A stretch of DNA of 53,178 nucleotides. It comes from Minisyncoccota bacterium. GTDB taxonomy: Bacteria > Patescibacteriota > Minisyncoccia > Phycocordibacterales > UBA5272. A model generated the notes under the pieces. That model made no database searches. It was not told the DNA's origin and saw only the letters and a list, made by a program, of their open reading frames with translations. The position numbers were made by a program, and so were the translations under genes. Within the stretch, counting starts at the first letter, position 1. Every line of letters starts with the position of its first letter. Below are positions 1-53,178 of the stretch, piece after piece. Location of the stretch: assembly GCA_018063165.1 (NCBI GenBank), contig JAGOQU010000004.1:23039-76216 (forward strand). Direction: 5' to 3'.

Positions 1-228
1 AATTGCGCAGCAGGTAGAGGTGTAGTAGCTCCAACTGAAGACTCAAATGGATGGTATTGGTGGTGTGGAGGAACTAATGTTAATGGATACTGGGGAACTG
101 ATGCTTGGTGTAGCGAAGCAAAACCAACACCTCCTTCTGTCAACATACAATTCAGTTTTATTAATAAAATAATAGAATTTTTCCAAAATAATCTTGTAGA
201 AAAGGTTCTTGCTGTGACGCTCAAATAA
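1..228 (+). CDS. hypothetical protein, C-terminal fragment (ORF enters from left window edge)
   Basis: Frame 1 is open for 75 codons from base 1 to TAA at 226-228, in AT-rich DNA. The tail is W/G/C-rich (GWYWWCGGTNVNGYWGTDAWC). It is absent from the ORF track because there is no Met in the window. Listed antisense ORF 43..231 looks like its shadow. Confidence 0.4.
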   Translation, partial: NCAAGRGVVAPTEDSNGWYWWCGGTNVNGYWGTDAWCSEAKPTPPSVNIQFSFINKIIEFFQNNLVEKVLAVTLK

Positions 229-311
229 CAAAGAAAGTTCTTACTTTTTTAAAAATATATAACTTTTAAAAAGACATCATATAGCTTTTAGGAATATGCT
301 ATACTTTTAGT

Positions 312-677
312 ATGTTTAACTTCTGGCCATATTTACTTCGTCTAGCTGTTGCATTCTATTTTATCTATCCTCATGCAGAGAGTCTTAGTCTTGGTGTAAA
401 AAAAGTAAATACAGCAGTTTTTGCCTGTCTTAATGAATACATCCCAAAAACAGTCGCGTTCACCCTGTGGCACGCATTCTTTGTTTTGCTTGGTATTCTT
501 ATTCTTATATGGCCTCGTCCAATACTCCCTCTTATAGTTGCACTTATTATTCTTTCAAGTCAACTCTATATTAATTTCGCTCTTCAAAACTATACAACAA
601 CAAATATGCTTCTTTTTATACTCGTACTTGTATCTCTCGCTCTAATTATTTATCATTCACGTCCTCAGTTTAGATAA
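312..677 (+). CDS. small integral membrane protein, hypothetical
   Basis: 121-aa ORF with 3-4 hydrophobic helices. No recognisable family. Confidence 0.5.
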   Translation: MFNFWPYLLRLAVAFYFIYPHAESLSLGVKKVNTAVFACLNEYIPKTVAFTLWHAFFVLLGILILIWPRPILPLIVALIILSSQLYINFALQNYTTTNMLLFILVLVSLALIIYHSRPQFR

Positions 678-767
678 ATATATAATCGTTAGGCTTTATC
701 TATCGTATTTAAGATATTCTTGTTTAATTGTAATATAAAACAAGTTAATTAATAAAGGAGATTTCTA

Positions 768-1048
768 ATGCAACAAAAAATACACCTTACTTTGATCATT
801 CACAAGAAATATGAGATATCGAACTTAGTCTGACAAATGTACGAAGATCTTTTGAAATACAATTACTTGAAATTGAAAAACGTGTACACACTATTTCTGC
901 ACGAGAACATACCTTAACAAATATTCAACGTTCTGCCGTACAAAAACTCGCAAGAATCATTGTGATATTGAATTCACATGGCAAAGAAAAAATATGCTTC
1001 ATGAAGATGAATTTTTCAAAAACCAATCCACAGCGATGCTTGATTTAG
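768..1048 (+). pseudogene. possible decayed small ORF (strong RBS and ATG, frame break, then 77 stop-free codons)
   Basis: AAAGGAG lies 7 nt upstream of ATG 768, but that frame stops at 831-833. The -1 frame is open from 815 to TAG 1046-1048 without a start codon and encodes a heptad-like peptide. An A6 run lies at 775-780. Confidence 0.25.
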
Positions 1049-1187
1049 TTATATAAAACAATTACCACACATTTCTTTGTGTGATACTTTGTATAGAAAA
1101 GATGTACAAGCAACAGACTACAAACATTGACATATAGTGTCTTATATTGTAATATATGCTTTATACAGTTCTTACGGGGGTTACGTT

Positions 1188-1448
1188 ATGTCACTTACTA
1201 TATCTCAAAAAGAAAAAATTGTAACACTGCTTGAAGAAAGTGTTATATTTCAAACTCGATTGAAAGATACAATTATATATCTTGCCTCTCTTGAAGCACA
1301 GGAACCAAACAACAAAACCTTTCGAAATCTAACCCTTTCAATAAGGAAACAGTTCTACGAACTTAGTGCATATATGAAAACCCTTGAAGAGGCAGTCAAA
1401 AAACCTGATCTACATAGTACAAATACACGAAACATACATTACAATTAA
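1188..1448 (+). CDS. hypothetical protein (coiled-coil-like)
   Basis: ORF track 1137..1448. Internal ATG at 1188 (MSLTISQKEK...) is preceded by a GGGGG-containing RBS-like stretch. No family recognised. Confidence 0.45.
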   Translation: MSLTISQKEKIVTLLEESVIFQTRLKDTIIYLASLEAQEPNNKTFRNLTLSIRKQFYELSAYMKTLEEAVKKPDLHSTNTRNIHYN

Positions 1449-1635
1449 CAGCATGTAAAAAATAACATCTACTATGTACAACCAGATACCAGCACGTTAC
1501 CGTGCTGGTATTTTTCTATTCCAAAAACTACACTATTTCTTCTAAACATATTATACTTACTGGAACGTAACTAGAAAAATAGAAATCGTGGTAGATCTCA
1601 AAGTAACTTATCACACATGTTACTGTTACATGTAA

Positions 1636-3801
1636 ATGTCTATCTCTCTTACCAATCCAATACATTCACTTTCAAGACTTTCACCAGACCATGCTTCTGG
1701 TCTTCTTAGACTTACCATAGAAACAATAGAAGATCTCCTCTATCATTTTCCTACTCGCTATGCAGACATTCGAGAAGAAACACATGTAACACATATAGAA
1801 AAAGGTGCTCAGGTAACTATTTATGGTGTCATGGAAAAAGTTTCAGTAAAAAGAAGTTTTAAAGGGCATATCCCCATGACTGAAGCTCGTGTTACTGATG
1901 AGACAGGATCTATTAGATGTATATGGTTTAATCAAGCATATATTGGCAAAATGTACCCCGATGGCACAAAAGTAAAAATTGGTGGTCTTGTGCAAGAAGA
2001 TAGCCGTGGGCTTTTTCTTTCTAATCCACACATAGAAAAACTCACAACAGTACCAAACCATAATGACTCACTTTTTGCCGGCACTGTATCTCCTGAATTT
2101 TTAACACCTATATACAGTGAAACAAAAGGCATCACCTCTAATTATCTATACACTCTCATAAAAAAAGCTGTTGCAGGTGGTGTACTAGACGGCATACATG
2201 ACCCAATACCACCACATATTATTAAAAAATTACATTTACCAGAATTAAAAGAAGCTCTTCTGTATATACATTTTCCAAAAAGCGAAGCGCTCACTGTTGC
2301 CGCACGTAAACGATTTGCTTTTGAAGAAATTTTTTATCTTCAACTTAAACAATACCAAGAAAAAATTGAAGCTAAACACTCTCTTGCATACCCTGTCATA
2401 GTAGACAAAGAAGACACAAAATCTTTCATGAATTCTTTTCCTTTTACTCCAACAGAAGCACAAGTACACGCTATCAATGCTATTTTAGATGACATGACAC
2501 GAAAAGAACCTATGGGAAGAATGTTAGAGGGTGATGTAGGAAGTGGAAAAACATTTGTGGCAGCAACAGTTTCTCATGCTGTGTTACAAAATAAAATAGG
2601 CAAAACTGGTAAAACATTACAAATAGCCTATATGGCACCAACAGAAATTCTTGCCAAGCAACATTTTGAAAGTTTTGTGTCATATTTTAAAAACACAGGA
2701 GTTGAAATCGGTCTACTGACTGGATCTGGGTGTCTTAAATATCCAAGTAAAACTAATCAAGATGAGCCTATTTCTATATCACGAGCACAATTACTCACAT
2801 GGCTATCAGATGGAAGAGTGTCTATTGTAATAGGTACACATGCACTCATTCAAAAAACAGTTACTTTTGCACATCTTGCACTTATCATCATAGATGAACA
2901 ACATCGTTTTGGTGTTAAACAACGCAAAATGCTCGCAACAAAAAAAGGAGAAACAAGGAAAGAACTTCCTCATCTACTTAGTATGACAGCAACACCAATA
3001 CCTCGAACACTCGCACTCACTATTTTTGGAGATTTAGATCTTACTGTTATAGATGCGATGCCTCTTGAACGTAAGAAAATAATCACCGAAATAGTACCTA
3101 ATAAAAATCGTACCGAAACATACGAAAGAATAAGAAAGGAATTGCAGGCAGGTAGACAAGTATATGTTATTTGTCCACGTATCGACGAACAAGATGAAGA
3201 AGAAAAACAAAAAAGAATGTTGAAAAGTGTTAAAGAGGAAGCGGAGAGACTTTCTGAAATAATTTTTCCAGAATTTATTGTAGATATTCTTCATAGTAAA
3301 ATGAAAAAAGATGAGAAAGAAGAGGTGATGCAAGATTTTTTGGACAAAAAATCAGATATTTTGGTTGCCACGTCTGTTGTTGAAGTTGGTGTGAATGTTC
3401 CAAATGCTACAGTAATAGTCATAGAACACGCGGACAGATTCGGACTCGCTCAATTACATCAGCTTCGTGGACGAGTTGGAAGAAGAGAATATCAATCATA
3501 TTGTTATTTGTTTACAGAAAGCTACGGAGAAACGACGAGGAACCGTCTAAAAGCTCTTGTAACGGCAAAAAATGGCTTTGAGCTTGCAGAACAAGACATG
3601 ATGGCACGAGGAATCGGAATGCTCATGGATGGCAAACAATGGGGCATAAGTGACCTCGCGATGGAAGCCATCAAAAACCCTAAATTAGTAGAAGTGGCGC
3701 GCACAGAAGCAAGAGAATTACTCGACAATGATGGAACACTTGAGAATTATCCAGACTTAGCTTTGATTGTTACAAAGAGGCAAGATGTTCATATGGAATA
3801 G
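1636..3801 (+). CDS. recG: ATP-dependent DNA helicase RecG
   Basis: 721 aa with helicase motifs GDVGSGKT, DEQHRFGV, SMTATPIPRTL and QLHQLRGRVGRR. An OB/wedge-like N-terminus is typical of RecG. Confidence 0.95.
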   Translation: MSISLTNPIHSLSRLSPDHASGLLRLTIETIEDLLYHFPTRYADIREETHVTHIEKGAQVTIYGVMEKVSVKRSFKGHIPMTEARVTDETGSIRCIWFNQAYIGKMYPDGTKVKIGGLVQEDSRGLFLSNPHIEKLTTVPNHNDSLFAGTVSPEFLTPIYSETKGITSNYLYTLIKKAVAGGVLDGIHDPIPPHIIKKLHLPELKEALLYIHFPKSEALTVAARKRFAFEEIFYLQLKQYQEKIEAKHSLAYPVIVDKEDTKSFMNSFPFTPTEAQVHAINAILDDMTRKEPMGRMLEGDVGSGKTFVAATVSHAVLQNKIGKTGKTLQIAYMAPTEILAKQHFESFVSYFKNTGVEIGLLTGSGCLKYPSKTNQDEPISISRAQLLTWLSDGRVSIVIGTHALIQKTVTFAHLALIIIDEQHRFGVKQRKMLATKKGETRKELPHLLSMTATPIPRTLALTIFGDLDLTVIDAMPLERKKIITEIVPNKNRTETYERIRKELQAGRQVYVICPRIDEQDEEEKQKRMLKSVKEEAERLSEIIFPEFIVDILHSKMKKDEKEEVMQDFLDKKSDILVATSVVEVGVNVPNATVIVIEHADRFGLAQLHQLRGRVGRREYQSYCYLFTESYGETTRNRLKALVTAKNGFELAEQDMMARGIGMLMDGKQWGISDLAMEAIKNPKLVEVARTEARELLDNDGTLENYPDLALIVTKRQDVHME

Positions 3802-3823
3802 AGATATTTCCTGTAATAAAAGG

Positions 3824-3848
3824 TGGGCGAAACCGAAGGTTTCGCCCA
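3824..3848 (+). terminator. hairpin terminator after recG
   Basis: GGGCGAAACC-GAA-GGTTTCGCCC, a perfect 10-bp GC-rich stem 23 nt after the recG stop. Confidence 0.7.
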
Positions 3849-3947
3849 TCTTTCCTTAAAAAACGATACTCACACAATAAGCATCTTTTATTTCTAAAAA
3901 AGAGTATACTTACTCATAGTGCCTTTTTATATACATAGTTACTTTTT

Positions 3948-4379
3948 ATGGAACCAACTAACACAACAACAGAACAACCTATTACACAAGAAGTGAATAC
4001 TCCTGTGGTGGAAGCTGTACCAACAGCTCCAGAGAACGCTACCCCTACAGAAACCAAACCACAAACAGAAGACAATACAACACTACTAGGAGTACTGTCT
4101 TATCTAGGAATTCTTGTCCTTATTCCTTTCTTTATAAAAAAAGATAATGCTTTTGTACAATTCCATGTAAGACAAGGTTTTGTGCTTCTTGCGATTGAAA
4201 TAGTATTGTTTGTTATAAGTGCTGTCATAGGTATCTTATTACCGTTTTTATTACAACTTCTTCCGCTCATTCACCTACTAGTAGTAGTTCTTTCTATTTT
4301 TGGAATCATTAATGTTATCAAAAAAGAACAAAAAGAATTACCGATTGTGGGTTCATACGCTTCTTATATTAAAATATAA
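3948..4379 (+). CDS. DUF4870-like membrane protein
   Basis: T/P-rich N-terminus, then LLGVLSYLGILVLIPFFIKKDNAFVQFHVRQG plus further TM helices. This pattern is typical of the DUF4870 family, recalled from memory. Confidence 0.7.
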   Translation: MEPTNTTTEQPITQEVNTPVVEAVPTAPENATPTETKPQTEDNTTLLGVLSYLGILVLIPFFIKKDNAFVQFHVRQGFVLLAIEIVLFVISAVIGILLPFLLQLLPLIHLLVVVLSIFGIINVIKKEQKELPIVGSYASYIKI

Positions 4380-4386
4380 AGAATAG

Positions 4387-4431
4387 AAACAATAAAAACA
4401 CCTTACTCTAAGTAAGGTGTTTTTATTGTTT
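4387..4431. terminator. bidirectional terminator (21-bp perfect palindrome)
   Basis: AAACAATAAAAACACCTTACT-cta-AGTAAGGTGTTTTTATTGTTT lies between convergent genes 3948..4379 (+) and 4433..4783 (-). Confidence 0.75.
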
Positions 4432-4432
4432 C

Positions 4433-4783
4433 TTATTTCTTAAAATGAAGATACAGTAGAACTGCTACTACAGGAATGACCACGTAAGTAAACATCCAAG
4501 ATGGACCACGCACAGAAACAAATACTAAAAGTAACGGTAATACGATAATTAACAAAAAATCTAACAAAGATGTAGTGATGGGCAATTTATGTGTGTAGAT
4601 AGAAAAAACTTTATATCCTGCGATTAATAAAAACGGAATAAAAATTGTAAAAAACTCTGTAACATATCCTCGATATGCTGGTGCATTAGGACTGCCACCC
4701 ATAAGAGCGCTAAATGTTGATCCTATCATGACGACAACAAACCAAAAAAACGACGATAAAATAAATTGAAGTATCATATACAA
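4433..4783 (-). CDS. small integral membrane protein, hypothetical
   Basis: 116-aa ORF with four hydrophobic segments, convergent with the preceding gene onto a shared terminator. Confidence 0.55.
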   Translation of the reverse strand: MYMILQFILSSFFWFVVVMIGSTFSALMGGSPNAPAYRGYVTEFFTIFIPFLLIAGYKVFSIYTHKLPITTSLLDFLLIIVLPLLLVFVSVRGPSWMFTYVVIPVVAVLLYLHFKK

Positions 4784-4920
4784 ATAGTATACTACTTTTT
4801 TTATATGTCCAAAATATTTTGCAACCTTTTTACAGTATGTTTTGTTAATCGCCTATTTAAATCTTGACGAAAGCGAACGTCTCACGACGTGATTTACTAA
4901 TCAGTAGTTGGCTTTCTGTT

Positions 4921-4979
4921 CGCGCACTAATATATAAAACCCCGAAACTTAGTTTCTGGGTTTTATATATTAGTGCGCG
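4921..4979. repeat. 59-nt palindrome whose termini copy the tRNA-Ile acceptor 3' strand
   Basis: CGCGCACTAATATATAAAACCCCGAAACT-t-AGTTTCTGGGTTTTATATATTAGTGCGCG has 29-nt arms with one mismatch. The ends equal the CGCGCACTA of the tRNA-Ile 3' end. Confidence 0.8.
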
Positions 4980-4991
4980 AACCAAGATTCG
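4971..4991 (-). repeat. direct 21-nt duplicate of the tRNA-Ile 3' end (T-loop to discriminator plus CTA)
   Basis: TAGTGCGCGAACCAAGATTCG is identical to 5135-5155, the 3' end of the tRNA-Ile gene. It diverges inside the T-loop into GTCATG. Confidence 0.85.
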
Positions 4992-5043
4992 GTCATGCAG
5001 ACAATTTTTGATTACAAAAATAGAAGTCTGCCCGACCCGCATT

Positions 5044-5089
5044 CGAATCTTGGCGTAAGTGACGCAGGTCACTTACTGTCCACGCACTA
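5044..5089 (+). repeat. inverted copy of the tRNA-Ile 3' end interrupted by a 22-nt hairpin
   Basis: CGAATCTTGG-c-[GTAAGTGAC GCAG GTCACTTAC]-tgtc-CACGCACTA reads like the sense tRNA-Ile T-loop/T-stem and acceptor 3' strand. It lies on the strand opposite the gene. Confidence 0.8.
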
Positions 5090-5134
5090 AAAAAAAGAAA
5101 ACTCGAAGCAAATGCTTCGAGTTTTCTTTTTTTT
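5090..5134 (-). terminator. terminator hairpin directly 3' of tRNA-Ile
   Basis: AAAAGAAAACTCGAAGC-aaat-GCTTCGAGTTTTCTTTT, a 17-bp stem flanked by A and T runs. Confidence 0.7.
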
Positions 5135-5136
5135 AG

Positions 5137-5209
5137 TGCGCGAACCAAGATTCGAACTTGGGACCGCTCGAGTATCAGTCGAGTGCTCTACCAGCTGAGC
5201 TATTCGCGC
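5137..5209 (-). tRNA. tRNA-Ile (anticodon GAU)
   Basis: Hand-folded cloverleaf. Acceptor GCGCGAA/TTCGCGC, D arm GCTC..GAGC, anticodon arm CTCGA-CTGATAC-TCGAG, T arm CCAAG-TTCGAAT-CTTGG, discriminator A. No encoded CCA. Confidence 0.92.
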
Positions 5210-5253
5210 ATATTATATTGTATTACCTGCAGATTATCTTCACGTTCTTATAA

Positions 5254-5325
5254 TCTACCAGCTTTGTCAAAAGTTTACTAACTTTTGACACCTTTGCAGC
5301 CGAGCCATCTCGAGCTATTCGCGCA
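5254..5325 (-). pseudogene. partial duplicate of the tRNA-Ile 5' end (positions 1-23) split by a 48-nt hairpin-bearing insert
   Basis: Sense reads GCGCGAATAGCTC-[48 nt containing TGTCAAAAGTT-agta-AACTTTTGACA]-AGCTGGTAGA, against the intact gene GCGCGAATAGCTCAGCTGGTAGA. It lies 45 nt upstream of the real tRNA. Confidence 0.7.
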
Positions 5326-5478
5326 TACGATTTTTAAGTGTCCGTGGATGAGCCATGAATTTATTGATTCGAAATCGCATCAAAACTTTATTGCATACCA
5401 CTGACTGACTCCTTCACTTCTCACATATATCCATAAAGGATATTACAAAATACTACCATAAAAAATGATATAAGAAAA

Positions 5479-5501
5479 GCCGGCTTGCTACGCAAGCCGG
5501 C
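5479..5501 (-). terminator. hairpin terminator after small ORF 5518..5745
   Basis: GCCGGCTTGC-tac-GCAAGCCGGC, followed by a T-rich tract on the minus strand. Confidence 0.7.
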
Positions 5502-5517
5502 CACACAGATCGTAAAA

Positions 5518-5745
5518 TTATTTCCCTACATATCTGTGTTCAGTGGCAAGGTTGCCTTTTTGGGCTTCCTTACAACCGTTTTTTATTTCAGTGCCGTCAC
5601 CGTCAAGCACTCGAAGACATACACCATTTGGTGCAAGCTCCATTACCGGAACAGAAATAGCCTTGTCAAAAAGAAACATCACCATAACGATCACAGTGAT
5701 CGTTAACACACTGTTCCAAAAAAAGGAACTTACTAATATTTTCAC
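5518..5745 (-). CDS. small membrane-anchored/secreted protein, hypothetical
   Basis: GTG start preceded by AAGGAG at 5-nt spacing. N-terminal hydrophobic helix. A terminator lies 17 nt after the stop. Overlapping plus-strand ORFs 5485..5706 and 5543..5788 lack such signals. Confidence 0.55.
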   Translation of the reverse strand: MKILVSSFFWNSVLTITVIVMVMFLFDKAISVPVMELAPNGVCLRVLDGDGTEIKNGCKEAQKGNLATEHRYVGK

Positions 5746-5820
5746 AAAGACTCCTTATAAAAAAACAACAGATTTAATTATAACATAAATAACACTAAAA
5801 GTCAATACTTTTTAAAAACA

Positions 5821-5846
5821 AAAAAACACCTTTTCAGGTGTTTTTT
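5821..5846 (-). terminator. terminator after rpsG
   Basis: AAAAAACACCT-tttc-AGGTGTTTTTT, 29 nt downstream of the rpsG stop. Confidence 0.7.
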
Positions 5847-5874
5847 GCTTATAGAAACAGAATCTATACTCTAA

Positions 5875-6345
5875 TTACCACGCAAAGTGTGCGAAAGCCT
5901 TGTTAGACTCAGCCATTCTATGTGTATCTTCTTTCTTCTTTACAGCTGCGCCTTCATTATTTGCAGCAGCAATAAGTTCTTCAGCTAGCTTGAAACGCAT
6001 AGCTTTTCCTTTTTTACTATTTGCCGCATCAAGAATCCAGCGAAGTGCAAGCATAAAACGACGTTCTTCACGCACCTCACGAGGAACCTGATAGTTAGCT
6101 CCACCAATACGACGTGAACGAACTTCAGTCACAGGTCCAGCGTTACGAAGCGCAGCTTCAAATGTTTCCATTGGATCTTCCACCTTTAACTTTTCCTTGA
6201 TGATTTCGAATGAACTGTATACGATATCACGTGCAGTATTCTTCTTACCACCAACCATCACATAATTGATAAACTTGGACACTTTAAGAGAACTGTACTT
6301 AGCGTCAGGCCCTACGATATTTCGATTTTTAACTTTTCTACGCAT
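5875..6345 (-). CDS. rpsG: 30S ribosomal protein S7
   Basis: 156 aa. MRRKVKNRNIV...KFINYVMVGGKK..A..IVY...GGANYQVP.EV...R...ALRW is the canonical S7 sequence pattern. Confidence 0.97.
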   Translation of the reverse strand: MRRKVKNRNIVGPDAKYSSLKVSKFINYVMVGGKKNTARDIVYSSFEIIKEKLKVEDPMETFEAALRNAGPVTEVRSRRIGGANYQVPREVREERRFMLALRWILDAANSKKGKAMRFKLAEELIAAANNEGAAVKKKEDTHRMAESNKAFAHFAW

Positions 6346-6574
6346 GCGTTTTGGACAGCTAATAGCTGTTAACTTGTGGCTTATAGCTAATACGAATTTG
6401 TATTGCTAAAAACTACAAGGTAAAGGCTGTGTGCTGGATCTCTTGTGTTCTTCGTTCCCCGAAGCAAAGGGTACTCCACAAGATATTATTTCAGTAAGTG
6501 CTTCAATACTTGATAAACAAGTGCTATGTATACTACAATAAAATTAATAAAAAGGCAATCACTAGCTGAAAGAC
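6346..6574 (-). promoter_or_regulatory. 229-nt leader/promoter region of a stand-alone rpsG
   Basis: Noncoding. Nested hairpin at 6442-6482 (CTTGTG...[CTTCG-GGGAA-CGAAG]...CACAAG on the sense strand). Possible TTGCCT-17-TAGTAT promoter near its 5' end. The regulatory role is inferred only. Confidence 0.3.
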
Positions 6575-7486
6575 TTATTGACCTTTAGCTTCAAGAAGTA
6601 TAGCTTCAAGAGCTTTTAGATACTCATTGTAAGTACTTTCAAATACACGCCCAGATTCTCCGTTCGGTAAAGTAACAAAATAACGAGGTATTCGCCCATA
6701 CTTACCTTCAAAACCAGCAACTTCGCGTTTACCTAAATAAAAGCGATCTCTTTTTGCATCTCCTGAAAGATATTTAGTTTGAAACAAAGAACCGTCATCA
6801 AATTTTTCTTCAACATAAGGGGAACCTTTTGAATACTTCATGTCGCGGTGCTCTTGTAAAAAAGCACGGTATCTCTCTTCAGCTGTTGGAAATTGATTTA
6901 TTTCATCATTTTTACTCCAATGAGGTCTATATTTCTCATTATTACCATCTGATCGCCAGCAAACACTTATTCCATAAGAACCATTATGAATAAAACCAAC
7001 CTCATCTCCAGAAAATGTATGTTCTTTAATAAACAACTCCCAAGCCTTCAATGCTGCCTCCATATTCTCTTGATCTTCCAAACATATATCTTTTTTAAGG
7101 TTCTCGATCTCATCTGCCGTTAACGAACTTACATAACTACCATTAAAAAAAGGCTCAAGGTGATATTTATATCCTTCAGAAAATTCTCCTTCGTTATTCC
7201 AAAGATTATCAGTAATGTCTTTACGAAATCTTTCTTCCCATTGTCCATTATTCCAATAATCCTGTCCTATTTCATACATAATCTCTTCATATTCACGGTT
7301 TGGTCTATATCCTCCCCCTTCATGTTTAGAAATAGGCATGAAATACCCTCTAGCCTCTTGTGGCATATCCTCAATTCTTGTGTAGTTATCTGGATTAAAA
7401 GTTGTAATATCAAACTTTTCTTTTTCAATTTTTACTTGCTGTTCTTGATTTGAAACAGAACTTGGATTTTGATTAAATGGTGGCAT
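6575..7486 (-). CDS. hypothetical cytoplasmic protein (aromatic/acidic-rich), no recognised domain
   Basis: 303-aa uninterrupted ORF in AT-rich DNA. No TM segment or signal peptide. No motif I can assign. Confidence 0.65.
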   Translation of the reverse strand: MPPFNQNPSSVSNQEQQVKIEKEKFDITTFNPDNYTRIEDMPQEARGYFMPISKHEGGGYRPNREYEEIMYEIGQDYWNNGQWEERFRKDITDNLWNNEGEFSEGYKYHLEPFFNGSYVSSLTADEIENLKKDICLEDQENMEAALKAWELFIKEHTFSGDEVGFIHNGSYGISVCWRSDGNNEKYRPHWSKNDEINQFPTAEERYRAFLQEHRDMKYSKGSPYVEEKFDDGSLFQTKYLSGDAKRDRFYLGKREVAGFEGKYGRIPRYFVTLPNGESGRVFESTYNEYLKALEAILLEAKGQ

Positions 7487-7631
7487 AAATATAATTTTAA
7501 TTTTTACCTCTTAAGTATCTCTCTCTTTTTGATTTTGCAAGTTTTTGTAAGAGTAGATTGAAATATATGGTTTGTGGCAAAAAAGAATACGAGCGAGGAT
7601 GAGTACATCTGCTATTGTATTCTTTTCATTA

Positions 7632-7910
7632 TTACTCAAACAATTCGCTATGTGTTCCAATATCTACTCCAACCAATATACATTTTCTATTATCAAAATA
7701 ATAAATAAGTAAAATATCATTCTGAATATGACATTCCATACATCCCTCATGCTCACCAGAAAGCTTGTGTTCTTTGTACTGTCTTGGCAATTTTTCACCA
7801 GTAAGCAACTTACCAACGACTTCATCAAAAATAACTTTCTTAAACTTTTTATGCTTACTTATTTTTAAAAGTGATTTCTTACACTTATTTGAAAGAAGAA
7901 GTGAATACAT
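7632..7910 (-). CDS. yafQ: type II toxin, YafQ/RelE family mRNA interferase
   Basis: 92 aa. The pattern LP.QYKEHKLSGE..G..ECHI..D.LLIY.......L.....GTHSELF matches the conserved YafQ core (E. coli YafQ recalled from memory). Confidence 0.85.
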   Translation of the reverse strand: MYSLLLSNKCKKSLLKISKHKKFKKVIFDEVVGKLLTGEKLPRQYKEHKLSGEHEGCMECHIQNDILLIYYFDNRKCILVGVDIGTHSELFE

Positions 7911-7919
7911 ATATCACTC

Positions 7920-8192
7920 TTACCAATTTTTACTATCTTTCCACATTTCAGCTGTATTTTTATACACCTTAGCAGTTTTCATCTCTTCTTCAATCTCCTT
8001 TCGCCAATTGCGCAGTACTGGTGCAGAAATCCTTTCTACAGGAAATACTTCAACAGGGAGACTACCTTTATACACAACCTCTTCTAAGAATGCATTAAAT
8101 GCAGAAGACATAGAAAGACCTTCTTTTTTAAAGACTTTCATTGCCTCTTTCTTTATTTTGCTTGTTGTTCTAATTTGTATTGTTGTATCCAT
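7920..8192 (-). CDS. dinJ: type II antitoxin, DinJ/RelB family
   Basis: 90 aa. N-terminal ribbon-helix-helix-like IQIRTTSKIKKEAMKVFKKEGLSMSSAFNAFLEEVV..GSLP. Its stop lies 9 nt upstream of the toxin start. Confidence 0.8.
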   Translation of the reverse strand: MDTTIQIRTTSKIKKEAMKVFKKEGLSMSSAFNAFLEEVVYKGSLPVEVFPVERISAPVLRNWRKEIEEEMKTAKVYKNTAEMWKDSKNW

Positions 8193-8303
8193 ATATCACC
8201 ATTCTACTCTTGTCATTACATTTGTCAATACACTTGTAATTACAAGAACATCGGCAAAAAACCACACATCTGCGTGGTTTTTGTTATTTAACATTAATAG
8301 AAA

Positions 8304-8558
8304 TTACTTACAAACCCTTAGTGTTGATAATTTCATACGATTAATCGTCAATCTCTTTAATGATCTAAGTTCTTCAAAAGAATTCTCTAATATACGTAAA
8401 TATATCTTATCATTTTTTGATAACGGTTTCTCTTCTTGTCTAAGAAGAAACTCTTGGCGTGTCATACTGATTTTAATCATTACCCCTTCTACTGAAGTAA
8501 GCATTTCATAACACATATCTCTCGATAAAATCATACCAACCCTTTTAATAAACAACAA
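8304..8558 (-). CDS. hypothetical small protein (weak call)
   Basis: 84-aa ORF co-oriented upstream of dinJ. No RBS or family recognised. Confidence 0.3.
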   Translation of the reverse strand: MLFIKRVGMILSRDMCYEMLTSVEGVMIKISMTRQEFLLRQEEKPLSKNDKIYLRILENSFEELRSLKRLTINRMKLSTLRVCK

Positions 8559-8600
8559 ATATCAAAAATACTACACCTTGATATCCTTTGTGTCAAAAAA

Positions 8601-10409
8601 TTATTCTTGCATAATAGAATATTTTTGACGTTTGTTTGTACTTATAAACCCTACAACATCTGAAGGAAAAGCTTTTTTAGTAATTTCACTAGCATCTAAA
8701 AAATATACAAAATCAAGTTCTCTTTCAGGAGAATCAAACTCTGCTACAAATTTTTCAATAATTGAACTCGGAGGAACCATAACTTTTCCAGTGACTACAG
8801 GTTTAGGGAAAGTAACACCTCTACTTTTACTTGTTTTTAAATATGCATCATACACAAGCTCTGAACAATAAATCTCATTTTTTGTACCTAAATCAAATGC
8901 ATAATCATACGGTTTTTCGTAATGACTAAATGCTGTAACAATAGCTTCAATTATTTCTTGTTTTGACAATCTAGTTCTTGTGACAGCAAAATAATCAACA
9001 GAAGCAGACGTTTCTATAGATTGTATAAGTGTTCCATGTGTTTGACTTTCTACAACAGAAGGAGTAAAACCTTTTTTATCTTTATTAAGATAAGCCTTAT
9101 ACACTTTCGGTCTTTCATTTTGAACAAGTTCACTAAAAGAAGCGTGCCCCTGATACGGAAACACATCAGCAAAAAACACATTCATTTCTTCTAAAGTGCC
9201 AGTATAAAGACCTGCATGTGTCCAAAAACCAGGTATACCTAAATTACTTGCATACCAGTTTTTTCTATACAACAATATATCTCCTGGCTTCAGAGTCTTT
9301 TTCATTTCTTCTATTTGAGAAATGGTAATGAATTTTTCTACTCTTTCACCCACATGAATATTACCAATTTGATTGGTGATAACATTTTTTTGTATTGGCA
9401 ACCATGCTTCAAACGCTGTTTTATCAAAATAATGTTTATACAAAATAGCACCATATTTAACATGAGAAAAAATATTTTTAAAAAGGTTATGGTAACTTGT
9501 GCGAGATACTTCAAGAAGCATCGCATAATTAGCAGAAGACACTTCATCCTCGTTAGGTGCACTCATAACATAATAGATATATCCAATATTTCTTCTTAAA
9601 AAAGAATTCGACGCAAAAAATCTATTAGCAACATCATCATAAATACTTCCAACACCAATATCTTCACTATATTCATTAAAAACTTTTATTACAGCTTGAT
9701 TATTATTAACTTTTGAAATAATCTTATCAAAAATTTCAAACTTTTTTGCATATAGAGCATATGCTATAACAAAAGATTTAATATGAGTTTCTCTGTTATC
9801 AAACATAGAAATTTGGGGGAAATATCTATGTCTATCTGTCATTTTTTCTGTCTCAATAGAAATTTTAATAAACTGTTCCCATTCTTTTTTAAGATGAATC
9901 ATATCTTCTTGAGATAATTCATTTTTTGTTATATTTGGATTTTCCAGAAGTTTATTTCCTGAAATAACTAACATATCAAGAAGCACAGCTGAATTTTCAA
10001 TATCTCCTGAAACAATCTCGGTTTGCTTATTGTTATCCATAGACGAAAAAATTTCTTTATCTGTTGGTATAATACTAATAACTGTGTACCAAAGACTCAC
10101 ACATAGTAAAATAAAAACTATTAATGTTTTATGTAAGCGTGTAAAATGACTAGTCTTTTTTGTTATCTGGTCTACCTTTTTTGTTGAAACATATACAAAA
10201 AATAATTTTTTACCTTGTCTATACGCTATATACACAAAAAGAAAGGCGAGAGGTATGTGTAATGGATCTATTACTTTAGTAACATAAATAGCAAGTGAAA
10301 CAATAAGACTAAAAATAATAGAAACCACCGTAAGAAATACTCCTATTTTTGTTTTTATAAAAGGTGTTTTTTGCATTAATTTCATAATACTATATAGTAT
10401 TACATGCAT
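8601..10409 (-). CDS. membrane protein with C-terminal permuted papain-like (YiiX / peptidase C92-type) domain
   Basis: N-terminal TM helices. C-terminal PGDILLYRKN...FWTHAGLYTG followed by IYCSELVYDAY, a His-before-Cys order typical of YiiX-type NlpC/P60 relatives. The track start 10475 runs through the rpsL terminator hairpin, so an internal Met (10409, 10385 or 10376) is more likely. Confidence 0.75.
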   Translation of the reverse strand: MHVILYSIMKLMQKTPFIKTKIGVFLTVVSIIFSLIVSLAIYVTKVIDPLHIPLAFLFVYIAYRQGKKLFFVYVSTKKVDQITKKTSHFTRLHKTLIVFILLCVSLWYTVISIIPTDKEIFSSMDNNKQTEIVSGDIENSAVLLDMLVISGNKLLENPNITKNELSQEDMIHLKKEWEQFIKISIETEKMTDRHRYFPQISMFDNRETHIKSFVIAYALYAKKFEIFDKIISKVNNNQAVIKVFNEYSEDIGVGSIYDDVANRFFASNSFLRRNIGYIYYVMSAPNEDEVSSANYAMLLEVSRTSYHNLFKNIFSHVKYGAILYKHYFDKTAFEAWLPIQKNVITNQIGNIHVGERVEKFITISQIEEMKKTLKPGDILLYRKNWYASNLGIPGFWTHAGLYTGTLEEMNVFFADVFPYQGHASFSELVQNERPKVYKAYLNKDKKGFTPSVVESQTHGTLIQSIETSASVDYFAVTRTRLSKQEIIEAIVTAFSHYEKPYDYAFDLGTKNEIYCSELVYDAYLKTSKSRGVTFPKPVVTGKVMVPPSSIIEKFVAEFDSPERELDFVYFLDASEITKKAFPSDVVGFISTNKRQKYSIMQE

Positions 10410-10427
10410 AGAACAACTTGAACATAG

Positions 10428-10469
10428 TATAAGAAAAGACGGAATCTTACGATTCCGTCTTTTCTTATA
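10428..10469 (-). terminator. terminator after rpsL (19-bp perfect stem)
   Basis: TATAAGAAAAGACGGAATC-ttac-GATTCCGTCTTTTCTTATA, 12 nt after the rpsL stop. Confidence 0.8.
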
Positions 10470-10480
10470 ATACACGATAA

Positions 10481-10921
10481 CTATTTCTTCTTTGCTGGAG
10501 CTGCTGCTCCTGCCTTTGGGCGCTTAGCTCCGTAGAGTGAACGAGCCTGACGACGCTTATCTACTGAAGTAGCATCTAATCTTCCACGAACAATATGATA
10601 ACGAACACCGGCAAGATCCTTTACACGACCACCACGAAGAATAACCACTGAGTGTTCCTGAAGCTTGTGTCCTTCACCTGGAATATATGCAGTTACTTCC
10701 ATACCATTAGTAAGACGTACACGAGCAATTTTACGAAGCGCTGAGTTTGGCTTCTTTGGAGTTGTAGTAGTAACTTTTATACATACACCACGCTTAAATG
10801 GTGAATCATAAAAGTTAGGTTTGTTTTGAATAGCATTAAAACCACGTGTCATAGCTATAGAACGTGACTTCTTTACTATTGTGGAACGAGACTTCTTAAC
10901 GAGTTGATTAATTGTTGGCAT
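10481..10921 (-). CDS. rpsL: 30S ribosomal protein S12
   Basis: 146 aa. PTINQL...[59 protein letters not shown]. It has an extra ~10-aa N-proximal segment and an Ala/Lys tail. Confidence 0.97.
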
Positions 10922-10942
10922 AAAAACTTAAATAGTAGTGCA

Positions 10943-10971
10943 ATCTTACCAGATATATAGCTTTTTTGCAA
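10943..10971 (-). promoter_or_regulatory. candidate sigma70-type promoter for rpsL
   Basis: On the minus strand, TTGCAA-17 nt-TAAGAT ends 21 nt upstream of the rpsL ATG. Sequence match only. Confidence 0.3.
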
Positions 10972-11025
10972 GTAAAACAGCAATAATATACTTCAGTATC
11001 TATAAAAAGCTATTATATAAGAGTT

Positions 11026-11649
11026 TTATCTTGCTCTTACTTTCTTTAATGCAACAATAGCATTATTACGTAAATCATAAATAACCGCTGTATCTTCATA
11101 CATAACAACATAATCACCTATTTTTACATTTTCATAAAAAACATTTTGTCTTTTGAGTCTTTCTGGGTCTTCTACTCGCACAATAGCAAGAGGCTGAACA
11201 TTAGGTAACGGTGTTAATTTTTTAATTCTATCAATTATTTCTGACTGTGAAACAACTACATTATTTTCTGTTGCGTGATTTACATACACATAAAAACCAT
11301 ATAAACAAACAAGAACCAAAGAAAATGCTATAGATAATTTCACAAGAACATGAAAATGTTTAGAGAGTAAAATATTTTTTAAAACCATTTTACTTTGACG
11401 TTTCAAAGAAACTTTTGATACTTCCACTGTTTTAGTGGTGGCTTGTATATGTGTGTGATGTGTTACAGGAACATCTTTTTCTTTAGTTTCTTTAACTTCT
11501 TTTTCTGTAACACTTTTTTTTGTATCTATTTTAGGAGACGCTTTTTTAACACCATCAGTTTTTTTAACACGAGGTTTTTTTACAGCAACTTTTTCTTCAT
11601 CTATAGGAGTTTCTTTTTTTTGTTTCACGATACAGTAAGTATACTTCAT
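11026..11649 (-). CDS. hypothetical membrane-anchored protein (Lys-rich N-terminus, one TM, C-terminal globular domain)
   Basis: 207-aa ORF with a single hydrophobic helix (FHVLVKLSIAFSLVLVCLYGFYVYV). No family recognised. Confidence 0.6.
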   Translation of the reverse strand: MKYTYCIVKQKKETPIDEEKVAVKKPRVKKTDGVKKASPKIDTKKSVTEKEVKETKEKDVPVTHHTHIQATTKTVEVSKVSLKRQSKMVLKNILLSKHFHVLVKLSIAFSLVLVCLYGFYVYVNHATENNVVVSQSEIIDRIKKLTPLPNVQPLAIVRVEDPERLKRQNVFYENVKIGDYVVMYEDTAVIYDLRNNAIVALKKVRAR

Positions 11650-11694
11650 AGAAACAATTATCTACACCGTTACATGTGGACAATGTGAAAGAAA

Positions 11695-12330
11695 TTAAAG
11701 AAATAACAACATAGAAACAAAACCAAAAACTGGAGGCATAAGTATGCCATATATAACAGAAGCGCCTATAATTGCACCCACCATGTAGAGAGGGTTATAT
11801 ATTATATTAGAACGAATATGCATTTTTGGAAAAAGAGACTGTATAATAGCCATTCCATCAAACGGTGGTATAGGAATTAAATTAAAAAATGCGAGTGAAA
11901 CGTTGATTTTAATAATCGTAAAAAGTGCAGACCCTACAGAATTCGTAAGATCTCCTGTAGCAACAAGCACTTTAAAAACAATTCCTGCCAGAAGTGCAAA
12001 AAATAGATTGGTTAATACACCTGCTGCAGCAACAAATGCCTGTCCTATTTTTGTTTGTATATTGTATGCGTTGTACGGAACTGGTTTTGCCCAACCAAAA
12101 AACGTACCAGCGCTAAGGAACGCAAATAACGGTACAATCACAGAACCGATAATGTCAATGTGAGGAAGAGGGTTAAGTGTCAAACGACCAGCTCTATTTG
12201 CTGTTTCGTCACCTTGTATATACGCAGCGTATCCATGAGCTATTTCATGTAAAATAATTGAATATGTAATGATAATAAATGGAAATATTCCTTGTGTAAT
12301 GGTTAAAGCTTCATTCATATGAAACAGCAT
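11695..12330 (-). CDS. site-2 protease family (peptidase M50) zinc metalloprotease
   Basis: The HEIAHG (HExxH) motif sits in the first TM region, followed by NPLPHID and multiple TM helices. Confidence 0.85.
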   Translation of the reverse strand: MLFHMNEALTITQGIFPFIIITYSIILHEIAHGYAAYIQGDETANRAGRLTLNPLPHIDIIGSVIVPLFAFLSAGTFFGWAKPVPYNAYNIQTKIGQAFVAAAGVLTNLFFALLAGIVFKVLVATGDLTNSVGSALFTIIKINVSLAFFNLIPIPPFDGMAIIQSLFPKMHIRSNIIYNPLYMVGAIIGASVIYGILMPPVFGFVSMLLFL

Positions 12331-12459
12331 ACCATATATAGGATATGACTATCTAGATCATGAAACAAATATTTTCAATTAGTCATGAAACCTCTCCGTG
12401 AAAAGGATCTTGCAAGAAAGCTCTAAACATGATAGTATAGTACAACTAACTAGAAATCT

Positions 12460-12663
12460 ATGGCAAACATCTGTCCACTCTGCGAAAAAGGTTCAAAAGT
12501 CGTTGGAAAATATTCTAACTCTGTTCGTGCTACAAAATTTAACCCAAGTGGTGACCGTCGTGTATACCCAAATCTCCAATGGGCACGTATCCCTAATGGT
12601 CCACGTGTAAAGATCTGCACAGGATGTATGAAGAAAGGATTACACCTACAAATCAAACTATAA
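12460..12663 (+). CDS. rpmB: 50S ribosomal protein L28
   Basis: 67 aa. MANICPLCEKGSKVVGKYSNSVRATKF.F.PNLQ...I....RVKICTGCMKKG is the L28 pattern. Confidence 0.9.
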   Translation: MANICPLCEKGSKVVGKYSNSVRATKFNPSGDRRVYPNLQWARIPNGPRVKICTGCMKKGLHLQIKL

Positions 12664-12703
12664 TAAGCAGCAAATAGCCTTTAGCTAGTAACTCTTAGCA
12701 AAT

Positions 12704-12731
12704 GAAAACGGAATCTTACGATTCCGCTTTT
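12704..12731 (+). terminator. terminator after rpmB
   Basis: CGGAATC-ttac-GATTCCG core with A/T extensions. The 18-nt core is identical to the rpsL terminator core. Confidence 0.65.
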
Positions 12732-12767
12732 CTTTTACCTACACATACATTACTTAGTCCATATTTA

Positions 12768-14051
12768 ATGTTACACTTAATAGTAGTGTTCGTTTTAAAT
12801 ATAAACTTTTACAATTATTTTATGTTTTTTCAATATTTCCACCTAATAGAAACTATTTTTGATGCAGTTATTCCATTTTTATTTTTATACTTCTTATTTG
12901 CAAGTATTTTCTTTACTTACAAATTCTTTACCACTAAAAATGAATTAAAGACTTACTGCCAAAGAAAAATGATACACGGCATACTTTTTCTATTAGCCGT
13001 TGTGTTGCTGTGGGGTATTTCTGGGTTAATAGGTGGGTTTATAGGTGTCAGCCAAAGTGGTTCTACTCCTGACGCATATCCGATATCAGGGTCAGCTGGC
13101 TCTGATTATTCCATAAATTCTAACTCATACAAGAGTTTTAGTGTACCTAGTTTTAATTATAATCAGCAATACAATTACGGTAATAAAGAAAACATCTCAG
13201 ACACACGAAACTTTATTAAAAAGACATTCTCAGCAAAACTAAAAACAAGAGATGTGGAGAGTGTCGCAAGTAAGGTAGAGAATCTTATTGACAATAAAGA
13301 CGGACGCATAGATTCTTCAAATATTTCAAAGGACTACGCTAGCTTTTCTTTTGTAATCCCAAAAAGTGAATTAAGCGACTTCAAAGATGAATTAAAGACC
13401 TTCACAAGAGCAAAACTCTATACACAAACGACATCTTCACAAAATCTTCTTGGAGAAAAGAAGAATCTTGAAAGAAATCAAGATGAAGTAAATAATACAA
13501 AAACTTCTTTTGAAGAACAAAAGAAGCAACTAGAAATAGATTATACAAAGAGTTCATCTTTACTTAACGCATCAATAGGAGCAAAGAACACACAATTAAA
13601 GACTACAAATGCCGCTCTTATAAAAAAGGAAAATCAGATCGATACAGCAACCGACACCATTCTTATTTCTGAATTCGCTTCACAAGCACAAGTACTTCGA
13701 CAAAGTAAAACCTCTCTCACAAATGAGCTTCAATCTCTAAATTCACAACTCGCAAATCTAACTTCTAATTACACCACTCAAATTAATAACATTAATGTAA
13801 ACATCGGCCAACAGGTAAACACATTGACGAATCTTAGTGTTCAAACAGAAAATTTCTTAGATAAAGTTGAAACAGTCGAAGGGTATGTAACGGTGGAGTA
13901 TGTTACCTATATACAACTCTTTGACATCTACTCTCCTATACCGCTTTCTGGTATTATTATTGTGATAGTACTAGTATTTATGCTCTCTCGTATTTATTTC
14001 ACATTTAGTAGTTATAGAGCATTAGTGAAGTCTTCAGAATCTGTGGCATAG
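12768..14051 (+). CDS. membrane protein with extracellular coiled-coil region (possibly DUF4349-like)
   Basis: ORF track 12702..14051, but its first 10 codons overlap the rpmB terminator, so Met at 12768 or later is preferred. N-terminal TM helices, a long Q/N/T-rich heptad region and a C-terminal TM. Family assignment is tentative. Confidence 0.6.
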   Translation: MLHLIVVFVLNINFYNYFMFFQYFHLIETIFDAVIPFLFLYFLFASIFFTYKFFTTKNELKTYCQRKMIHGILFLLAVVLLWGISGLIGGFIGVSQSGSTPDAYPISGSAGSDYSINSNSYKSFSVPSFNYNQQYNYGNKENISDTRNFIKKTFSAKLKTRDVESVASKVENLIDNKDGRIDSSNISKDYASFSFVIPKSELSDFKDELKTFTRAKLYTQTTSSQNLLGEKKNLERNQDEVNNTKTSFEEQKKQLEIDYTKSSSLLNASIGAKNTQLKTTNAALIKKENQIDTATDTILISEFASQAQVLRQSKTSLTNELQSLNSQLANLTSNYTTQINNINVNIGQQVNTLTNLSVQTENFLDKVETVEGYVTVEYVTYIQLFDIYSPIPLSGIIIVIVLVFMLSRIYFTFSSYRALVKSSESVA

Positions 14052-14065
14052 TATAAGTTATAACT

Positions 14066-14096
14066 AAAAAATCCACACAATATGTGTGGATTTTTT
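14066..14096. terminator. bidirectional terminator
   Basis: AAAAATCCACACA-ata-TGTGTGGATTTTT lies between convergent genes. Confidence 0.75.
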
Positions 14097-14175
14097 ATTT
14101 ACATAAGCATAATTATAATGCAAATAATTTGCATATACTATTTTGTAACATAATTTATATACAAGTGCTTACAAA

Positions 14176-15084
14176 TTACTTTTCTGTATCTAATATAATT
14201 GTTTTTCCGTCAGTAACAAACGTAATAGTACCTCTATCTATTGTAGAAATAATTTCTTTTGAAAATTTTTTTATTCTCTCTACTGTTTCGTTGTGTGGGT
14301 GACCATAGCTATTATCTCTACCGGCACTTATAACTACGTATTCAGGTTTGATATAACTCAGCAATGTTTCACCGCTACTATACTTACTTCCATGATGTCC
14401 TGCTTTGTAAACAGTAACAGGTTCTGGAATCTTTTGTAAAAATAATTCTGACTCCTTATATGTAGATAAGTCACCTGTTAACAAAAAGGAATGATCACCG
14501 TATACCACTACAACACTAACCGATACATCGTTGGTATCTTTTACTATTGAGCCAGCTGATGATGTTAGAGGATACACAACGTACGCTATAACACCATCAT
14601 GAAAATTAATTTCATCGCCACCTTTTGCAACATGAACAGATGAACCTTCTTTAAGAATGTGCTGATCCAAATCTCGTGAGATACTCGTCTCACCAGTTAA
14701 GGGTGAGGTTATGATTGTTCCCACAAAATATTTTTCTAGTACAGGTATGAGTCCGGTTATATGGTCTGCATCTGGATGTGTTGCAACAAGCACATCTATA
14801 TCTTTGTCGAAGTAAAACATTTTATCTGAAATTTTTGACATAACACTATTTGAGACGCCTCCATCTATGAGCATTTGTTTTCCACTTGGTGTTTGTATTA
14901 ATATTGCATCACCTTGTCCAACATCTAAGAATGATACCCGTAATTTTTGAGGTAAAAGGTATAATGTAAACAGATACATAAAACATAATATACACATAAG
15001 TATACAAAAAATGATACTTACTTTTCCGTAATTGTGGAAAAATAATGAAATCTTTTTTCTGTATTTTTTTACAATATCTTTCAT
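14176..15084 (-). CDS. ComEC/Rec2-type metallo-beta-lactamase domain protein (stand-alone, TM-anchored)
   Basis: FLDVGQGDAILIQ, THPDADHITG, AGHHGSKYSS and VISAGRDNSYGHPH match the C-terminal MBL domain of ComEC. An N-terminal TM helix is present. Confidence 0.85.
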   Translation of the reverse strand: MKDIVKKYRKKISLFFHNYGKVSIIFCILMCILCFMYLFTLYLLPQKLRVSFLDVGQGDAILIQTPSGKQMLIDGGVSNSVMSKISDKMFYFDKDIDVLVATHPDADHITGLIPVLEKYFVGTIITSPLTGETSISRDLDQHILKEGSSVHVAKGGDEINFHDGVIAYVVYPLTSSAGSIVKDTNDVSVSVVVVYGDHSFLLTGDLSTYKESELFLQKIPEPVTVYKAGHHGSKYSSGETLLSYIKPEYVVISAGRDNSYGHPHNETVERIKKFSKEIISTIDRGTITFVTDGKTIILDTEK

Positions 15085-15183
15085 GTCTTAATAATATCAT
15101 TTCATATATTTTTATAGTACACATTTATTTAATCAATAAAGAAAATTATTACTTGGACTTCATCTACTGTATACTATACTTTC

Positions 15184-15756
15184 ATGGACCTACACATACT
15201 CATAACTTCATTTTCATATCTTGCTATTTTTATTCTGATGATAACTAACGGTGCTTTTAATCTACCTTCATCACAATTTTTATATCTTATTTGTGGTTAC
15301 TTTATAAGTACAGGTAATCTACTTTTTATACCAACACTCATAGCTGGCGCAACAGGTAATACTTTAGGAAACATACTCACGTTTCTTCTTGTTAAAAAAT
15401 ACAAAAAAGGATTTGCTAGAAAAATTTTAATGATGGATGAAGTTACATTTGATAAATTACACAAAGCTCTACATGATACATTTTTAGAAAAAGGTATGTG
15501 GTATATTTTCTTTGGAAAAATTACACCTTCAATAAAAGCATTCATTCCAATTCTTGCAGGACTCTCAAATACAAATACAAAAATTACATCGTTTATTTTT
15601 TTAATAACATCAAGCATATGGGCTGTGCTTATACTTTCTCTTGGTTATTTTTTTGGAGAGCAATTTAGTCTACAATCTTTTGCAGGCGTTTCATTACTTG
15701 TTGGACTAACTATTAGTTATATAGTCTACAAAAAAATTTCTAAAAAACTGGCTTAA
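15184..15756 (+). CDS. DedA/SNARE-associated family membrane protein
   Basis: 190 aa with multiple TM helices. The pattern ...LPSSQFLYLICGYF...AGATGNTLGNILTFLLVKKYKKGF is DedA-like. Confidence 0.8.
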   Translation: MDLHILITSFSYLAIFILMITNGAFNLPSSQFLYLICGYFISTGNLLFIPTLIAGATGNTLGNILTFLLVKKYKKGFARKILMMDEVTFDKLHKALHDTFLEKGMWYIFFGKITPSIKAFIPILAGLSNTNTKITSFIFLITSSIWAVLILSLGYFFGEQFSLQSFAGVSLLVGLTISYIVYKKISKKLA

Positions 15757-17327
15757 TAAGAAATTACCCCCTGAGACATTGGAAGTTCTTTTGTTACTGA
15801 CGTTTCATCCTTGCATGAAACAGATATATATTTCACACTCAAAACCATACAAAGATACATTAAGCTAACTCCGAAGAATGAAATATGAACATGTACGTTT
15901 GAATATGGTAGACGTTCTATGACTTCTGCTATATACACAATACCTGAAAGTAATACGGTATCTAAAAAACCAAATAAAAAAGTAAGAGTACTAGATAGAT
16001 ATGAAAAAAGTACGACCAATAATGAAAATAACATTCCAAGAGGAACTAAAGGTACCACAAGAATATTTGCTATAAGTGCGTACACCGAGACAGATCCAAA
16101 TGTATACATAACATACGGAAGCGTACTACTGTATGCAGAAAAACTTATTATGAAAAGTTCTTGAAAAAATTTTGGCATACTATTAAAACGTGTACGTTGC
16201 AAAAAATGCATAAGCGGATCACTCATATATACAATACCCGCAGTAGCCAAAAAAGAAAGATGCAGAGAAACGTCGTGCAAAAGAATTTCTGGATTATGTA
16301 TAACACTTAAAAACAACGATATGATGAGTGCCTGTTTCGCAACATATACTCTGTTACTTATCATAGCGAGAAGTGAAATAAAAGCCATGAGTGTTGCACG
16401 CATAACACTAGGAGAAGCACCAACCATACACACAAAAATAAAAATAGAAAAACCTGAAACAAAAATACGTATACCTCTAGGAAAAAAGGAGAGTAATGTC
16501 ATTATGAAACTAATAATGATAACAATATTAAAACCAGAAAGAACTACGATATGTGAAAGTCCTGCGACTCGAAATGTATCAGACATTTCTTTGGGAAAAG
16601 ATGAGGAACCGAAAAGCATACCTGATGCAAGTAACGACGCAGGACTATCTACATACATAGTTACACGTCTAACAAGATCATCTTTCCATCTCATAAGCAT
16701 ATGAGTAACCGTGTGAGGAACTTGATCTGTGACTTCAATCTTAGGATATAACATTTTACTTCCAACATGTTTGGTGTGCATGTAAGACACGTATTCAAAA
16801 TGTTTACCATTATATTTTGTATCAAGATGAGGGTATATATTTTGAACTGGTAAAACTTTACCATACAGAGTAAGTGTGTCTCCTACCCTATAAGCAGGGT
16901 ATAACGTCGTTGTAATTTCTACATCATAAAAATATTCATCTGATGATATATTTCTCACTTTAAAAATTTGATATTGATTCTTTGCTTCAATTGAAGAAAT
17001 AATTGTTGCATTATATTCACATACATCATGACATACAAAAACATTTTTTTCTGCTATAAATTGAGTTCTAAGAATTCCTAAAAAAATACCAAAAGAAATA
17101 AGTATGGTGATGAGCGGTATTCTATACAAAGAGGCGGCGCTTACAGCGCCGCCTCTTTGTATAGAATACCACTCTCCTCTTTTTCCAAAAAAATACAGAA
17201 TCACCTGAACAACACCAAGCGCAAAAAACATAACAGCTATCTCGCTTGCATACACAAGACTATCACCACACACAATACCCATCATAAAACTTACAACAAA
17301 TATCAATGTTTGATTATGAGTAGTCAT
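15753..17327 (-). CDS. comEC: ComEC/Rec2 competence channel protein (N-terminal TM plus OB-fold plus competence domain; lacks the MBL domain)
   Basis: 524 aa. FRVAGLSHIVVLSGFNI and MRATLMAFISLLA are competence-domain signatures, with many TM helices. It overlaps the dedA-like stop by 4 nt, convergently. Confidence 0.85.
   Translation of the reverse strand: MTTHNQTLIFVVSFMMGIVCGDSLVYASEIAVMFFALGVVQVILYFFGKRGEWYSIQRGGAVSAASLYRIPLITILISFGIFLGILRTQFIAEKNVFVCHDVCEYNATIISSIEAKNQYQIFKVRNISSDEYFYDVEITTTLYPAYRVGDTLTLYGKVLPVQNIYPHLDTKYNGKHFEYVSYMHTKHVGSKMLYPKIEVTDQVPHTVTHMLMRWKDDLVRRVTMYVDSPASLLASGMLFGSSSFPKEMSDTFRVAGLSHIVVLSGFNIVIIISFIMTLLSFFPRGIRIFVSGFSIFIFVCMVGASPSVMRATLMAFISLLAMISNRVYVAKQALIISLFLSVIHNPEILLHDVSLHLSFLATAGIVYMSDPLMHFLQRTRFNSMPKFFQELFIISFSAYSSTLPYVMYTFGSVSVYALIANILVVPLVPLGMLFSLLVVLFSYLSSTLTFLFGFLDTVLLSGIVYIAEVIERLPYSNVHVHISFFGVSLMYLCMVLSVKYISVSCKDETSVTKELPMSQGVISY
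17116..17170. repeat. 55-nt perfect palindrome (26-bp arms, TAC loop) inside the comEC coding sequence
   Basis: GGTATTCTATACAAAGAGGCGGCGCT-tac-AGCGCCGCCTCTTTGTATAGAATACC has a GC-rich core like this genome's terminators. It is translated in frame as ..EWYSIQRGGAVSAASLYRIP.. Confidence 0.9.
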
Positions 17328-17347
17328 ACCTACTTATAAAATAATGA

Positions 17348-17845
17348 CTACGCGAGCACTGTGTAGTCTTTTTTTGACCCTCTATATAATTGCAAATTAC
17401 TTGCATTATCAGCACACATAGTTGCTATGGTATCTGCTCGTTCATTCATAACAATACCAACATGTGCAGGTACATATTTCCATACAATTTTTACTCCACC
17501 TTTCTTTAATCTATCTTCTTCTTCCTTAAGAGCTACCCACAAATCTTTATTGAGTACTGGTTTTTTCGTTGATCCTATCCATCCTTTTTTTATCCATCCA
17601 TCTATCCATTCTGTCATGCCTTTTTTTACATACTGACTGTCTGTACAGACTTCAATGTCTTCTACGCCAACCCCAACTTCTTTTAATCCAAAAAGCGCAC
17701 CAGAAAGTTCCATTCTATTATTGGTAGTAAGATCTTCTCTACCACCCAATTCTATAACTTCTTCTTCTGTCATAATAACAGCAGCCCAACCACCAGGACC
17801 AGGATTACCCCTACTTGAACCATCTGTATATATTGTAATTTTCAT
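17348..17845 (-). CDS. rnhA: ribonuclease HI
   Basis: MKITIYTDGSSRGNPGPGGWAAV...TNNRMEL....L......TDSQYV..G...W...W...GW.........N.DLW...........W..V.AH.G...NE.AD. The internal Met at 17845 is preferred over the track start 17947, which would overlap the yvcK 3' end. Confidence 0.9.
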   Translation of the reverse strand: MKITIYTDGSSRGNPGPGGWAAVIMTEEEVIELGGREDLTTNNRMELSGALFGLKEVGVGVEDIEVCTDSQYVKKGMTEWIDGWIKKGWIGSTKKPVLNKDLWVALKEEEDRLKKGGVKIVWKYVPAHVGIVMNERADTIATMCADNASNLQLYRGSKKDYTVLA

Positions 17846-17873
17846 ACCCTTTAGTATACACGAGCTTCTTTTT

Positions 17874-18389
17874 TTATTCACCACATATCTTAATAAAAGC
17901 TTCTCGTAATTTAGTTTTATCATGACGAATAAAACTACGGAGACCACTCACAGTATCTGCTTTGTTATACGTAATAATTGTATCTGAAAGTAAATTATCT
18001 CGTATTACCCTTGTGTCATTACCCATATCATCTACAGTAAGAACACCATCACCTTCTTCCATTTTATAATACATAATTTGATCTTCGGACGGTGTACAAT
18101 TATTAATCAAAATAATATCGACAGATCTACCTAAATAGCTTTCTATGTCATACACATAATCACTCACTTTCCAATGTAATGTATGTCCTTGTTTATTTGT
18201 TAAATTAACAGGAAATATAAGTTTTGCTTGTGTGTTACTTATAGCATCTTTACATCCATTAACAATAAGATTTGGTATCACAGAACAATAATAATTTCCT
18301 GGGCCAAGAATAATGTAATCGGCTGACAAAATAGCTTCTTTTGCATGCTTATTAAGTGCTACATCTTCTGTATATTCAACAGAAACCAT
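17874..18389 (-). CDS. yvcK: YvcK/CofD-like (UPF0052, gluconeogenesis factor family), C-terminal half
   Basis: ADYIILGPGNYYCSVIPNLIV and NLTNKQGHT match the second half of YvcK. It is in the same frame as 18399..18854, separated only by TAA-GCT-AAA-GGT. Confidence 0.8.
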   Translation of the reverse strand: MVSVEYTEDVALNKHAKEAILSADYIILGPGNYYCSVIPNLIVNGCKDAISNTQAKLIFPVNLTNKQGHTLHWKVSDYVYDIESYLGRSVDIILINNCTPSEDQIMYYKMEEGDGVLTVDDMGNDTRVIRDNLLSDTIITYNKADTVSGLRSFIRHDKTKLREAFIKICGE

Positions 18390-18398
18390 ACCTTTAGC

Positions 18399-18854
18399 TT
18401 AAATATCAGATGAATTAATACAATGCTCGCCTTTAAGGCAAGAATCATCTTTCATAATCATACGAAGTTCTGCTTTATTTGTAGTTATAGGTATTACTTT
18501 TCCTTTTACTTTTAAAATCTCTGAAGCTATCTCTACGCCAGAACCAAAATCACCAGTTACTTTTTCAAGTGCAGCAAGAAAAATATTTCCAAAAGAGTGA
18601 CCGGTAAGAGTTCCTTCAGAAAATCTATACCCCATAAGACTTCTTACTATATCAGTATGCTCACTAAGAGCAATAAGACACTGTCTAACATCTCCCGGAG
18701 GAAGCACACCTAGCTCATCCCTGAGGACACCAGTAGAACCACCGTCATCTGCCATAGAGACAAGAGACGTGAGAGAAATATTTGGAATATCTTTAAGACC
18801 AGAAAGTATCGTATAACTTCCTGTACCCCCGCCAATTGTGACAACAGACTTCAT
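18399..18854 (-). CDS. yvcK: YvcK/CofD-like (UPF0052), N-terminal half ending at an in-frame TAA
   Basis: MKSVVTIGGGTGSYTILSGLK...SMADDGGSTGVLRDELGVLPPGDVRQCL is the YvcK N-terminus. The stop codon is at 18399-18401. Confidence 0.8.
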   Translation of the reverse strand: MKSVVTIGGGTGSYTILSGLKDIPNISLTSLVSMADDGGSTGVLRDELGVLPPGDVRQCLIALSEHTDIVRSLMGYRFSEGTLTGHSFGNIFLAALEKVTGDFGSGVEIASEILKVKGKVIPITTNKAELRMIMKDDSCLKGEHCINSSDI

Positions 18855-18899
18855 ATAAATACTCTATCATTTTTACACTTAATTCAAAAGAAGTGTATT

Positions 18900-19178
18900 T
18901 TATTTTTTAGAAATATCACCCTTGCTGTCACCTTTAATATCTATCATTTGTATTGGGCTTTGTATTCCTGGAGTCCACTCTGTTTTTATTTCGCCGTATC
19001 TCTTTTCATATTCAGCAACATTGTAGAGAAGCGACTGAGAAAGACGTTTCGCATGCTGAGGAGTAAATACATATGCACATTCATCTTCCCCAGAAGATAA
19101 ACCAAATACAAAAAATTCAGGAGTTGCTCCTATGTTCACATTTTCACAAAATTCTTTAGGTATAGTACGTAAGTCCAT
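18900..19178 (-). CDS. DUF3467-like small protein
   Basis: 92 aa. N...ATPEFFVF........E....V.TPQHAKRL...L..NV.EYEKRYGEI resembles DUF3467, recalled from memory. Confidence 0.6.
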   Translation of the reverse strand: MDLRTIPKEFCENVNIGATPEFFVFGLSSGEDECAYVFTPQHAKRLSQSLLYNVAEYEKRYGEIKTEWTPGIQSPIQMIDIKGDSKGDISKK

Positions 19179-19401
19179 ATATAAGTGTTTTTATTGGTAA
19201 GTATTGTAAGCGTATCACTATTACACACTTTTGTCTCTTTACATAATTTTATTATATATAAAACATCATAAAGAAACCCTTTTGTACAGAGACAAATAGT
19301 TAATATTCTGAGAATGGCTCACAAAAAATTTTTTACAAAGACCCTTTGATCTTTACTACTCAGAGATACAAAACAATCAGGAGATTAGAGAGATTTTGTG
19401 G

Positions 19402-20649
19402 TTACAAAAATAACAAATTCCTATCCTCATCATCCATCTCTTCTCGAACACCTTCTCCATCCTCTTTTCGTGTTGTTGATGCGAGATGAACAATACGCTT
19501 ACCAAACTTCTGCTCGAGAGCATCAATATGTTTATGTATAGTCTCGAACTTGCTCACCCTGTCTGTCTCACCGAACAAATCCATCTGAACTCCATTATTG
19601 TGTATAAGATTAAGTAATGTGATGCCTGTTGCTCTATAAAGAGTTTTTGAATTATATACCGTGTCGAACTTTTCTTCTACAGCTTTAATGAGTAACTCTG
19701 GAGCGTGTGTAGGTGCTGACAATGTAATAGTAGTCTGAACATACCTCATATGCTCATCCTTTATGAAAAAAGAAAGTTTTTTAGGCGTTAACATATAGTG
19801 CCTTGCCTTTGTACAAGCGTCCTCAATATGAAAAGATAATTGTTGTAACAGAAAAGCTTGATTAGATGTTGATGGATGAAATGTTCTTGTTTTTTGTATT
19901 GAAGCGTATTCTGTTTTTATAACTGGATTAATCTGCATACAATACTCACCATGTAACTCCTTCCACATAACATAATATGGTTTTGAGAAATGATCTAGAA
20001 CCCAATCCTTTTCCTTCTCTTTCAAATCATATGCAGTAATAATACCCTTCTTTAACATATGCTCTTTAGTTGCTTTTCCTATCCCCCATATTTTTTCTAT
20101 AGAAAACTGTTTGAGAAATGTATCCTTATTCTCCTCTGTAATAATCGTAAGACCGTTTGGTTTTTCCCATTTTGATGCAACCTTTGCGAGTACTTTATTT
20201 GGAGCGAGACCAATTGTTACCGAAAGGTCAAGTTCTTCTCTTACCTCCCTTTTGATACGTTCCGCAATTTCTTTATATGACATCTTAAGTGGCTTATCGA
20301 GTCCAGTAAGATCCGCAAAGCATTCATCAATACTATATTCCTCTACATCATCTGCATATCTACGAACGATATCAAACATTTTCTTAGAGTAAGCAACATA
20401 TGACTTGTAGTCTCCCGAAAGGATAATCACTTGTGGGAAATTCTTTTTAACAGAATATATAGACATGGTACGGGTGATGCCAAGTGCCTTAGCTTCATAT
20501 GAAAGTGCAGAGACTACCCCTCTCTCCTGTCCTGTTACCACAGGAAGTCCACGTAACGATGGATTCTTTGCAACTTCCACAGCCACGAAAAAAGCATCTC
20601 CATCCATATGTAGTATCGTTTTCTCTTGTACTCTATTTAGATTCGACAT
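19402..20649 (-). CDS. dinB: DNA polymerase IV (Y-family translesion polymerase)
   Basis: ILHMDGDAFFVAVE, SIDECFADLTG and the overall 415-aa Y-family architecture. Confidence 0.92.
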   Translation of the reverse strand: MSNLNRVQEKTILHMDGDAFFVAVEVAKNPSLRGLPVVTGQERGVVSALSYEAKALGITRTMSIYSVKKNFPQVIILSGDYKSYVAYSKKMFDIVRRYADDVEEYSIDECFADLTGLDKPLKMSYKEIAERIKREVREELDLSVTIGLAPNKVLAKVASKWEKPNGLTIITEENKDTFLKQFSIEKIWGIGKATKEHMLKKGIITAYDLKEKEKDWVLDHFSKPYYVMWKELHGEYCMQINPVIKTEYASIQKTRTFHPSTSNQAFLLQQLSFHIEDACTKARHYMLTPKKLSFFIKDEHMRYVQTTITLSAPTHAPELLIKAVEEKFDTVYNSKTLYRATGITLLNLIHNNGVQMDLFGETDRVSKFETIHKHIDALEQKFGKRIVHLASTTRKEDGEGVREEMDDEDRNLLFL

Positions 20650-20652
20650 GCC

Positions 20653-21648
20653 CTATTTAGAAATAATATTAAGAATGAGTTTTATAATCTTTTCTTTATC
20701 ATTCGGATCACTCTCAGCTACGAGTACGGTAATTGCGGTGAGCGCTTGCGGGGTGAGCTTGTTACTATCGAGCAACTTTGTTTCTTTGAGGAACCATATA
20801 AATGCAAAAGCACCTGATCGTTTGTTACCATCAGTGAACGGGTGATTCTTCACCATAAAATATAATATATGAGCAGCCTTTTCTTCAACTGTTGGATACA
20901 TATCCACTCCACCGAATGATTGCATCACATTACCAACAATTCCTGAGATAGACCCCTTACTGCGTTCATTGCCAAAGACTTCTGTCGTCTCACCTCTTTC
21001 GATGAGTGCATTTCTGAGTTCATTCAAATTTTTGGAAACTTTGTCCACACTAAGCGTCACTTTCTTTTTTGTAAGCTTTCCTTCTGGTAACAGTTCTTTA
21101 TCATATGCATCGAGCGAAAGCCATGTATCCGCGAATAATGAAATAAGTTCTACAGCATCCTTTTGGTTAACTGCGGAACTTTCTGGTAGTAATTTTTTAA
21201 CATCATCAACAATAGAAAGAAAGTGGGCATAGTTTTTTACTATTCGTTTCTTATCCACCACGAAACCATCTACAATGTAGTTACGTAATGTTTTTGTTGC
21301 CCACTTCCTGAATTCAATTGCTACTTTTGAATTTGTTCTGTACCCAACCCCTAAAATTACATCAAGTGAGTACAATGTTACAGGTTTATCTGAAATAGCA
21401 TTATGCATTTTTTGCATATTGCTTTTTTCTTCAATTTCCCCGTCTTTAAATAAATTTTTAATGTGACGAGAAACAACAGACTGGTCCACACCAAAAATAC
21501 TAACAATTTCTGCTTGTGTAGCCCACACCGTCTCACGACCAACATCACCTTTTAATTCAATTGCCCCAGACTTAGCTTGATAGATAACAAGATTATTTTT
21601 AATTGGAGCTTTTACACTATTTGTCTTAGTTGTATTTTTTTTCTTCAT
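20653..21648 (-). CDS. RhuM-like N-terminal domain fused to a Fic/Doc (death-on-curing type) domain
   Basis: N-terminal half: IVSIFGVDQSVVSRHIKNLFKDGE...LDVILGVGYRTNSKVAIEFRKWAT (RhuM-like). C-terminal: HPFTDGNKRSGAFAFIWFL (Doc-type variant of the Fic motif). Its stop lies 3 nt upstream of the dinB start. Confidence 0.75.
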   Translation of the reverse strand: MKKKNTTKTNSVKAPIKNNLVIYQAKSGAIELKGDVGRETVWATQAEIVSIFGVDQSVVSRHIKNLFKDGEIEEKSNMQKMHNAISDKPVTLYSLDVILGVGYRTNSKVAIEFRKWATKTLRNYIVDGFVVDKKRIVKNYAHFLSIVDDVKKLLPESSAVNQKDAVELISLFADTWLSLDAYDKELLPEGKLTKKKVTLSVDKVSKNLNELRNALIERGETTEVFGNERSKGSISGIVGNVMQSFGGVDMYPTVEEKAAHILYFMVKNHPFTDGNKRSGAFAFIWFLKETKLLDSNKLTPQALTAITVLVAESDPNDKEKIIKLILNIISK

Positions 21649-21740
21649 ACTTTAATTGTACTCTTCTCATCGCTAGCATTCTATAGAACAAACAGTTAAC
21701 ATCTTTTTGTGCTTTTGACTATACTTAGTATACTTAACAA

Positions 21741-22949
21741 ATGAAACCAAAATTTAACATTGATCAATTTATAAATGAAATCGAGATAACTGACACCAAT
21801 CAGAGCGAAAGAACAAAAGCGATTGAGCGAGAAAAAGTTGTAACCCTCTATAGGAAACTTTTAGACAAAGTTATCGAATGGGCAAATAAAGAAGGTTTAG
21901 AAATATCCTCAGTTAAACGCTTAGGAGGTGGTTTTGTAAATGCTGTTATTTTAGTAGAAACTGTTGAAGGTAAATCTGTAGTAGTAAAAACATTTGAGGA
22001 CAAAGAAGATGCCTCTAATAACAAGAAAGCTAAAACTATTATCGACACTATATCCACCTCAGATGAGCCCATGTTAAGTAAAGTGCTTTCTTGGTTAGAT
22101 GAAACAACTATTGTGACTGAAAAAGTTGAAGGAGAATCTATTAGAAAAAAAATGGAAAAACTAAACAGTGATAGCATTTCTCAAAATGAAGCTAATGGAT
22201 ACCTTAAAACACTTGGGGCAATGCTTGGTAATTTACACGAAAGAACGGAACAAGGTGCTAAGGAATATGATACATCTTTATTTGAACATGACAGAGAAAA
22301 GATTAAATCACATTTGAGTCGTTACATCCCTGACCCAATATCCATTTCGGTTTCTTTTGATAGTTTGTGTGAAATGATCGATAGAAACACTGAGCCGGAT
22401 TATATATCATACGTCCACGGAGACGCACACGTAGATCAGTTTTTTTGCGCACCAAATGAAGACGTTGTAACTATAGTTGATTATGATTCAATGCGACAAG
22501 GTGACCCAATGGCAGATCTAGCTAGAACTGTGAGCAGTATACGAGCGTGGTCAAAGAAAATTAACATGAGTCAAACAAAAGAAAGTGATCTTGTCAGGTC
22601 GCTCGTAAAAGGATACCGTGAAACACGTGTAGAAAAAATAGACAGTGAAGATTCTGAATTTGATTATATTAAAGTTATTTGCTACGAAATCAGACTCTAT
22701 TTAATTGAAATGCCTCAGTTCAATGAATTAAGAAACAAAATCAAAGCAAAACTTGTAAACCCTGAGAATCAGTTATTTTCTAGTGAAAAAGCTTTGTATA
22801 CGCAAATTTCAGCAAACCCAACAATATTAGAATCAGAAAACTTTAGTATTTTTACTCAGGACGAATTAAGTAAAATGAAACACATGTGTGATGTATTAAA
22901 CCGTATTAATGAATGTATTGAATATTTAATCCATATTGAAACGGACTAA
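21741..22949 (+). CDS. phosphotransferase (APH/choline-kinase-like protein kinase fold) family protein
   Basis: GGGFVNAV nucleotide-loop-like motif, HGDAHVDQF catalytic-loop-like motif and IVDYD metal-binding motif. Confidence 0.7.
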   Translation: MKPKFNIDQFINEIEITDTNQSERTKAIEREKVVTLYRKLLDKVIEWANKEGLEISSVKRLGGGFVNAVILVETVEGKSVVVKTFEDKEDASNNKKAKTIIDTISTSDEPMLSKVLSWLDETTIVTEKVEGESIRKKMEKLNSDSISQNEANGYLKTLGAMLGNLHERTEQGAKEYDTSLFEHDREKIKSHLSRYIPDPISISVSFDSLCEMIDRNTEPDYISYVHGDAHVDQFFCAPNEDVVTIVDYDSMRQGDPMADLARTVSSIRAWSKKINMSQTKESDLVRSLVKGYRETRVEKIDSEDSEFDYIKVICYEIRLYLIEMPQFNELRNKIKAKLVNPENQLFSSEKALYTQISANPTILESENFSIFTQDELSKMKHMCDVLNRINECIEYLIHIETD

Positions 22950-23220
22950 TACTTTAAAAAAGTATAGTATGAAATTCGAAAATTATAGAAATGAATTAGT
23001 AGAAGAGTTACGTAAACTAAGACAGGAAGGTTCTAACGATGATGCTAAAAATCAAGAAGAGGAAAAACTTTCAACAAGATAATGACTTCAATATTATCGA
23101 AACATCTGAATTGAAATAGTACTCTATAAAATGTGTTTTATGTACAAGGACTACTTTCTAACTGTTAAAATATTCATCACTCTCAATTTCAACTCAGTAG
23201 AATAAATAGCTAATAACACA

Positions 23221-23248
23221 AAAAAAAGCGAAACCTTGTAAGCTTCGC
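23221..23248 (-). terminator. weak terminator after recJ
   Basis: GCGAA...TTCGC is a short stem, followed on the minus strand by T8. It lies ~100 nt after the recJ stop. Confidence 0.35.
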
Positions 23249-23346
23249 GTTTCTCTGTTTTATACATTCTTTTGAAAAATAGTTTATATATCAAAATGCA
23301 TTTTCATTCCTTTTAGTATAGCAAATATATTGTACAGCTATTATAG

Positions 23347-25101
23347 TTACACAATATCCTTGATTCGAAGTCGTAGCTCCATCTTTCCTCCAAAATAACT
23401 TTTTTCAAGATGGGCAAGAAGTGTATGTGGTTTCTTTGCTTTTTCTTCAAGATCTTTTGATGCGAAAAAGATGATTGCTTTCATGGGAGCGAAAGGTGTA
23501 GCCTTTCGCTCATATATCACTTCAAGATGTTCCCCTTTCTTACCGAACCATCGTACAGACTGAGCTACAACATTGGTAAATGCAAATAGTGGCTTAGGAT
23601 TACCAACACCAAACGGAGCAAGAATATCAACTGCATTGTGTGTCGTAAGTGTTATATCATCAAAAGTAAGTTCTGTATCTGGAACAAATGTCTCATCAGC
23701 AATTTGTTTAACAAGAATATGCTTATACGCTTCATTGAGCGCATGAGATAATTCATCAACCCTATCTAATGTACAAGAAAACCCACCAGCCTGTTCGTGT
23801 CCACCAGAATGAGTTATGATACCAGGAAACATATCTTGCACTTTTGTCATAAGCTCAACAACGTGCACTTCACCTTTTGAGCGACACGATCCCTTCACTG
23901 TTGTTTTATCGTCACCCTGCCCCCACACAAATGTTGGCTTCCCTGTTTCATCAATTATCTTTTGAGCAACAAGTCCGAGTATTCCAGGACCCCACGACAA
24001 ATCTCCTACAGCAACTACATCCGAATCAGCAGATTCGCGGCTTGGCCGTAAACTATTAAAATCAATAGCTCCAGTTATATCCTTCACACTCTCTTTTCTT
24101 TCCATATTCATAGCTTCCAAATCTTCTACATACCCTTGTGCTTTCACAGAATCTTTCTCATACAACATATGATGTGCTTGTATTGGATCACCCATTCTTC
24201 CTGCTGCATTGATGCGTGGTGCTATAGTAAAAGCGATATCTTCTTCTGTAAGATTTTCTTTTGATACTTTCTGCATACGAAATATCTGATTAAGGCCGTG
24301 ACGTTTTGTTTGTCTAAGTACTTTAAGTCCAAAATATGCAAGTGCCCTATTTTCCTTTTGAAGTGGTACCATATCAGAAATAGTTGAAATGCCAACAAGA
24401 TCAAGAAGCCATTTTTCATATCCTTCTTTAAAGCCAGAAACTGTTTTTATAACTTCAGATAATTTTCCTTTTTTTGTTTTATTTTTTTTAAGTTCATAAA
24501 GTAAAGCACATACCAATTTCCAGGCAACAGCACAACCACAAAGCATATCATCATGATATGTACACATATCTTGCTTTGAATTAATCACGGAAACAGCATT
24601 AGGTACCACTTGCCCACCCCCATCTTTATGTATTGGTAAATGGTGGTCAGTAACAATAACATCAATACCTATACTTTTTGCATATGCAACTTCATCAATA
24701 TTCGTAATAGCTAGATCCACAGTAATAATAAGACTAACACCAGCACTTTTAAGCTTGTCTAATGCGTCAGTATTAATTCCATACCCTTCATTATGTCTAT
24801 GAGGAACATATATCAGTGCAGAGTACCCAATGTCATCAAAAAAAGTACGAAGTAGAACACCCCCTGGAATACCATCACAATCATAATCACTATATATAGC
24901 TATTTTTTCTTCAAGCTTAATCGCATCTATAACTCTTTTTACAGCCACATCCATTCCATATATATCAAAAGGATCACCAATATGTTTTTCATAAGACGGA
25001 AACAGAAAATCCTCAATATCTTTTATTTCTTTTATGCCACGTTTTTCTAATAACAATTTTGTTAATGGATGTAATGTTTCAACAGAAAAAGCTTCTTTCA
25101 T
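23347..25101 (-). CDS. recJ: single-stranded-DNA-specific exonuclease RecJ
   Basis: DHH-family motifs YSDYDCDGIPGG, VDLAITN and VIVTDHHLP, plus a DHHA1-like GGHEQAGG. Confidence 0.93.
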   Translation of the reverse strand: MKEAFSVETLHPLTKLLLEKRGIKEIKDIEDFLFPSYEKHIGDPFDIYGMDVAVKRVIDAIKLEEKIAIYSDYDCDGIPGGVLLRTFFDDIGYSALIYVPHRHNEGYGINTDALDKLKSAGVSLIITVDLAITNIDEVAYAKSIGIDVIVTDHHLPIHKDGGGQVVPNAVSVINSKQDMCTYHDDMLCGCAVAWKLVCALLYELKKNKTKKGKLSEVIKTVSGFKEGYEKWLLDLVGISTISDMVPLQKENRALAYFGLKVLRQTKRHGLNQIFRMQKVSKENLTEEDIAFTIAPRINAAGRMGDPIQAHHMLYEKDSVKAQGYVEDLEAMNMERKESVKDITGAIDFNSLRPSRESADSDVVAVGDLSWGPGILGLVAQKIIDETGKPTFVWGQGDDKTTVKGSCRSKGEVHVVELMTKVQDMFPGIITHSGGHEQAGGFSCTLDRVDELSHALNEAYKHILVKQIADETFVPDTELTFDDITLTTHNAVDILAPFGVGNPKPLFAFTNVVAQSVRWFGKKGEHLEVIYERKATPFAPMKAIIFFASKDLEEKAKKPHTLLAHLEKSYFGGKMELRLRIKDIV

Positions 25102-25153
25102 GTATATGAGAGTATAGCAAGAAATACTTAATAATAATCTGTTTCTACAAAAA

Positions 25154-25175
25154 GGCGGCTTCTTACGAAGCCGCC
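25154..25175 (-). terminator. terminator after pyk
   Basis: GGCGGCTTC-ttac-GAAGCCGCC, followed by a T run on the minus strand. Confidence 0.75.
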
Positions 25176-25204
25176 CAAATTCTTTTAATTATCACCAATT
25201 GAAA

Positions 25205-26614
25205 TTACTGTATATGAAGCACAAAAAGCATATTAGTTGACCCAGAAACCTTAAACGGCACACCAGCAGTAACTACGACAGTATCACCCTTCTTTACAAG
25301 TTTCATACTTTTCAAAAGTAAAGGTATTTCATGTATAGCATTATCAAATCCAACGATATCAGGAACAAGTAATGGCACAACACCACTAGAAAGAGAAAGC
25401 TCTCTTACAACGTCAAGATGCGATGTAACAGCAAGCACAGTATGACTTTTTGTAAAACGAGAAATAAGTCTAGCTGTTTCTCCTGACTCTGTAAGCGCAA
25501 CAATAAATTTTGCACGTAAACTGTCTGCAACAGACACCACAGCATCACTAATCACATTTCCAACCTCAACGTCACCATCGTACGCTTCACTAGCTTCCAT
25601 TTCCCCTTCTATAGAAAGAGCAATTTTTGTCATCATCGATACAGATTCTACAGGGTATTCACCAAGAGCACTTTCTTCTGAAAGCATAACTGCATCTGTT
25701 CCGTCAAAAATAGCATTCGCCACATCAGACACTTCAGCGCGTGTTGGCACAGGACTATGTATCATAGATTCGAGCATTTGCGTCGCTGTAATAACAGGCT
25801 TTCCAAGATAATTACATCTAGCAATAATTTCCTTTTGATAAATAGGCACTCTTTCTGCGGGTACTTCAATAGCAAGATCGCCACGTGCAACCATAACACC
25901 GTCTGTTGCTTCAAGTATTTCAGTAAGATTATCCATTGCTTCTTGTGTTTCAAGTTTTGAAATAACCATCACATGTTTCTTTGCTTTTTTGATACTTGTT
26001 TTAAGTTCTATTACATCACTAGAAGCTCTCACAAAAGAAAGAGCAACCATATCAACACCAAAAGAAAGTCCCGCTTGTAAATCTTTCTTATCTTTATCTG
26101 TAATAGATTTCACAGAAAGATATGCTCCTGGAACATTAACACCTCGTCTTGGTTTGAGTTCGCCCCCTACAATAATCTTACATGTAATCTCGTTTCCTAC
26201 CACTTTTTCAACTTCAAGTTTTTTCTTTCCGTCATCAAGCATGATAATAGAACCTTTTTTTACTTCCTGAGGAAGTTTTTCATAATTAATATATATTTTC
26301 TTATCATTCCCAACAATCTTTTCTGAAGTAAGTATTATTTTCTTACCAGCTACAATAGTAATAGTTGGTGTTTCATATTCCCCAGTTCTTATTTTAGGTC
26401 CAGCTAGATCAAGCAAAATTGCAACCTCTTTATTTTTATTCTTTGCAGCACTTCTTATATTACCAATAACTTTTTCCAAAAAGGTATGATCACCATGACT
26501 CATATTAATACGAGAAACATTCATACCAGCATCAATAAGTTTTTCAAGCATTTCTATATCCATACTGTTTGGACCGATCGTTGCGACTATTTTTGTTTTT
26601 TTGTTATCAATCAT
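25205..26614 (-). CDS. pyk: pyruvate kinase
   Basis: KTKIVATIGPNS, MNVSRINMSHGDH, MVARGDLAIEVP and the overall length of 469 aa. Confidence 0.95.
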   Translation of the reverse strand: MIDNKKTKIVATIGPNSMDIEMLEKLIDAGMNVSRINMSHGDHTFLEKVIGNIRSAAKNKNKEVAILLDLAGPKIRTGEYETPTITIVAGKKIILTSEKIVGNDKKIYINYEKLPQEVKKGSIIMLDDGKKKLEVEKVVGNEITCKIIVGGELKPRRGVNVPGAYLSVKSITDKDKKDLQAGLSFGVDMVALSFVRASSDVIELKTSIKKAKKHVMVISKLETQEAMDNLTEILEATDGVMVARGDLAIEVPAERVPIYQKEIIARCNYLGKPVITATQMLESMIHSPVPTRAEVSDVANAIFDGTDAVMLSEESALGEYPVESVSMMTKIALSIEGEMEASEAYDGDVEVGNVISDAVVSVADSLRAKFIVALTESGETARLISRFTKSHTVLAVTSHLDVVRELSLSSGVVPLLVPDIVGFDNAIHEIPLLLKSMKLVKKGDTVVVTAGVPFKVSGSTNMLFVLHIQ

Positions 26615-26673
26615 ATTAATTATTTATTTGTATAGTAAAAAGTTAGTATATCAAAGATATGTCATATATAATA

Positions 26674-26703
26674 AAAACCACTTTATTTTCATAAAGTGGT
26701 TTT
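26674..26703 (-). terminator. terminator after small secreted-protein gene
   Basis: AAAACCACTTTAT-tttc-ATAAAGTGGTTTT. Confidence 0.65.
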
Positions 26704-26746
26704 AAAACTTAAAAAAAGAAAAAGGATAATTCTTTTCTGTTACTAT

Positions 26747-27013
26747 CTAGCTTGGCAATTTAACACATGAACCCATTAAATGGGCTGATGACCCAGATCC
26801 AAAAATCATAACAAAATCAACAAGTCCATCCTTAGTTTCATGTAAAAAACAATACTGAGGACCGTTTATTTTTTCAGCTTCATCCTGGAGTTTAACTTCC
26901 TTAGTAAAACCCATCCTGATAGCTTCTTGTCTGGTTATAAGAATATATCTTGCAGCCAAACTTTGAGAAACAAGAGAGAGAAGGATCAATAAAACAAAAA
27001 AGAACTTTTTCAT
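26747..27013 (-). CDS. small secreted protein, hypothetical
   Basis: Internal start MKKFFFVLLILLSLVSQSLAA (signal peptide) is preceded by GGAGG at 6-nt spacing. The longer track ORF to 27253 has a TTG start and no signals. Confidence 0.55.
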   Translation of the reverse strand: MKKFFFVLLILLSLVSQSLAARYILITRQEAIRMGFTKEVKLQDEAEKINGPQYCFLHETKDGLVDFVMIFGSGSSAHLMGSCVKLPS

Positions 27014-27636
27014 ACAAAACCTCCAAAAGTTAAACAAAAAAAACTCTGGTATAAGCTTAATTTCAAACTTTTTCATTTCAAAAAAATCAATTGTATCAAC
27101 CTCAATATAACATGTGTCAATAATATGCTTTGTTAAAACTTGTCCAGTAACTTCAAAAAAAACATTTTCATCCCAAAGACTAGAACACCCTTCTTCTGGG
27201 GATACAATAACTACATGTATCTTATCTCTAGATTCACAATACCTTGCTGGCAAGGTTTCAAAGAGTAATTCTGTTACGTCTTTTTTCTTTTATAACATGG
27301 GCTATTTTGACCATATTTCATGAGTCCCTCTTTTTTTATATTACTTAAACATCCTCTATCTTTCTACCACATTACTTACCACTATGTCAATACACTGTCT
27401 TGTTTTCACAAAATCAAAGAAATCATTAAAATCATAATAAGCTTCTGCAATCCCCTTATCATCAGAAACTTTCATTTTTTAACAAATGACATTTTAAATT
27501 CATCAACAAATGACCATTTATAAAAAATCAACTAGCTACATACTATTAATAATTTTTATTATATTAACCCCTTAGGTTCTTTATAAAAGACAAATTACTA
27601 TAAGGCTTATAAATCAATGTCTTTTATAAAGGACAT

Positions 27637-29145
27637 TTATTGTTTTACCTTAAATTGCTTGCGAATTTGCTGAACCTTTTCTTTATTCTTCTCTTCCATT
27701 TCATCTTTACCAGCTCTTCCCAACTTAGAAAGATCATCCACTGATAGTTTCATAAGAAACGCAGCACGCTCATCCAAATACACTTCTGTATTTTTTTCTG
27801 GGTTTTCGAGAACTTCGTCAAACAAAGCATGTAAAACATAACCAATCTTTGGACCTGCCGTTTCCTGTGTAACGTCCATAATACGTTTCCCGTCTGTTTT
27901 GAGCATCTTTAAACTAATAGGATCCTGAAGAGCTTCTTCAATCATAGATTCATACATACGAAGCCTATATGGCTCTTCTTTTGGCCTTCCTGTGCCTATT
28001 CGATCGCAAATACGAAGATTCACTAGATCCCAAATATTATCCTTTCCTACGTTCGTTATAAGCCTTCTGACAGCAGATATCGTAATCTGTTCCGTGTCAG
28101 AAAAGAACATATGCCAACGAACAAACATAGAAACCTTATCCGTTAAGTCTTTAGGGAACTTTAATCTCTCCATTATTTCACGTGTAACGCGTCCACCTAC
28201 GACATCGTGACCATAAAACGTATAATCCCCTTTCTCTTTTGAGAAACGCCTTGTTTCTGGTTTTGCTATGTCATGGAATAATGCAGAGAGTCTCACGTGT
28301 AACGGCCATTTTTTATCTGCTGAATGCTGAAGAGTTCGTAGATTATGTTCCCAAACATCAAAACTATGAGCCTGATTCTGCATAACCCCTATTCCTTTTT
28401 CGAGTTCAGGAACAACAAATCTTAAAATAGAAAGTTCTTTCATGAAAATAATCCCTCTCATTGGATAATCGGTAATGAGTAATTTGCAAAATTCATCTTT
28501 AATTCTTTCACGTGAAATGTTTATGAGTAAATCACTGTTTCTTTCTACACTTTCACGTGTAACGGTATCAATATCAAAATCTAACTGACTCATAAACCGA
28601 ACGGCTCTCATAAGTCTAAGCCCATCTTCTTTAAATCTAAGATCCGCATCTCCAACTGCTTTAAGTATTTTATCTTTAATTGCAGATACTCCGTCAAAAG
28701 GATCAATAACTTCTCCAGTAATAGGATTATATGCTATAGCGTTACATGTGAAATCTCTTCGCTTTAGATCGTCTTCTATATGTTTACTCCACATAACTTC
28801 ATCAGGATGACGATTATCTGAGTACGTTGTTTCTAAACGATATGGTGTTACTTCAACTATTTTAACTGTTTCATCACTACACACAGGTAAATTTTCTTCA
28901 CCACATGTTACAACCCCTACCGTTCCAAATGAGTTTTCATAAAAAGTTTTTGGGAACAGAGCTATTATCTCTTCAGGTGTTGCATTTGTTGTTATATCAA
29001 AATCTTTAGGTTTCACACCCATAATAAGATCACGAACACATCCTCCAACAAGAAACGCTTCAAAAGAAGCACCTTGTAATACTGCGAGAACCATGAGAAC
29101 CTCTTTTGGTATTGTTATACCTTGTAATTCCTGTATTTGTTTCAT
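27637..29145 (-). CDS. cca: CCA-adding tRNA nucleotidyltransferase with HD domain
   Basis: GGCVRDLIMG..PKDFDITT nucleotidyltransferase head, RDFTCNA, and an HD-domain LFHDIAKP. This is consistent with tRNA genes here lacking encoded CCA. Confidence 0.88.
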   Translation of the reverse strand: MKQIQELQGITIPKEVLMVLAVLQGASFEAFLVGGCVRDLIMGVKPKDFDITTNATPEEIIALFPKTFYENSFGTVGVVTCGEENLPVCSDETVKIVEVTPYRLETTYSDNRHPDEVMWSKHIEDDLKRRDFTCNAIAYNPITGEVIDPFDGVSAIKDKILKAVGDADLRFKEDGLRLMRAVRFMSQLDFDIDTVTRESVERNSDLLINISRERIKDEFCKLLITDYPMRGIIFMKELSILRFVVPELEKGIGVMQNQAHSFDVWEHNLRTLQHSADKKWPLHVRLSALFHDIAKPETRRFSKEKGDYTFYGHDVVGGRVTREIMERLKFPKDLTDKVSMFVRWHMFFSDTEQITISAVRRLITNVGKDNIWDLVNLRICDRIGTGRPKEEPYRLRMYESMIEEALQDPISLKMLKTDGKRIMDVTQETAGPKIGYVLHALFDEVLENPEKNTEVYLDERAAFLMKLSVDDLSKLGRAGKDEMEEKNKEKVQQIRKQFKVKQ

Positions 29146-29175
29146 AGATTATGCTAGTATAGCATTATAAAATAA

Positions 29176-29247
29176 GCTTCCATGGTGAAATGGATATCAC
29201 AACGGTCTTCGGAACCGTCGTTCCAGGTTCGAATCCTGGTGGGAGCA
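29176..29247 (+). tRNA. tRNA-Arg (anticodon UCG)
   Basis: Hand-folded. Acceptor GCTTCCA/TGGGAGC, D arm GTGA..TCAC, anticodon arm ACGGT-CTTCGGA-ACCGT, T arm CCAGG-TTCGAAT-CCTGG, discriminator A. No CCA. Confidence 0.9.
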
Positions 29248-29275
29248 CAAAAATAAGAGTGAAACGAGTACTTTT

Positions 29276-29321
29276 GTACTCCCACAGCATATCACCTGCG
29301 TGATATGCGTCAGGATTCGAA
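29276..29321. repeat. inverted copy of the tRNA-Arg 3' end interrupted by a 22-nt hairpin
   Basis: GTACTCCCAC-a-[GCATATCAC CTGC GTGATATGC]-gt-CAGGATTCGAA. The flanks are the reverse complement of the tRNA-Arg acceptor 3' strand (CTCCCA) and T-stem/loop (11/11). Confidence 0.8.
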
Positions 29322-29471
29322 AGTTCGGAGTATGTTTTGCTAGCAAGCAAAACAACGAGAAGCGGCTGATTAGTAAATCATGCCATGAGGCCAAAGCGAG
29401 TAAATTTTTACGAAAAAAATTTAACTTGTGGGAGAAATTCCTGGTGGGAATACTTACATCAAAAATACTTC

Positions 29472-29489
29472 GTGACCGAATCCTGGTGG
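29472..29489 (+). repeat. direct partial copy of the tRNA-Arg 3' end starting in the T-loop (GTGAC|CGAATCCTGGTGG)
   Basis: CGAATCCTGGTGG is identical to tRNA-Arg positions 29230-29242. A second looser copy, TTCCTGGTGGGA, lies at 29438-29449. Confidence 0.7.
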
Positions 29490-29569
29490 AATTAAGTTTA
29501 AGAAACGTTACACATGTAACAAGCATGGTTAATTTCCAATGTTTCACTGATAAAGAAATTAAGAACTCA

Positions 29570-29583
29570 GAGGAATCGGTCAC
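29570..29583 (-). repeat. direct partial copy of the tRNA-Gly(GCC) T-loop region preceded by GTGAC
   Basis: The minus strand reads GTGAC|CGATTCCTC, against the tRNA-Gly CGATTCTCC. It forms a 12-nt inverted repeat (1 mismatch) with 29472-29483. Confidence 0.55.
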
Positions 29584-29711
29584 TTCGTCTCGTTTAAGAT
29601 TTATTTTTATTCAAAACTGCGTCCAAGACGTGAATATAGTGACTCAGAATTACTAATTCAAAAATAAAAGACTTCTCGCTTGTTCCAAGAACCGAATCTG
29701 CTGATTCGCCT

Positions 29712-29757
29712 ATTCGATTCTCCACGCAAGCCAAGCGGTTGGCTTGCTTACATACAC
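29712..29757. repeat. inverted copy of the tRNA-Gly(GCC) 3' end interrupted by a 22-nt hairpin
   Basis: The minus strand reads GTGTATGTAA-[GCAAGCCAA CCGC TTGGCTTGC]-gt-GGAGAATCGAAT. GGAGAATCGAA is the reverse complement (11/11) of the tRNA-Gly T-loop/T-stem. The acceptor part has diverged. Confidence 0.75.
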
Positions 29758-29783
29758 AAAATTCTCGTTTCACTCGTATTTTG

Positions 29784-29854
29784 TGCGGCGTAGGAGAATC
29801 GAACTCCTGTCTCAACCTTGGCAAGGTCGTGTTCTACCACTAAACCAACACCGC
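29784..29854 (-). tRNA. tRNA-Gly (anticodon GCC)
   Basis: Hand-folded. Acceptor GCGGTGT/ACGCCGC, D arm GTTT..GAAC, anticodon arm CGACC-TTGCCAA-GGTTG, T arm AGGAG-TTCGATT-CTCCT, discriminator A. No CCA. Confidence 0.9.
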
Positions 29855-29970
29855 ATTGATTGTCATTCTAACATGAGAAATGTACATTGAAAAGATTTTT
29901 TGTTAATAAGTAGGATATACTATAAAAGTCTTGAAGACTTTTATAAAAATACTTACATAAAGGAAAAACC

Positions 29971-30070
29971 AAACTGTGGATAACCCTGTGAGTAGCGTGT
30001 ATAAGAGACAGGTGTTAAGGACTTACAAGACATTGAGGACAGAGCTTACTATTCCAATAAAACCTTATAG
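29971..30070 (+). repeat. short diverged relative of the 234-bp repeat (opposite orientation)
   Basis: It shares, in order, with the reverse complement of 35571-35804: a TTATCCACA-type 9-mer (here inverted, TGTGGATAA at 29975-29983), ATAAGAGACAG, TTAAGGAC, GAGGAC and CAATAAAACCTTA. Confidence 0.55.
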
Positions 30071-30164
30071 GTAAAGGTATTTTAAAAAGTCATCATTATT
30101 TTTTGATATATACATAAGACAGACGTTTCACGTGAAACAATTTTTATACACAATATTTTTTATG

Positions 30165-30557
30165 GCAGAACATAATGAAATAGGGAAAATAGGAGAAGAA
30201 ATAACAAGGAAATTTTTACACTCTTGTAATTTTATTCTTATTGAATGTAATTACAGAACTCGCTTTGGTGAAATAGACATTATTGCCAAAAAAGACAACA
30301 AACTACACTTTATTGAAGTTAAAAGTGTAAAAGTCAAAAATTTTGATACTCTAGATAAACTTACTATTAAACCAGAAGACAATTTAACTTTTGCTAAATG
30401 GTCAAAACTTATTATAACTATCGAGCAATACTTAAAACACAAAAACGTTTCTCATGAAACACGTTTTCAAATAGATTTAGCTTGTGTATATGTTAACACT
30501 GAAACAAGGCAGGGACTTGTAAAACTACTAGAAAATGTACACAAAGAAAAACTATAA
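30165..30557 (+). CDS. yraN: YraN family (UPF0102) endonuclease-like protein
   Basis: GKIGEEITRKFL...NYRTRFGEIDIIAKKDNKLHFIEVKS is the YraN core. Met at 30165 is preferred over the track start 30132. Confidence 0.85.
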   Translation, partial: AEHNEIGKIGEEITRKFLHSCNFILIECNYRTRFGEIDIIAKKDNKLHFIEVKSVKVKNFDTLDKLTIKPEDNLTFAKWSKLIITIEQYLKHKNVSHETRFQIDLACVYVNTETRQGLVKLLENVHKEKL

Positions 30558-30584
30558 AAGACCAGCATTATGTTGGTCTTTTAT
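30554..30584. terminator. bidirectional terminator between yraN and tRNA-Pro
   Basis: ATAAAAGACCAGCA-tta-TGTTGGTCTTTTAT with one G-T pair. Confidence 0.65.
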
Positions 30585-30589
30585 ATTAG

Positions 30590-30662
30590 TCGGAATGCCG
30601 GGATTCGAACCCGGAGTCACCTGGTCCCAAACCAGGGATGTTAGCCGTTACACCACATTCCG
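30590..30662 (-). tRNA. tRNA-Pro (anticodon UGG)
   Basis: Hand-folded. Acceptor CGGAATG/CATTCCG with C1-G72 as in bacterial tRNA-Pro, anticodon arm CCTGG-TTTGGGA-CCAGG, T arm CCGGG-TTCGAAT-CCCGG, discriminator A. No CCA. Confidence 0.9.
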
Positions 30663-30798
30663 ATATTTGTACACATAAAAGTTTCTATAACTTTATCTAT
30701 GTATACTATCATATTTTTAAAAAAATGCATGTGTTTTTTACAATGTGTAAATCACTACTAGAAAAAAAATAGAAAATATAGTAGTATAGTAAATATAA

Positions 30799-30869
30799 GC
30801 GGTGTTGGTTTAGTGGTAGAATGCCTGCCTTCCAAGCAGGAGACAAGAGTTCGATTCTCTTACGCCGCA
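30799..30869 (+). tRNA. tRNA-Gly (anticodon UCC)
   Basis: Hand-folded. Acceptor GCGGTGT/ACGCCGC, anticodon arm CCTGC-CTTCCAA-GCAGG, T arm AAGAG-TTCGATT-CTCTT, discriminator A. No CCA. Confidence 0.9.
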
Positions 30870-30874
30870 CAAAG

Positions 30875-30917
30875 ATATACAAAAATACGAAGTACTTTAC
30901 TTCGTATTTTTGTATAT
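30875..30917 (+). terminator. terminator after tRNA-Gly(UCC) (20-bp palindrome)
   Basis: ATATACAAAAATACGAAGTA-ctt-TACTTCGTATTTTTGTATAT. Confidence 0.7.
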
Positions 30918-30923
30918 ACAGTA

Positions 30924-30962
30924 AAAATAAAACACTTCCTTTTTATGGAAGTGTTTTATTTT
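30924..30962 (-). terminator. terminator after hup
   Basis: AAAATAAAACACTTCC-tttttat-GGAAGTGTTTTATTTT. Confidence 0.7.
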
Positions 30963-30990
30963 TGTAAAAAATTACAAAAGAGGGGGTTAA

Positions 30991-31263
30991 TTACTTAACT
31001 GCATCCTTAAGAGCTTTAGCTGCTGAGAACTTAGGCACCTTTGTTGCAGGAACCTTAACTGTCTCACCAGTCTTTGGGTTACGAGCTTCACGAGCTTTAC
31101 GTAGCTTTACAGAGAATTTTCCAATACCTGCAATAGCTACTTCATCTCCTTTTGAAAGGGTTTTTGTAATAGTACCAAAAACTGCCTCTACCACTTCTTC
31201 TGCTTGTACTTTTGTTGAGCCGAGCACTGCGTGTACTGCTTCAACGAGACCTGCTTTGTTCAT
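30991..31263 (-). CDS. hup: DNA-binding protein HU
   Basis: 90 aa. MNKAGLVEAV........A...V.A.F..I...L..GD.V...G.GKF.V..R.AREARNP.TGE.V.VPA..VPKF..AKALKDAV. Confidence 0.93.
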   Translation of the reverse strand: MNKAGLVEAVHAVLGSTKVQAEEVVEAVFGTITKTLSKGDEVAIAGIGKFSVKLRKAREARNPKTGETVKVPATKVPKFSAAKALKDAVK

Positions 31264-31527
31264 ATGAGTTAATGTTATTGATGTTGTGTTTTCCTAGGAC
31301 CACCACACCAAAAAATAAATTTATTAATCTCCCCGTATGCATATAGCAAACGATAGGATAAAATAAGTATATAACGCTAGGTTTTTTGTGCAAGTCATAA
31401 AAACATATATTTAAAAAAAGTCAAAATAAACTACATTACAATTATGTAGTCAGTATAAAAATATGACACTAGTTTACATATCTCACAATTAGATACGTTC
31501 CTATAAAAGAACCAATTAATAAGGGTA

Positions 31528-31719
31528 TTAGGTACATATAGTTTTTTTATACGAAATAACTGTGAATGCTGTTAATACATGAATAAGAGATCCGGAGACA
31601 GCGGATTGAAAGGCTTTCTTTTCCACAACTTTAATTGTATAGAGTGCATATAGTGCATCTATACATAATGTTGCAACAAGAACAGAAAAAAATATAGTAA
31701 CTGATATGTACGTAAGCAT
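31528..31719 (-). CDS. small two-TM membrane protein (weak call)
   Basis: 63-aa hydrophobic ORF starting 4 nt after the rny terminator hairpin. No RBS recognised. Confidence 0.3.
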   Translation of the reverse strand: MLTYISVTIFFSVLVATLCIDALYALYTIKVVEKKAFQSAVSGSLIHVLTAFTVISYKKTICT

Positions 31720-31722
31720 ACA

Positions 31723-31759
31723 ATACAGTAAGCGCGGCCGAAGGCCGCGCTTACTGTAT
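31723..31759. terminator. GC-rich hairpin after rny (17-bp stem, GAA loop)
   Basis: ATACAGTAAGCGCGGCC-gaa-GGCCGCGCTTACTGTAT. The T run is only on the plus-strand side. The 23-nt core is identical to the hairpin at 37623-37663. Confidence 0.6.
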
Positions 31760-31782
31760 TTTTTTAAAATAATGTTGCAACT

Positions 31783-33309
31783 TTATCTAGCAAACTCAAT
31801 TGAACGAGATTCACGTATAACATGTATTTTTATTTCACCAGGAAAACGTAACTCTTGCTCAACACGAAGTGCAATATTACGAGCAAGATTTCTTGCTTCT
31901 ATATCATTAACAAGGAGAGGGGACACGAAAACACGTATTTCCCTTCCTGCTTGAAGAGCATATACCCTCTCAATGCCCGTAAATGACATTGCAAGGGCTT
32001 CCAAATCCTCAAGACGCTTAATATACCTATCCACTGTATCACGTCTTGCCCCAGGTCTTCCTCCGCTTATAGCATCAGCAACTTGAACTATAACACTTTC
32101 AACAGTTTCGTACGGATATTCTTCATGATGTGCCTGCATAGCAAGAATAACACGTTCGTCTACTCCATACTTTGCAAGTATCTTTCTTCCTATTTCAACA
32201 TGAGTACCTTGTATTTCATGATCCACAGCTTTTCCTATGTCATGAAGAAGGGCTCCAGCTTTTGCAACATGCACATCTGCACCAAGCTCACTAGCTAAAA
32301 CACCAGCAATATGAGCCATTTCTATTGAATGATCAAGCACATTTTGCCCATAGCTTGTTCTAAAATATAAACGACCAATAATTGGAATAAGTAAAGGTGG
32401 TACAGACAGAAGTCCGCACACAAGAACAGCTTCTTCTCCTTTTTTTTGCATAAACACACCGATGTCTTTTTTTGCTTTTTCTAAACACTCTTCAATTTTT
32501 GCAGGTTGTATACGTCCATCTTTTATAAGCATTTCAAGCGCATTCTTTGCAATTGCTCGACGTACAGGATCAAAACAAGAAATAACAATACCATTTGGAA
32601 CCTCATCAACAAGAACTTCAACACCAGAAAGCCTTTCAAAAGATTTAATGTTACGACCTTCTTTCCCTATCACTTTTCCTTTTATTTCTTCATCAGCAAT
32701 TTCAACAGTAGCTGTCATAAACTGAGAAATAGGGCCATTCGCTATACGATATATACTACTTACCAATATATCTTTTGCTTTCTCTTCAAACCTCGCTTCT
32801 CCATCTCTGGTTAACTTTAAAAGTCTCGATTGTATATCTTCTTCTCCTTCTTTGATTATTTTTGAAAAAAGAACATCTTTTGCTTCTTTTTCTGAAAGAG
32901 AAGCTATTTTCTCAAGTTCTTTACGTAAACCTTTTTCTTTTTCTTCTATTCTTTCTTTTATCACTTGCATTTCTTTACTTTTTTCTCGCAAAGAAGCAAT
33001 TTCATCTGAAAGGGAAGTGTCTCTCTTTATAAGCTCTTGCTCACGAATATCCAAACGTTCTTCTTGTTTCCTTATACGTTCTTCACTTCTTTTCATTTCA
33101 TCTCGAAGCAAGCTTGCTTTTGTTAGTGCTTCGTCTTCAATACTACGAGCATCACGCTTAGCTTGAAGTATTTTCTCTTCAAGTTCTGCTTCGATAGAGC
33201 CACGACGAGAAGCTGCTACGTAATGACGAATAACATAACCAGTTACACCACCAATAATCAAAACAACAGCACCTTCAACAAGAAGTATCGGATTCATGTT
33301 ACTTAACAA
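31783..33309 (-). CDS. rny: ribonuclease Y
   Basis: N-terminal TM, long coiled coil, KH domain ([15 protein letters not shown]) and HD domain (LLHDIGKA). Confidence 0.93.
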
Positions 33310-33886
33310 CCTTAGGTTTTAACACCTGATCTACGATCCCATATTTTTTTGCCTCATCCGATGACATCCAATAGTCTCTATCACTATCTTTTTCTATTTG
33401 TGCTTTTGTTTTACCTGTTGCAGTAACAAGCATTTCATATAACTTATCTTTAAGTCTGAGTATGTGCTTTGCTGTTATTTCGATATCTGACGCCTGACCT
33501 TCAACACCTGTAAGCGGTTGATGTATCATCACTTCTGAGTTTGGAAGTACATATCTCTTTCCTTTTGCCCCTTGAGAAAGGATCATTGCACCCATAGATG
33601 CCGCCATTCCAGTACAAATCGTTGATACATCAGGTTTAATATGATGCATAGTATCTATAATAGCCATACCAGCCTGAATGCTTCCACCAGGGGAGTTAAT
33701 ATATAGCGTTATATCTTTTTTTGGGTCTTCTGATTCAAGAAAAAGAAGTTGAGCCACAACAAGAGATGCTGTATGCTGATTTACTTCATCGTGAAGAAAA
33801 ATAATTCTTTCTTTTAACAGACGTGAGTAGATATCGTACGCACGTTCACCGAACTGACTTTTTTCAATAACTGTTGGAATTAACAT
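33299..33886 (-). CDS. clpP: ATP-dependent Clp protease proteolytic subunit
   Basis: IPTVIE....[34 protein letters not shown] and IHQP are ClpP signatures. It overlaps the rny start by 11 nt. Confidence 0.95.
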
Positions 33887-34071
33887 ACAAATATAATCAA
33901 ATTATAGAGATTACAAAACAGTTTTAATACTGTTTTTTTATTTAATAATACACACAAAAAATAATTCAAAAAGGTATAAATTCTGGGAATACACTCATTC
34001 TTTTCTTTACTGGATACTCGCACTATACCATAAGAGTTGAAAGCTGTATTTATTGACAGAATATAAAAAAT

Positions 34072-34326
34072 ATGGTAGGACATGGTGACCTTAGTTACTC
34101 TTTATTATTAGAAGGTAAAAACACTTTTATGGAACCTATTATTTCTGAAACATCTACAGGGCTTGTTGTAAGCATTGATGGTGTTTCTTACCTTATGGAA
34201 TGGATTGACTCTATGCTCAAAGTTACTGGACCAGATGTTTGTTATTACATTGTAGAAACAGCACGTGGTATAGAACAGGCGAATTGCGCATTAAACACTT
34301 TTATACTGCTTATTCCTAACTATTAA
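34072..34326 (+). CDS. hypothetical small protein (weak call)
   Basis: 84-aa ORF, with an alternative Met at 34129. No family or clear RBS. Confidence 0.35.
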   Translation: MVGHGDLSYSLLLEGKNTFMEPIISETSTGLVVSIDGVSYLMEWIDSMLKVTGPDVCYYIVETARGIEQANCALNTFILLIPNY

Positions 34327-34338
34327 AGAGTTACCCAA

Positions 34339-34770
34339 ATGTTTATTGTTATGAAAAAAATTATACTATCGTGTATATTCTTATGTGTTCCATTTTTTAG
34401 TTATGCAGAAACAGACAGTGGTGTAATTTCACATACCATACTACAAGACATCAACATATACAGAAAGGCATACAATCTTCCACCAATACAAGAAGAAACT
34501 TCTTTATGTAAGCTCGCAACCACAAGAGTTAAACAAGTTATATCAGATTGGAGCCATGATCAATTCCAAATTGAGATTGATGCGATAGAAAATATGAATG
34601 GGGTGTTCTATGAAAATCTAGCAAGAACATATACAACGAAAGATGTTGTATATATGTGGAGTCTTTCAAAAAATGGACACAATGAAACAATGCTTAGATC
34701 TGATATGGTATACGGGTGTGTTGCTAAAGTAGGGGAAACATATGCATTTGAAGGATATTCTCCTAAGTAA
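34339..34770 (+). CDS. secreted CAP/SCP (YkwD-like) domain protein
   Basis: Signal peptide, then INIYRKAYNLPP....LC.LA..R........SHD.F........YENLA.......V...W..S..GHNETML....YGC. This is the CAP-domain pattern. Confidence 0.7.
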   Translation: MFIVMKKIILSCIFLCVPFFSYAETDSGVISHTILQDINIYRKAYNLPPIQEETSLCKLATTRVKQVISDWSHDQFQIEIDAIENMNGVFYENLARTYTTKDVVYMWSLSKNGHNETMLRSDMVYGCVAKVGETYAFEGYSPK

Positions 34771-34808
34771 AGAGTAATTTAGAAAAAAATATAATTCCTT
34801 ATGTTTAT

Positions 34809-34838
34809 ATAAAAAGCCTTTAATATAAGGCTTTTTAT
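34809..34838 (+). terminator. terminator after CAP-domain gene
   Basis: ATAAAAAGCCTT-taatat-AAGGCTTTTTAT. Confidence 0.7.
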
Positions 34839-34960
34839 GTTTTATTGTGTAATAAACTGCTTGACAAAATAGCATTTATATGATACAATAATAACATCAG
34901 TTAGGTATTGAAATTGGTTCAATATATAACGATATTGCTCTTTAACTTTTGGAGGTTATC

Positions 34961-35344
34961 ATGTGGACATTCATTAAAACCGTTATGAATTTTGTATTAA
35001 AATACAAGATTCAGATCTGGCTCGGCCTTTCAGTTTTCGTGCTCCTCTTTGTTGATGGGTATCGCATACAAGGATTCTTGTCTACTATTGTTGCAGGGGT
35101 TGTCCTCACCAACAACACTGGTAATGTGTTAAACTTTTTTGTTAAGTATCTCACGATACTTGTCAAAAAGTTTTTCTTCATTGCCGTCGGAGGAAAGGGG
35201 GTGTCGCTCTCATTATTTGCCAACGGCACACTTCTTATGCTCGTTGGAATGATGAGCGCCAACCCTCTTATCCCAGCAATCGGAGGAGTGGGCATCATCC
35301 TCAGTATTATTGTTGCTGTGGGAAACGCAGCCAATAAAAAATAA
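34961..35344 (+). CDS. small integral membrane protein, hypothetical
   Basis: ATG at 34961 is preceded by GGAGG (5-nt spacing). Four hydrophobic helices. The track start 34949 is a TTG inside the RBS. Confidence 0.6.
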   Translation: MWTFIKTVMNFVLKYKIQIWLGLSVFVLLFVDGYRIQGFLSTIVAGVVLTNNTGNVLNFFVKYLTILVKKFFFIAVGGKGVSLSLFANGTLLMLVGMMSANPLIPAIGGVGIILSIIVAVGNAANKK

Positions 35345-35356
35345 TACTACCCCGTT

Positions 35357-35386
35357 AAAAGCGGTCCTTACGGACCGCTTTTTTTA
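35357..35386 (+). terminator. terminator (GCGGTCC-ttac-GGACCGC plus T7)
   Basis: AAAAGCGGTCC-ttac-GGACCGCTTTTTTT, 13 nt after the stop. Confidence 0.8.
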
Positions 35387-35410
35387 ATTTTGTATACCAC
35401 CAGAAAGAAA

Positions 35411-35462
35411 AAACCCCTGCATTATAGGTCCGAATAATTTCAGACACATAATGCAGGGGTTT
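35411..35462 (-). terminator. 15-bp hairpin at the end of repeat module 1 (better T run on the minus strand)
   Basis: AAACCCCTGCATTAT-22 nt-ATAATGCAGGGGTTT. The minus strand continues TTTTTTCTTTC. Confidence 0.45.
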
Positions 35463-35480
35463 CTCAAAAAGAGATTATAG

Positions 35481-35505
35481 CTACATGGGAATCACTTCCT
35501 AAAAG
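35481..35505. repeat. 25-nt conserved box, copy 1
   Basis: CTACATGGGAATCACTTCCTAAAAG is identical to 36051-36075. It contains GGAA-GTGA-TTCC, read on the minus strand. Confidence 0.85.
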
Positions 35506-35570
35506 CTGATAAAAGAACTAATCTAAAACTATTCTAGCAATATCTAGGCATATGTATGTAGTTTTATATA

Positions 35571-35804
35571 TAAGTAAACAGGTAAACTTTAAGGGTTTTT
35601 ATTGTGTGGAGATCTAATTGTGATCTTTATGGTCCACGATGGAAAGAACAATGTTGTGGTAGAAGGTTGTGCGCAAAACTTGATATCCCGATTAACGCAC
35701 GGGTGAGCGTTTTTGGTCACGTCCTCTACCCTGTCCTTAATAGTACTCCTACTGTCTCTTATGCGCAAGTGTCCTTATGTGTATATCTGTGGATAAGTCT
35801 TTTA
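35571..35804. repeat. 234-bp noncoding repeat, copy 1
   Basis: Base-for-base identical to 36100-36333. It is GC-richer than the surrounding spacers and has several helices (GGTAGAAGG..CCTCTACC, GTGCG..CGCAC, GTGGAGATC..GATC..TCCAC). Confidence 0.9.
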
Positions 35805-35956
35805 GATAAGGATATCTCTATAAGACTACTTCTTCCCATGACAAGAACTTTAGACCACACCCTGTGAACAACAAAGACATCTACAGAACACTGTGTCTTA
35901 TATTTTATGTCTAAAAAAATTATCACTATATTAAATAAACTATATTATAAAAAAAT

Positions 35957-36013
35957 AAAACCCCTTGCATGGTACACGCGAACTGTATTCGTGTACACAA
36001 TGCAAGGGGTTTT
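35957..36013 (-). terminator. composite hairpin at the end of repeat module 2
   Basis: AAAACCCCTTGCA...[GTACACG..CGTGTAC]...TGCAAGGGGTTTT. The minus strand continues ATTTTTTTAT. Confidence 0.45.
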
Positions 36014-36050
36014 GGTAAACATAGATGTTTACGAAACGAGATAATAATAT

Positions 36051-36075
36051 CTACATGGGAATCACTTCCTAAAAG
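36051..36075. repeat. 25-nt conserved box, copy 2
   Basis: Identical to 35481-35505. Confidence 0.85.
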
Positions 36076-36099
36076 ATAATTATTCTAAAAAAAGAAACG

Positions 36100-36333
36100 T
36101 AAGTAAACAGGTAAACTTTAAGGGTTTTTATTGTGTGGAGATCTAATTGTGATCTTTATGGTCCACGATGGAAAGAACAATGTTGTGGTAGAAGGTTGTG
36201 CGCAAAACTTGATATCCCGATTAACGCACGGGTGAGCGTTTTTGGTCACGTCCTCTACCCTGTCCTTAATAGTACTCCTACTGTCTCTTATGCGCAAGTG
36301 TCCTTATGTGTATATCTGTGGATAAGTCTTTTA
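36100..36333. repeat. 234-bp noncoding repeat, copy 2
   Basis: Identical to 35571-35804. It ends 90 nt upstream of the rsmE start. Copy 2 is flanked by TAAG on both sides. Confidence 0.9.
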
Positions 36334-36423
36334 TAAGAAAATACCTCTTTCAAAACATCTTACAAAGATTGTCTCTTCTTTATGATTGCAATGTCTTTTG
36401 GCTTAACGTAAGCTAGATACTAT

Positions 36424-37116
36424 ATGCGATTACATCGCTTTTATGTATCACAACCCCTTGGTGAAGAAGTTGTAATAGAAAACGTTTCAATACTGAAACA
36501 ATGGTTAAAGGTTTTTAGATATACAAAAAATGATTCTGTTATTCTCTTTAATGGAGATGGTTTTGATGTCACATACACCATTGAAGAAATAACCTTACAA
36601 AAAGGTATACTTGTACAAAACAGTAAGTTGGCTTCATACATACCAACTAAAAAAATAAAACTATATCTTTCTCTTATTAAAAAAGATAACTTTGAGTTTG
36701 TCGTTCAGAAAGCAACAGAACTTGAAGTGAGTGAAATCATACCCGTACTTTCAGAAAGATCAGAAAAGAAAAATCTTAATAAGGAAAGACTTATAAAAAT
36801 TGCAACAGAAGCATCCGAACAGTGTGGGAGGGGGGATGTGCCTACTATTTCTGACATCCTAACACTTAAAAAAGCACTTGAAACTATGCACAAAAATGAA
36901 GATACTTTTGTTCTACAGATGAATGGTATTAATATTTCTGAAACACGTACTAAAAACACATCCAATACAATATCGCTCTTTATTGGGCCAGAAGGTGGAT
37001 GGAGCGTTGTAGAGGAGGAATTATTTAAGAATATGAACATTGTATCAATTTCATTGGGAAACACTGTTCTACGAGCAGAAACAGCCTCCATAGCGGCACT
37101 TGCATTATTTAAGTAA
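36424..37116 (+). CDS. rsmE: 16S rRNA (uracil1498-N3)-methyltransferase RsmE
   Basis: MRLHRFYV..., LFIGPEGGWS..E and SLG..VLRAETA..AAL are RsmE signatures. Confidence 0.9.
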   Translation: MRLHRFYVSQPLGEEVVIENVSILKQWLKVFRYTKNDSVILFNGDGFDVTYTIEEITLQKGILVQNSKLASYIPTKKIKLYLSLIKKDNFEFVVQKATELEVSEIIPVLSERSEKKNLNKERLIKIATEASEQCGRGDVPTISDILTLKKALETMHKNEDTFVLQMNGINISETRTKNTSNTISLFIGPEGGWSVVEEELFKNMNIVSISLGNTVLRAETASIAALALFK

Positions 37117-37181
37117 GTTACACGTTTTAGTTGTGTTACACTTTATGTACCCGAAAGGGTATTTAATTTTCTTTTATTTCT

Positions 37182-37604
37182 ATGAAATCTTATTATCCAC
37201 TTGTTTCTCGTTCGCTTATAGCATTACTTTTTGTATTTGCGGGTATTCAAAAAATAACCGAATTCACAGGAACCACTACTTATGTTGACGCTCTTGGTGT
37301 TCCTTTTCCGGTATTAGCTACTATACTCGTTATTATTATAGAAGTTCCTATTGCTCTTATGTTTGTATTCTGTCCTAAGAGAGTGTGTGCATCTGGTCTT
37401 GCGTTGATTGCATTTACTATACTTGCAACAGCACTAGCACACAACCCTTTCACAGCAACAGACGAAGCATTCAAAATGACGCTCACTATGGCTCTTAAAA
37501 ATATCGCTATCATTGGTGGTATTCTTGCTGCTATTATGCAGTGTGAATGTGACAAATGTCTAACAACTAAAAAAGAAGGTGCTCATACATCTCATAAAAA
37601 ATAA
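37182..37604 (+). CDS. DoxX family membrane protein
   Basis: 140 aa. SLIALLFVFAGIQKI and four TM helices are typical of DoxX. Confidence 0.75.
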   Translation: MKSYYPLVSRSLIALLFVFAGIQKITEFTGTTTYVDALGVPFPVLATILVIIIEVPIALMFVFCPKRVCASGLALIAFTILATALAHNPFTATDEAFKMTLTMALKNIAIIGGILAAIMQCECDKCLTTKKEGAHTSHKK

Positions 37605-37622
37605 CGAGTAGAGTTTTTATTA

Positions 37623-37663
37623 ACAGCATAAAAGCGCGGCCGAAGGCCGCGCTTTTATGCTGT
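37623..37663. terminator. bidirectional GC-rich hairpin (19-bp stem, GAA loop)
   Basis: ACAGCATAAAAGCGCGGCC-gaa-GGCCGCGCTTTTATGCTGT lies between the convergent DoxX gene and tig. Confidence 0.7.
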
Positions 37664-37682
37664 ACAAAAACTTTTTATAGAA

Positions 37683-38753
37683 TTACTTACTTTCTTCTAA
37701 AAACTTCAACACTTTCTCATTAGTAAGTGCCTGATAGAGATACGCCTTTGCACGATGTTCATCTGCATCTTGTACCGTTGCCAGAATACGAACAAGCTCT
37801 ACTTCTATTTCTTCTTCGGTTGCAGTTAATTTTTCAATTTGTGCAATCTTATGAAGGAGAATTTGGCTTAATGCACGCTTTTCTGCATCCTTTCTCCAAT
37901 CTGCTTTAAGTTCTTCTTCTGTTTTCTTAGAGTGAGCCAAATATTCCTCCCACGTCCCACCAAAACGAGCTATATCTTGTTTCATTTGTGCAAGCATTGT
38001 AGCTAGTTCACCCTCAACAACAACCTCAGGAATATCTGATTTTGTTTCCTCAACCAACTTTTCCATAATTCTACTACGACGCTTTTCTTTAAGTTTTTGC
38101 TCTTTTTCGATTTTTAAATTTTCTCCAACTTTTGCTTTAAGATCATCAAGACTCTTAAAAGTATCACCAAAACTCTTTGCAAAATCATCATCTAATTCAG
38201 GTAATAGGACTTCAACTTTATTAGTCTGCTGACTCGTCTTTGCTTCTCCTTCATGATTACAATTCTCATCATGAACATGTTCGTTTTGTGTCGCACGACC
38301 TTTTCTAAGCTCTTCTAGAACGTCTACGATATCTTTATCAGTAACATCTACTTTTTCGTCATCCTTAACTGCATTTTTTGCTATTTTTTTATACTCAGGA
38401 AGTGTAACCTCCGGCATAACCGGCACAACAATAGTGAGTTCGAGTGGGTTAGCTTTTGCAATCTTTGTGATTGTTACTTGTGGGTCAGATATAGGGGACA
38501 CCTTATGTTCTTCAACAGCTTTCACATATGCGTCACGTAGAGCAAGGTTGGCCATCTCCTCTAAAATAATCATATCGCCATATTTCTTAACAATTAGATT
38601 TTCTGGTGCATTACCTTTTCTAAAGCCATCAATCTCAACCACTTGTTGTACAGCAGATAAACCTTTTGCGTGATATGCTTCAAATTCTTCAGACTCAATA
38701 ACGATTTTAAACTCAACTTCTGACTTTGGTAAATTCTTTTTTTCAATTTTCAT
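37683..38753 (-). CDS. tig: trigger factor (short form lacking the FKBP/PPIase domain)
   Basis: N-terminal ribosome-binding domain with GFRKGNAP, and C-terminal arm domain. About 25 His/Cys/acidic residues (QNEHVHDENCNHEGEAK) replace the PPIase domain. Confidence 0.88.
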   Translation of the reverse strand: MKIEKKNLPKSEVEFKIVIESEEFEAYHAKGLSAVQQVVEIDGFRKGNAPENLIVKKYGDMIILEEMANLALRDAYVKAVEEHKVSPISDPQVTITKIAKANPLELTIVVPVMPEVTLPEYKKIAKNAVKDDEKVDVTDKDIVDVLEELRKGRATQNEHVHDENCNHEGEAKTSQQTNKVEVLLPELDDDFAKSFGDTFKSLDDLKAKVGENLKIEKEQKLKEKRRSRIMEKLVEETKSDIPEVVVEGELATMLAQMKQDIARFGGTWEEYLAHSKKTEEELKADWRKDAEKRALSQILLHKIAQIEKLTATEEEIEVELVRILATVQDADEHRAKAYLYQALTNEKVLKFLEESK

Positions 38754-38805
38754 ATAAACAATAACTAATTAAATAATAATCAAGAACTATATATGTAACC
38801 GCTTT

Positions 38806-39351
38806 TTATTTAGTTATATATTTTGGTAAGTCTTTATAAAGAGCAATAGCTTCTTTAATAACATTTTTTGCATCTTCTGCTCCACGTACACCATCTATAG
38901 TAACAACCTTCTTCTGTATTGTTTTATAGGTTTCAAAAAAATGAATAATTTCTTCAATGGTATGTTGATTTACATCAGAAAGATCCTTAATATTCTTAAA
39001 ACGTGGATCTTCAGTTGGAACAGCAATGATTTTTGCATCACTATCACCACCATCAACCATATCTATTACAGCAACAGGGCGAGCATTAAGCAAAACACCT
39101 GAAATAAGCGGATATGTTGTAAGCATAACAACATCAAGAGGGTCACCATCATGCCAGTGTGTTTGAGGAACAAAACCATAATCAAATGGGTAATCTTGTC
39201 CTGTATGCATAACACGGTCGAGTTTTATAAGACCAGTAGCCTTATCTAATTCATACTTATTTTTTGAACCTTTTGCAATTTCTATAATAACAGTGATTTC
39301 ATTTGGAATATTATCACCTGGCGCAATATCATGAAGTAAACTTAAAGACAT
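38806..39351 (-). CDS. ppa: inorganic pyrophosphatase (family I)
   Basis: VIIEI.KGS.NKYE.D, DGDPLDV and D.GD.D.KIIAV motifs. Confidence 0.93.
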   Translation of the reverse strand: MSLSLLHDIAPGDNIPNEITVIIEIAKGSKNKYELDKATGLIKLDRVMHTGQDYPFDYGFVPQTHWHDGDPLDVVMLTTYPLISGVLLNARPVAVIDMVDGGDSDAKIIAVPTEDPRFKNIKDLSDVNQHTIEEIIHFFETYKTIQKKVVTIDGVRGAEDAKNVIKEAIALYKDLPKYITK

Positions 39352-39402
39352 AAAGTATATTTTAAAGATTTATATTTAATAAATTGTAAACAATAAAGAA
39401 TA

Positions 39403-40740
39403 TTATTTCTTTTCTTCTTCTGGGGTATTAGTAGGGAATTCCTCTGTTTCAGAAGTAGACTCTTCTTCAACAGCGTTTTCTATTTCTGTATTTTTTGGAG
39501 CAGTATCTTCAGTAACATTTAATGTAGTAAGAACATCTTCAACCTGTTCATCAATACTTTCGTCAGTAATACCACTCTCTACAGTAAACACACCTTCTTC
39601 ATCTGCTTCAGCTATCATTTCACCACCTGAAACTATGTCTATTTTCCATCCAGTAAGCTTTGCTGCTAGACGAACATTTTGTCCACCTTTACCAATAGCA
39701 AGAGATTGTTCTTCTGGAGAAACAGTTACTATAGCTTTCTTCTCATTTTCATGTAATTCAATTGAAACAGCTTTTGCAGGGGAGAGTGCTGTTGCTATAA
39801 AACGACGAGAATCAGCAGACCACTCAATCACATCTATCTTTTCACCTGAAAGTTCATCTGTAATAGCAGAAACTCTCACACCTCGCTGACCAACACATGC
39901 TCCAATTGGATCAACTCTTTCATCATTTGTCTTTACAGCAATTTTTGAACGACTTCCTGGTTCACGGGCAACAGCAACAATATCAACAATACCTTGCATT
40001 ATTTCTGCACTTTCATTTTTAAAGAGTTCAATCAAGAATTTCGGATGTGTTCGTGATAAACGTATAGAAAGACCACGAAAACCTTCTTCTATAGAAAAAA
40101 GGTATGCACGTACACGTTCTCCAGGACGAAGACGTTCTCCGGGAACTTGTTCTTCAAAAGGTAGAATTGCTGTGGTACGACCAAGATCGATAAATACTGT
40201 TCCACGCTCAATACGCTGAACAATACCAGAAACTATAGTGTTTTCCTTGTCTGTAAATTCACCCACAATAGATTCACGTTCTGCTTCACGAATTTTTTGA
40301 ACAATAACCTGCTTTGCTGTTTGAGCAGCGATACGTCCAAAATCATCTTGATTCTCAAGAGGAAAAACAATCTCTTCTTCAAGTTCTGCATTTTTCTTTA
40401 AAAGTTTTGCAGAAGAAAGAAGAATATGACGCTCTTCGTTATAACGAGGAAGCAATCCTTCTGTTGACTCTTCTTGCATAACAGGCTCAAAAACTTCTTC
40501 TTCTCCTTCAATAGGCATACGTACTGTAGTTTCATCAACTACAATCTTTACCTGCTCAAATGATGTTTCTCCTGTATCAAAATTAATATTACAGCGCACA
40601 ATCTGACCACGCTTTCCGTACTCTTTTTGATATGCCGCAGCAAGTGATTTTTCTACAGCGTCAACAACTTTTTCATGACTTATTTTCTTTTCTTGCTCTA
40701 ATTGTTCAAGTGCAATCTTGAGCGCTTTTATATCTAACAT
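39403..40740 (-). CDS. nusA: transcription termination/antitermination factor NusA
   Basis: N-terminal domain, S1 (VSGIVQRIERGTVFIDLG), two KH domains (ACVGQRGVRV, AIGKGGQNVRLA) and an acidic C-terminal tail. Confidence 0.93.
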   Translation of the reverse strand: MLDIKALKIALEQLEQEKKISHEKVVDAVEKSLAAAYQKEYGKRGQIVRCNINFDTGETSFEQVKIVVDETTVRMPIEGEEEVFEPVMQEESTEGLLPRYNEERHILLSSAKLLKKNAELEEEIVFPLENQDDFGRIAAQTAKQVIVQKIREAERESIVGEFTDKENTIVSGIVQRIERGTVFIDLGRTTAILPFEEQVPGERLRPGERVRAYLFSIEEGFRGLSIRLSRTHPKFLIELFKNESAEIMQGIVDIVAVAREPGSRSKIAVKTNDERVDPIGACVGQRGVRVSAITDELSGEKIDVIEWSADSRRFIATALSPAKAVSIELHENEKKAIVTVSPEEQSLAIGKGGQNVRLAAKLTGWKIDIVSGGEMIAEADEEGVFTVESGITDESIDEQVEDVLTTLNVTEDTAPKNTEIENAVEEESTSETEEFPTNTPEEEKK

Positions 40741-40938
40741 ACTTATAATTATAATATTTTTTAATAAAAATGGCCGGCTCTGAACTTAACAGGCCGACTC
40801 ACAACACACATCCGTATACATATATCATTCTATACTACATACAAAATTTTGCAAGAGTTTAAAAAATAACATCTTTAGCTTTTTAAAAGCACCCATGATA
40901 CACTCTCACATAATTGAACTTTAAAAAGAGGTGTTATT

Positions 40939-41187
40939 ATGGTTAATTTTGTTCTGATAGGTTTTCCTGCTCAGGAGTTAAAAAGATCTCTTTCTACACA
41001 TTGCCCTATACTTGTAAGACTTCATTATTTAGAAGGATACAGAGAAAATGAAGAAATTTGTAGATGTGATCTTAAACTACACAAAGCAGAAATACATCCG
41101 AGCAGATGTAGAAGTGATAAAGAGTGTCCTGTTAGGGTATATTTTAGAAACGGTCAAAATCTAGAAGAACCAACAGTTCATTATTAA
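40939..41187 (+). CDS. hypothetical small Cys-containing protein
   Basis: 82-aa ORF with AGAGG upstream and a terminator 8 nt after the stop. No family recognised. Confidence 0.45.
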   Translation: MVNFVLIGFPAQELKRSLSTHCPILVRLHYLEGYRENEEICRCDLKLHKAEIHPSRCRSDKECPVRVYFRNGQNLEEPTVHY

Positions 41188-41194
41188 AAAAACA

Positions 41195-41223
41195 AAACAA
41201 GGCTTCTTAGCAAAGCCTTGTTT
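41195..41223. terminator. bidirectional terminator
   Basis: AAACAAGGCTT-cttagca-AAGCCTTGTTT, with A and T runs on both sides. Confidence 0.7.
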
Positions 41224-41254
41224 ATTTTTTCAAACTCTCTGTGAAATGTTTGTG

Positions 41255-41929
41255 TTATTTCACTATCATACCATCCGAAAGTTTTACTATTCTGTCTGCC
41301 ATTTTTCCATACTCCTCTTCATGAGTAACCATAACAATAGTAAGACCGTCTTCTTTATTTAATTTCTTAAAAATATCCATTACGAGACGAGATGAAAATG
41401 AATCAAGGTTTGCTGTTGGTTCATCAGCAAATAATATTTTTGGCTTATGTGTTATAGCTCTAGCAATAGACACACGTTGCTGTTCTCCTCCTGAAAGTTC
41501 TGAAGGTAAATTACCTGATCTGTTGGCTAGATTTACACTCTCTAACGCATCCAATGCTCGCTTTTTTGCTACATGCATAGTAATACCTTGCATAAGAAGA
41601 GGGACCATAATATTTTCAAGAGCGGTAAGTTCTGGTAAAAGTGAATAATCCTGAAACACATAACCAAGTTCCATTAATCTGTAATGAGTCTTCTCACTAC
41701 TTGTCATATGATCTGTTAAATGACCATTTAGCTTAATAGATCCTGAAGTAGGTTTATCAAGAAGAGAAACCTGATACAAAAAAGTAGACTTTCCTGCTCC
41801 ACTTCTTCCCATAATGGCAACAAATTCTCCTTCTGTAACTTCAAAATCAAGACCTTTTAATACTTGCGTAATAGTGAGACCATCTGTAAAACTTTTTGTA
41901 AGACCTTTAACATCAATAATTGTTTTCAT
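41255..41929 (-). CDS. ABC transporter ATP-binding protein (MacB/LolD-type)
   Basis: Walker A GRSGAGKST, signature LSGGEQQR and Walker B ILFADEPT. Confidence 0.92.
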   Translation of the reverse strand: MKTIIDVKGLTKSFTDGLTITQVLKGLDFEVTEGEFVAIMGRSGAGKSTFLYQVSLLDKPTSGSIKLNGHLTDHMTSSEKTHYRLMELGYVFQDYSLLPELTALENIMVPLLMQGITMHVAKKRALDALESVNLANRSGNLPSELSGGEQQRVSIARAITHKPKILFADEPTANLDSFSSRLVMDIFKKLNKEDGLTIVMVTHEEEYGKMADRIVKLSDGMIVK

Positions 41930-41945
41930 ACTGGTATTTTTATAA

Positions 41946-43268
41946 TTAACTATTTCTTCCTAAGATTGCATTAAGTGTGTTTTTCTTAACAATGAGACGA
42001 GCAGGTAAATAACCAGCAAATATAGAAACTATCATCACAAGAATGAATTTAAAAGCAACATCTGCAGGTTCTGCAACAAGAACAATAGTAGCAAAGGGGG
42101 TGTCAATTGGATGAGCATCAATAAGTGGCTTAAGTCCTGCAAAAATAATTAAAAGAGCAAGACTGGATCCCAAAAGAACATAAAACATAGCCTGACAAAT
42201 ATAACTAAATTCTACAGCAAATTCAGTAACACCAATACCTTTCATAATACCAATCTGTCTTCTTCTGGTTAGTGCATTAATATAAATAATAATAAATATT
42301 GTAATTAAAGCCACAACCACTGAAACAGAACCAAGTATTGTGCCTATAATACTAAAAAAAAGTTTAATACTAACCAAAAAATCTGGAGAACCTTCTTCTG
42401 CTGTGTTAATTAACGCATATTCTGAAAAACCATTTTCTATAAGTGGTGTTTTGACAGTATATGGATCTACACCTTCTTTCATGACTATAGATATTTCTGA
42501 TACATCACCATCTGATTTACTAAGCATTTTTTTAAGTTCTGAATCTAAAATATAGGCACGAGAAGACACAAATTGAACTTTTGAATCAATAATACCTCGA
42601 ACAATAAAATCTTGAGTTACAGAATTACTAGTAGATTCTTCTTGTGTACCAGAAAACTCTTGTTCAGGGTTAAAGTTTGCACCACCTGAACTTACTGTTA
42701 CTCTCACTATTGAGCCTGGTCCAACATCTTCAAGAAGAGAAACCAAATCAGCAACACGACTATACTTCTTTAAAAATGCAGAACCAAGAACAATACCTCT
42801 AGCGTCGCCTGGTTTAAGCCATTCACCTTCAGCTATTGCTTTTGATAGATGAGTGGTTGCTTCTTCTGTTTCAGGATCAACTCCTGCGATTTGATTAGAA
42901 ACAGTATTAGCATCAGACTCTTTTCTTTTTTCCCACCAATTTGCTTCCACCTTAACACCTGCAGTGATTCGTTTTGTGTAACTTTGTATTTGTGGAAAAG
43001 AAGTTAACATACTTTCTATTTCATTAGTACGTTCAATGTATTGATTTTCACTACGATTCACAATCATTAAATCACCAGTCCATTGTTCTTTATATCCACG
43101 AGAAGCACCTTCTACGATACCGACAAGAAAACCACTTGTGGCGACAAGGTTAAAAAAAGTAAGCATCATAATAAACACAATAAGACCTGTTGTCCATTTA
43201 CTGGTACGAGTCACTTGTCTTATAGCAAGAAAAAAACCAAGACGCAGCGTGTTAGCAAATTGTTTCAT
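41946..43268 (-). CDS. ABC transporter permease, FtsX/MacB-like
   Basis: N-terminal TM, a large extracytoplasmic domain, and a C-terminal FtsX-type 3-TM bundle (RRRQIGIMKGIG). Confidence 0.87.
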   Translation of the reverse strand: MKQFANTLRLGFFLAIRQVTRTSKWTTGLIVFIMMLTFFNLVATSGFLVGIVEGASRGYKEQWTGDLMIVNRSENQYIERTNEIESMLTSFPQIQSYTKRITAGVKVEANWWEKRKESDANTVSNQIAGVDPETEEATTHLSKAIAEGEWLKPGDARGIVLGSAFLKKYSRVADLVSLLEDVGPGSIVRVTVSSGGANFNPEQEFSGTQEESTSNSVTQDFIVRGIIDSKVQFVSSRAYILDSELKKMLSKSDGDVSEISIVMKEGVDPYTVKTPLIENGFSEYALINTAEEGSPDFLVSIKLFFSIIGTILGSVSVVVALITIFIIIYINALTRRRQIGIMKGIGVTEFAVEFSYICQAMFYVLLGSSLALLIIFAGLKPLIDAHPIDTPFATIVLVAEPADVAFKFILVMIVSIFAGYLPARLIVKKNTLNAILGRNS

Positions 43269-43269
43269 A

Positions 43270-44895
43270 TTAATTTGATTGTTTTTGTGCTGATTTTACA
43301 CCTATACTTGGTGACTGAACTTCTTCATTAGGAGATAGACCTGAAAGAATTTCCACTAATCCATCTTGACCACGAACACCTAATGTAACGTCTCGTTTTG
43401 AAACTATACCATCTTTAATAACTGCAACAGAACCGTTTTGCTCATTTACAATTTCAACAAAACGAGAAGGTATTACTAGTGCTTGTGTTTTACTTTCTGT
43501 AATAATATTCACATTTGCAGTCATACCTGATTTAATACGAACATCTTTACCAACAAACGTAATAATTACTTTGTAAAAAGGAACACTTCCTTCTATTGTT
43601 GCAGTAGGATTGATACGAGTAACAGTAGCAGGAAACACAACAGCTTTACCATATGCATCAAGGGTGACATCAACATCAGCACCTACTTTTAATTTAACAA
43701 TGTCTATTTCTGGTACTTTTGCTTGTATTTCAAATGCATCAACAGCAAGCATACTAATGACATTCTTACCTGCGGTTACAGTCTCTCCTTCTGTAACAGA
43801 AACATCACTTATCGTACCTGAAAATGGAGCAACTATTCTTGTTTTTAATAGATTTGATTTAGCTTGAACAACTTGAGCTTCTGCCTGACTTACTGCAGCT
43901 GCCTGGGCTTTTAATGTATATGGATCTGTTCCAGCTTTTGTAAGATCAAAATCACGAGACGCTTGAGAAAGCGTATTTTTTGATATATTTAAAGCACTAC
44001 GTTTTGAAGTAATATCAGAAAACAGTGTATTCATTGTAGTTCTAACAGTAGAAATTGTTACCCTTAGTCCATCTAAAGAATTATTTTGAATACTACAATA
44101 AGAAAGAAGTAAATTTGATACTTTTCCAACAAGCGTATTAACTGCTACTGTAGCATTATATGCTTGTTCAAAAACAGCATCTATATCTTCTTCCTGAGAA
44201 ATAACAGAAATAACAGAACTTTTCTTTTGGTATTCTGTAAGAATAGTTTCAACTTTTGATCTTTCACTTTCTATTTCTGACTGAAGCACTTGATCACACG
44301 ATGTAAATGATAACGAATATCTATTGTTTCCGTTACTTATAAAAAGTGTACTTAATTTATTCTTTATAACGTCAGCTGTTGTTGCGTCAACATTACGAAT
44401 TGTGTCTGGTAACGCTATGTATGATTGTTCTAACGAACTCTTTGCATTATCAACAAACTGTTGTTTGATTGCAATTTCTTCTTTACGAAAACCTTGTGTT
44501 AACTGGCCTAATTTTGCTTCAGCGCTAGAAAGTTGAGCTTCAGCCTGAAGAAGTGACGCCTCTTGATCTCCAGATTGAAGATATGCAAGAACTTTACCTT
44601 GAGGAACAAATTGTCCGACTTTAGCTGTAACAGCAGACACTGTTCCTAAAGACTGAAATGAGAGGTTGGCATCTTTTGAAGATTGCACAGCACCAGTAAG
44701 CTTAACGTATTGTTTTAGTTCACCAAAAGTGATGCGAGTAGTTTCTAGTATATCTTTCTTGTCATCTAGATATATATAATACACACCCATAGCAACAGCA
44801 AGTATAAGAACACCTATAGTTACTATATTTTTAGAAACACGATATATTATTTTTTTAAAAAAAGACACAAAAGGATTTATAGTATTTGTAGACAT
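43270..44895 (-). CDS. HlyD/MacA-family periplasmic adaptor-like protein
   Basis: N-terminal TM, a lipoyl-like motif (VGQFVPQGKVLAYL), a long coiled coil and a beta-barrel domain (APFSGTISDVSV). It is adjacent to the permease with a 1-nt gap. Confidence 0.83.
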   Translation of the reverse strand: MSTNTINPFVSFFKKIIYRVSKNIVTIGVLILAVAMGVYYIYLDDKKDILETTRITFGELKQYVKLTGAVQSSKDANLSFQSLGTVSAVTAKVGQFVPQGKVLAYLQSGDQEASLLQAEAQLSSAEAKLGQLTQGFRKEEIAIKQQFVDNAKSSLEQSYIALPDTIRNVDATTADVIKNKLSTLFISNGNNRYSLSFTSCDQVLQSEIESERSKVETILTEYQKKSSVISVISQEEDIDAVFEQAYNATVAVNTLVGKVSNLLLSYCSIQNNSLDGLRVTISTVRTTMNTLFSDITSKRSALNISKNTLSQASRDFDLTKAGTDPYTLKAQAAAVSQAEAQVVQAKSNLLKTRIVAPFSGTISDVSVTEGETVTAGKNVISMLAVDAFEIQAKVPEIDIVKLKVGADVDVTLDAYGKAVVFPATVTRINPTATIEGSVPFYKVIITFVGKDVRIKSGMTANVNIITESKTQALVIPSRFVEIVNEQNGSVAVIKDGIVSKRDVTLGVRGQDGLVEILSGLSPNEEVQSPSIGVKSAQKQSN

Positions 44896-44949
44896 ACCAC
44901 AGATTATACCATTATATACTCTACCATTAAAGATATATAGATATTTACA

Positions 44950-44958
44950 TGATATAAT
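44950..44958 (+). promoter_or_regulatory. extended -10 element (TGATATAAT) just upstream of tpiA
   Basis: TGnTATAAT lies 8 nt before ATG 44967, which would imply a leaderless or near-leaderless tpiA-pgk transcript. Sequence match only. Confidence 0.3.
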
Positions 44959-44966
44959 TTATGTAT

Positions 44967-45767
44967 ATGTCTAAACGCACAACACCACTTATCGTTGGCA
45001 ACTGGAAAGCAACACCAGAAACCCTTGATATAGCAAAAAAATTCATTAAGCAACTGGATAAAAAATGTGAAGCAATACATTCTTCTAAAAAGACAAAGCT
45101 TTCTTTTAAATTACCAAAAAAAGTATATTTTTTGGCTGTTCCTGAGGTTTTTATTACATCATTAAGTGATTCTGTTATACATGGGTACATAGGGGCAGAA
45201 AACATCTCAGGAATTAAAATTGGGCAACTAACAGGAACAACTACTGTCTCTCAATTAAAATCAGCTGGCGCTTCTTTTGTAATCATTGGACATAGTGAAA
45301 TACGAGAACAAGGAGAGACACTAATTGATTGCGCAAAAAAAGTAGAGCACTCTTTATCGTTAAAATTACCAACAATCTTATGTTTTGGAGAAAATCACAG
45401 AGATAAAAATGGTAATTATTTGAATGAATTAGAAGAAAACGTTAAGCAAACTCTTAGTCTTGTAGATAGAAATCTTTTTGAAAATCTTATCATAGCATAT
45501 GAACCATTGTGGGCAATTGGAAGCAGTGTACCAGCTACAACAGCAGAATGTTTTGAAGTTGTCATTGCTCTTAGACGAGCACTTGCTTCTCTTGTTGGTA
45601 TAGATTATGCAAAAAAAGTACAAGTATTATATGGAGGTGCGGTAACTAAAGAAACAGCAAAAAGCTTTTTAGAAGAGGGTGGTGTTGATGGTCTTTTAAT
45701 AGGAAGAGCCTCTCAAGACGTTGATACTTTTATGGATATAATTACAACCTGCTATTCAAATCAATAA
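44967..45767 (+). CDS. tpiA: triosephosphate isomerase
   Basis: VGNWK, IIGHSE.R, AYEPLWAIGS and YGG.V motifs. The start may be 44961 or 44967. Confidence 0.9.
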   Translation: MSKRTTPLIVGNWKATPETLDIAKKFIKQLDKKCEAIHSSKKTKLSFKLPKKVYFLAVPEVFITSLSDSVIHGYIGAENISGIKIGQLTGTTTVSQLKSAGASFVIIGHSEIREQGETLIDCAKKVEHSLSLKLPTILCFGENHRDKNGNYLNELEENVKQTLSLVDRNLFENLIIAYEPLWAIGSSVPATTAECFEVVIALRRALASLVGIDYAKKVQVLYGGAVTKETAKSFLEEGGVDGLLIGRASQDVDTFMDIITTCYSNQ

Positions 45768-45769
45768 AC

Positions 45770-46897
45770 ATGAATCAACATTGGAAAAACCACATATTAC
45801 CTGAAATATCTACTTTTAATAATAAAACAGTTCTAGTAAGGGTGGATTTTAATTTACCCATAACAGATGGTGAGATTTCTGACACGAGTCGTTTTGATAT
45901 AACTGTTCCTTTTTTAAAAGAATTATCTTTTCATGGAGCAAAAGTAATATTACTTACCCATTTCGGAGAAAAAGGCGAAAGTCTTGAAATAATAGCAAAA
46001 CATGTAACAAATGCTCTACCTTTTGTTTCTTTTTTTCCTTCTAACGATTTTAGTGTCATAGAAAGTAAAGCCAGATCCTTAGCAAGAGGTGAAGCTATTC
46101 TCCTTGAAAATGTCCGTATGTGGAAAGGTGAGCTCGACAATACACCTTCACTAGCAAGATCTTTCTCACAATTAGGTGAAGTTTTTATTAATGACGCTTT
46201 TTCAGTATCACACAGGGAACACGCAAGTGTTGTTGGTATTCCTCATCTTATGATTAGTTATTTTGGACCTACATTTACTAGAGAATTAGAAAATCTTACA
46301 AAAGCATTACAACCAGCTAAACCAGCACTTTTTATTATTGGTGGATCAAAAATATCAACAAAACTATCACTCATTGATGAATATTTAAATAGAGGTGTGG
46401 AAGTGTTCGTTGGAGGTGCTATGGTTCATAACATATGGAAAGAGAGAGGTATCGAAATAGGAAAAAGTTTTTATGATCAAGCGTATGAATTACCAGAATC
46501 ATTTTATAATCACCCTTTATTATTAACACCAAAAGATGTTGTACTGTCTACAGGTAACACAGTTCCCTATAATGAAATACCTAAAGATGGTATTGTAGTC
46601 GACTGTGGGAACGCTACAGTAGAATATATAACAAAAGAAATTGATGCTTCTAAAACCGTAATAGCAAACGGACCTCTTGGTTTATATGAAAAAGGATGGT
46701 TACACGGGAGTGAACAAATACTCACACATTTAGCTCATTCTTCTGCTGTTTCATATATAGGAGGTGGTGATACGGTATCTGTCGCTCACACATTAAAATT
46801 ACTCAGATCTTTCAACTTTGTCTCTTTAGGTGGTGGTGCCATGCTCGATTTTCTTGCAAATGGTACACTACCTGGTATAGATGCTGTCACAAAATAA
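45770..46897 (+). CDS. pgk: phosphoglycerate kinase
   Basis: VRVDFNLP, SHREHAS, GG.K.S.K, GG.M and GGGD motifs. It starts 2 nt after tpiA. Confidence 0.93.
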   Translation: MNQHWKNHILPEISTFNNKTVLVRVDFNLPITDGEISDTSRFDITVPFLKELSFHGAKVILLTHFGEKGESLEIIAKHVTNALPFVSFFPSNDFSVIESKARSLARGEAILLENVRMWKGELDNTPSLARSFSQLGEVFINDAFSVSHREHASVVGIPHLMISYFGPTFTRELENLTKALQPAKPALFIIGGSKISTKLSLIDEYLNRGVEVFVGGAMVHNIWKERGIEIGKSFYDQAYELPESFYNHPLLLTPKDVVLSTGNTVPYNEIPKDGIVVDCGNATVEYITKEIDASKTVIANGPLGLYEKGWLHGSEQILTHLAHSSAVSYIGGGDTVSVAHTLKLLRSFNFVSLGGGAMLDFLANGTLPGIDAVTK

Positions 46898-47474
46898 CAA
46901 TTCATCTGTTATATCTAGTGTGGGGGACGAAATTGCACTAAAAAAACTAATACTTTCTGCTAAGAAAGGAGACTCTCATTCATTTGAGCTTGTATATACT
47001 GCACTTTTCACTCCACTTTATAGATATGTTCGTTCTAGAGTTTCAGATACTGATCTGGTAAATGATATATGTCAACAAACATTTCTTAAGTTTTATGAGG
47101 CATTGCCTACATATAAACCAGAAAAGTCTCCTCTTGCATACCTCTTTACCATAGCAAAAAATCTACTCATAAATCACACAATCAAAAAAACATTCGTTCC
47201 TTTTGATGATTTTTTTCAAGAAACACATGAAGATGAGTCGGTTAACATAGTAGATGAAATCCATTTACAGCGTCTAGCGTCTTCAATAAACGAATATCTT
47301 CCTTCTCTTACACAAGACGAACAAGATGTTATTAGAATGTATTTCTATTCTGAACTAAGTTACAAAGAAATATCTGAAATTCTTGATAAAGAAGAGTCAT
47401 ATCTTAGAAAAATAAAAGAGCGTGCCTTAAAAAAGCTACGAATACTCACACAACACCTCAATGAAGAAAATTAA
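46881..47474 (+). CDS. ECF-type RNA polymerase sigma factor (sigma-70 family, regions 2 and 4)
   Basis: Region 2 is like F..LY......Y.Y......D.....D..Q.TFLK. Region 4 is like L...E..V..M....LSYKEISEIL. It overlaps pgk by 17 nt. Confidence 0.83.
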   Translation: MLSQNNNSSVISSVGDEIALKKLILSAKKGDSHSFELVYTALFTPLYRYVRSRVSDTDLVNDICQQTFLKFYEALPTYKPEKSPLAYLFTIAKNLLINHTIKKTFVPFDDFFQETHEDESVNIVDEIHLQRLASSINEYLPSLTQDEQDVIRMYFYSELSYKEISEILDKEESYLRKIKERALKKLRILTQHLNEEN

Positions 47475-47823
47475 TAACAACCACATAGAACAAGCGCTTG
47501 TTATGCATAAGGAGACCGTATCGCCGCAGATAAACTGTCTTCAAGAAATCCTATCTCACATACCAGAGAAAAAAATAATAGAAAACAGGCGTGCGGTACG
47601 ATCCCCCTATACATGGCTAGCAATCTCTCAAATTGTTACAGTCTTCACTGTTCTTTTTGTTATTATTGGAGTAAACACACAAACTTTTTCAAACAACGAA
47701 GAAGATATTATACTTGCATACCAACTTGAAACAGAAAAAATAGATGAGCAAATTTTTTATTTCGAAACAACCATTGATGAAGAAGATTATCAAAAAACCT
47801 TAGAAAATGAACCTATTCTTTAA
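47461..47823 (+). CDS. putative anti-sigma factor (single-pass membrane protein)
   Basis: Overlaps the sigma gene by 14 nt and has one TM (WLAISQIVTVFTVLFVIIGV). The role is assigned by position only. Confidence 0.45.
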   Translation: MKKINNNHIEQALVMHKETVSPQINCLQEILSHIPEKKIIENRRAVRSPYTWLAISQIVTVFTVLFVIIGVNTQTFSNNEEDIILAYQLETEKIDEQIFYFETTIDEEDYQKTLENEPIL

Positions 47824-47834
47824 ATTTACACTGT

Positions 47835-48632
47835 ATGAACAAAAAACTATTTATATTTTTTTTAACACTATGCATGTCTCCTTTACTTAGTCATGCTGAA
47901 GCAGCATCTACAACCTTTACTTTTAACGAGGTTGCATCTCACGCATCTACAACAGATTGTTGGATTATTGTTTCTGATAAGGTGTATTCTGTTGCTAGTT
48001 ATATTTCTTTACATCCAGGAGGAAAAAATGCAATTGCAAACTTTTGTGGTAAAGATGCAACAAAAGCTTTTGTTACAAAAGGAGGTAAAGGTAAACACTC
48101 TACTTTTGCACATTCAACATTAGGAAATTTTCTTGTTGGTAATCTATCTGTATCAACCAGTACCCAAAATTCTACAATTATTTCAACGTCAACAAACTAC
48201 ACAAATTCAACAAGTACTTCTGAAAGACTTTTTGTTACATGTAGGCAATCTATTATAGAAACACGTGACTCTAAAATAATTGAAGCAAGAACACTATATT
48301 CTAACGCTATTAATACAGCAATGTTAAAAAGAAAAGAAGGTGAAAAACTCGCTATAGCTATTACGGATATTTCAACAAAAAAGACTGCGTTTAAAAAAGT
48401 TTTAAATGAGTACAAAACAGCAACAAAAGAAGCACAAAACACGTTAACGCTAACAAGAAAAAAGATACTTGAGAATGCAGAACAGCAATCAAAAGATTGT
48501 AAAATAGAAAAAGAAGATCGTTCAAAAAAAATAAATAAAGAAAAGAATGATTTTAAAAACAACAAAAAAGATATTAAGAAAAATGAAGACTCTTCACGCT
48601 TTTTTAAAAAAGAATCTAAAAAAGATGATTAA
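47835..48632 (+). CDS. secreted cytochrome b5-like heme/steroid-binding domain protein with Lys-rich tail
   Basis: Signal peptide, then FTFNEVASH....DCW.IV..KVY.V..Y...HPGG...I....GKDAT..F (cyt-b5 fold HPGG motif), an S/T-rich linker and a charged C-terminus. Confidence 0.7.
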   Translation: MNKKLFIFFLTLCMSPLLSHAEAASTTFTFNEVASHASTTDCWIIVSDKVYSVASYISLHPGGKNAIANFCGKDATKAFVTKGGKGKHSTFAHSTLGNFLVGNLSVSTSTQNSTIISTSTNYTNSTSTSERLFVTCRQSIIETRDSKIIEARTLYSNAINTAMLKRKEGEKLAIAITDISTKKTAFKKVLNEYKTATKEAQNTLTLTRKKILENAEQQSKDCKIEKEDRSKKINKEKNDFKNNKKDIKKNEDSSRFFKKESKKDD

Positions 48633-48732
48633 AACTAAAAAAGAACACATTATCTGTGTTCTTTTTTACTATGAATACAGTGAGTTATCGTGATACACTT
48701 ACCGTACATATTTATTAGTAAATAAAGACACT

Positions 48733-49161
48733 ATGAAAAAATTATTTTTCTCTATTTTTTTAGCAACACAATCAATAACACTTTCTGTATACGCACTAGA
48801 AACAGCTCCTGTTGTAATTGATCAAGAAAAACAAGATACTTATAATGCTTGCAAAAAAAGTGCATTAGATAGAAGAGAAGTACTTATGACTCCTGCAAGG
48901 AAAGAATACGTACTCAGTAGTCAAACAATAACAGACAAAGCAAAAAAGGATTTTGATAAAATAAAATGGTATATTCCAAGCTCTTATATGCCACACGCAA
49001 AAAAAATACAAGATGAAAAGAATCAGGCAATGCTGTCTATACAAGAAAAAATAGCAAAAGTAAGATCTGTTGCATTTTCAACATGGAAAGCAGAAAATGC
49101 TCTATGTGATTTTCAACTAGCGTCAAATGAAAAAGAAAAAAATATTCTAGTAAAAAAATAA
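48733..49161 (+). CDS. secreted hypothetical protein
   Basis: Signal peptide MKKLFFSIFLATQSITLSVYA. 142 aa. A terminator follows. Confidence 0.6.
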   Translation: MKKLFFSIFLATQSITLSVYALETAPVVIDQEKQDTYNACKKSALDRREVLMTPARKEYVLSSQTITDKAKKDFDKIKWYIPSSYMPHAKKIQDEKNQAMLSIQEKIAKVRSVAFSTWKAENALCDFQLASNEKEKNILVKK

Positions 49162-49166
49162 GACTC

Positions 49167-49197
49167 AAAAAAAGCGGAACCTTCGGTTCCGCTTTTT
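49167..49197. terminator. bidirectional terminator
   Basis: AAAAAAAGCGGAACC-ttc-GGTTCCGCTTTTT. It overlaps the xthA stop. Confidence 0.8.
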
Positions 49198-49957
49198 ATA
49201 TACGTATATCAAGCAACACAGGGCAATGATCACTTCCTAACACATTATCTAATATATCAGCGTTGTATATGTTTTTTTGCAAAGAATGTGACACAAAAAT
49301 ATAATCTATACGCCAGCCAACATTTCTCTCCCTAGCTCTTGTTTTCATGTCCCACCAGGTATATTTAGATACGTCACCATGTTTATATCTAAAAGTATCC
49401 ACAAAAGCATCTGTAAACTTCGCCAAACGCATACGTTCATCTTCTGTACATCCTAATTTACCAGCGTTTTCCTTTGGTCTAGCAAGATCAATATCTGCAA
49501 CAGTTGCATTAATATCACCCATAAAAATAACAGGTTTCTTTTTTTCTAGCATCTTTGCTCGTTTTAAAAAAAGATCATAGTATTCAAGTTTGTACAAAAA
49601 ATGATCCTCTGATTTTCCTCCGTTAGGAAAATAACAATTCATAACAATAACATCTTTAAAATGTACTGTGAGCAATCTACCTTCCATATCCATATGATCA
49701 CTTCCTAAACCGTACTCAATCTTTTCTGGTTTTACTTTTGAATATATAGCAACACCCGAATACCCTTTACGTATTTTTGAACTATCAAAACAAGAAAAAT
49801 ATCCTTTTGGGTTTATGATTGTTTCCGAAAGTTGTTCTGGTGTAGCTTTTGTTTCTTGTATAGCTACAATATCGGGCGAAAGACTAAAAACTTCTTGCCA
49901 AGCATCTTTTTTACTCACAGCTCTGATACCGTTTACATTCCACGATAGTATTTTCAT
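49196..49957 (-). CDS. xthA: exodeoxyribonuclease III (AP endonuclease)
   Basis: MKILSWNVNGIRA, QETK, NGG, GD.N, W.....R..N.GWRIDY and SDHCPV. Confidence 0.93.
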   Translation of the reverse strand: MKILSWNVNGIRAVSKKDAWQEVFSLSPDIVAIQETKATPEQLSETIINPKGYFSCFDSSKIRKGYSGVAIYSKVKPEKIEYGLGSDHMDMEGRLLTVHFKDVIVMNCYFPNGGKSEDHFLYKLEYYDLFLKRAKMLEKKKPVIFMGDINATVADIDLARPKENAGKLGCTEDERMRLAKFTDAFVDTFRYKHGDVSKYTWWDMKTRARERNVGWRIDYIFVSHSLQKNIYNADILDNVLGSDHCPVLLDIRI

Positions 49958-49981
49958 CAGTGTAGTATATCAAATAAAAAA

Positions 49982-50014
49982 ATAAACCCGACATGTTTAT
50001 TGTGTCGGGTTTAT
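49982..50014 (-). terminator. terminator upstream of xthA (ends the uppS-side transcript)
   Basis: ATAAACCCGACA-9 nt-TGTCGGGTTTAT, followed by a T run on the minus strand. Confidence 0.65.
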
Positions 50015-50020
50015 GTATAT

Positions 50021-50203
50021 TTAAGAGGTTTTAACTCTATATCTATTTTTAGTTTTTTTCTTTGGAAAAAAACTAGAACTTTCTCTATTTTCTTGAGAAG
50101 TTTCCGTATTTTTTTGGTTATAATATATACTTTTATCACCTAAAAGAAGTTCCAGAACGGCAATTCTGCGTATTCTGTAATTACCAGTATTAGTACTATT
50201 CAT
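50021..50203 (-). CDS. hypothetical small basic protein (weak call)
   Basis: 60-aa ORF between uppS and the terminator, with a GGTGA-like RBS 4 nt upstream. No family. Confidence 0.3.
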   Translation of the reverse strand: MNSTNTGNYRIRRIAVLELLLGDKSIYYNQKNTETSQENRESSSFFPKKKTKNRYRVKTS

Positions 50204-50264
50204 AGTTCACCATAAAAAGAGCAAGAAAATAACTCTATCATAAAAAACAAAAAAATAAAATAGC

Positions 50265-50942
50265 TTACTTTCCAAACCTACGACAACGTAAAAAATATTC
50301 CTCAACCACTTTTCTAAAAGCATTACCATCAAAATCTGGGAACAGAGTATCTAAAAAAAACCATTCTGAATATAACGTTTGGAGTGGCATAAATCCTGAC
50401 GTTCTTTTTTCGCCACCAGTTCTAATTATTACATCTGGGTTAGGTACGTTCACTTTCATCGTATCTAAAAACATATGTATATCTTTGGAGCTTTGCGTAT
50501 TCATGCTTTGAATCGCTCTTTTTACCTCATCTTCTCCACCATAATCAAGAGCGATACACACAGTAAACCCTGCATACTCTTTTGTTTCATGTTCTATTGT
50601 TTCAATCAAAGCAAGCAGTGTAGGGTTCAATCTATCTCTTCTTCCAATATGAACAACTCTTACTTTGTCTTTTTTTGCATCATCATGCAACATTGAGAGA
50701 CCTTTAATAAAAATACTCATAAGATCATCAACCTCATTCACTTCTCGCTTCCAATTTTCTGTTGAAAATGCCCAAATTGTCACATAAGAAATACCAAGCT
50801 CTTTCGCGACAACAAGACATTCACGTATTCTTTGATATCCGCGTTCATGACCAAGTACACTTGGTATATTTTTCTCTTTTGCCCATCTACGATTCCCATC
50901 TGGAATTATAGCGACGTGAGACAAAGAGTTACTATGATTCAT
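50265..50942 (-). CDS. uppS: isoprenyl transferase (undecaprenyl-diphosphate synthase family)
   Basis: HVAIIPDGNRRWAK, TIWAFSTENWKR and RTGGE.R.S.F motifs. Met at 50942 is preferred over the track start 50984. Confidence 0.92.
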   Translation of the reverse strand: MNHSNSLSHVAIIPDGNRRWAKEKNIPSVLGHERGYQRIRECLVVAKELGISYVTIWAFSTENWKREVNEVDDLMSIFIKGLSMLHDDAKKDKVRVVHIGRRDRLNPTLLALIETIEHETKEYAGFTVCIALDYGGEDEVKRAIQSMNTQSSKDIHMFLDTMKVNVPNPDVIIRTGGEKRTSGFMPLQTLYSEWFFLDTLFPDFDGNAFRKVVEEYFLRCRRFGK

Positions 50943-51022
50943 AGAAATATCACTATACCATATAATAATACATATAAAAAACACCTCATATACTATATAA
51001 GGTGTATTATTATAAAAAATAA

Positions 51023-51361
51023 TTACTGTGTTTGTAAAATTTCTGCTGTAACGAGTTCTACTTCTTCATCTTTTGTTAAAAGTTTATTTGTAAGAGATAT
51101 AGCTTGATTTAATTCTTCTGGTTTTATACTCTCTTTAGAAAAAAGAATTGAAAGGAGAATAAAAACACAAGGCTTTTGACAACGTTCAAGAAATTGAAAA
51201 ATAATGTCTGTATGTTTTGGTGCTGGCTTTGTCTTAATAATTTCCCAATTTTCTACACTTTTTCTAGAAACACCAAGAAGAAGTGCAAACTCTTTTCTTG
51301 AAAGAGCAAGTTGATTTCTTACTTTATAGCAACGTGTTTCGTTAGAACTATTTACTATCAT
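51023..51361 (-). CDS. XRE-family helix-turn-helix transcriptional regulator
   Basis: VRNQLALSRKEFALLLGVSRKSVENWE is an HTH_3-type motif. Confidence 0.7.
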   Translation of the reverse strand: MIVNSSNETRCYKVRNQLALSRKEFALLLGVSRKSVENWEIIKTKPAPKHTDIIFQFLERCQKPCVFILLSILFSKESIKPEELNQAISLTNKLLTKDEEVELVTAEILQTQ

Positions 51362-51446
51362 AGAAACTCCTCACAATAAAAACAACGTACAAAAAACTAT
51401 TATCATACTACATCATATACATGATATGTCAATAAAGATAAAACTC

Positions 51447-52400
51447 TTAGAGGTTTTTCTTTTTTGAATGAAATTTTTCAAACTGATCACGTAAAAACTT
51501 GTTAGTTACGTTAGTATAAATCTGAGTTGTTGCAATAGATGCATGTCCAAGCATCATCTGTACAGTTCTTAAATCTGCACCGTTGTAAAGAAGGTCTGTT
51601 GCAAAACTGTGTCTTATAACGTGTGGCGTACACTTTTTTGCTATACCTGCACGTTCTGCATATTTTGTTACAATACGTTCCACACTTCGTGGGGTAAGGC
51701 GAACCGAATCTTCTTTAACCATTCGAGAATGTGCGCGAGGGGAATGATCAATAAACATAGCTTCATCAATGTCTACACGTGAAGATATGTATTTTTTAAC
51801 GGCTTCTCGTGCTGAGCCAGAAATAAACACAACACGTATCTTACCTCCTTTACCCCTTACAGATATTTCACCCGTTTGTAATTCTATATCTCTATTAAGA
51901 GAGCAGAGTTCTGAAACACGTAATCCTGTAGAAAAAAAGAGTTCTAATACGGCTTTATCTCTAAGACCTCCAATAGTAGAAACGTCTGGTGCTGACAATA
52001 AATTCTCTAATTCTTTTTCTGAGATAAGGTCGAGCTCTCTTTGCTGTGTTTTAGCTAGTTCTATTCTTTCTGGATCATATGAAGAAACACCACGCTTACG
52101 CATATATTTCAGAAAAGCACGAAGCGCTATCAGATGATAATTTTGAGTTTTTTTATCAAGCGTTTCCTGAGCTTGACCTTTTTTAATTTCTCGAGCAGGA
52201 TGTCGATTAAGATATACACGATATTCGCGCATCATTTTTTCTTCAAGAGAAGAAGGGGAGTCTGTAGCTCCGTGAGATGTAGCAAATTCTAAAAAACGTG
52301 TAAGATAATGCTCATAATTACGAACAGTAAGAGGAGATCTTCCTTTTTCAATTTCTATATACTGAAGAAAATCTTGTTTAAGAGAATAAAGAGAATTCAT
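51447..52400 (-). CDS. xerC: tyrosine recombinase XerC/XerD family
   Basis: N-terminal SAM-like domain (YLTRFLEF), and a catalytic domain with GLRVSE, HVIRHSFAT, LGHASIATTQIYT (R..H-R-H..Y). Confidence 0.9.
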   Translation of the reverse strand: MNSLYSLKQDFLQYIEIEKGRSPLTVRNYEHYLTRFLEFATSHGATDSPSSLEEKMMREYRVYLNRHPAREIKKGQAQETLDKKTQNYHLIALRAFLKYMRKRGVSSYDPERIELAKTQQRELDLISEKELENLLSAPDVSTIGGLRDKAVLELFFSTGLRVSELCSLNRDIELQTGEISVRGKGGKIRVVFISGSAREAVKKYISSRVDIDEAMFIDHSPRAHSRMVKEDSVRLTPRSVERIVTKYAERAGIAKKCTPHVIRHSFATDLLYNGADLRTVQMMLGHASIATTQIYTNVTNKFLRDQFEKFHSKKKNL

Positions 52401-52494
52401 AAAAAATAAACAGGGTAGAGATTATTGAATACCATCTTAGTATACAGCATATGTTTCAGAAGTAATGTACACACACTTTACATTACTATAAAAA

Positions 52495-52523
52495 TCAAAA
52501 AAACTGCAATAATATTGCAGTTT
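52495..52523 (-). terminator. terminator upstream of xerC
   Basis: AAACTGCAAT-aat-ATTGCAGTTT, with a T run on the minus strand. Confidence 0.6.
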
Positions 52524-52744
52524 CGTGTCTTCATTGTATAGACAATAAAGAATGTGGTGTTGGTTGATATTCTACCAAGCTACTTAGCTCAAAGTAGTAC
52601 GAATAATATAAAGGAAAACCATTTTATATTTTATTATACGACTTCTAAATTCCGTGACTCATTCAGTATGTTGCCTGAAAAGTTGCTTATAGCACACGGC
52701 CTACAGTAAAAAAATCTACCCGCCTCTCTTCCTATCTAAACACA

Positions 52745-52969
52745 TTAAGAACGTAAAGACCTATTGATATGTTCTAATATCTGATAATTTACATCATCAG
52801 GATCCTCCCAATGATAATACTCTTTATTTTCTTCGTAGTCATCCCTACATCTATATAAGTAGAGAATACTTTCCTGTGAAGGAACGTCATCTTCATGCTG
52901 GTCATTTTTTGGAATCTGACCAAATGGTGATTTTTTGAAAACTCTGTCTACATCTTCTGTCATACTCAC
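52745..52969 (-). CDS. hypothetical small acidic protein
   Basis: 74-aa ORF with AAGGAG 6 nt upstream of the ATG. Confidence 0.5.
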   Translation of the reverse strand: MSMTEDVDRVFKKSPFGQIPKNDQHEDDVPSQESILYLYRCRDDYEENKEYYHWEDPDDVNYQILEHINRSLRS

Positions 52970-53103
52970 TCCTTTTAAAAAATTATTGAAAGAACATTAG
53001 GGTACGTACATACCCCATACCATACTATCATTTTTTATTAGTTTTGCAAAAATAAAGTGAGTTCAATAAGTAAGTGCAACACTTCTAGTAAAATAGAAGT
53101 ATA

Positions 53104-53178
53104 TGAAATACAAGCATTTAAGTATTCTGGAACGTGAAAAACTCCAAGTATTACTTTGGCAAAAGAAAACGATTAGAT
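53104..53178 (+). CDS. N-terminal fragment of a possible IS30-family transposase / HTH protein (runs off the window)
   Basis: MKYKHLSILEREKLQVLLWQKKTIR resembles the HLT..ER..I..L N-terminal HTH of IS30-type transposases. Only 25 codons are visible. Confidence 0.3.

Follow-up and report, generated by a model that had tools for sequence, protein, structure and literature searches.

What is the block that follows the tRNA-Ile gene in this stretch of DNA, in which sense and antisense copies of the 3' end of that gene alternate with hairpins? The first-pass annotation of the window (the whole stretch analysed, 53,178 nt) had listed a terminator, an inverted copy with a hairpin, a nested hairpin, a direct copy and a palindrome. 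A repeat search and shuffled controls confirmed each of these elements at its position, far beyond chance, so the block is real. The questions addressed here are how its parts belong together, where else they occur, and whether they are best regarded as mobile DNA, as a structured RNA, as recombination scars or as an artefact of assembly.

Organisation of the tRNA-Ile locus

The tRNA-Ile(GAT) gene is located at 5136-5209 on the minus strand (ARAGORN; 73.1 bits with the Rfam tRNA model). The whole block behind it is one intact unit of 165 nt (5135-4971, minus strand), followed by a decayed second unit. In the direction of the tRNA, the intact unit comprises a symmetric terminator, an antisense acceptor arm (A'), a hairpin with a CTGC loop (hp1), an antisense T-arm (T'), a core in which a hairpin is placed between GGGTCG and GTGAC, and S, a direct copy of tRNA positions 56-74, which at tRNA-Ile itself correspond to 5154-5136 (minus strand). 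The terminator, term1 (5090-5135, minus strand), is an intrinsic terminator hairpin consisting of TA, an A-tract, a 17-bp stem and a T-tract of eight residues (T8), and it sits between tRNA-Ile and the rest of the unit. Its palindrome extends outward into S and A', with 33-nt arms (5078-5110 and 5113-5145) that are 94% complementary.

A' (TAGTGCGTGGAC, 5078-5089, minus strand) is antisense to the acceptor 3' strand, the discriminator and two trailer bases. The 9-bp hairpin hp1, GTAAGTGAC-CTGC-GTCACTTAC (5055-5076, minus strand), is placed exactly opposite the junction of T-stem and acceptor (tRNA positions 65/66), where a three-way junction is predicted in the fold. A single G and T' follow (5041-5054, minus strand); T' itself (CCAAGATTCGAAT, 5053-5041) is antisense to tRNA positions 53-65. 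The core (4992-5040, minus strand) is made up of GCGGGTCGG, the hairpin hp2 (5030-4998) and CATGAC, and its flanks GGGTCG and GTGAC are conserved and pair with each other with fixed G-U wobbles. The distal S (4971-4991, minus strand) is an exact direct copy of tRNA positions 56-74 plus TA; the 20-mer of the tRNA tail has two exact matches within the window and none in 100 shuffles. The pairing of inverted and direct acceptor copies, previously described as a 7-bp helix, does exist, but it is 11 bp long once G-U pairs are allowed, as TAGTGCGTGGAC and TTCGCGCACTA form 11 pairs in the folds, two of them G-U.

From A' through S (4973-5089, minus strand), the unit matches R1, a covariance model made in this analysis, over the full model length (positions 1-113; 93.8 bits, E = 3.4e-20); as this unit was among the 18 seeds of R1, the match is partly by construction. 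The unit has the same orientation as tRNA-Ile, with one terminator in between, and its T' and S match tRNA-Ile exactly. The gap between the end of tRNA-Ile and the unit is 46 nt, the family mode being 42-51 nt (61 of 85 units). No plausible gene is present in the unit, and the frames that cross it are short chance ORFs of 51-71 aa.

The sequence from 4970 to about 4844 (minus strand) is the left half of the second, decayed unit, which the first-pass annotation had overlooked. It starts with another symmetric terminator hairpin (term2, 4930-4970, minus strand), whose palindrome (arms 4918-4949 and 4951-4982, 32 nt, 97% complementary) takes in the distal S and the antisense acceptor arm of the second unit, and ends in GTGCGCGAAC. 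After term2, the decayed unit (4844-4929, minus strand) exhibits an antisense acceptor arm (TAGTGCGCGAAC, 4929-4918), an hp1 (GAAAGCCAA-CTAC-TTCGCTTTC) interrupted by a 26-nt insert of two hairpins (4903-4878), an antisense T-arm (TCAAGATTTAAAT, 4867-4855) and a degenerate core start (AGGCGATTAAC); hp2 and the S copy are absent from it. As the R1 search misses this second unit, it was assigned by alignment only, with four other units and a clean 26-nt gap.

The 5' side of tRNA-Ile is flanked by a repeat of a different family (5219-5334, minus strand). This repeat comprises a direct copy of tRNA positions 1-13 (5327-5312), the motif CTCGAGATGGCTCGGCTGCAAAG, an 11-bp hairpin (5290-5265) and a D-loop copy, AGCTGGTAGA (5263-5254), followed by the tRNA promoter region. 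The same layout is found upstream of tRNA-Ile in genomes G027, G015, G011, G008 and G032, and, in the genome studied here, also upstream of tRNA-Gln(CTG), tRNA-Leu(CAA) and tRNA-Ser(GCT).

Distribution and covariation of the family

The R1 search of this 843-kb genome yielded 29 copies, and copies are present in all 37 genomes of the genus (1-29 per genome). The architecture recurs in separate assemblies: it was found in 51 of 61 related genomes and at 43 loci of public MAGs that come from many studies. The family is confined to Paceibacterota/Nomurabacteria-like CPR bacteria, and within this group of ultra-small organisms most tRNA genes have a member of it behind them. In the genome studied here, the layout recurs behind about 20 of the 37 tRNAs, including tRNA-Arg(TCG) and tRNA-Gly(GCC), for which a common design with tRNA-Ile had already been noted. 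The pieces are thus one designed pairing structure that recurs at other tRNAs, as had been proposed, and not a single simple integration scar.

Against R1, 67 non-seed units from other genomes score 85-109 bits. In 85 aligned units, 97% of the cells of the modelled pairs are paired and 452 cells are changed on both sides, a number reached by none of 500 shuffles; slid controls were 36-48% paired. Covariation is strong in three helices. The hp1 helix is 98.6% paired, with seven of eight pairs covarying, and the core helix (columns 58-68 with 161-171) is 98.5% paired, with a nearly invariant G-U at columns 62/167 (79 of 81 units). The units are 120-260 nt long, share the motifs TCGAAT, GGGTCG, GTGAC and the CTGC loop, and exhibit GNRA-type tetraloops within nested inserts.

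In each unit, the arms are matched to the tRNA of that unit, and the complementarity of A' runs into the genomic trailer and not into CCA, so the match is at the level of the gene and not of the mature tRNA. For the same reason, we rejected the idea that T' and A' bind mature tRNA as a primer. Different tRNAs can have near-identical cores behind them, such as Ile and Val(TAC) or Asn and Tyr, and the scaffold is common to more than 20 different tRNAs. Units also occur far from any tRNA, between accessory genes, and many are truncated or decayed, including the second unit here and those of tRNA-Arg and tRNA-Gly. Among the 150 matches listed, at least 16 are no more than about 300 nt away from the end of a contig. 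In a crude ungapped alignment, sense-copy length did not correlate significantly with the quality of A'; a cluster with short S and perfect A' is still visible.

Two further candidate descriptions were discarded. A mini-tRNA gene does not fit, as all of the T-loop is paired and the unit is matched by no tRNA model. The idea that the core is a small insert in a T-arm, flanked by a CGAAT target duplication of 5 nt, suits only palindromic TTCGAA loops; it fails at the loops of Tyr and Leu, T' there being clearly the complement. In Rfam 15, only tRNA passes the gathering threshold, and a relaxed E-value adds only generic hairpin (miRNA) models. Literature searches returned no description of the family. 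Metagenomes scanned for the downstream flank in variant strains, and viral contigs scanned for the core motif, gave no match. As far as we found, the family is absent from catalogues and from the searchable literature.

Folding and strand preference

When region 4965-5095 was folded on both strands, the minus strand, which is the tRNA-sense strand, proved more stable (-58.1 kcal/mol, z = -9.1) than the plus strand (-51.5 kcal/mol, z = -8.0). For 20 units of this genome, the two strands were compared, and the sense strand proved the more stable one in 17, with a mean difference of 6.4 kcal/mol in its favour (Wilcoxon p = 3e-4). Across the family, T' forms 535 Watson-Crick pairs with the tRNA, 16 G-T wobbles and 2 A-C mismatches, and the wobble pairs consistently favour the tRNA-sense strand. 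In the modelled structure, this strand folds as a rod with a three-way junction, and the fold has been maintained by compensatory changes.

The first-pass annotation had interpreted its single G-U pair as weakly favouring a minus-strand transcript. The strand preference holds throughout the family, but the transcript is less well served by the other observations. The strong symmetric terminator leaves no room for a promoter between itself and the unit. In the MFE fold of 4840-5215, the antisense arm is predicted to pair with the 3' half of the tRNA itself, giving two alternative registers, one in which the antisense arms pair with S and one in which they pair with the tRNA. As the tRNA would thus be refolded, and as units are present or absent between sister species (see below), a folded DNA strand of a mobile module is favoured over a functional RNA.

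Gain and loss between sister species

Comparison with the tRNA-Ile loci of relatives showed that unit content differs behind identical tRNA genes. In 12 sister species with a 100% identical tRNA-Ile, the gene is followed by different unit subtypes, by a bare terminator or by a serine-recombinase element, and about half of the sister species lack a unit at this place. In the pair G024 and G027, with flanks about 90% identical, a 183-nt unit is located exactly between the tRNA end and the orthologous terminator with an older unit. This empty/filled pair corresponds to a precise 183-nt insertion. Units come and go at the 3' ends of tRNA genes that do not otherwise differ, and the insertion is precise, leaves the tRNA intact and duplicates tRNA positions 56-74. 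One genome of the genus that scored 100% complete has a single copy only. Not all units turn over fast; some are conserved between species, such as that of tRNA-Asn in this genome (G000) and G016.

Recombinases and candidate enzymes

All ten large serine recombinases examined end antisense inside a tRNA 3' end, and two are encoded in this genome. A serine recombinase of 553 aa is located on contig C3. For the serine-recombinase element at tRNA-Asp of this genome, the far end was not found, as the only match lies inside an unrelated reading frame and was taken as chance. A decayed arm resembling a tRNA tail, with a terminator and a unit directly behind it, marks the end both of serine-recombinase elements and of the gene cassettes in the tRNA-His island. 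Within the tRNA-His island, the internal A' arms match the real tRNA-His and not the adjoining arm, which indicates serial insertion at the tRNA end. The unit boundaries fit a crossover at positions 74-76, the attL/attR point of the serine recombinases, and the duplicated block equally allows a crossover in the T-loop. A T-loop crossover as the sole insertion model was rejected, since in arrays whose sense copy stops at about position 65, with cargo behind it, the tRNA would be left non-functional.

Over the 61 genomes, none of the serine recombinases, tyrosine recombinases, reverse transcriptases and Y1 transposases tracks the units. Serine-recombinase and unit counts are uncorrelated within the genus (rho = -0.01), and six genomes of the genus with 7-22 units gave no serine-recombinase match, most of these genomes being incomplete. 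Phage_integrase (PF00589) has one match per genome, an Xer-like protein of about 320 aa, in 58 of the 61 genomes. The window contains the only such gene of this genome (at about 51504-52025, 46 kb from the unit). As this Xer-type recombinase is universal, its distribution is uninformative. The Y1 HUH transposase (PF01797) has no match in G000, the genome with most units, and 21 of the 37 genomes of the genus are without one. The distribution of reverse transcriptase is patchy, with 17 of the 37 lacking it.

Nature of the units

Based on these results, we see an even chance that the unit is a non-autonomous insertion or attachment module made of DNA and devoid of genes. It would enter at the 3' end of the tRNA, act in the form of a folded single strand and depend on an enzyme supplied in trans. 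Conservative site-specific recombination would bring it in at the extreme 3' end of the tRNA gene, the same point at which the large-serine-recombinase elements of the genus would join. A' and T' could, together with S, provide the folded single strand with a double-stranded replica of the target, in which hp1 would mark the strand and the 65/66 junction. The distal S would regenerate the landing site, so that tandem units and gene cassettes could pile up. A tRNA-end large serine recombinase and the single Xer-type tyrosine recombinase are the candidate enzymes. Several observations count against a mobile module: the arms match each tRNA while core subfamilies cross tRNAs, the fixed G-U pairs and GNRA-type loops are also expected of a functional RNA, no enzyme tracks the family, and some units are conserved between species.

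A bolder version, which we put forward tentatively and think rather doubtful, is that the unit is a programmable docking module, belonging to a nucleic-acid-guided class of site-specific mobile DNA without protein genes. A' and T' would read the end of one tRNA gene by base pairing, as a folded or invading single strand, and the constant scaffold (the CTGC loop of hp1, GGGTCG-hp2-GTGAC and the fixed G-U/G-T wobbles) would recruit a host-encoded enzyme. A single machinery could in this way place gene cassettes as well as empty units behind any tRNA, and when a core moves to a new tRNA, its arms might be rewritten by hairpin-templated repair or gene conversion.

Alternatively, the unit could be a structured RNA encoded on the tRNA strand, in the form of a read-through trailer or of a small RNA of its own. 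Its antisense arm would pair with the 3' half of the pre-tRNA or with S as a decoy, and it would act on that tRNA as a switch, a chaperone or a processing or quality-control element. The tRNA-sense strand bias with its nearly invariant G-U pairs, the covariation in three helices, the GNRA-type tetraloops of the nested inserts, the match of every unit to its own tRNA and the two alternative registers are all in keeping with such an RNA. Nevertheless, a 17-bp terminator with T8 separates the tRNA from the unit and no promoter fits there, and co-transcription is predicted to unfold the tRNA. The units are also dispensable, given the many sister species without one and the single copy in the genome scored as complete, they occur amid accessory genes far from tRNAs, and no Rfam family matches. 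We therefore regard an RNA as unlikely.

The units could also be passive debris, that is, stacked attL/attR-type scars of serine- or tyrosine-recombinase elements, with neither mobility nor function of their own. Elements that integrate at tRNAs classically leave a direct repeat reaching from the T-loop to the 3' end, and such a repeat is present here; serine-recombinase elements occupy tRNA ends in the genus with units right behind them, and truncated or decayed units abound. Scars would not, however, maintain the hp1 and GGGTCG-hp2-GTGAC scaffold with 97% pairing over more than 20 tRNAs and 37 species, and they leave unexplained an antisense copy split precisely at 65/66 and near-identical cores on different tRNAs (Ile/Val(TAC), Asn/Tyr). 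In addition, unit numbers are unrelated to recombinase numbers, and the G024/G027 pair already points to gain of a whole unit length; debris is thus a quite improbable explanation. A palindromic chimera created at the tRNA gene during assembly might be suspected in a metagenome-assembled genome of 15 contigs, and units are enriched near contig ends in relatives. Dozens of other assemblies, made independently, show the parts in the same order and with arms specific to the tRNA (the 51 related genomes and the 43 public MAG loci), and orthologous units are conserved between species; we consider such an artefact very unlikely.

Mobile elements are, to our knowledge, directed to their site by a protein that evolution has adapted to this one site. 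Were the units mobile, with their target written in their arms, the site would instead be chosen by a folded sense/antisense replica of the target, and the units would help to explain the gathering of accessory genes behind tRNA genes in the tiny CPR genomes. If they are RNA, most tRNA genes would have a tRNA-specific antisense partner beside them, which would be equally unexpected. As the family breaks assemblies and, in annotation, mimics tRNA fragments and prophage scars, the covariance model improves the annotation of Patescibacteria MAGs.

Comparison with known systems

Like the units, the attC sites of integrons are imperfect inverted repeats of which one specific strand folds as a hairpin, the strand being marked by asymmetric extra-helical features, and they are variable in sequence and conserved in structure. 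The units exhibit the same strand-specific folding. Integron sites also lie at cassette boundaries in arrays adjoining a fixed docking site, and gene-less ('empty') cassettes exist. In contrast, integron cassettes dock at attI and the units at the tRNA 3' end; attC has R/L boxes with GTTRRRY, whereas the arms of the units reproduce about 20 nt of their own target in sense and antisense; and a whole 22-nt hairpin takes the place of the extra-helical bases. Integrons are driven by IntI, whereas here, judging from the PF00589 matches, each genome has only an Xer-type tyrosine recombinase. The attP(+) site of CTX-phi and the IMEX elements resemble the units in that two inverted target-like sites, tens of bases apart, fold into a replica of the target, in an element that lacks its own recombinase and forms tandem arrays. 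Their target is dif, whereas the units address many tRNA ends with an exact replica of each, are only about 165 nt long and contain no genes; Xer is a candidate enzyme for them.

The islands that tyrosine integrases insert at tRNAs, and their CIME-type remnants, share with the units the repeat from the T-loop to the 3' end (here 21 nt and exact), the intact tRNA and tandem accretion. The units differ from them in their length of 120-260 nt, the lack of an integrase gene, the presence of an antisense copy and the common scaffold over more than 20 tRNAs. Large-serine-recombinase elements (of the phiC31, Bxb1 and A118 type, and the tRNA-end clade of this genus) join at the extreme 3' end of the tRNA, which may also be the junction point of the units; S is as long as a single half-site of these recombinases, and units lie immediately behind the distal arm of such elements and of cassettes that lack a recombinase. 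Unlike these elements, the units encode nothing and their number is independent of that of the recombinases. One recombinase would need to serve more than 20 different tRNA tails, and a 45-nt palindrome lies between the two putative half-sites of the units.

The primer-binding sites of retroviruses and LTR elements are, like the arms, complementary over about 18-22 nt to the 3' end of one specific tRNA. The complementarity of the units follows the gene and its trailer rather than the mature CCA and is interrupted by hp1, and 17 of the 37 genomes of the genus lack reverse transcriptase. IS200/IS605-type hairpin elements (PATEs) need a Y1 HUH transposase, of which G000 has none. Finally, MITEs have element-specific terminal inverted repeats and a short target-site duplication, whereas the inverted repeats of the units are copies of the target that differ at every locus, and the duplicated block is 19-21 nt long.

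The tRNA-Ile block

The tRNA-Ile(GAT) gene (5136-5209, minus strand) lies in the part of contig C9 that forms the window, in a genome of 843 kb, 15 contigs and 33% G+C; its relatives in public databases carry the label of Candidatus Paceibacterota or Nomurabacteria MAGs. Sequence and repeat finder together recover, 3' of this gene, all the pieces that the first-pass annotation had listed. On the minus strand, the repeat finder identified, after TA, a symmetric terminator with palindrome arms of 33 nt that are 94% complementary (5078-5110 and 5113-5145). The block further comprises an antisense copy of the acceptor strand, TAGTGCGTGGAC (A', 5089-5078), a 9-bp hairpin with a CTGC loop (hp1, 5076-5055), a G followed by an antisense copy of the T-arm, CCAAGATTCGAAT (T', 5054-5041), the sequence GCGGGTCGG, a nested hairpin (5030-4998), CATGAC, and an exact sense copy of tRNA positions 56-74 plus TA (S, 4991-4971). 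A second palindrome with 32-nt arms ends in GTGCGCGAAC (4918-4982, minus strand). The exact tRNA-tail copy gave two exact matches, compared with none in 100 shuffles.

The copies had been proposed to pair with each other, and the region 4965-5095 indeed folds stably on both strands: the folding energy is -58.1 kcal/mol for the minus strand (z = -9.1) and -51.5 kcal/mol for the plus strand (z = -8.0), and DNA parameters give -35.5 kcal/mol (z = -9.05). S pairs with both A' and T', and hp1, which exactly faces the phosphodiester between tRNA positions 65 and 66, completes a three-way junction. As the same ordered layout is found at about 20 tRNA genes, we interpret the block as a complete unit of 165 nt (5135-4971), after which comes the left half of another. 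This second unit, which has no sense copy, aligns with four other units; its hp1 is interrupted by a clean insertion of 26 nt, and its core is degenerate. It is assigned solely from the alignment, because R1, the covariance model of the family, fails to recover it.

Two other kinds of repeat are also observed. A different repeat family lies 5' of tRNA-Ile (5219-5334, minus strand); its elements are tRNA positions 1-13 in direct copy, the CTCGAGAYGGCTCGGCYGCRAAG motif, an AGTA-loop hairpin and a D-loop copy, followed by the promoter and the real tRNA. At least five sister species retain this repeat 5' of tRNA-Ile, and in the source genome it also precedes tRNA-Gln(CTG), Leu(CAA) and Ser(GCT). 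A mobile sub-module of about 26 nt (4878-4903, minus strand, and 29366-29391, plus strand) consists of two small hairpins, the first with a 5-bp stem and an AGYA loop (e.g. TGATT-AGTA-AATCA), the second with a 3-5-bp stem and a tetraloop, either GNRA (GTGA, GAGA) or TTGG depending on the copy. The sub-module sits in the hp1 loop (second Ile unit, Thr(CGT)), after T' (Phe, Gly(GCC)) or inside the core (Arg(TCG)), and similar hairpins occur in the 5'-side repeat family.

Layout and distribution of the unit family

We extracted 260 nt 3' of each of the 37 tRNA genes of the source genome, and about 20 of them exhibit a common ordered layout. The symmetric terminator is followed by A', the reverse complement of the acceptor 3' strand; hp1, a hairpin of 7-10 bp with a CNNC loop; a G and T', the reverse complement of tRNA positions 53-65, which always ends in TCGAAT or TTGAAT; the motif RNGGGTCGNG; a second hairpin, hp2; the motif GTGAC; and S, a direct tRNA copy from C56 onward. 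R1, seeded with 18 units, matched 29 copies in the source genome and 1-29 copies per genome in all 37 genomes of the genus, with weaker matches in 14 other genera of the order.

Two groups of units are visible across the family (loci L055-L114), which differ in S length and A' quality. The first, to which the complete Ile unit belongs, combines a full S (56-74) with a weaker A', and its hp1 begins with C/T-AAG. In the second, S is short (56 to about 64) and followed by unrelated DNA, hp1 starts with AAA, and A' is perfect and runs into the trailer. In a crude alignment of the same loci, the correlation between S length and A' quality was not significant. Some cores are common to different tRNAs, for example Ile and Val(TAC), Asn and Tyr, and Lys and Arg(TCT).

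The spacer of the convergent tRNA-Arg(TCG) and tRNA-Gly(GCC) genes (29249-29782) is made up of two decayed units, face to face. The Arg(TCG) unit has a different core type, AGTTCGGAGTATG...TTGCTAGCAAGCAAAAC..., also found 3' of tRNA-Ile in three related genomes (G003, G007 and G029). Another unit, on contig C14 (130502-130660, minus strand), follows a sequence resembling a tmRNA 3' end (GGGGGTTCGATTCCGCCCACCTCCAC); ARAGORN called no tmRNA in the source genome.

Turnover and insertion point

The first-pass annotation had suggested comparing the tRNA-Ile loci of related genomes. The gene is 100% identical to the source copy in twelve sister species, with differing 3' contents: three types of unit (hp1 present, hp1 absent, or core different), a terminator standing alone, unrelated sequence, or a gene for a 536-aa serine recombinase that ends antisense inside tRNA-Ile. 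Two genomes, G024 and G027, form an empty/filled pair at this site. The 83 nt 3' of the tRNA in G024 (terminator and older unit) recur in G027 with about 90% identity, directly after a 183-nt unit ending in a sense copy. The units are thus dispensable and turn over quickly.

Genes with a Resolvase domain are present in 43 of the 61 genomes searched. In the source genome, a 553-aa large serine recombinase with Resolvase, Recombinase and Zn_ribbon_recom domains is encoded outside the window (contig C3, 22628-24289, minus strand). Its frame runs 40 nt into tRNA-Asp in antisense, where the tRNA T-arm encodes the last residues of the protein (...RGRWDLNPRPLP). The ten recombinase loci retrieved from relatives all share this arrangement, each ending within the 3' end of a tRNA (Asn, Tyr, His, Ser, Leu, Ala or Lys/Cys-neighbouring), and attL and attR of these elements map the crossover to the extreme 3' end of the tRNA. 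Distally, the elements have a decayed tRNA-tail-like arm with a terminator and a unit immediately after it, as read directly at three loci (L045, L050 and L053); an R1 match of fitting place and orientation suggests a fourth at L049.

The tRNA-His island of the source genome repeats a segment made of terminator, A', hp1, T', core and S, then a gene and a decayed arm (GAGTTCTAATCCCGTCTACGACAGTACAC). The internal A' arms fit the true tRNA-His and not the neighbouring arm, which indicates that each segment once abutted the tRNA and that insertion at the tRNA end was serial. Were the crossover purely in the T-loop, the tRNA would be left broken at every place where S stops near position 65 and cargo follows. 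This favours insertion at the tRNA 3' end, a position that we infer, since the duplicated block covers the crossover point.

With regard to candidate enzymes, the numbers of serine recombinases and of units are unrelated within the genus (rho = -0.01), and six of its genomes with 7-22 units gave no recombinase match. Among the 37 genomes of the genus, 20 have reverse transcriptase and 16 have Y1 transposase, the source genome lacking the latter. The sole universal recombinase is a Xer-type tyrosine recombinase (58 of 61 genomes, exactly one in nearly every genome of the order; about 324 aa, around 51504-52025, minus strand, the only one in the source genome). Because it is universal, it is uninformative as a candidate.

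Pairing conservation and nature of the folded strand

An alignment was built of 85 units, drawn from 36 genomes within the genus. Standard pairs account for 97.0% of 2361 pair cells, a number somewhat inflated by the fitting of the alignment to R1, compared with 77.7% in shuffles and 36-48% when the partner was slid by 1-3 columns. Changes on both sides are observed in 452 pair cells, and none of 500 shuffles matched any observed pairing measure. Independently, RNAalifold found double changes in 19 of 29 pairs of the seed alignment. The weak preference for the minus strand noted at first proved to be a family-wide bias to the tRNA-sense strand. This strand folds better in 17 of the 20 full-length units of the source genome (mean gap 6.4 kcal/mol, Wilcoxon p = 3e-4). 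G-U occupies one pair position in 79 of 81 units and predominates at two further positions; T' pairs with the tRNA through 535 Watson-Crick, 16 G-T and 2 A-C pairs.

This bias does not discriminate between RNA and DNA. The first-pass annotation was right about the design, its recurrence and the strand, but several facts favour folded DNA over the transcript that it had weakly favoured. The unit starts right after the T-tract of a strong terminator, leaving no room for a promoter. When 4840-5215 is folded as a single transcript, the tRNA 3' half pairs with A' and T' across the terminator, so the cloverleaf is predicted to be destroyed. The complementarity of A' continues into the genomic trailer and not into CCA; A' mirrors the tRNA gene, not the mature tRNA. 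Units also occur between accessory genes, distant from any tRNA, and their rapid turnover points the same way. So does their position in assemblies: of the 150 unit matches listed, at least 16 are no more than about 300 nt from a contig end, an excess of roughly 3-4 times over expectation, which is what repeats or polymorphic insertions do to assemblies; units thus often break assemblies. A structured trailer RNA is an unlikely explanation of the unit. That the units are passive scars is about as unlikely. The block itself is most improbable as an assembly artefact.

We give about even odds to the unit being a non-autonomous DNA insertion or attachment module, matched to the tRNA tail and acting as a folded single strand. 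As a tentative suggestion, the arms may come to match each tRNA by hairpin-templated gene conversion, from the tRNA into A' and T' and thence into S.

Comparison with known systems

No Rfam family matches the unit, and the literature searched yielded no description of the family. On the defining features testable here, the units do not belong to known families. Islands in tRNA genes carry an integrase gene, which the units lack, and MITEs exhibit element-specific inverted repeats and a short duplication, neither of which the units have. In working principle, the units come closest to integron attC sites and to the attP of CTX-phi in its folded form. Integrons rely on an integron integrase and R/L boxes, both absent from the units, and CTX-phi targets dif, which differs from the target of the units. 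Both attC sites and the CTX-phi attP are hairpins formed by one specific strand; they display a recombination site as a duplex copy, have no recombinase of their own and form arrays.

Follow-up and report, generated by a model that had tools for sequence, protein, structure and literature searches.

Mirrored tRNA 3' ends between convergent tRNA-Arg and tRNA-Gly genes point to a probable family of miniature tRNA-specific insertions in Paceibacteria

What occupies the spacer between the convergent tRNA-Arg and tRNA-Gly(GCC) genes of the window, the whole 53,178-nt stretch of DNA analysed here, and why does it resemble the tRNA genes on either side? A preliminary description of this DNA had reported that the spacer contains mirrored copies of each tRNA's own 3' end, each split by a hairpin, with a third case behind tRNA-Ile. 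The three genes were located with ARAGORN and Rfam as follows:

29176-29248, + strand, tRNA-Arg(TCG)
29783-29854, - strand, tRNA-Gly(GCC)
5136-5209, - strand, tRNA-Ile(GAT)

Coordinates and matches at all three loci confirmed the mirrored copies: downstream of each gene lies a reverse-complement copy of its own 3' end, in which a CYGC-looped hairpin of 9 bp interrupts the acceptor/T-stem junction, and further downstream a direct partial copy of the same 3' end. By chance, an exact 11-mer would turn up in the first 200 nt after a given tRNA at a rate of about 5e-5 (190 positions x 4^-11), and exact reverse-complement 11-mers were present at three of the five window tRNAs. The remaining two, tRNA-Pro and tRNA-Gly(TCC), had no mirror unit downstream and possessed plain terminator hairpins only.

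The Arg unit and the native sequence beyond it are composed of the following parts:

29230..29248, + strand, proximal sense copy of the tRNA-Arg 3' part, T-loop C56 to gene end (CGAATCCTGGTGGGAGCAC), one mirror arm
29249..29275, + strand, loop L1: A-run, motif GAGTGAAACGAG, T-run
29276..29285, + strand, antisense copy of the tRNA-Arg acceptor 3' strand (GTACTCCCAC)
29286..29310, + strand, 25-nt hairpin cassette: A, 9-bp stem with CTGC loop (29287-29308), GT
29311..29321, + strand, antisense tRNA-Arg T-loop and T-stem 3' strand (CAGGATTCGAA, 11/11)
29322..29476, + strand, type-1 inner module
29332-29355, + strand, hairpin B, in the type-1 module
29366-29390, + strand, nested 25-nt mini-insert, in the type-1 module
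29398-29427, + strand, A/T hairpin, in the type-1 module
29428-29450, + strand, inner partial sense copies, in the type-1 module
29477..29489, + strand, distal direct copy of the tRNA-Arg 3' part (CGAATCCTGGTGG), truncated, preceded by GTGAC and followed by native spacer
29506..29523, no strand, native central palindrome of the Arg-Gly spacer (CGTTACACATGTAAC)

The antisense acceptor part GTACTCCCAC matches over 7 contiguous nucleotides and agrees with the perfect complement GTGCTCCCAC at 9/10 positions, and the cassette, whose hairpin reads GCATATCAC-CTGC-GTGATATGC, interrupts the antisense copy where acceptor and T-stem meet. At 29439-29449 there is one more direct copy, TCCTGGTGGGA, and the type-1 module terminates with the junction stem's 3' strand, CGTGAC. 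The pentamer GTGAC, noted earlier as shared by the sequences preceding the direct copies, represents the 3' strand of a conserved junction hairpin. The palindrome CGTTACACATGTAAC is conserved in relatives regardless of element presence and marks what was originally the spacer, now flanked by the Arg and Gly inserts. No terminator was predicted in the window Arg-Gly spacer, and read-through transcription is therefore possible there. The cca/tRNA-Arg pair was present in orthologous loci both with and without the element, and for this reason the adjacency of cca is a coincidence of conserved gene order. In a public MAG, gene calling placed a 128-aa gene over the Arg-Gly spacer. Exact-protein look-ups (YraN, HU, ClpP and a 168-aa protein) returned no contig covering strain variants of this spacer. 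Derivation of the hairpin stems from the adjacent tRNA was rejected because the same stems were found behind different tRNAs; the one resemblance (8/9, Arg GGATATCAC versus GCATATCAC) is not general.

The Gly(GCC) unit is read on the minus strand:

29783..29801, - strand, proximal sense copy of the tRNA-Gly(GCC) 3' part, T-loop C56 to gene end
29758..29782, - strand, loop L1 (AAAATAC-GAGTGAAACGAG-AATTTT)
29748..29757, - strand, degenerate antisense tRNA-Gly acceptor 3' strand (GTGTATGTAA, about 6/10)
29724..29747, - strand, hairpin cassette: 9-bp stem with CCGC loop (29726-29747) and GT
29713..29723, - strand, antisense tRNA-Gly(GCC) T-loop and T-stem (GGAGAATCGAA, 11/11)
29570..29712, - strand, decayed inner module, ending in GACGAAGTGAC directly followed by CGATTCCTC

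Its hairpin reads GCAAGCCAA-CCGC-TTGGCTTGC. The 12-mer GAGTGAAACGAG has two exact occurrences in the window, one in each trailer, which substantiates the earlier observation that the Arg and Gly trailers open with a common block; a 15-mer, CTGATTAGTAAATCA, is common to the Arg locus (29366) and the Ile locus (4890). The direct copies had been described as beginning at the same T-loop position at all three loci, and this held for Arg and Ile, while the Gly case is weak on its own, being just CGATTC and a few bases (29570-29589). Here GACGAAGTGAC and CGATTCCTC represent the junction and the remnant of the Gly distal copy, which was recognised only via relatives carrying the junction GAGACGAGGTGAC followed by CGA.

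Two units were found in succession behind tRNA-Ile:

4992..5135, - strand, first, intact unit
5089-5135, - strand, terminator-type L1, first unit
5079-5088, - strand, reverse-complement acceptor, first unit
5055-5076, - strand, hairpin, first unit
5042-5053, - strand, reverse-complement T-arm, first unit (12/12 match)
4992-5041, - strand, type-5 module including the junction hairpin, first unit
4973..4991, - strand, distal direct copy of the tRNA-Ile 3' part, perfect over 19 nt
4857..4972, - strand, second, older, decayed unit
4930-4970, - strand, terminator B, second unit
4918-4929, - strand, reverse-complement acceptor, second unit
4878-4904, - strand, hairpin arms with the nested mini-insert in the loop, second unit

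On sequence grounds this locus reads as an intact and a decayed member of the same insertion family. A related strain lacks exactly 169 nt at this tRNA-Ile, corresponding to one unit, and the same terminator (terminator A) adjoins the tRNA in both strains. Because both retain this terminator beside tRNA-Ile, the polymorphism is a poor fit to simple precise excision at the T-loop.

Across the family, a unit opens with a sense tRNA copy from T-loop C56 to the 3' end, followed by a loop that consists of either a GA-NN-GAA-N'N'-GA mini-hairpin between A and T runs or a terminator-like hairpin. Next come that tRNA segment in antisense, usually interrupted at the acceptor/T-stem junction by the 25-nt cassette (9-bp hairpin, CTGC loop), then 0–3 variable hairpin modules and a conserved junction hairpin (GGTCGCG…TGTGACC), which the next sense copy abuts directly. 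Units measure 120–260 nt in discrete size classes, the distance from the conserved motif to the junction is 46–54 nt in most copies, and the direct repeats start at T-loop C56 and span 13–21 nt, reaching 47–75 nt at two loci (L249 and L045). About 10 units have a contiguous antisense copy without any hairpin, and visible decay was found in many copies, including the window Gly copy. The nested mini-inserts possess loops of GNRA type (GTGA, GAGA, GCGA, GGGA). Loop L1 beside the tRNA resembles the native terminator of each locus, and in many units a terminator-like hairpin separates the tRNA from what follows, an argument against co-transcription of the unit. The L1 motif includes DNA mini-hairpins of the GCGAAGC class, which are known from sites where single-strand replication starts (PMC13037366).

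Whether the arrangement recurs beyond the window, a point raised in the preliminary description, was answered by a survey of 129 tRNA genes with enough downstream sequence, taken from 49 orthologous Paceibacteria loci and the window. A reverse-complement T-arm copy within 200 nt downstream was present at 78 of the 129 genes; 60 of these 78 also had a 9–10-bp hairpin, with a CTGC loop in 43 of these hairpins, and the cassette occupied the same acceptor/T-stem junction in 60 copies. Perfect 9-bp/CTGC hairpins in 769 kb of sequence all (48/48) lay <250 nt downstream of a same-strand tRNA gene. The 20 strong hits of a covariance model of the junction region (window 4980-5054 among them) all fell 58–270 nt downstream of a same-strand tRNA, and a search recovered no junction module away from tRNA genes. 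Metagenome copies occur behind tRNA-Trp, Arg (4 anticodons), Ser (2), Val, Ile, Thr, Glu, Pro and Gly, which extends the family to at least 12 further tRNA species, and the junction hairpin, cassette and loop motif turn up in many genomes, following no fewer than 15 tRNA species. The family shows specificity for the 3' part of tRNA genes and belongs to Paceibacteria (CPR/Patescibacteria).

Evidence for mobility came from the orthologous sites, half of which are empty (Arg sites at L005, L011, L013, L025 and L032, for example), and the element is therefore dispensable. Perfect 19-nt direct repeats were found at L026, L010, L045 and the window tRNA-Ile, and tandem arrays at the window tRNA-Ile, L042, L010, L015, L192 and L247; one tRNA can carry different module types across species, and one module can stand behind different tRNAs. 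The terminator at L249 is a hybrid and the repeat at L045 extends through the terminator, which suggests other break points or later gene conversion. The direct repeat masks the position of the cut site, and no excised circle or junction was seen.

None of the elements has protein-coding capacity. No insert >440 nt and no coding insert was found at 140 tRNA sites of relatives, and a metagenome scan for long coding versions gave 67 hits, about half of them high-GC chance matches, in which all genuine copies (about 32) were short. No integrase or transposase adjoins any copy, the neighbouring genes being housekeeping genes, and no autonomous relative was found. Pfam/NCBIfam analysis of 43 window ORFs gave no transposase, and neither Y1 transposase nor TnpB was detected in the window or beside any copy. 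The preliminary description had suggested looking for integrases or episomes; what the window holds is a single Xer-like tyrosine recombinase gene (51447-52400), 21 kb away among housekeeping genes, which integron models match only at residues 235-301. Rfam searches (gathering and E-value modes) of the window, five loci covering all module types and the metagenome loci returned tRNAs or noise only. The patterns CATGAACTGCTTCATG and TCGAATAGGGGTCGCG gave only chance hits to high-GC coding sequence in viral contigs, such as capsid-like genes, and blastn with the whole spacer found no match in phage and plasmid collections. No described equivalent was found in the literature on Patescibacteria/CPR, and the family is apparently undescribed.

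The antisense copies are matched to the tRNA beside which they lie. Their T part agreed with its own tRNA at 10.6/11 positions versus 8.1/11 for other isoacceptors, and their acceptor part at 7.8/10 versus 4.5/10; among tRNA-Arg orthologues, the antisense copy tracks acceptor variants. The cassette stem varies in sequence at all 9 positions between copies and double changes occurred at 9/9 pairs, a count biased by preselection of the set as hairpins; G·T accounts for ~1.7% of hairpin pairs. In the junction stem 98.6% of positions were paired, the distal pairs co-vary, and G·T was conserved at two positions (30/32 and 29/32). Half-matches of wobble type in this stem numbered 23 G·T versus 2 A·C, and the clean wobble signal came from this stem only, as the crude tRNA/antisense count (23 G·T versus 34 A·C) is uninformative owing to indels and linker bases. 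The two G·T wobbles restrict the junction fold to the tRNA-sense strand, and covariance-model scores were 46–86 bits on the sense strand versus 15–23 bits on the antisense strand. Each unit is predicted to fold as a single strand into a branched rod; the junction stem, a one-sided 6–7-nt bulge (AATAGG) and the target stem are present, and z = -9.3 and -13.5 reflect the high stability of the predicted DNA folds. The G·T wobbles and the GNRA-like loops are compatible with RNA as well as with ssDNA.

We consider the chances about even that the spacer holds two decayed members of a miniature, non-coding and non-autonomous family of tRNA-specific insertions that employs a folded single strand as its site. 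In such a mechanism the mobile form of the unit would be a single strand, most likely of DNA, moved in trans, in which the sense and antisense copies pair to form the branched rod, displaying a duplex mimic of the target beside the junction hairpin. Strand exchange with the tRNA gene would take place at or near the T-loop, by the logic of integron attC sites and CTX-phage attP(+), and the insert would be fixed by replication. The tRNA would stay functional because its full 3' end is retained at the junction, and repeated insertions would displace older units downstream, where they decay, the state in which the window Arg and Gly copies may now be found. The only recombinase candidate in the window is the Xer-like gene, and involvement of Xer in movement of the element is a guess. 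The proposed mechanism does not cover the re-specification of both tRNA copies for a new tRNA. A bolder version, which we regard as unlikely, is a self-retargeting single-strand mobile DNA in which the target copies are made from the target at each insertion: the conserved junction hairpin and its modules would be what moves, and fold-back copying that crosses the terminator or loop hairpin and reaches the palindromic T-loop would produce the antisense copy. If true, any tRNA gene could be colonised without harm through a target-templated recombination site, for which we know of no precedent.

Both readings offered in the preliminary description survive in part. Its view that the structure mimics the tRNA 3' end, or pairs with it, stands as anatomy, given an antisense copy that co-varies with the tRNA and a stable predicted fold. 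As a functional RNA, the unit would be transcribed as a tRNA 3' trailer whose antisense copy pairs with the tRNA 3' half or the distal copy, giving a long helix or a tRNA-like minihelix with the 9-bp hairpin replacing the D and anticodon arms, and would act in RNase III/P/Z processing, CCA addition or termination, or as a stable small RNA. This is favoured by stems that all work on the tRNA-sense strand only, two conserved G·U-type pairs in the junction stem, GNRA-type loops in the nested mini-insert, tracking of tRNA changes by the antisense copy in apparently orthologous units and the absence of a predicted terminator from the window spacer. We nevertheless judge it unlikely, as many units place a strong terminator-like hairpin and T-run between the tRNA and the rest, many copies are decayed and half of the orthologous sites lack one, the G·T share of hairpin pairs is low for compensatory RNA-stem evolution, no Rfam family matches, and an RNA role alone does not explain direct repeats and tandem arrays. 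IS608 carries at its left end, in order, the target, a 20–45-nt linker, a target-complementary segment and a hairpin. The topology of our units equals this order, so that an IS200/IS605-like (HUH Y1) or REP/RAYT-like element comes into question, in which the hairpin would bind the transposase, the antisense flanks would be an enlarged 'guide' pairing with the cleavage or target site at the tRNA 3' end, insertion 3' of the tRNA or its terminator would be non-disruptive, and the distal sense copy would be the right-end cleavage site. Restriction of structure to one strand, sizes as small as those of non-autonomous derivatives (PATEs), the likeness of L1 to each native terminator and the persistence of terminator A beside tRNA-Ile in the strain polymorphism all fit. 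The lack of a Y1 transposase or TnpB in the window or beside any copy makes this reading improbable to us, as do known guides of 4–5 nt rather than ~21 nt split around a hairpin, stems that differ widely where family members normally share a transposase-recognised hairpin, and the roughly 10 contiguous antisense copies in which the hairpin is absent.

Replication could also have generated mirrored copies by template switching at natural palindromes, of the tandem-inversion-duplication type and without a dedicated enzyme, with junctions in the terminator hairpin and the T-loop palindrome TTCGAA and with the modules as secondary insertions. The mirror axis does fall within the loop of a terminator-like hairpin, the antisense copy stops at TTCGAA, the repeat reaches into the terminator in L045 and L249, and quasi-palindrome correction would keep the antisense copy matched to a selected tRNA without any function. 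That the same junction hairpin, cassette and loop motif stand behind at least 15 tRNA species, with the cassette at an identical junction in 60 copies, and that no unit was seen with antisense joined straight to sense and no junction hairpin, renders this decidedly improbable. The other preliminary reading was of nested att scars; it was right about inserted sequence of mobile type and direct repeats from T-loop C56, and wrong in treating them as remnants of larger elements. Its fuller form, nested attL/attR scars of ordinary double-strand integrative elements with deleted bodies, is largely refuted and has only a very slight chance of being correct, even with repeats that run from T-loop to tRNA 3' end as in T-loop-class integration sites and a tyrosine recombinase gene in the window (51447-52400). 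A larger or coding insert was found at 0/140 tRNA sites and in none of the ~32 metagenome copies, unit length is discrete, TGTGAC stands left of the distal copy where a core-type integrase site should have an inverted T-stem half-site, the recombinase is Xer-like and distant, and ordinary double-strand scars leave the conserved antisense copy, cassette and junction hairpin unexplained.

Although the genomes of the hosts are among the smallest known, at least one unit accompanies more than half of the sampled tRNA genes, making the family a major and so far unannotated part of the non-coding DNA in these bacteria. The units are a likely cause of assembly breaks at tRNA genes and account for spurious ORF calls in the spacer, such as the 128-aa gene above. 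Here a site-specific element carries both strands of its own target and one strand folds into a branched target mimic; the antisense and sense tail copies may indicate a new mode of target recognition for mobile DNA. If the insertion family does move through this fold, it would be the third natural folded-single-strand recombination site after attC and CTX attP, and the first built from tRNA sequence. As its target segments are short and modular and different tRNAs are followed by identical inner modules, the system might illustrate the re-addressing of a recombination site by nothing more than base pairing.

Several known systems offer parallels. T-loop-class tyrosine-integrase integration into tRNA genes likewise duplicates the 3' part, leaves the gene intact and accretes in tandem. 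Unlike such elements and their cis-mobilisable att-flanked remnants, our units have neither integrase nor cargo; they are also two orders of magnitude smaller and carry an antisense target copy. MITEs, RPE, Correia and ERIC sequences are similarly short, non-coding, structured and multi-copy, and dependence on an enzyme supplied in trans, as in MITEs, would apply here too. The 'terminal inverted repeats' of our family differ in being site-specific tRNA copies with no family-wide repeat, and the repeat length is not short and fixed (13–21 nt, up to 47–75 nt in L249 and L045); strict tRNA-gene site specificity separates the family from MITEs and bacterial small repeats alike. A bridge-RNA arrangement (IS110) was rejected, as both guide-like segments here are antisense and collinear while a bridge-RNA loop has one antisense and one sense segment.

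Others move as single strands. IS200/IS605 elements (IS608, ISDra2) with their PATEs, and REP/RAYT, have sub-terminal hairpins and small non-coding derivatives and travel as a single strand with one active strand; hairpins and strand asymmetry are present in our units too, and their movement may be similar. These systems recognise their target or cleavage site through pairing of DNA with DNA in a stretch adjacent to a hairpin. They differ in that our complementary segment measures ~21 nt and flanks the hairpin on either side, the hairpins vary in sequence, the target is directly repeated (although such a repeat could be the element's own right end) and no HUH gene occurs in the window or beside the copies. 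The proposed mechanism resembles that of CTX phage and other Xer-dependent elements, in which two inverted ssDNA segments pair into a duplex imitating the chromosomal target, a tyrosine recombinase of the host exchanges a single strand pair and replication completes integration (PMC3442271); the target here is the tRNA T-arm and tail rather than dif, and the unit is a gene-free 120–260 nt. Integrons lack a counterpart here of their integrase (IntI) or attI beside any array, and the attC R and L boxes are absent, as the T-loop GTTCGAA/GTTCGAT does not fit GTTRRRY (R''/R' RYYYAAC/GTTRRRY) and our repeats begin at CGA, not TT. Like attC cassettes, the units are nevertheless small and often non-coding, fold from one specific strand into an imperfect hairpin with an unpaired bulge and extra-helical features, and would have the crossover near the stem base. 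Entry at one fixed site with older units pushed along into arrays would be common to both, except that the fixed site here is a tRNA gene instead of attI and the stem is built of target sequence.

The five tRNA genes of the window were located with ARAGORN and Rfam, and CCA is encoded by none of them (0/5):

5136–5209, minus strand: tRNA-Ile
29176–29248, plus strand: tRNA-Arg(TCG)
29783–29854, minus strand: tRNA-Gly(GCC)
30589–30662, minus strand: tRNA-Pro
30799–30870, plus strand: tRNA-Gly(TCC)

Behind the first three genes lie small inserts (units) carrying sense and antisense copies of the respective tRNA tail; tRNA-Pro and tRNA-Gly(TCC) lack this mirror structure and are followed by terminator hairpins only. 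Everything in the preliminary description was found in the sequence, and the inverted copy that it reported at tRNA-Arg, with its perfect 9-bp hairpin, stood in full:

29276–29285: antisense of the tRNA-Arg acceptor 3' strand, GTACTCCCAC
29287–29308: perfect 9-bp hairpin with loop CTGC, then GT
29311–29321: antisense of the tRNA-Arg T-loop and T-stem, CAGGATTCGAA, an 11/11 match
29477–29489: tRNA-Arg direct copy, CGAATCCTGGTGG, with GTGAC immediately before it

On the minus strand behind tRNA-Gly(GCC) the same order recurred, the T part matching at 11/11 and the loop being CCGC, but the acceptor part matched at only ~6/10 and the direct copy claimed there amounts to CGATTC and a few further bases. 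The third case, at tRNA-Ile, was borne out by a 12/12 T part and a direct copy that is a perfect 19-mer. As an exact 11-mer within 200 nt downstream is expected ~5e-5 times per tRNA, chance is excluded for the 11-mer antisense copies. Positions 29249–29489 are the slightly decayed Arg unit, which has a type 1 inner hairpin module and a nested 25-nt mini-insert, and positions 29570–29782 are the Gly unit on the opposite strand, more decayed than the Arg unit and a relative of type 5; the original Arg-Gly spacer is 29490–29569. At the Ile locus two units succeed one another, the first intact and of type 5, the second older and decayed.

The window is AT-rich (34% G+C) and shares 99.98% identity over 10.3 kb with contig JAGONQ010000029 (MAG GCA_017992935.1). 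Its gene content is housekeeping, including replication, repair and uptake (RecG, ComEC, RNase H, DinB, RecJ, YraN, HU), translation and RNA handling (S7, S12, cca, RNase Y, NusA), pyruvate kinase, ClpP and trigger factor. The adjacency of cca, pointed out earlier, is conserved gene order and unrelated to the elements. Accessory genes among the housekeeping ones are a Fic/RhuM-domain protein gene adjoining an APH-like kinase gene (20653–22949) and, near S7 in a public MAG (L257), a RelB/YafQ toxin-antitoxin pair. The halves of a CofD-family (2-phospho-L-lactate transferase-like) gene occupy adjacent ORFs in different frames (17874–18389 and 18399–18854, minus strand), a split that reflects a frameshift, a pseudogene or misassembly. 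ORFs of 118–128 aa (29197–29583, minus; 29300–29656, plus) cross both elements and the native palindrome between them; they are very probably spurious annotation artefacts, although one is annotated as a gene in GCA_017992935.1.

Alignment of the trailers yielded a common plan, read from the tRNA outwards:

Part 1: tRNA 3' part, from T-loop position C56 to the gene end
Part 2: loop L1
Part 3: antisense acceptor strand
Part 4: 25-nt cassette of A, 9-bp hairpin and GT
Part 5: antisense T-stem and T-loop
Part 6: variable hairpin modules, of which five types were distinguished
Part 7: conserved junction hairpin GGTCGCG…TGTGACC
Part 8: next sense copy, from CGA

The pentamer said to be shared before the direct copies is present as GTGAC or ATGAC and was identified as the 3' strand of the junction hairpin. 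L1 takes one of two forms, a terminator-like hairpin or the 12-nt motif GA-NN-GAA-N'N'-GA flanked by an A-run and a T-run. This motif equals the block that the Arg and Gly trailers had been noted to share, where the 12-mer GAGTGAAACGAG has its only two occurrences in the window, one per trailer. Within the motif, positions 3/9 and 4/8 co-vary, and 43 of its 58 occurrences fall within 450 nt downstream of tRNAs, a region representing 4% of strand space. The nested insert of ~25 nt consists of a hairpin, YGATTAGYAAATCR, then a 2–5-bp stem with a GNRA-type loop (GTGA, GAGA, GCGA, GGGA), and its position varies between module, 9-bp hairpin loop and antisense T part. It resembles a mobile or expansion hairpin of even smaller size, and was found at:

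29366–29390, plus strand
4878–4904, minus strand
related loci L003, L042 (Pro), L042 (Gly), L243 and L247

The distribution of the arrangement was surveyed in 49 orthologous loci retrieved from related species with the cca protein, all from CPR/Patescibacteria MAGs with labels such as Paceibacterota, Nomurabacteria and Parcubacteria. With the window and its near-duplicate L001 added, the set contained 140 tRNA genes, 129 of which had sufficient downstream sequence for analysis. The proposal to examine downstream regions of tRNAs in relatives was thereby answered positively, as an antisense T-arm copy occurred within 200 nt downstream of 78/129 genes. A 9–10-bp hairpin lay just 5' of this copy in 60/78 cases, 43 of these hairpins having loop CTGC, and ~10 units, mostly behind tRNA-Gly, contained an uninterrupted antisense copy and no hairpin. 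In the 769 kb examined, all 48 perfect 9-bp/CTGC hairpins were located less than 250 nt downstream of a same-strand tRNA gene. A metagenome scan with a tRNA-independent 18-mer from one module type recovered ~32 genuine low-GC copies, following tRNA-Trp, Arg(GCG, TCT, CCT, TCG), Ser(GGA, GCT), Val, Ile, Thr, Glu, Pro and Gly. Likewise, the 20 strong matches to a covariance model of the junction region, including the window Ile copy (55.8 bits), were all 58–270 nt downstream of a same-strand tRNA.

Genuine type-5 units were also observed in L222 (5780–6300), L243, L206 and L210/L216 with no tRNA recognised upstream by ARAGORN or Rfam. The upstream sequences have promoter-like palindromes and tRNA-like 3' ends, and the antisense copies imply a tRNA-type tail unlike the sequence now upstream, which may represent disrupted tRNAs or another RNA gene. 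MAG and Logan short-read contigs of this organism (L001, L002, L260) end in tRNA-Pro or just upstream of cca, as expected if elements repeated genome-wide break assemblies.

Comparison of loci supports mobility of the units. Empty sites were found in many species, the Arg-Gly spacer then being 80–100 nt around a conserved palindrome (CGTTACAYRTGTAAC), and in some loci the Gly site was filled and the Arg site empty. The palindrome recurs between the two inserts in the window (29506–29520; as CGTTACACATGTAAC, 29506–29523). Nearly every orthologous locus has it, whether or not elements are present, and it may serve the convergent tRNA genes as a bidirectional terminator or as an operator. At several loci the direct repeats are perfect 19-mers, and native flank adjoins the distal copy in L026, L005 and L013. 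Two or three units form an array at the window Ile locus and in L042, L010, L015, L192 and L247. Module type differs between species at the same tRNA, and a 46-nt module with 100% identity between its tRNA-Trp and tRNA-Val copies in one metagenome also occurs near Ser and Arg genes, its copies differing in hairpin stems and L1. A related strain (L256/L258; ENA ERZ27249659, ERZ27249664) with an identical S7 protein and flanks ~93–95% identical (estimated by eye) lacks exactly 169 nt, equivalent to one unit, behind tRNA-Ile (comparison with window 4930–5088).

Several results indicate that base pairing matters for the units. Antisense copies matched their own tRNA at 10.6/11 and 7.8/10 positions, in comparison to 8.1/11 and 4.5/10 for other isoacceptors, and tracked acceptor variants among tRNA-Arg orthologues (GCGGAAGC, GTGGAAGC, GTGGGAGC, GCGGGAGC, GCGAGAGC). 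The copy is the complement of the 3' strand and not a 5'-strand copy; the window 5' strand has T4 opposite G69, and the antisense copy has C there. Two-sided changes occurred at 9/9 hairpin pairs; the hairpin set was pre-selected as hairpins, so that its 99% paired figure is circular while the diversity of pair types is not. Among 32 type-5 regions the junction stem was 98.6% paired, with co-varying distal pairs and two conserved G·T positions (30/32 and 29/32; occasionally A-T or G-C), and the outer helix between antisense T part and distal sense copy was 80.6% paired. Half-matches comprised 23 G·T versus 2 A·C, and the covariance model scored only 15–23 bits on the antisense strand of matched loci, indicating that the fold exists on the tRNA-sense strand only. 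Single-stranded DNA folds reached −54 kcal/mol (z = −9.3) for the Arg unit and −65 kcal/mol (z = −13.5) for the Ile unit. Drawn as a circle, the unit is predicted to form a rod in which target stem and side hairpin, closed by L1, stack on the junction stem closed by loop 2, with a one-sided 6–7-nt bulge (AATAGG) between target and junction stems. A DNA-type mini-hairpin motif is found at both tips; hairpins of the GCGNAGC type, hyper-stable in DNA, are known from single-strand initiation sites (PMC13037366).

The strand-specific stems, one-sided bulge opposite the junction, small size, tip motif and terminator-like L1 lead us to favour a folded single-strand intermediate mobilised in trans. 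Such a small unit is awkward for a double-stranded circle, and L1 would stop co-transcription. Integron attC and CTX-phage attP(+) sites exchange one strand of a folded single strand with a duplex, followed by replication (PMC3442271, PMC4792948). By analogy, a folded strand with stem O-B/B'-O' would swap one strand with a duplex a-O-b (a and b, tRNA flanks; O, T-loop part; B, tail), and replication would give a-O-B-loop-B'-O'-…-X-O-b, which is the layout that the loci show. Target copies might be re-specified for a new tRNA by template-switch correction across L1; a more novel possibility, of low probability, is self-retargeting by copying from the target at each insertion. No unit has protein-coding capacity, and the only recombinase in the window, an Xer-like tyrosine recombinase (51447–52400, minus strand, 317 aa), is a possible trans-acting enzyme, whose score falls slightly short of the XerA_Arch cutoff (219.7 against 220 bits) and far short of those for XerC/D (XerD, 241 against 330 bits).

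A simple T-loop crossover is at odds with three observations: both Ile strains retain the same terminator beside the tRNA; the direct repeat at tRNA-Pro in L249 continues beyond the tRNA as far as the terminator loop (47 nt), its proximal terminator being a hybrid of native 5' arm and foreign 3' arm; and the repeat at tRNA-Arg in L045 runs through the terminator (~75 nt). Later recombination between repeated parts could account for them, as could insertion after the tRNA or terminator. Such insertion belongs to a rival, IS200/IS605-like reading, in which the split antisense copy would be an enlarged guide. No HUH gene was seen in the window or beside any copy, and the element hairpin is not conserved. 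The suggestion of att-site scars left by integrative elements was upheld only in part; a duplicated tRNA tail is common to these units and integrase-borne islands, but the units have neither integrase nor cargo and no insert >440 nt was found between tRNA and distal copy at the 140 tRNA sites.

Searches of Rfam, of phage and plasmid collections and of viral contigs gave no match to the element, and no description was found in the searchable literature. It is not a classical MITE, since its inverted segments are copied from each individual target. Unlike integron attC it has no R boxes and no IntI, and unlike CTX-type sites it is not located at dif. Judged by analogy, the element would work most like attC/CTX-type folded sites or IS200/IS605 ends, and it is most plausibly site-specific non-autonomous mobile DNA, with a real chance that its mechanism is new.

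Follow-up and report, generated by a model that had tools for sequence, protein, structure and literature searches.

What are the two long, identical non-coding segments that lie in tandem upstream of the rRNA methylase gene rsmE in this genome? Within the 53,178-nt stretch of DNA that we analyzed (the window, from contig JAGOQU010000004.1 of a Minisyncoccota bacterium), an earlier note had described the segments 35571-35804 and 36100-36333 as equal base for base, and this is correct over all 234 bp, with the identity breaking off exactly at both ends. A 25-nt box (CTACATGGGAATCACTTCCTAAAAG) occurs twice, at 35481-35505 and 36051-36075, and precedes the repeat by 65 nt and 24 nt, respectively. 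The G/C-rich hairpins reported ahead of each copy exist as well (arms 35411-35434/35439-35462 and 35957-35982/35988-36013, 85-88% complementary) but are longer than the 13-15 bp assigned to them, and sequence inspection agrees that the better T run is found on the minus strand in both modules. The element had also been called GC-richer than its surroundings, and its 5' domain (see below) indeed has 48% G+C compared to around 34% for the window. An assembly artefact had been raised as a possible source of the duplication, but the identical 1080-bp intergenic sequence including the duplication is present in NCBI assembly GCA_017992935.1. The region is non-coding: Relatives show indels of 1-2 nt, and short open reading frames are out of frame between them. 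A small open reading frame (MKFVSL...) starting from the conserved UUGCAUGAAG block of the relatives was discarded, since its frame is not preserved, 2-nt indels are seen, and its AUG is absent in the window.

Each 234-bp segment probably comprises the promoter and the first half of a structured-RNA gene. We consider it likely that the two genes are paralogues arranged in tandem, that they encode a structured small RNA not described so far, and that they are located on the minus strand, read away from rsmE, and go back to an old duplication followed by recent gene conversion. Among the candidates initially proposed, a novel pair of non-coding RNA genes on the minus strand is favored by covariation, by a conserved minus-strand promoter and a U-run, and by the lack of any Rfam match. 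Minus-strand transcripts that end at the hairpins had been suggested with a size of 380-400 nt; we favor such transcripts but with a size of around 310-330 nt, because the predicted start falls within the 234-bp repeat. Read on the minus strand, each module shows the order invariant TTATCCACA DnaA box, TTGCNN, 16-17 nt, TAYTAT, TAA, GGACAGGG, RNA, hairpin, and U-run, with the following predicted genes and signals:

35952..36265 (-), module 2, rsmE-proximal RNA gene: around 312 nt, predicted start at about 36261-36265, predicted end in the U-run after the terminator; promoter just upstream, hairpin and U-run downstream
35405..35736 (-), module 1, rsmE-distal RNA gene: predicted length around 330 nt; same promoter, own terminator
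36269..36297 (-), module 2 promoter: -35 TTGCGC at 36292-36297, 17-nt spacer, -10 TACTAT at 36269-36274
35740..35768 (-), module 1 promoter of the same sequence: -35 at 35763-35768, -10 at 35740-35745, within the exact repeat
35957..36013 (-), module 2 terminator hairpin: 22 bp, interrupted by a conserved internal irregularity; UUUUAUUUUUUU follows on the minus strand
35411..35462 (-), module 1 terminator hairpin: followed by UUUUUUCUUUC on the minus strand
36011..36036 (-), extra small hairpin GUAAACAU/AUGUUUAC, proximal copy only

The covariance model matches 36167-36265 in module 2 and 35638-35736 in module 1, each with 95.4 bits.

The RNA family is known from around 45 sequences, with lengths of around 270-400 nt in the relatives, and its syntenic position is shared by more than 40 genomes and contigs. 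In 29 species-representative genomes of Paceibacterota/Nomurabacteria, rsmE is immediately preceded by 1-2 antisense copies of the module, and relatives anchored on the RsmE protein (8 contig groups) all carry 1-2 whole-module copies directly upstream of rsmE; this adjacency is counted over the rsmE-anchored and genome loci. In all 14 metagenome contigs, the RNA directly follows the matched promoter. Such a distribution bears on the idea that a non-autonomous mobile element (a MITE or IS remnant) inserted twice, in favor of which the exact identity with sharp ends and TAAG near the ends of copy 2 can be cited. Terminal inverted repeats are lacking, however, and neither BLAST nor the covariance model finds a third copy in the 53 kb. 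BLAST against phage and plasmid collections gives no match, a pattern search yields a single locus in each genome with unchanging synteny, and the paralogues diverge in step with their hosts. We regard the mobile element as effectively refuted by the missing inverted ends, the absence of dispersed copies, and the fixed synteny, and its probability as negligible. TAAG as a target-site duplication is likewise unsupported, having neither terminal inverted repeats nor a further copy in the window beside it, and the ends of the 234-bp identity are better read as the ends of a gene-conversion tract.

Compensatory base changes in the alignments support a set of structural elements that consists of a closing helix, two inner helices with an H-type pseudoknot as cap, a further hairpin, the 25-nt box as a GNRA-loop hairpin, and the 22-bp terminal hairpin. 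Their predicted positions are as follows:

36167..36259 (-), 5' domain of module 2: P1 (36252-36259 with 36187-36194), P2, P3, H-type pseudoknot at 36216-36239, conserved single strand UUGUUCUUUCC
35638-35730 (-), 5' domain of module 1: same elements
36135..36166 (-) in module 2 and 35606-35637 (-) in module 1, P4: hairpin GUGGA...UCCAC with covariation
36047..36079 (-) in module 2 and about 35477-35509 (-) in module 1, P6: hairpin formed by the 25-nt box, with covariation

Because RNAalifold on raw MAFFT alignments recovered the structure only in part, the helices were placed manually before their pairs were counted. In the 5' domain, 86% of cells pair in the plain MAFFT alignment compared to 31-52% in slid controls, with 19 pairs changed on both sides, a number matched by 0 of 500 shuffles; on the model alignment, 88% of cells pair. 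Two elements noticed earlier in the single sequence, helix GGTAGAAGG/CCTCTACC and hairpin GTGGA...TCCAC, are real and covary in the relatives, but the GTGCG/CGCAC helix described as enclosed by the first of them was dropped since covariation gives it no support. An H-type pseudoknot is found instead, composed of two interleaved helices that each show compensatory changes: S1 pairs in 87-91% of cells with double changes in 3 of its 4 pairs, while S2 pairs in 90-95% with double changes in all 4, giving variants such as ACGC/GCGU+CCCG/CGGG, ACUC/GAGU+CCUAU/AUAGG, and AAGC/GCUU+AUCGC/GCGAU. P4 is a hairpin at its site in all 32 sequences with many and varied stem sequences, and its 5 closing base pairs comprise 142 Watson-Crick, 6 G-U, and 2 other pairs. 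P6 consists of an outer stem, a conserved internal loop, an inner stem GGAA/UUCC, and a GUGA (GNRA) loop, with double-sided changes in 9 of 10 pairs. At the terminator hairpin, 90% of cells pair and 13 of 22 pairs are changed on both sides, and for the 3' domain as a whole 87% of cells pair (controls: 31-50%), with 22 pairs showing double changes. Compensatory changes affect more than 50 base pairs over around 300 nt. A candidate helix of the 5'-end GGACAG with UUGUUC pairs in 95% of cells, shows zero covariation, and is broken in 4 sequences. Single-sequence folds of the 234-nt unit are unremarkable on both strands (z-scores of -1.6 and -1.5).

Does this fold belong to a known family? A search of Rfam had been proposed as a check, and it returned none: At the gathering threshold of Rfam 15, the window and 18 loci gave only tRNAs; at E<=10, the region 35300-36450 gave only chance matches driven by the terminator; and at E<=1, 9 divergent loci gave nothing overlapping the RNA, so that the scope is the window and the loci of 27 relatives. 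No match to RNase P RNA, tmRNA, SRP RNA, 6S, raiA, OLE, ROOL, GOLLD, or HEARO was found with Rfam 15, and ARAGORN, run on the window, reported 5 tRNAs but no tmRNA. The RNA was not described in the literature that we searched, and neither there nor in Rfam 15 did we find a non-coding RNA specific to bacteria of the candidate phyla radiation (CPR), to which this small-genome bacterium belongs. The housekeeping-like conservation, the strong consensus promoter, and the presence of 1-2 copies per genome would also suit a very divergent universal RNA (6S, RNase P RNA, SRP RNA, or tmRNA) missed by current models; 6S RNA is notoriously hard to detect by sequence, and Bacillus has two 6S RNAs. Yet not even weak Rfam matches to these four were obtained, the 5' and 3' ends are unpaired so that no rod with a central bubble can form, ARAGORN sees no tRNA-like end, and inspection reveals neither P4-type motifs nor an SRP domain IV motif, so that we judge this explanation very unlikely.

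Each module appears to comprise a sigma-70-type promoter and an intrinsic terminator around the RNA of around 310-330 nt. Judged from sequence only, the hexamers lie as expected of such a promoter, at a fixed distance from a conserved start. The frame TTGCNN-16/17-TAYTAT-TAA|GGACAG is kept in 36 of 36 listed family members, an invariance that is partly imposed by the search patterns, though L008, the distal copy of L022, L002, and L017 keep it despite having been found without a promoter-based pattern. TTGCAA-type promoters also occur in other intergenic regions of the window. TGTCYTTTW was considered as a general promoter motif and rejected, as it is not enriched in the window (10 found compared to 6 expected). 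At the other end, all members show a 22-bp hairpin capped by GGGG/CCCC, after which the minus strand has a run of 6-10 U, interrupted once or twice, as expected of an intrinsic terminator; a simple terminator scanner missed it because its loop and stem are beyond the scanner's limits.

Minus-strand transcription is suggested by these signals, while other measures do not separate the strands. Wobble counts pick neither (72 G-U versus 72 A-C over the counted helices), predicted folding energies are slightly better for the plus strand, and the excess of G-U over A-C in P4 (6 versus 1) is biased because these hairpins were drawn from minus-strand folds. Wobble counts and energies are therefore compatible with a plus-strand cis-regulatory leader of rsmE, i.e., a riboswitch-like 5' UTR with the duplicate as a spare or decayed copy. 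Such a leader would also fit the position of the proximal copy, which adjoins rsmE in every rsmE-anchored and genome locus examined. However, a conserved promoter (TTGCAA-17-TAGnnT) that ends 6-10 nt before the ATG separates the element from rsmE, and the block TTGCAATGTCTTTT...TAGnnT is kept in all relatives. In the window, this promoter reads as follows:

36386..36426 (+), rsmE promoter TTGCAA-17-TAAGCT: 9 nt between its end and the ATG (36424); oriented divergently to the RNA gene

The rsmE mRNA is apparently leaderless. No conserved plus-strand promoter precedes the hairpin, which on that strand has an A-run before it and just 2-4 T after it; the U-run follows on the minus strand alone, in all members. 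When read on the minus strand, the P6 loop is a GNRA tetraloop (GUGA, GCGA, or GAGA) in 26 of 29 sequences, whereas the plus-strand loop would be UCNC. Finally, no plus-strand open reading frame follows the distal copies of the window, L010, and L022, although these have retained promoter, structure, and terminator. We thus find a leader of rsmE improbable and retain the two minus-strand RNA genes, with transcript ends as predicted above.

The repeats carry a second kind of signal just upstream of the -35 hexamers:

36307..36325 (-), module 2 DnaA boxes: TTATCCACA at 36317-36325 (perfect), ATATACACA at 36307-36315 (7/9 match)
35778..35796 (-), module 1 DnaA boxes: one at 35788-35796 (perfect), one at 35778-35786 (7/9 match)

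The window holds three perfect DnaA boxes, two of them at the tandem RNA locus. The spacing between TTATCCACA and the -35 is constant in 35 of 36 relatives, the box having been absent from the first search pattern, and box-like 9-mers in 31 control regions number 148 on the RNA strand compared to 1 on the other. Since DnaA binding is here assumed from the consensus, control of the RNA promoter by DnaA is a prediction. One might instead see the functional unit in the DNA itself, with a DnaA-box cluster (an origin, a datA/DARS-like site, or a titration site) whose flanks merely look structured. The locus does have 1-2 consensus boxes and 4-6 box-like 9-mers in the same orientation and at conserved spacings across both divergent promoters, a cluster as expected of oriC, and it holds two of the window's three perfect boxes. 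But an origin should also show a switch of skew and gene orientation, and no such switch occurs within the 53 kb: GC skew is negative on both sides, the cumulative skew runs steadily from 0 to -5.8 without a turning point, and minus-strand genes predominate on either side of the locus, which speaks against the origin-like region once considered. Moreover, the box array spans around 130-150 bp and cannot account for the compensated pairs of the whole RNA. We see little likelihood in a pure DNA element; the two readings can be reconciled by taking the array as the region that controls the RNA gene. The former suggestion of duplicated regulatory DNA is therefore partly right, as the right-hand 70 bp or so of each repeat are the promoter and DnaA boxes.

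How two paralogues came to be identical over 234 bp can be read from their relatives L010 and L022, which each have two tandem copies that are diverged from one another. The terminator of the window's distal copy is 81% identical to that of the distal copy of L010, and proximal compared to proximal copies reach 88%, whereas the two window copies share just 62%; the 5' domains, in contrast, are 100% identical between the two window copies, compared to 53% between those of L010. A hairpin is also present in the proximal copy of L010 at the site matching the extra hairpin of the window's proximal copy. As judged from these comparisons, the duplication of the module is old, and because the 3' halves are orthologous to the diverged copies of L010, the 234-bp identity points to a recent gene conversion of promoter and 5' domain. 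This event would have copied 234 bp from one RNA gene onto its tandem partner, in a tract comprising the DnaA boxes, the promoter, and roughly the first 165 nt of the RNA; the segments are identical while their flanks differ because the tract covers only these 234 bp. The locus is a clean case of concerted evolution, with promoter and 5' domain homogenized and the 3' halves of old paralogues still distinct.

In the proposed mechanism, each RNA gene would be transcribed from its own sigma-70-type promoter (TTGCGC, 17 nt, TACTAT), the -35 of which is closely preceded by DnaA boxes, and transcription would stop at the long hairpin and U-run acting as intrinsic terminator. The RNA would fold, in order, into the pseudoknot-capped 5' domain, a conserved pyrimidine-rich single strand, the variable hairpin, the GNRA-loop hairpin, and the terminator hairpin. 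It may act in trans, with a stable fold and probably bound by protein, and its synthesis could depend on replication status and perhaps on the expression of rsmE. A bolder and rather doubtful extension is that this clade-specific RNA with its complex fold has a core role as a component of a ribonucleoprotein or as a ribozyme-like RNA, rather than as a base-pairing small RNA, and that its synthesis is gated by a DnaA oligomer spreading from the invariant box across both divergent promoters. If true, such gating would make ribosome maturation (rsmE) responsive to replication status in regulator-poor bacteria. CPR bacteria have tiny genomes and few regulators, and in this context it is of interest to find good support for a new family of RNAs that have a pseudoknot and a GNRA loop, a predicted promoter and terminator of their own, and a fixed place beside a ribosome-maturation gene. 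Through the invariant DnaA box in an oriented array of box-like 9-mers, an RNA would be connected to replication control in a concrete and testable manner, in organisms for which growth in isolation is so far not possible.

The raiA motif RNA is an orphan structured bacterial RNA of middle size. Like the RNA at the rsmE locus, where these features are predicted from sequence alone, RNAs of the raiA motif type have around 200-300 nt, their own promoter and terminator, and a pseudoknot, and they are kept beside a ribosome-related gene without being its leader and without their function being obvious from context; the RNA described here differs by having no sequence or structure match to them, by its occurrence in another phylum (CPR), by its DnaA-box promoter, and by its tandem paralogues. 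A link to replication is known for CcnA of Caulobacter crescentus, which is located at the origin and driven by CtrA. According to its published description, this non-coding RNA acts on CtrA and GcrA and is tied, as the RNA described here would be, to master regulators of cell cycle and replication (PMC8959179). Compared to CcnA, the RNA at the rsmE locus has DnaA boxes and no skew switch at its locus. In Bacillus subtilis, DnaA-box clusters outside oriC are thought to regulate neighboring genes, and they resemble our locus in placing several boxes of the same orientation in an intergenic region between divergent genes; here, 1-2 sites are consensus and the remainder are TAAAAGACA-type 9-mers, and one regulated gene would be an RNA gene. 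The tandem arrangement recalls OmrA/OmrB of E. coli and PrrF1/PrrF2 of Pseudomonas, which are Hfq-dependent, base-pairing small RNA paralogues of around 90-150 nt with known regulators and targets. These genes, too, are direct neighbors that point the same way and have separate promoters and terminators, and their RNAs are identical in part while the rest diverges. Unlike them, the RNA at the rsmE locus would have around 310-330 nt, and its pseudoknot and GNRA loop suggest a folded, possibly protein-bound RNA.

A tandem pair of genes, read from the minus strand and encoding a so far undescribed structured RNA, is the reading of this locus that we consider quite probable. The 234-bp duplication described in the earlier note is exact, with sharp borders of identity at both ends, and the 25-nt box and preceding hairpin reported for each copy are likewise present.

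Features of the locus in the window
35411-35462 and 35957-36013: long inverted repeats, one before each 25-nt box; arms of 24-26 nt, 85-88% complementary
35481-35505 and 36051-36075: the 25-nt box, 65 nt and 24 nt upstream of the repeat
35571-35804 and 36100-36333: the repeat, 100% match across 234 bp
about 36263 to 35952, minus strand: module 2 (rsmE-proximal) RNA, ~312 nt, predicted ends
about 35734 to 35405, minus strand: module 1 (rsmE-distal) RNA, ~330 nt, predicted ends

As had been suspected of its only reading frame, the repeat contains no plausible ORF of at least 40 aa on either strand, and neither sensitive BLAST nor a covariance model revealed a third copy within the window. The NCBI assembly GCA_017992935.1 holds the same intergenic sequence with the duplication, with 2 differences from the window in a total of 10.3 kb.

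Relatives were retrieved via the neighbouring rsmE protein, and the module was found upstream of rsmE in all contigs extending that far. Single copies are present in L006/L007 (DNA 76% identical across 479 nt; rsmE 64% identical), L004/L005 (67%), L008, L012 and L057, while L010 has two. For the closest relative (rsmE 77%), the two contigs found come from different samples and sources and both terminate inside or just after the element (L002, 1-209; L003, 1-120); this would follow if the element is duplicated in that genome as well, since an exact repeat breaks short-read assembly. A pattern drawn from the most conserved block, leaving out TTATCCACA, matched 29 species-representative genomes (their labels are Nomurabacteria, Paceibacterota, Parcubacteria and some others), each once and each directly upstream of an rsmE gene starting ATGCGATTACATCGC; a second pattern matched 14 metagenome contigs, all 14 with the RNA domain. 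Gene order around the locus is kept (RNase Y, ClpP, variable small genes, module, rsmE, DoxX, trigger factor), with variable genes on the far side of the module. Conservation of the non-coding DNA equals that of the flanking proteins, and 1-2-nt indels separate relatives across the module, which is therefore not protein-coding.

Wobble counts are strand-neutral (G-U 72, A-C 72) and folding energies are similar for both strands. On the minus strand, a U-run directly follows the terminal hairpin in all members; the plus strand has an A-run before this hairpin and just 2-4 T after it. Directly upstream on the minus strand, all members carry TTGCNN, a spacer of 16-17 nt, TAYTAT, TAA and then GGACAGGG, and this promoter frame is shared by L008, the distal copy of L022, L002 and L017, which had been located independently of that sequence. 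Elsewhere in the window, TTGCAA or TTGCAT with a -10 at 15-18 nt precedes other genes as well. From the side of the U-run, the promoter frame and a GNRA loop that can be read on the minus strand only (hairpin P6, below), we infer that the RNA genes are read on the minus strand, as previously suggested; the ~380-400 nt proposed for these transcripts shorten to about 312 nt and about 330 nt, assuming a start 5-8 nt downstream of the -10. With these predicted ends, the right-hand ~70 bp of each repeat would be promoter and upstream DNA and the other ~165 bp the 5' part of the RNA. In the single-copy relatives L006 (about 5060-5080) and L019, the minus strand just beyond the terminator reads GTATAGGACAG (plus strand, CTGTCCTATACAAAAAG immediately before the hairpin), which resembles the -10 and start of the RNA gene (TATTAAGGACAG) and may be a remnant of a lost distal copy.

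The comparative evidence indicates that the module encodes a structured RNA. With a hand-set structure laid over a plain MAFFT alignment of the 5' domains (31 sequences), 86% of cells pair, compared with 31-52% after shifting the partners by 1-3 columns; changes on both sides occur at 19 of 29 pairs in at least one sequence, and none of 500 shuffles matches the observed values. In a model-based alignment of 37 sequences, 88% of 5' domain cells pair. This domain comprises the closing helix P1 (GGUAGAGG/CCUUCUACC in the window), P2, P3 and, on top, a compact H-type pseudoknot (S1 ACGC/GCGU, S2 CCCG/CGGG). Both of its stems covary across relatives (ACUC/GAGU with CCUAU/AUAGG; AAGC/GCUU with AUCGC/GCGAU; AAUA/UAUU with GUCCU/AGGAC); the inner helix GUGCG/CGCAC drawn earlier overlaps S1, lacks covariation and was abandoned. 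A conserved single strand, UUGUUCUUUCC, leads to hairpin P4, whose stem sequence varies in nearly every lineage with pairing kept throughout. The 25-nt box is hairpin P6, with an outer stem, a conserved internal loop, a covarying inner stem (GGAA/UUCC, GGUU/AACC, GAUU/AAUC, GACU/AGUC) and a loop of GNRA pattern (GUGA, GCGA or GAGA) in 26 of 29 sequences. Of the 22 pairs in the terminal hairpin, 13 show double changes, and its irregular middle part is conserved.

Many relatives have two additional elements between P4 and P6 that the RNAs of the window do not have: one small hairpin, and another whose loop, UAAUCUUGU, is conserved. In L020, L033, L036, L040 and others, the stem of the latter covaries and its loop, UAAUCUUGU(C), complements the invariant 5' end GGACAG, and so does the linker UUGUUC; an alternative pairing or switch is possible in these relatives. 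In one subgroup (L014 5366-5521, L018, L032, L038), P1 contains an insertion, and the 3' region is of another kind, larger and with one more long hairpin (CCCCACUCUCCUGA...UCAGGAGAGUGGGG).

Tandem pairs also occur in L010 and L022, where the two copies have diverged from each other. Terminator hairpins of the window and L010 are 81% identical between distal and 88% between proximal copies, compared with 62% between the window's own two, and an extra small hairpin is common to the proximal copies of both; by these comparisons, the duplication is older than the split of the two lineages. The 5' domains are 100% identical between the window's copies and 53% between those of L010. The 234-bp identity is thus best read as a recent gene-conversion tract spanning boxes, promoter and 5' domain, which explains the sharp borders without the mobile element that had been considered. 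The proximal copy of L010 (2522-2895) has a 5' domain only ~50% identical to every other member and scores 48.6 bits, compared with 81-102 for most others; decay or a change of function is possible.

The element could be taken for the leader of rsmE, but this gene has its own conserved promoter (TTGCAA-17-TAAGCT) ending 9 nt upstream of the ATG, and the distal copies have no ORF after them. Given this spacing, the rsmE mRNA looks leaderless. The initial 17 nt of rsmE (ATGCGATTACATCGCTT; window 36424-36446 and all rsmE loci) are invariant over ~30 species, including synonymous positions, and form a 5-bp hairpin (GCGAU/AUCGC) with U-rich sequence behind it, which a terminator scan flagged. This feature and the apparent lack of a leader suggest control at the RNA level at the start of rsmE.

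In 35 of 36 sequences, a consensus DnaA box, TTATCCACA, stands at a fixed position, with its end 8 nt upstream of the -35. The window has a 7/9 box at this position and a perfect one a helical turn farther upstream; in the closest relative, two boxes are perfect. In the stretch from the RNA start to the rsmE start of 31 loci, the 9-mer WWAWVSACA (forms TAAAAGACA, TTATCCACA, TTAAGGACA) was counted 148 times on the RNA strand and a single time on the opposite strand, at conserved positions, among them the RNA start and the spacers of the two promoters; across the whole window its enrichment is only mild (65 observed, 48 expected). These sites may form a DnaA-nucleated array, which could occlude both divergent promoters; we regard the link to DnaA as an even bet. 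The origin-like reading was rejected within the limits of the window, where GC skew is negative on either side of the locus and cumulative skew has no turning point. Just one other perfect TTATCCACA lies in the window (29975-29983, minus strand), ~120 nt upstream of tRNA-Gly (29783-29854, minus strand) and preceded by three TGTC[CT]... motifs (TGTCCTCAA, TGTCTTGTA, TGTCTCTTA; 29990-30055). Three TAAAAGACA/TAAAGGACA 9-mers in both orientations also cluster inside 52 bp (27584-27635), in a 383-bp gene-free stretch between the minus-strand ORFs 26747-27253 and 27637-29145.

Rfam 15, the comparison proposed in the earlier note, holds no family matching the window or the loci of 27 relatives at curated or permissive thresholds; no tmRNA was found, in line with the lack of diagnostic motifs stated there, phage and plasmid records showed no similarity to the element, and a literature search found no description of the RNA. 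Any specific function is far less probable than the link to DnaA. In our working model, the RNA would act in trans, and DnaA occupancy would set the synthesis of both the RNA and rsmE. The pseudoknot, the GNRA loop combined with a conserved internal loop, and a terminal hairpin conserved in sequence suggest an RNA with a stable fold that may be bound by protein, and speak less for a simple antisense regulator. As an alternative, the single strands that are conserved and rich in pyrimidines (UUGUUCUUUCC; GUUUGUUUCUCUU in relatives) could pair with purine-rich targets.
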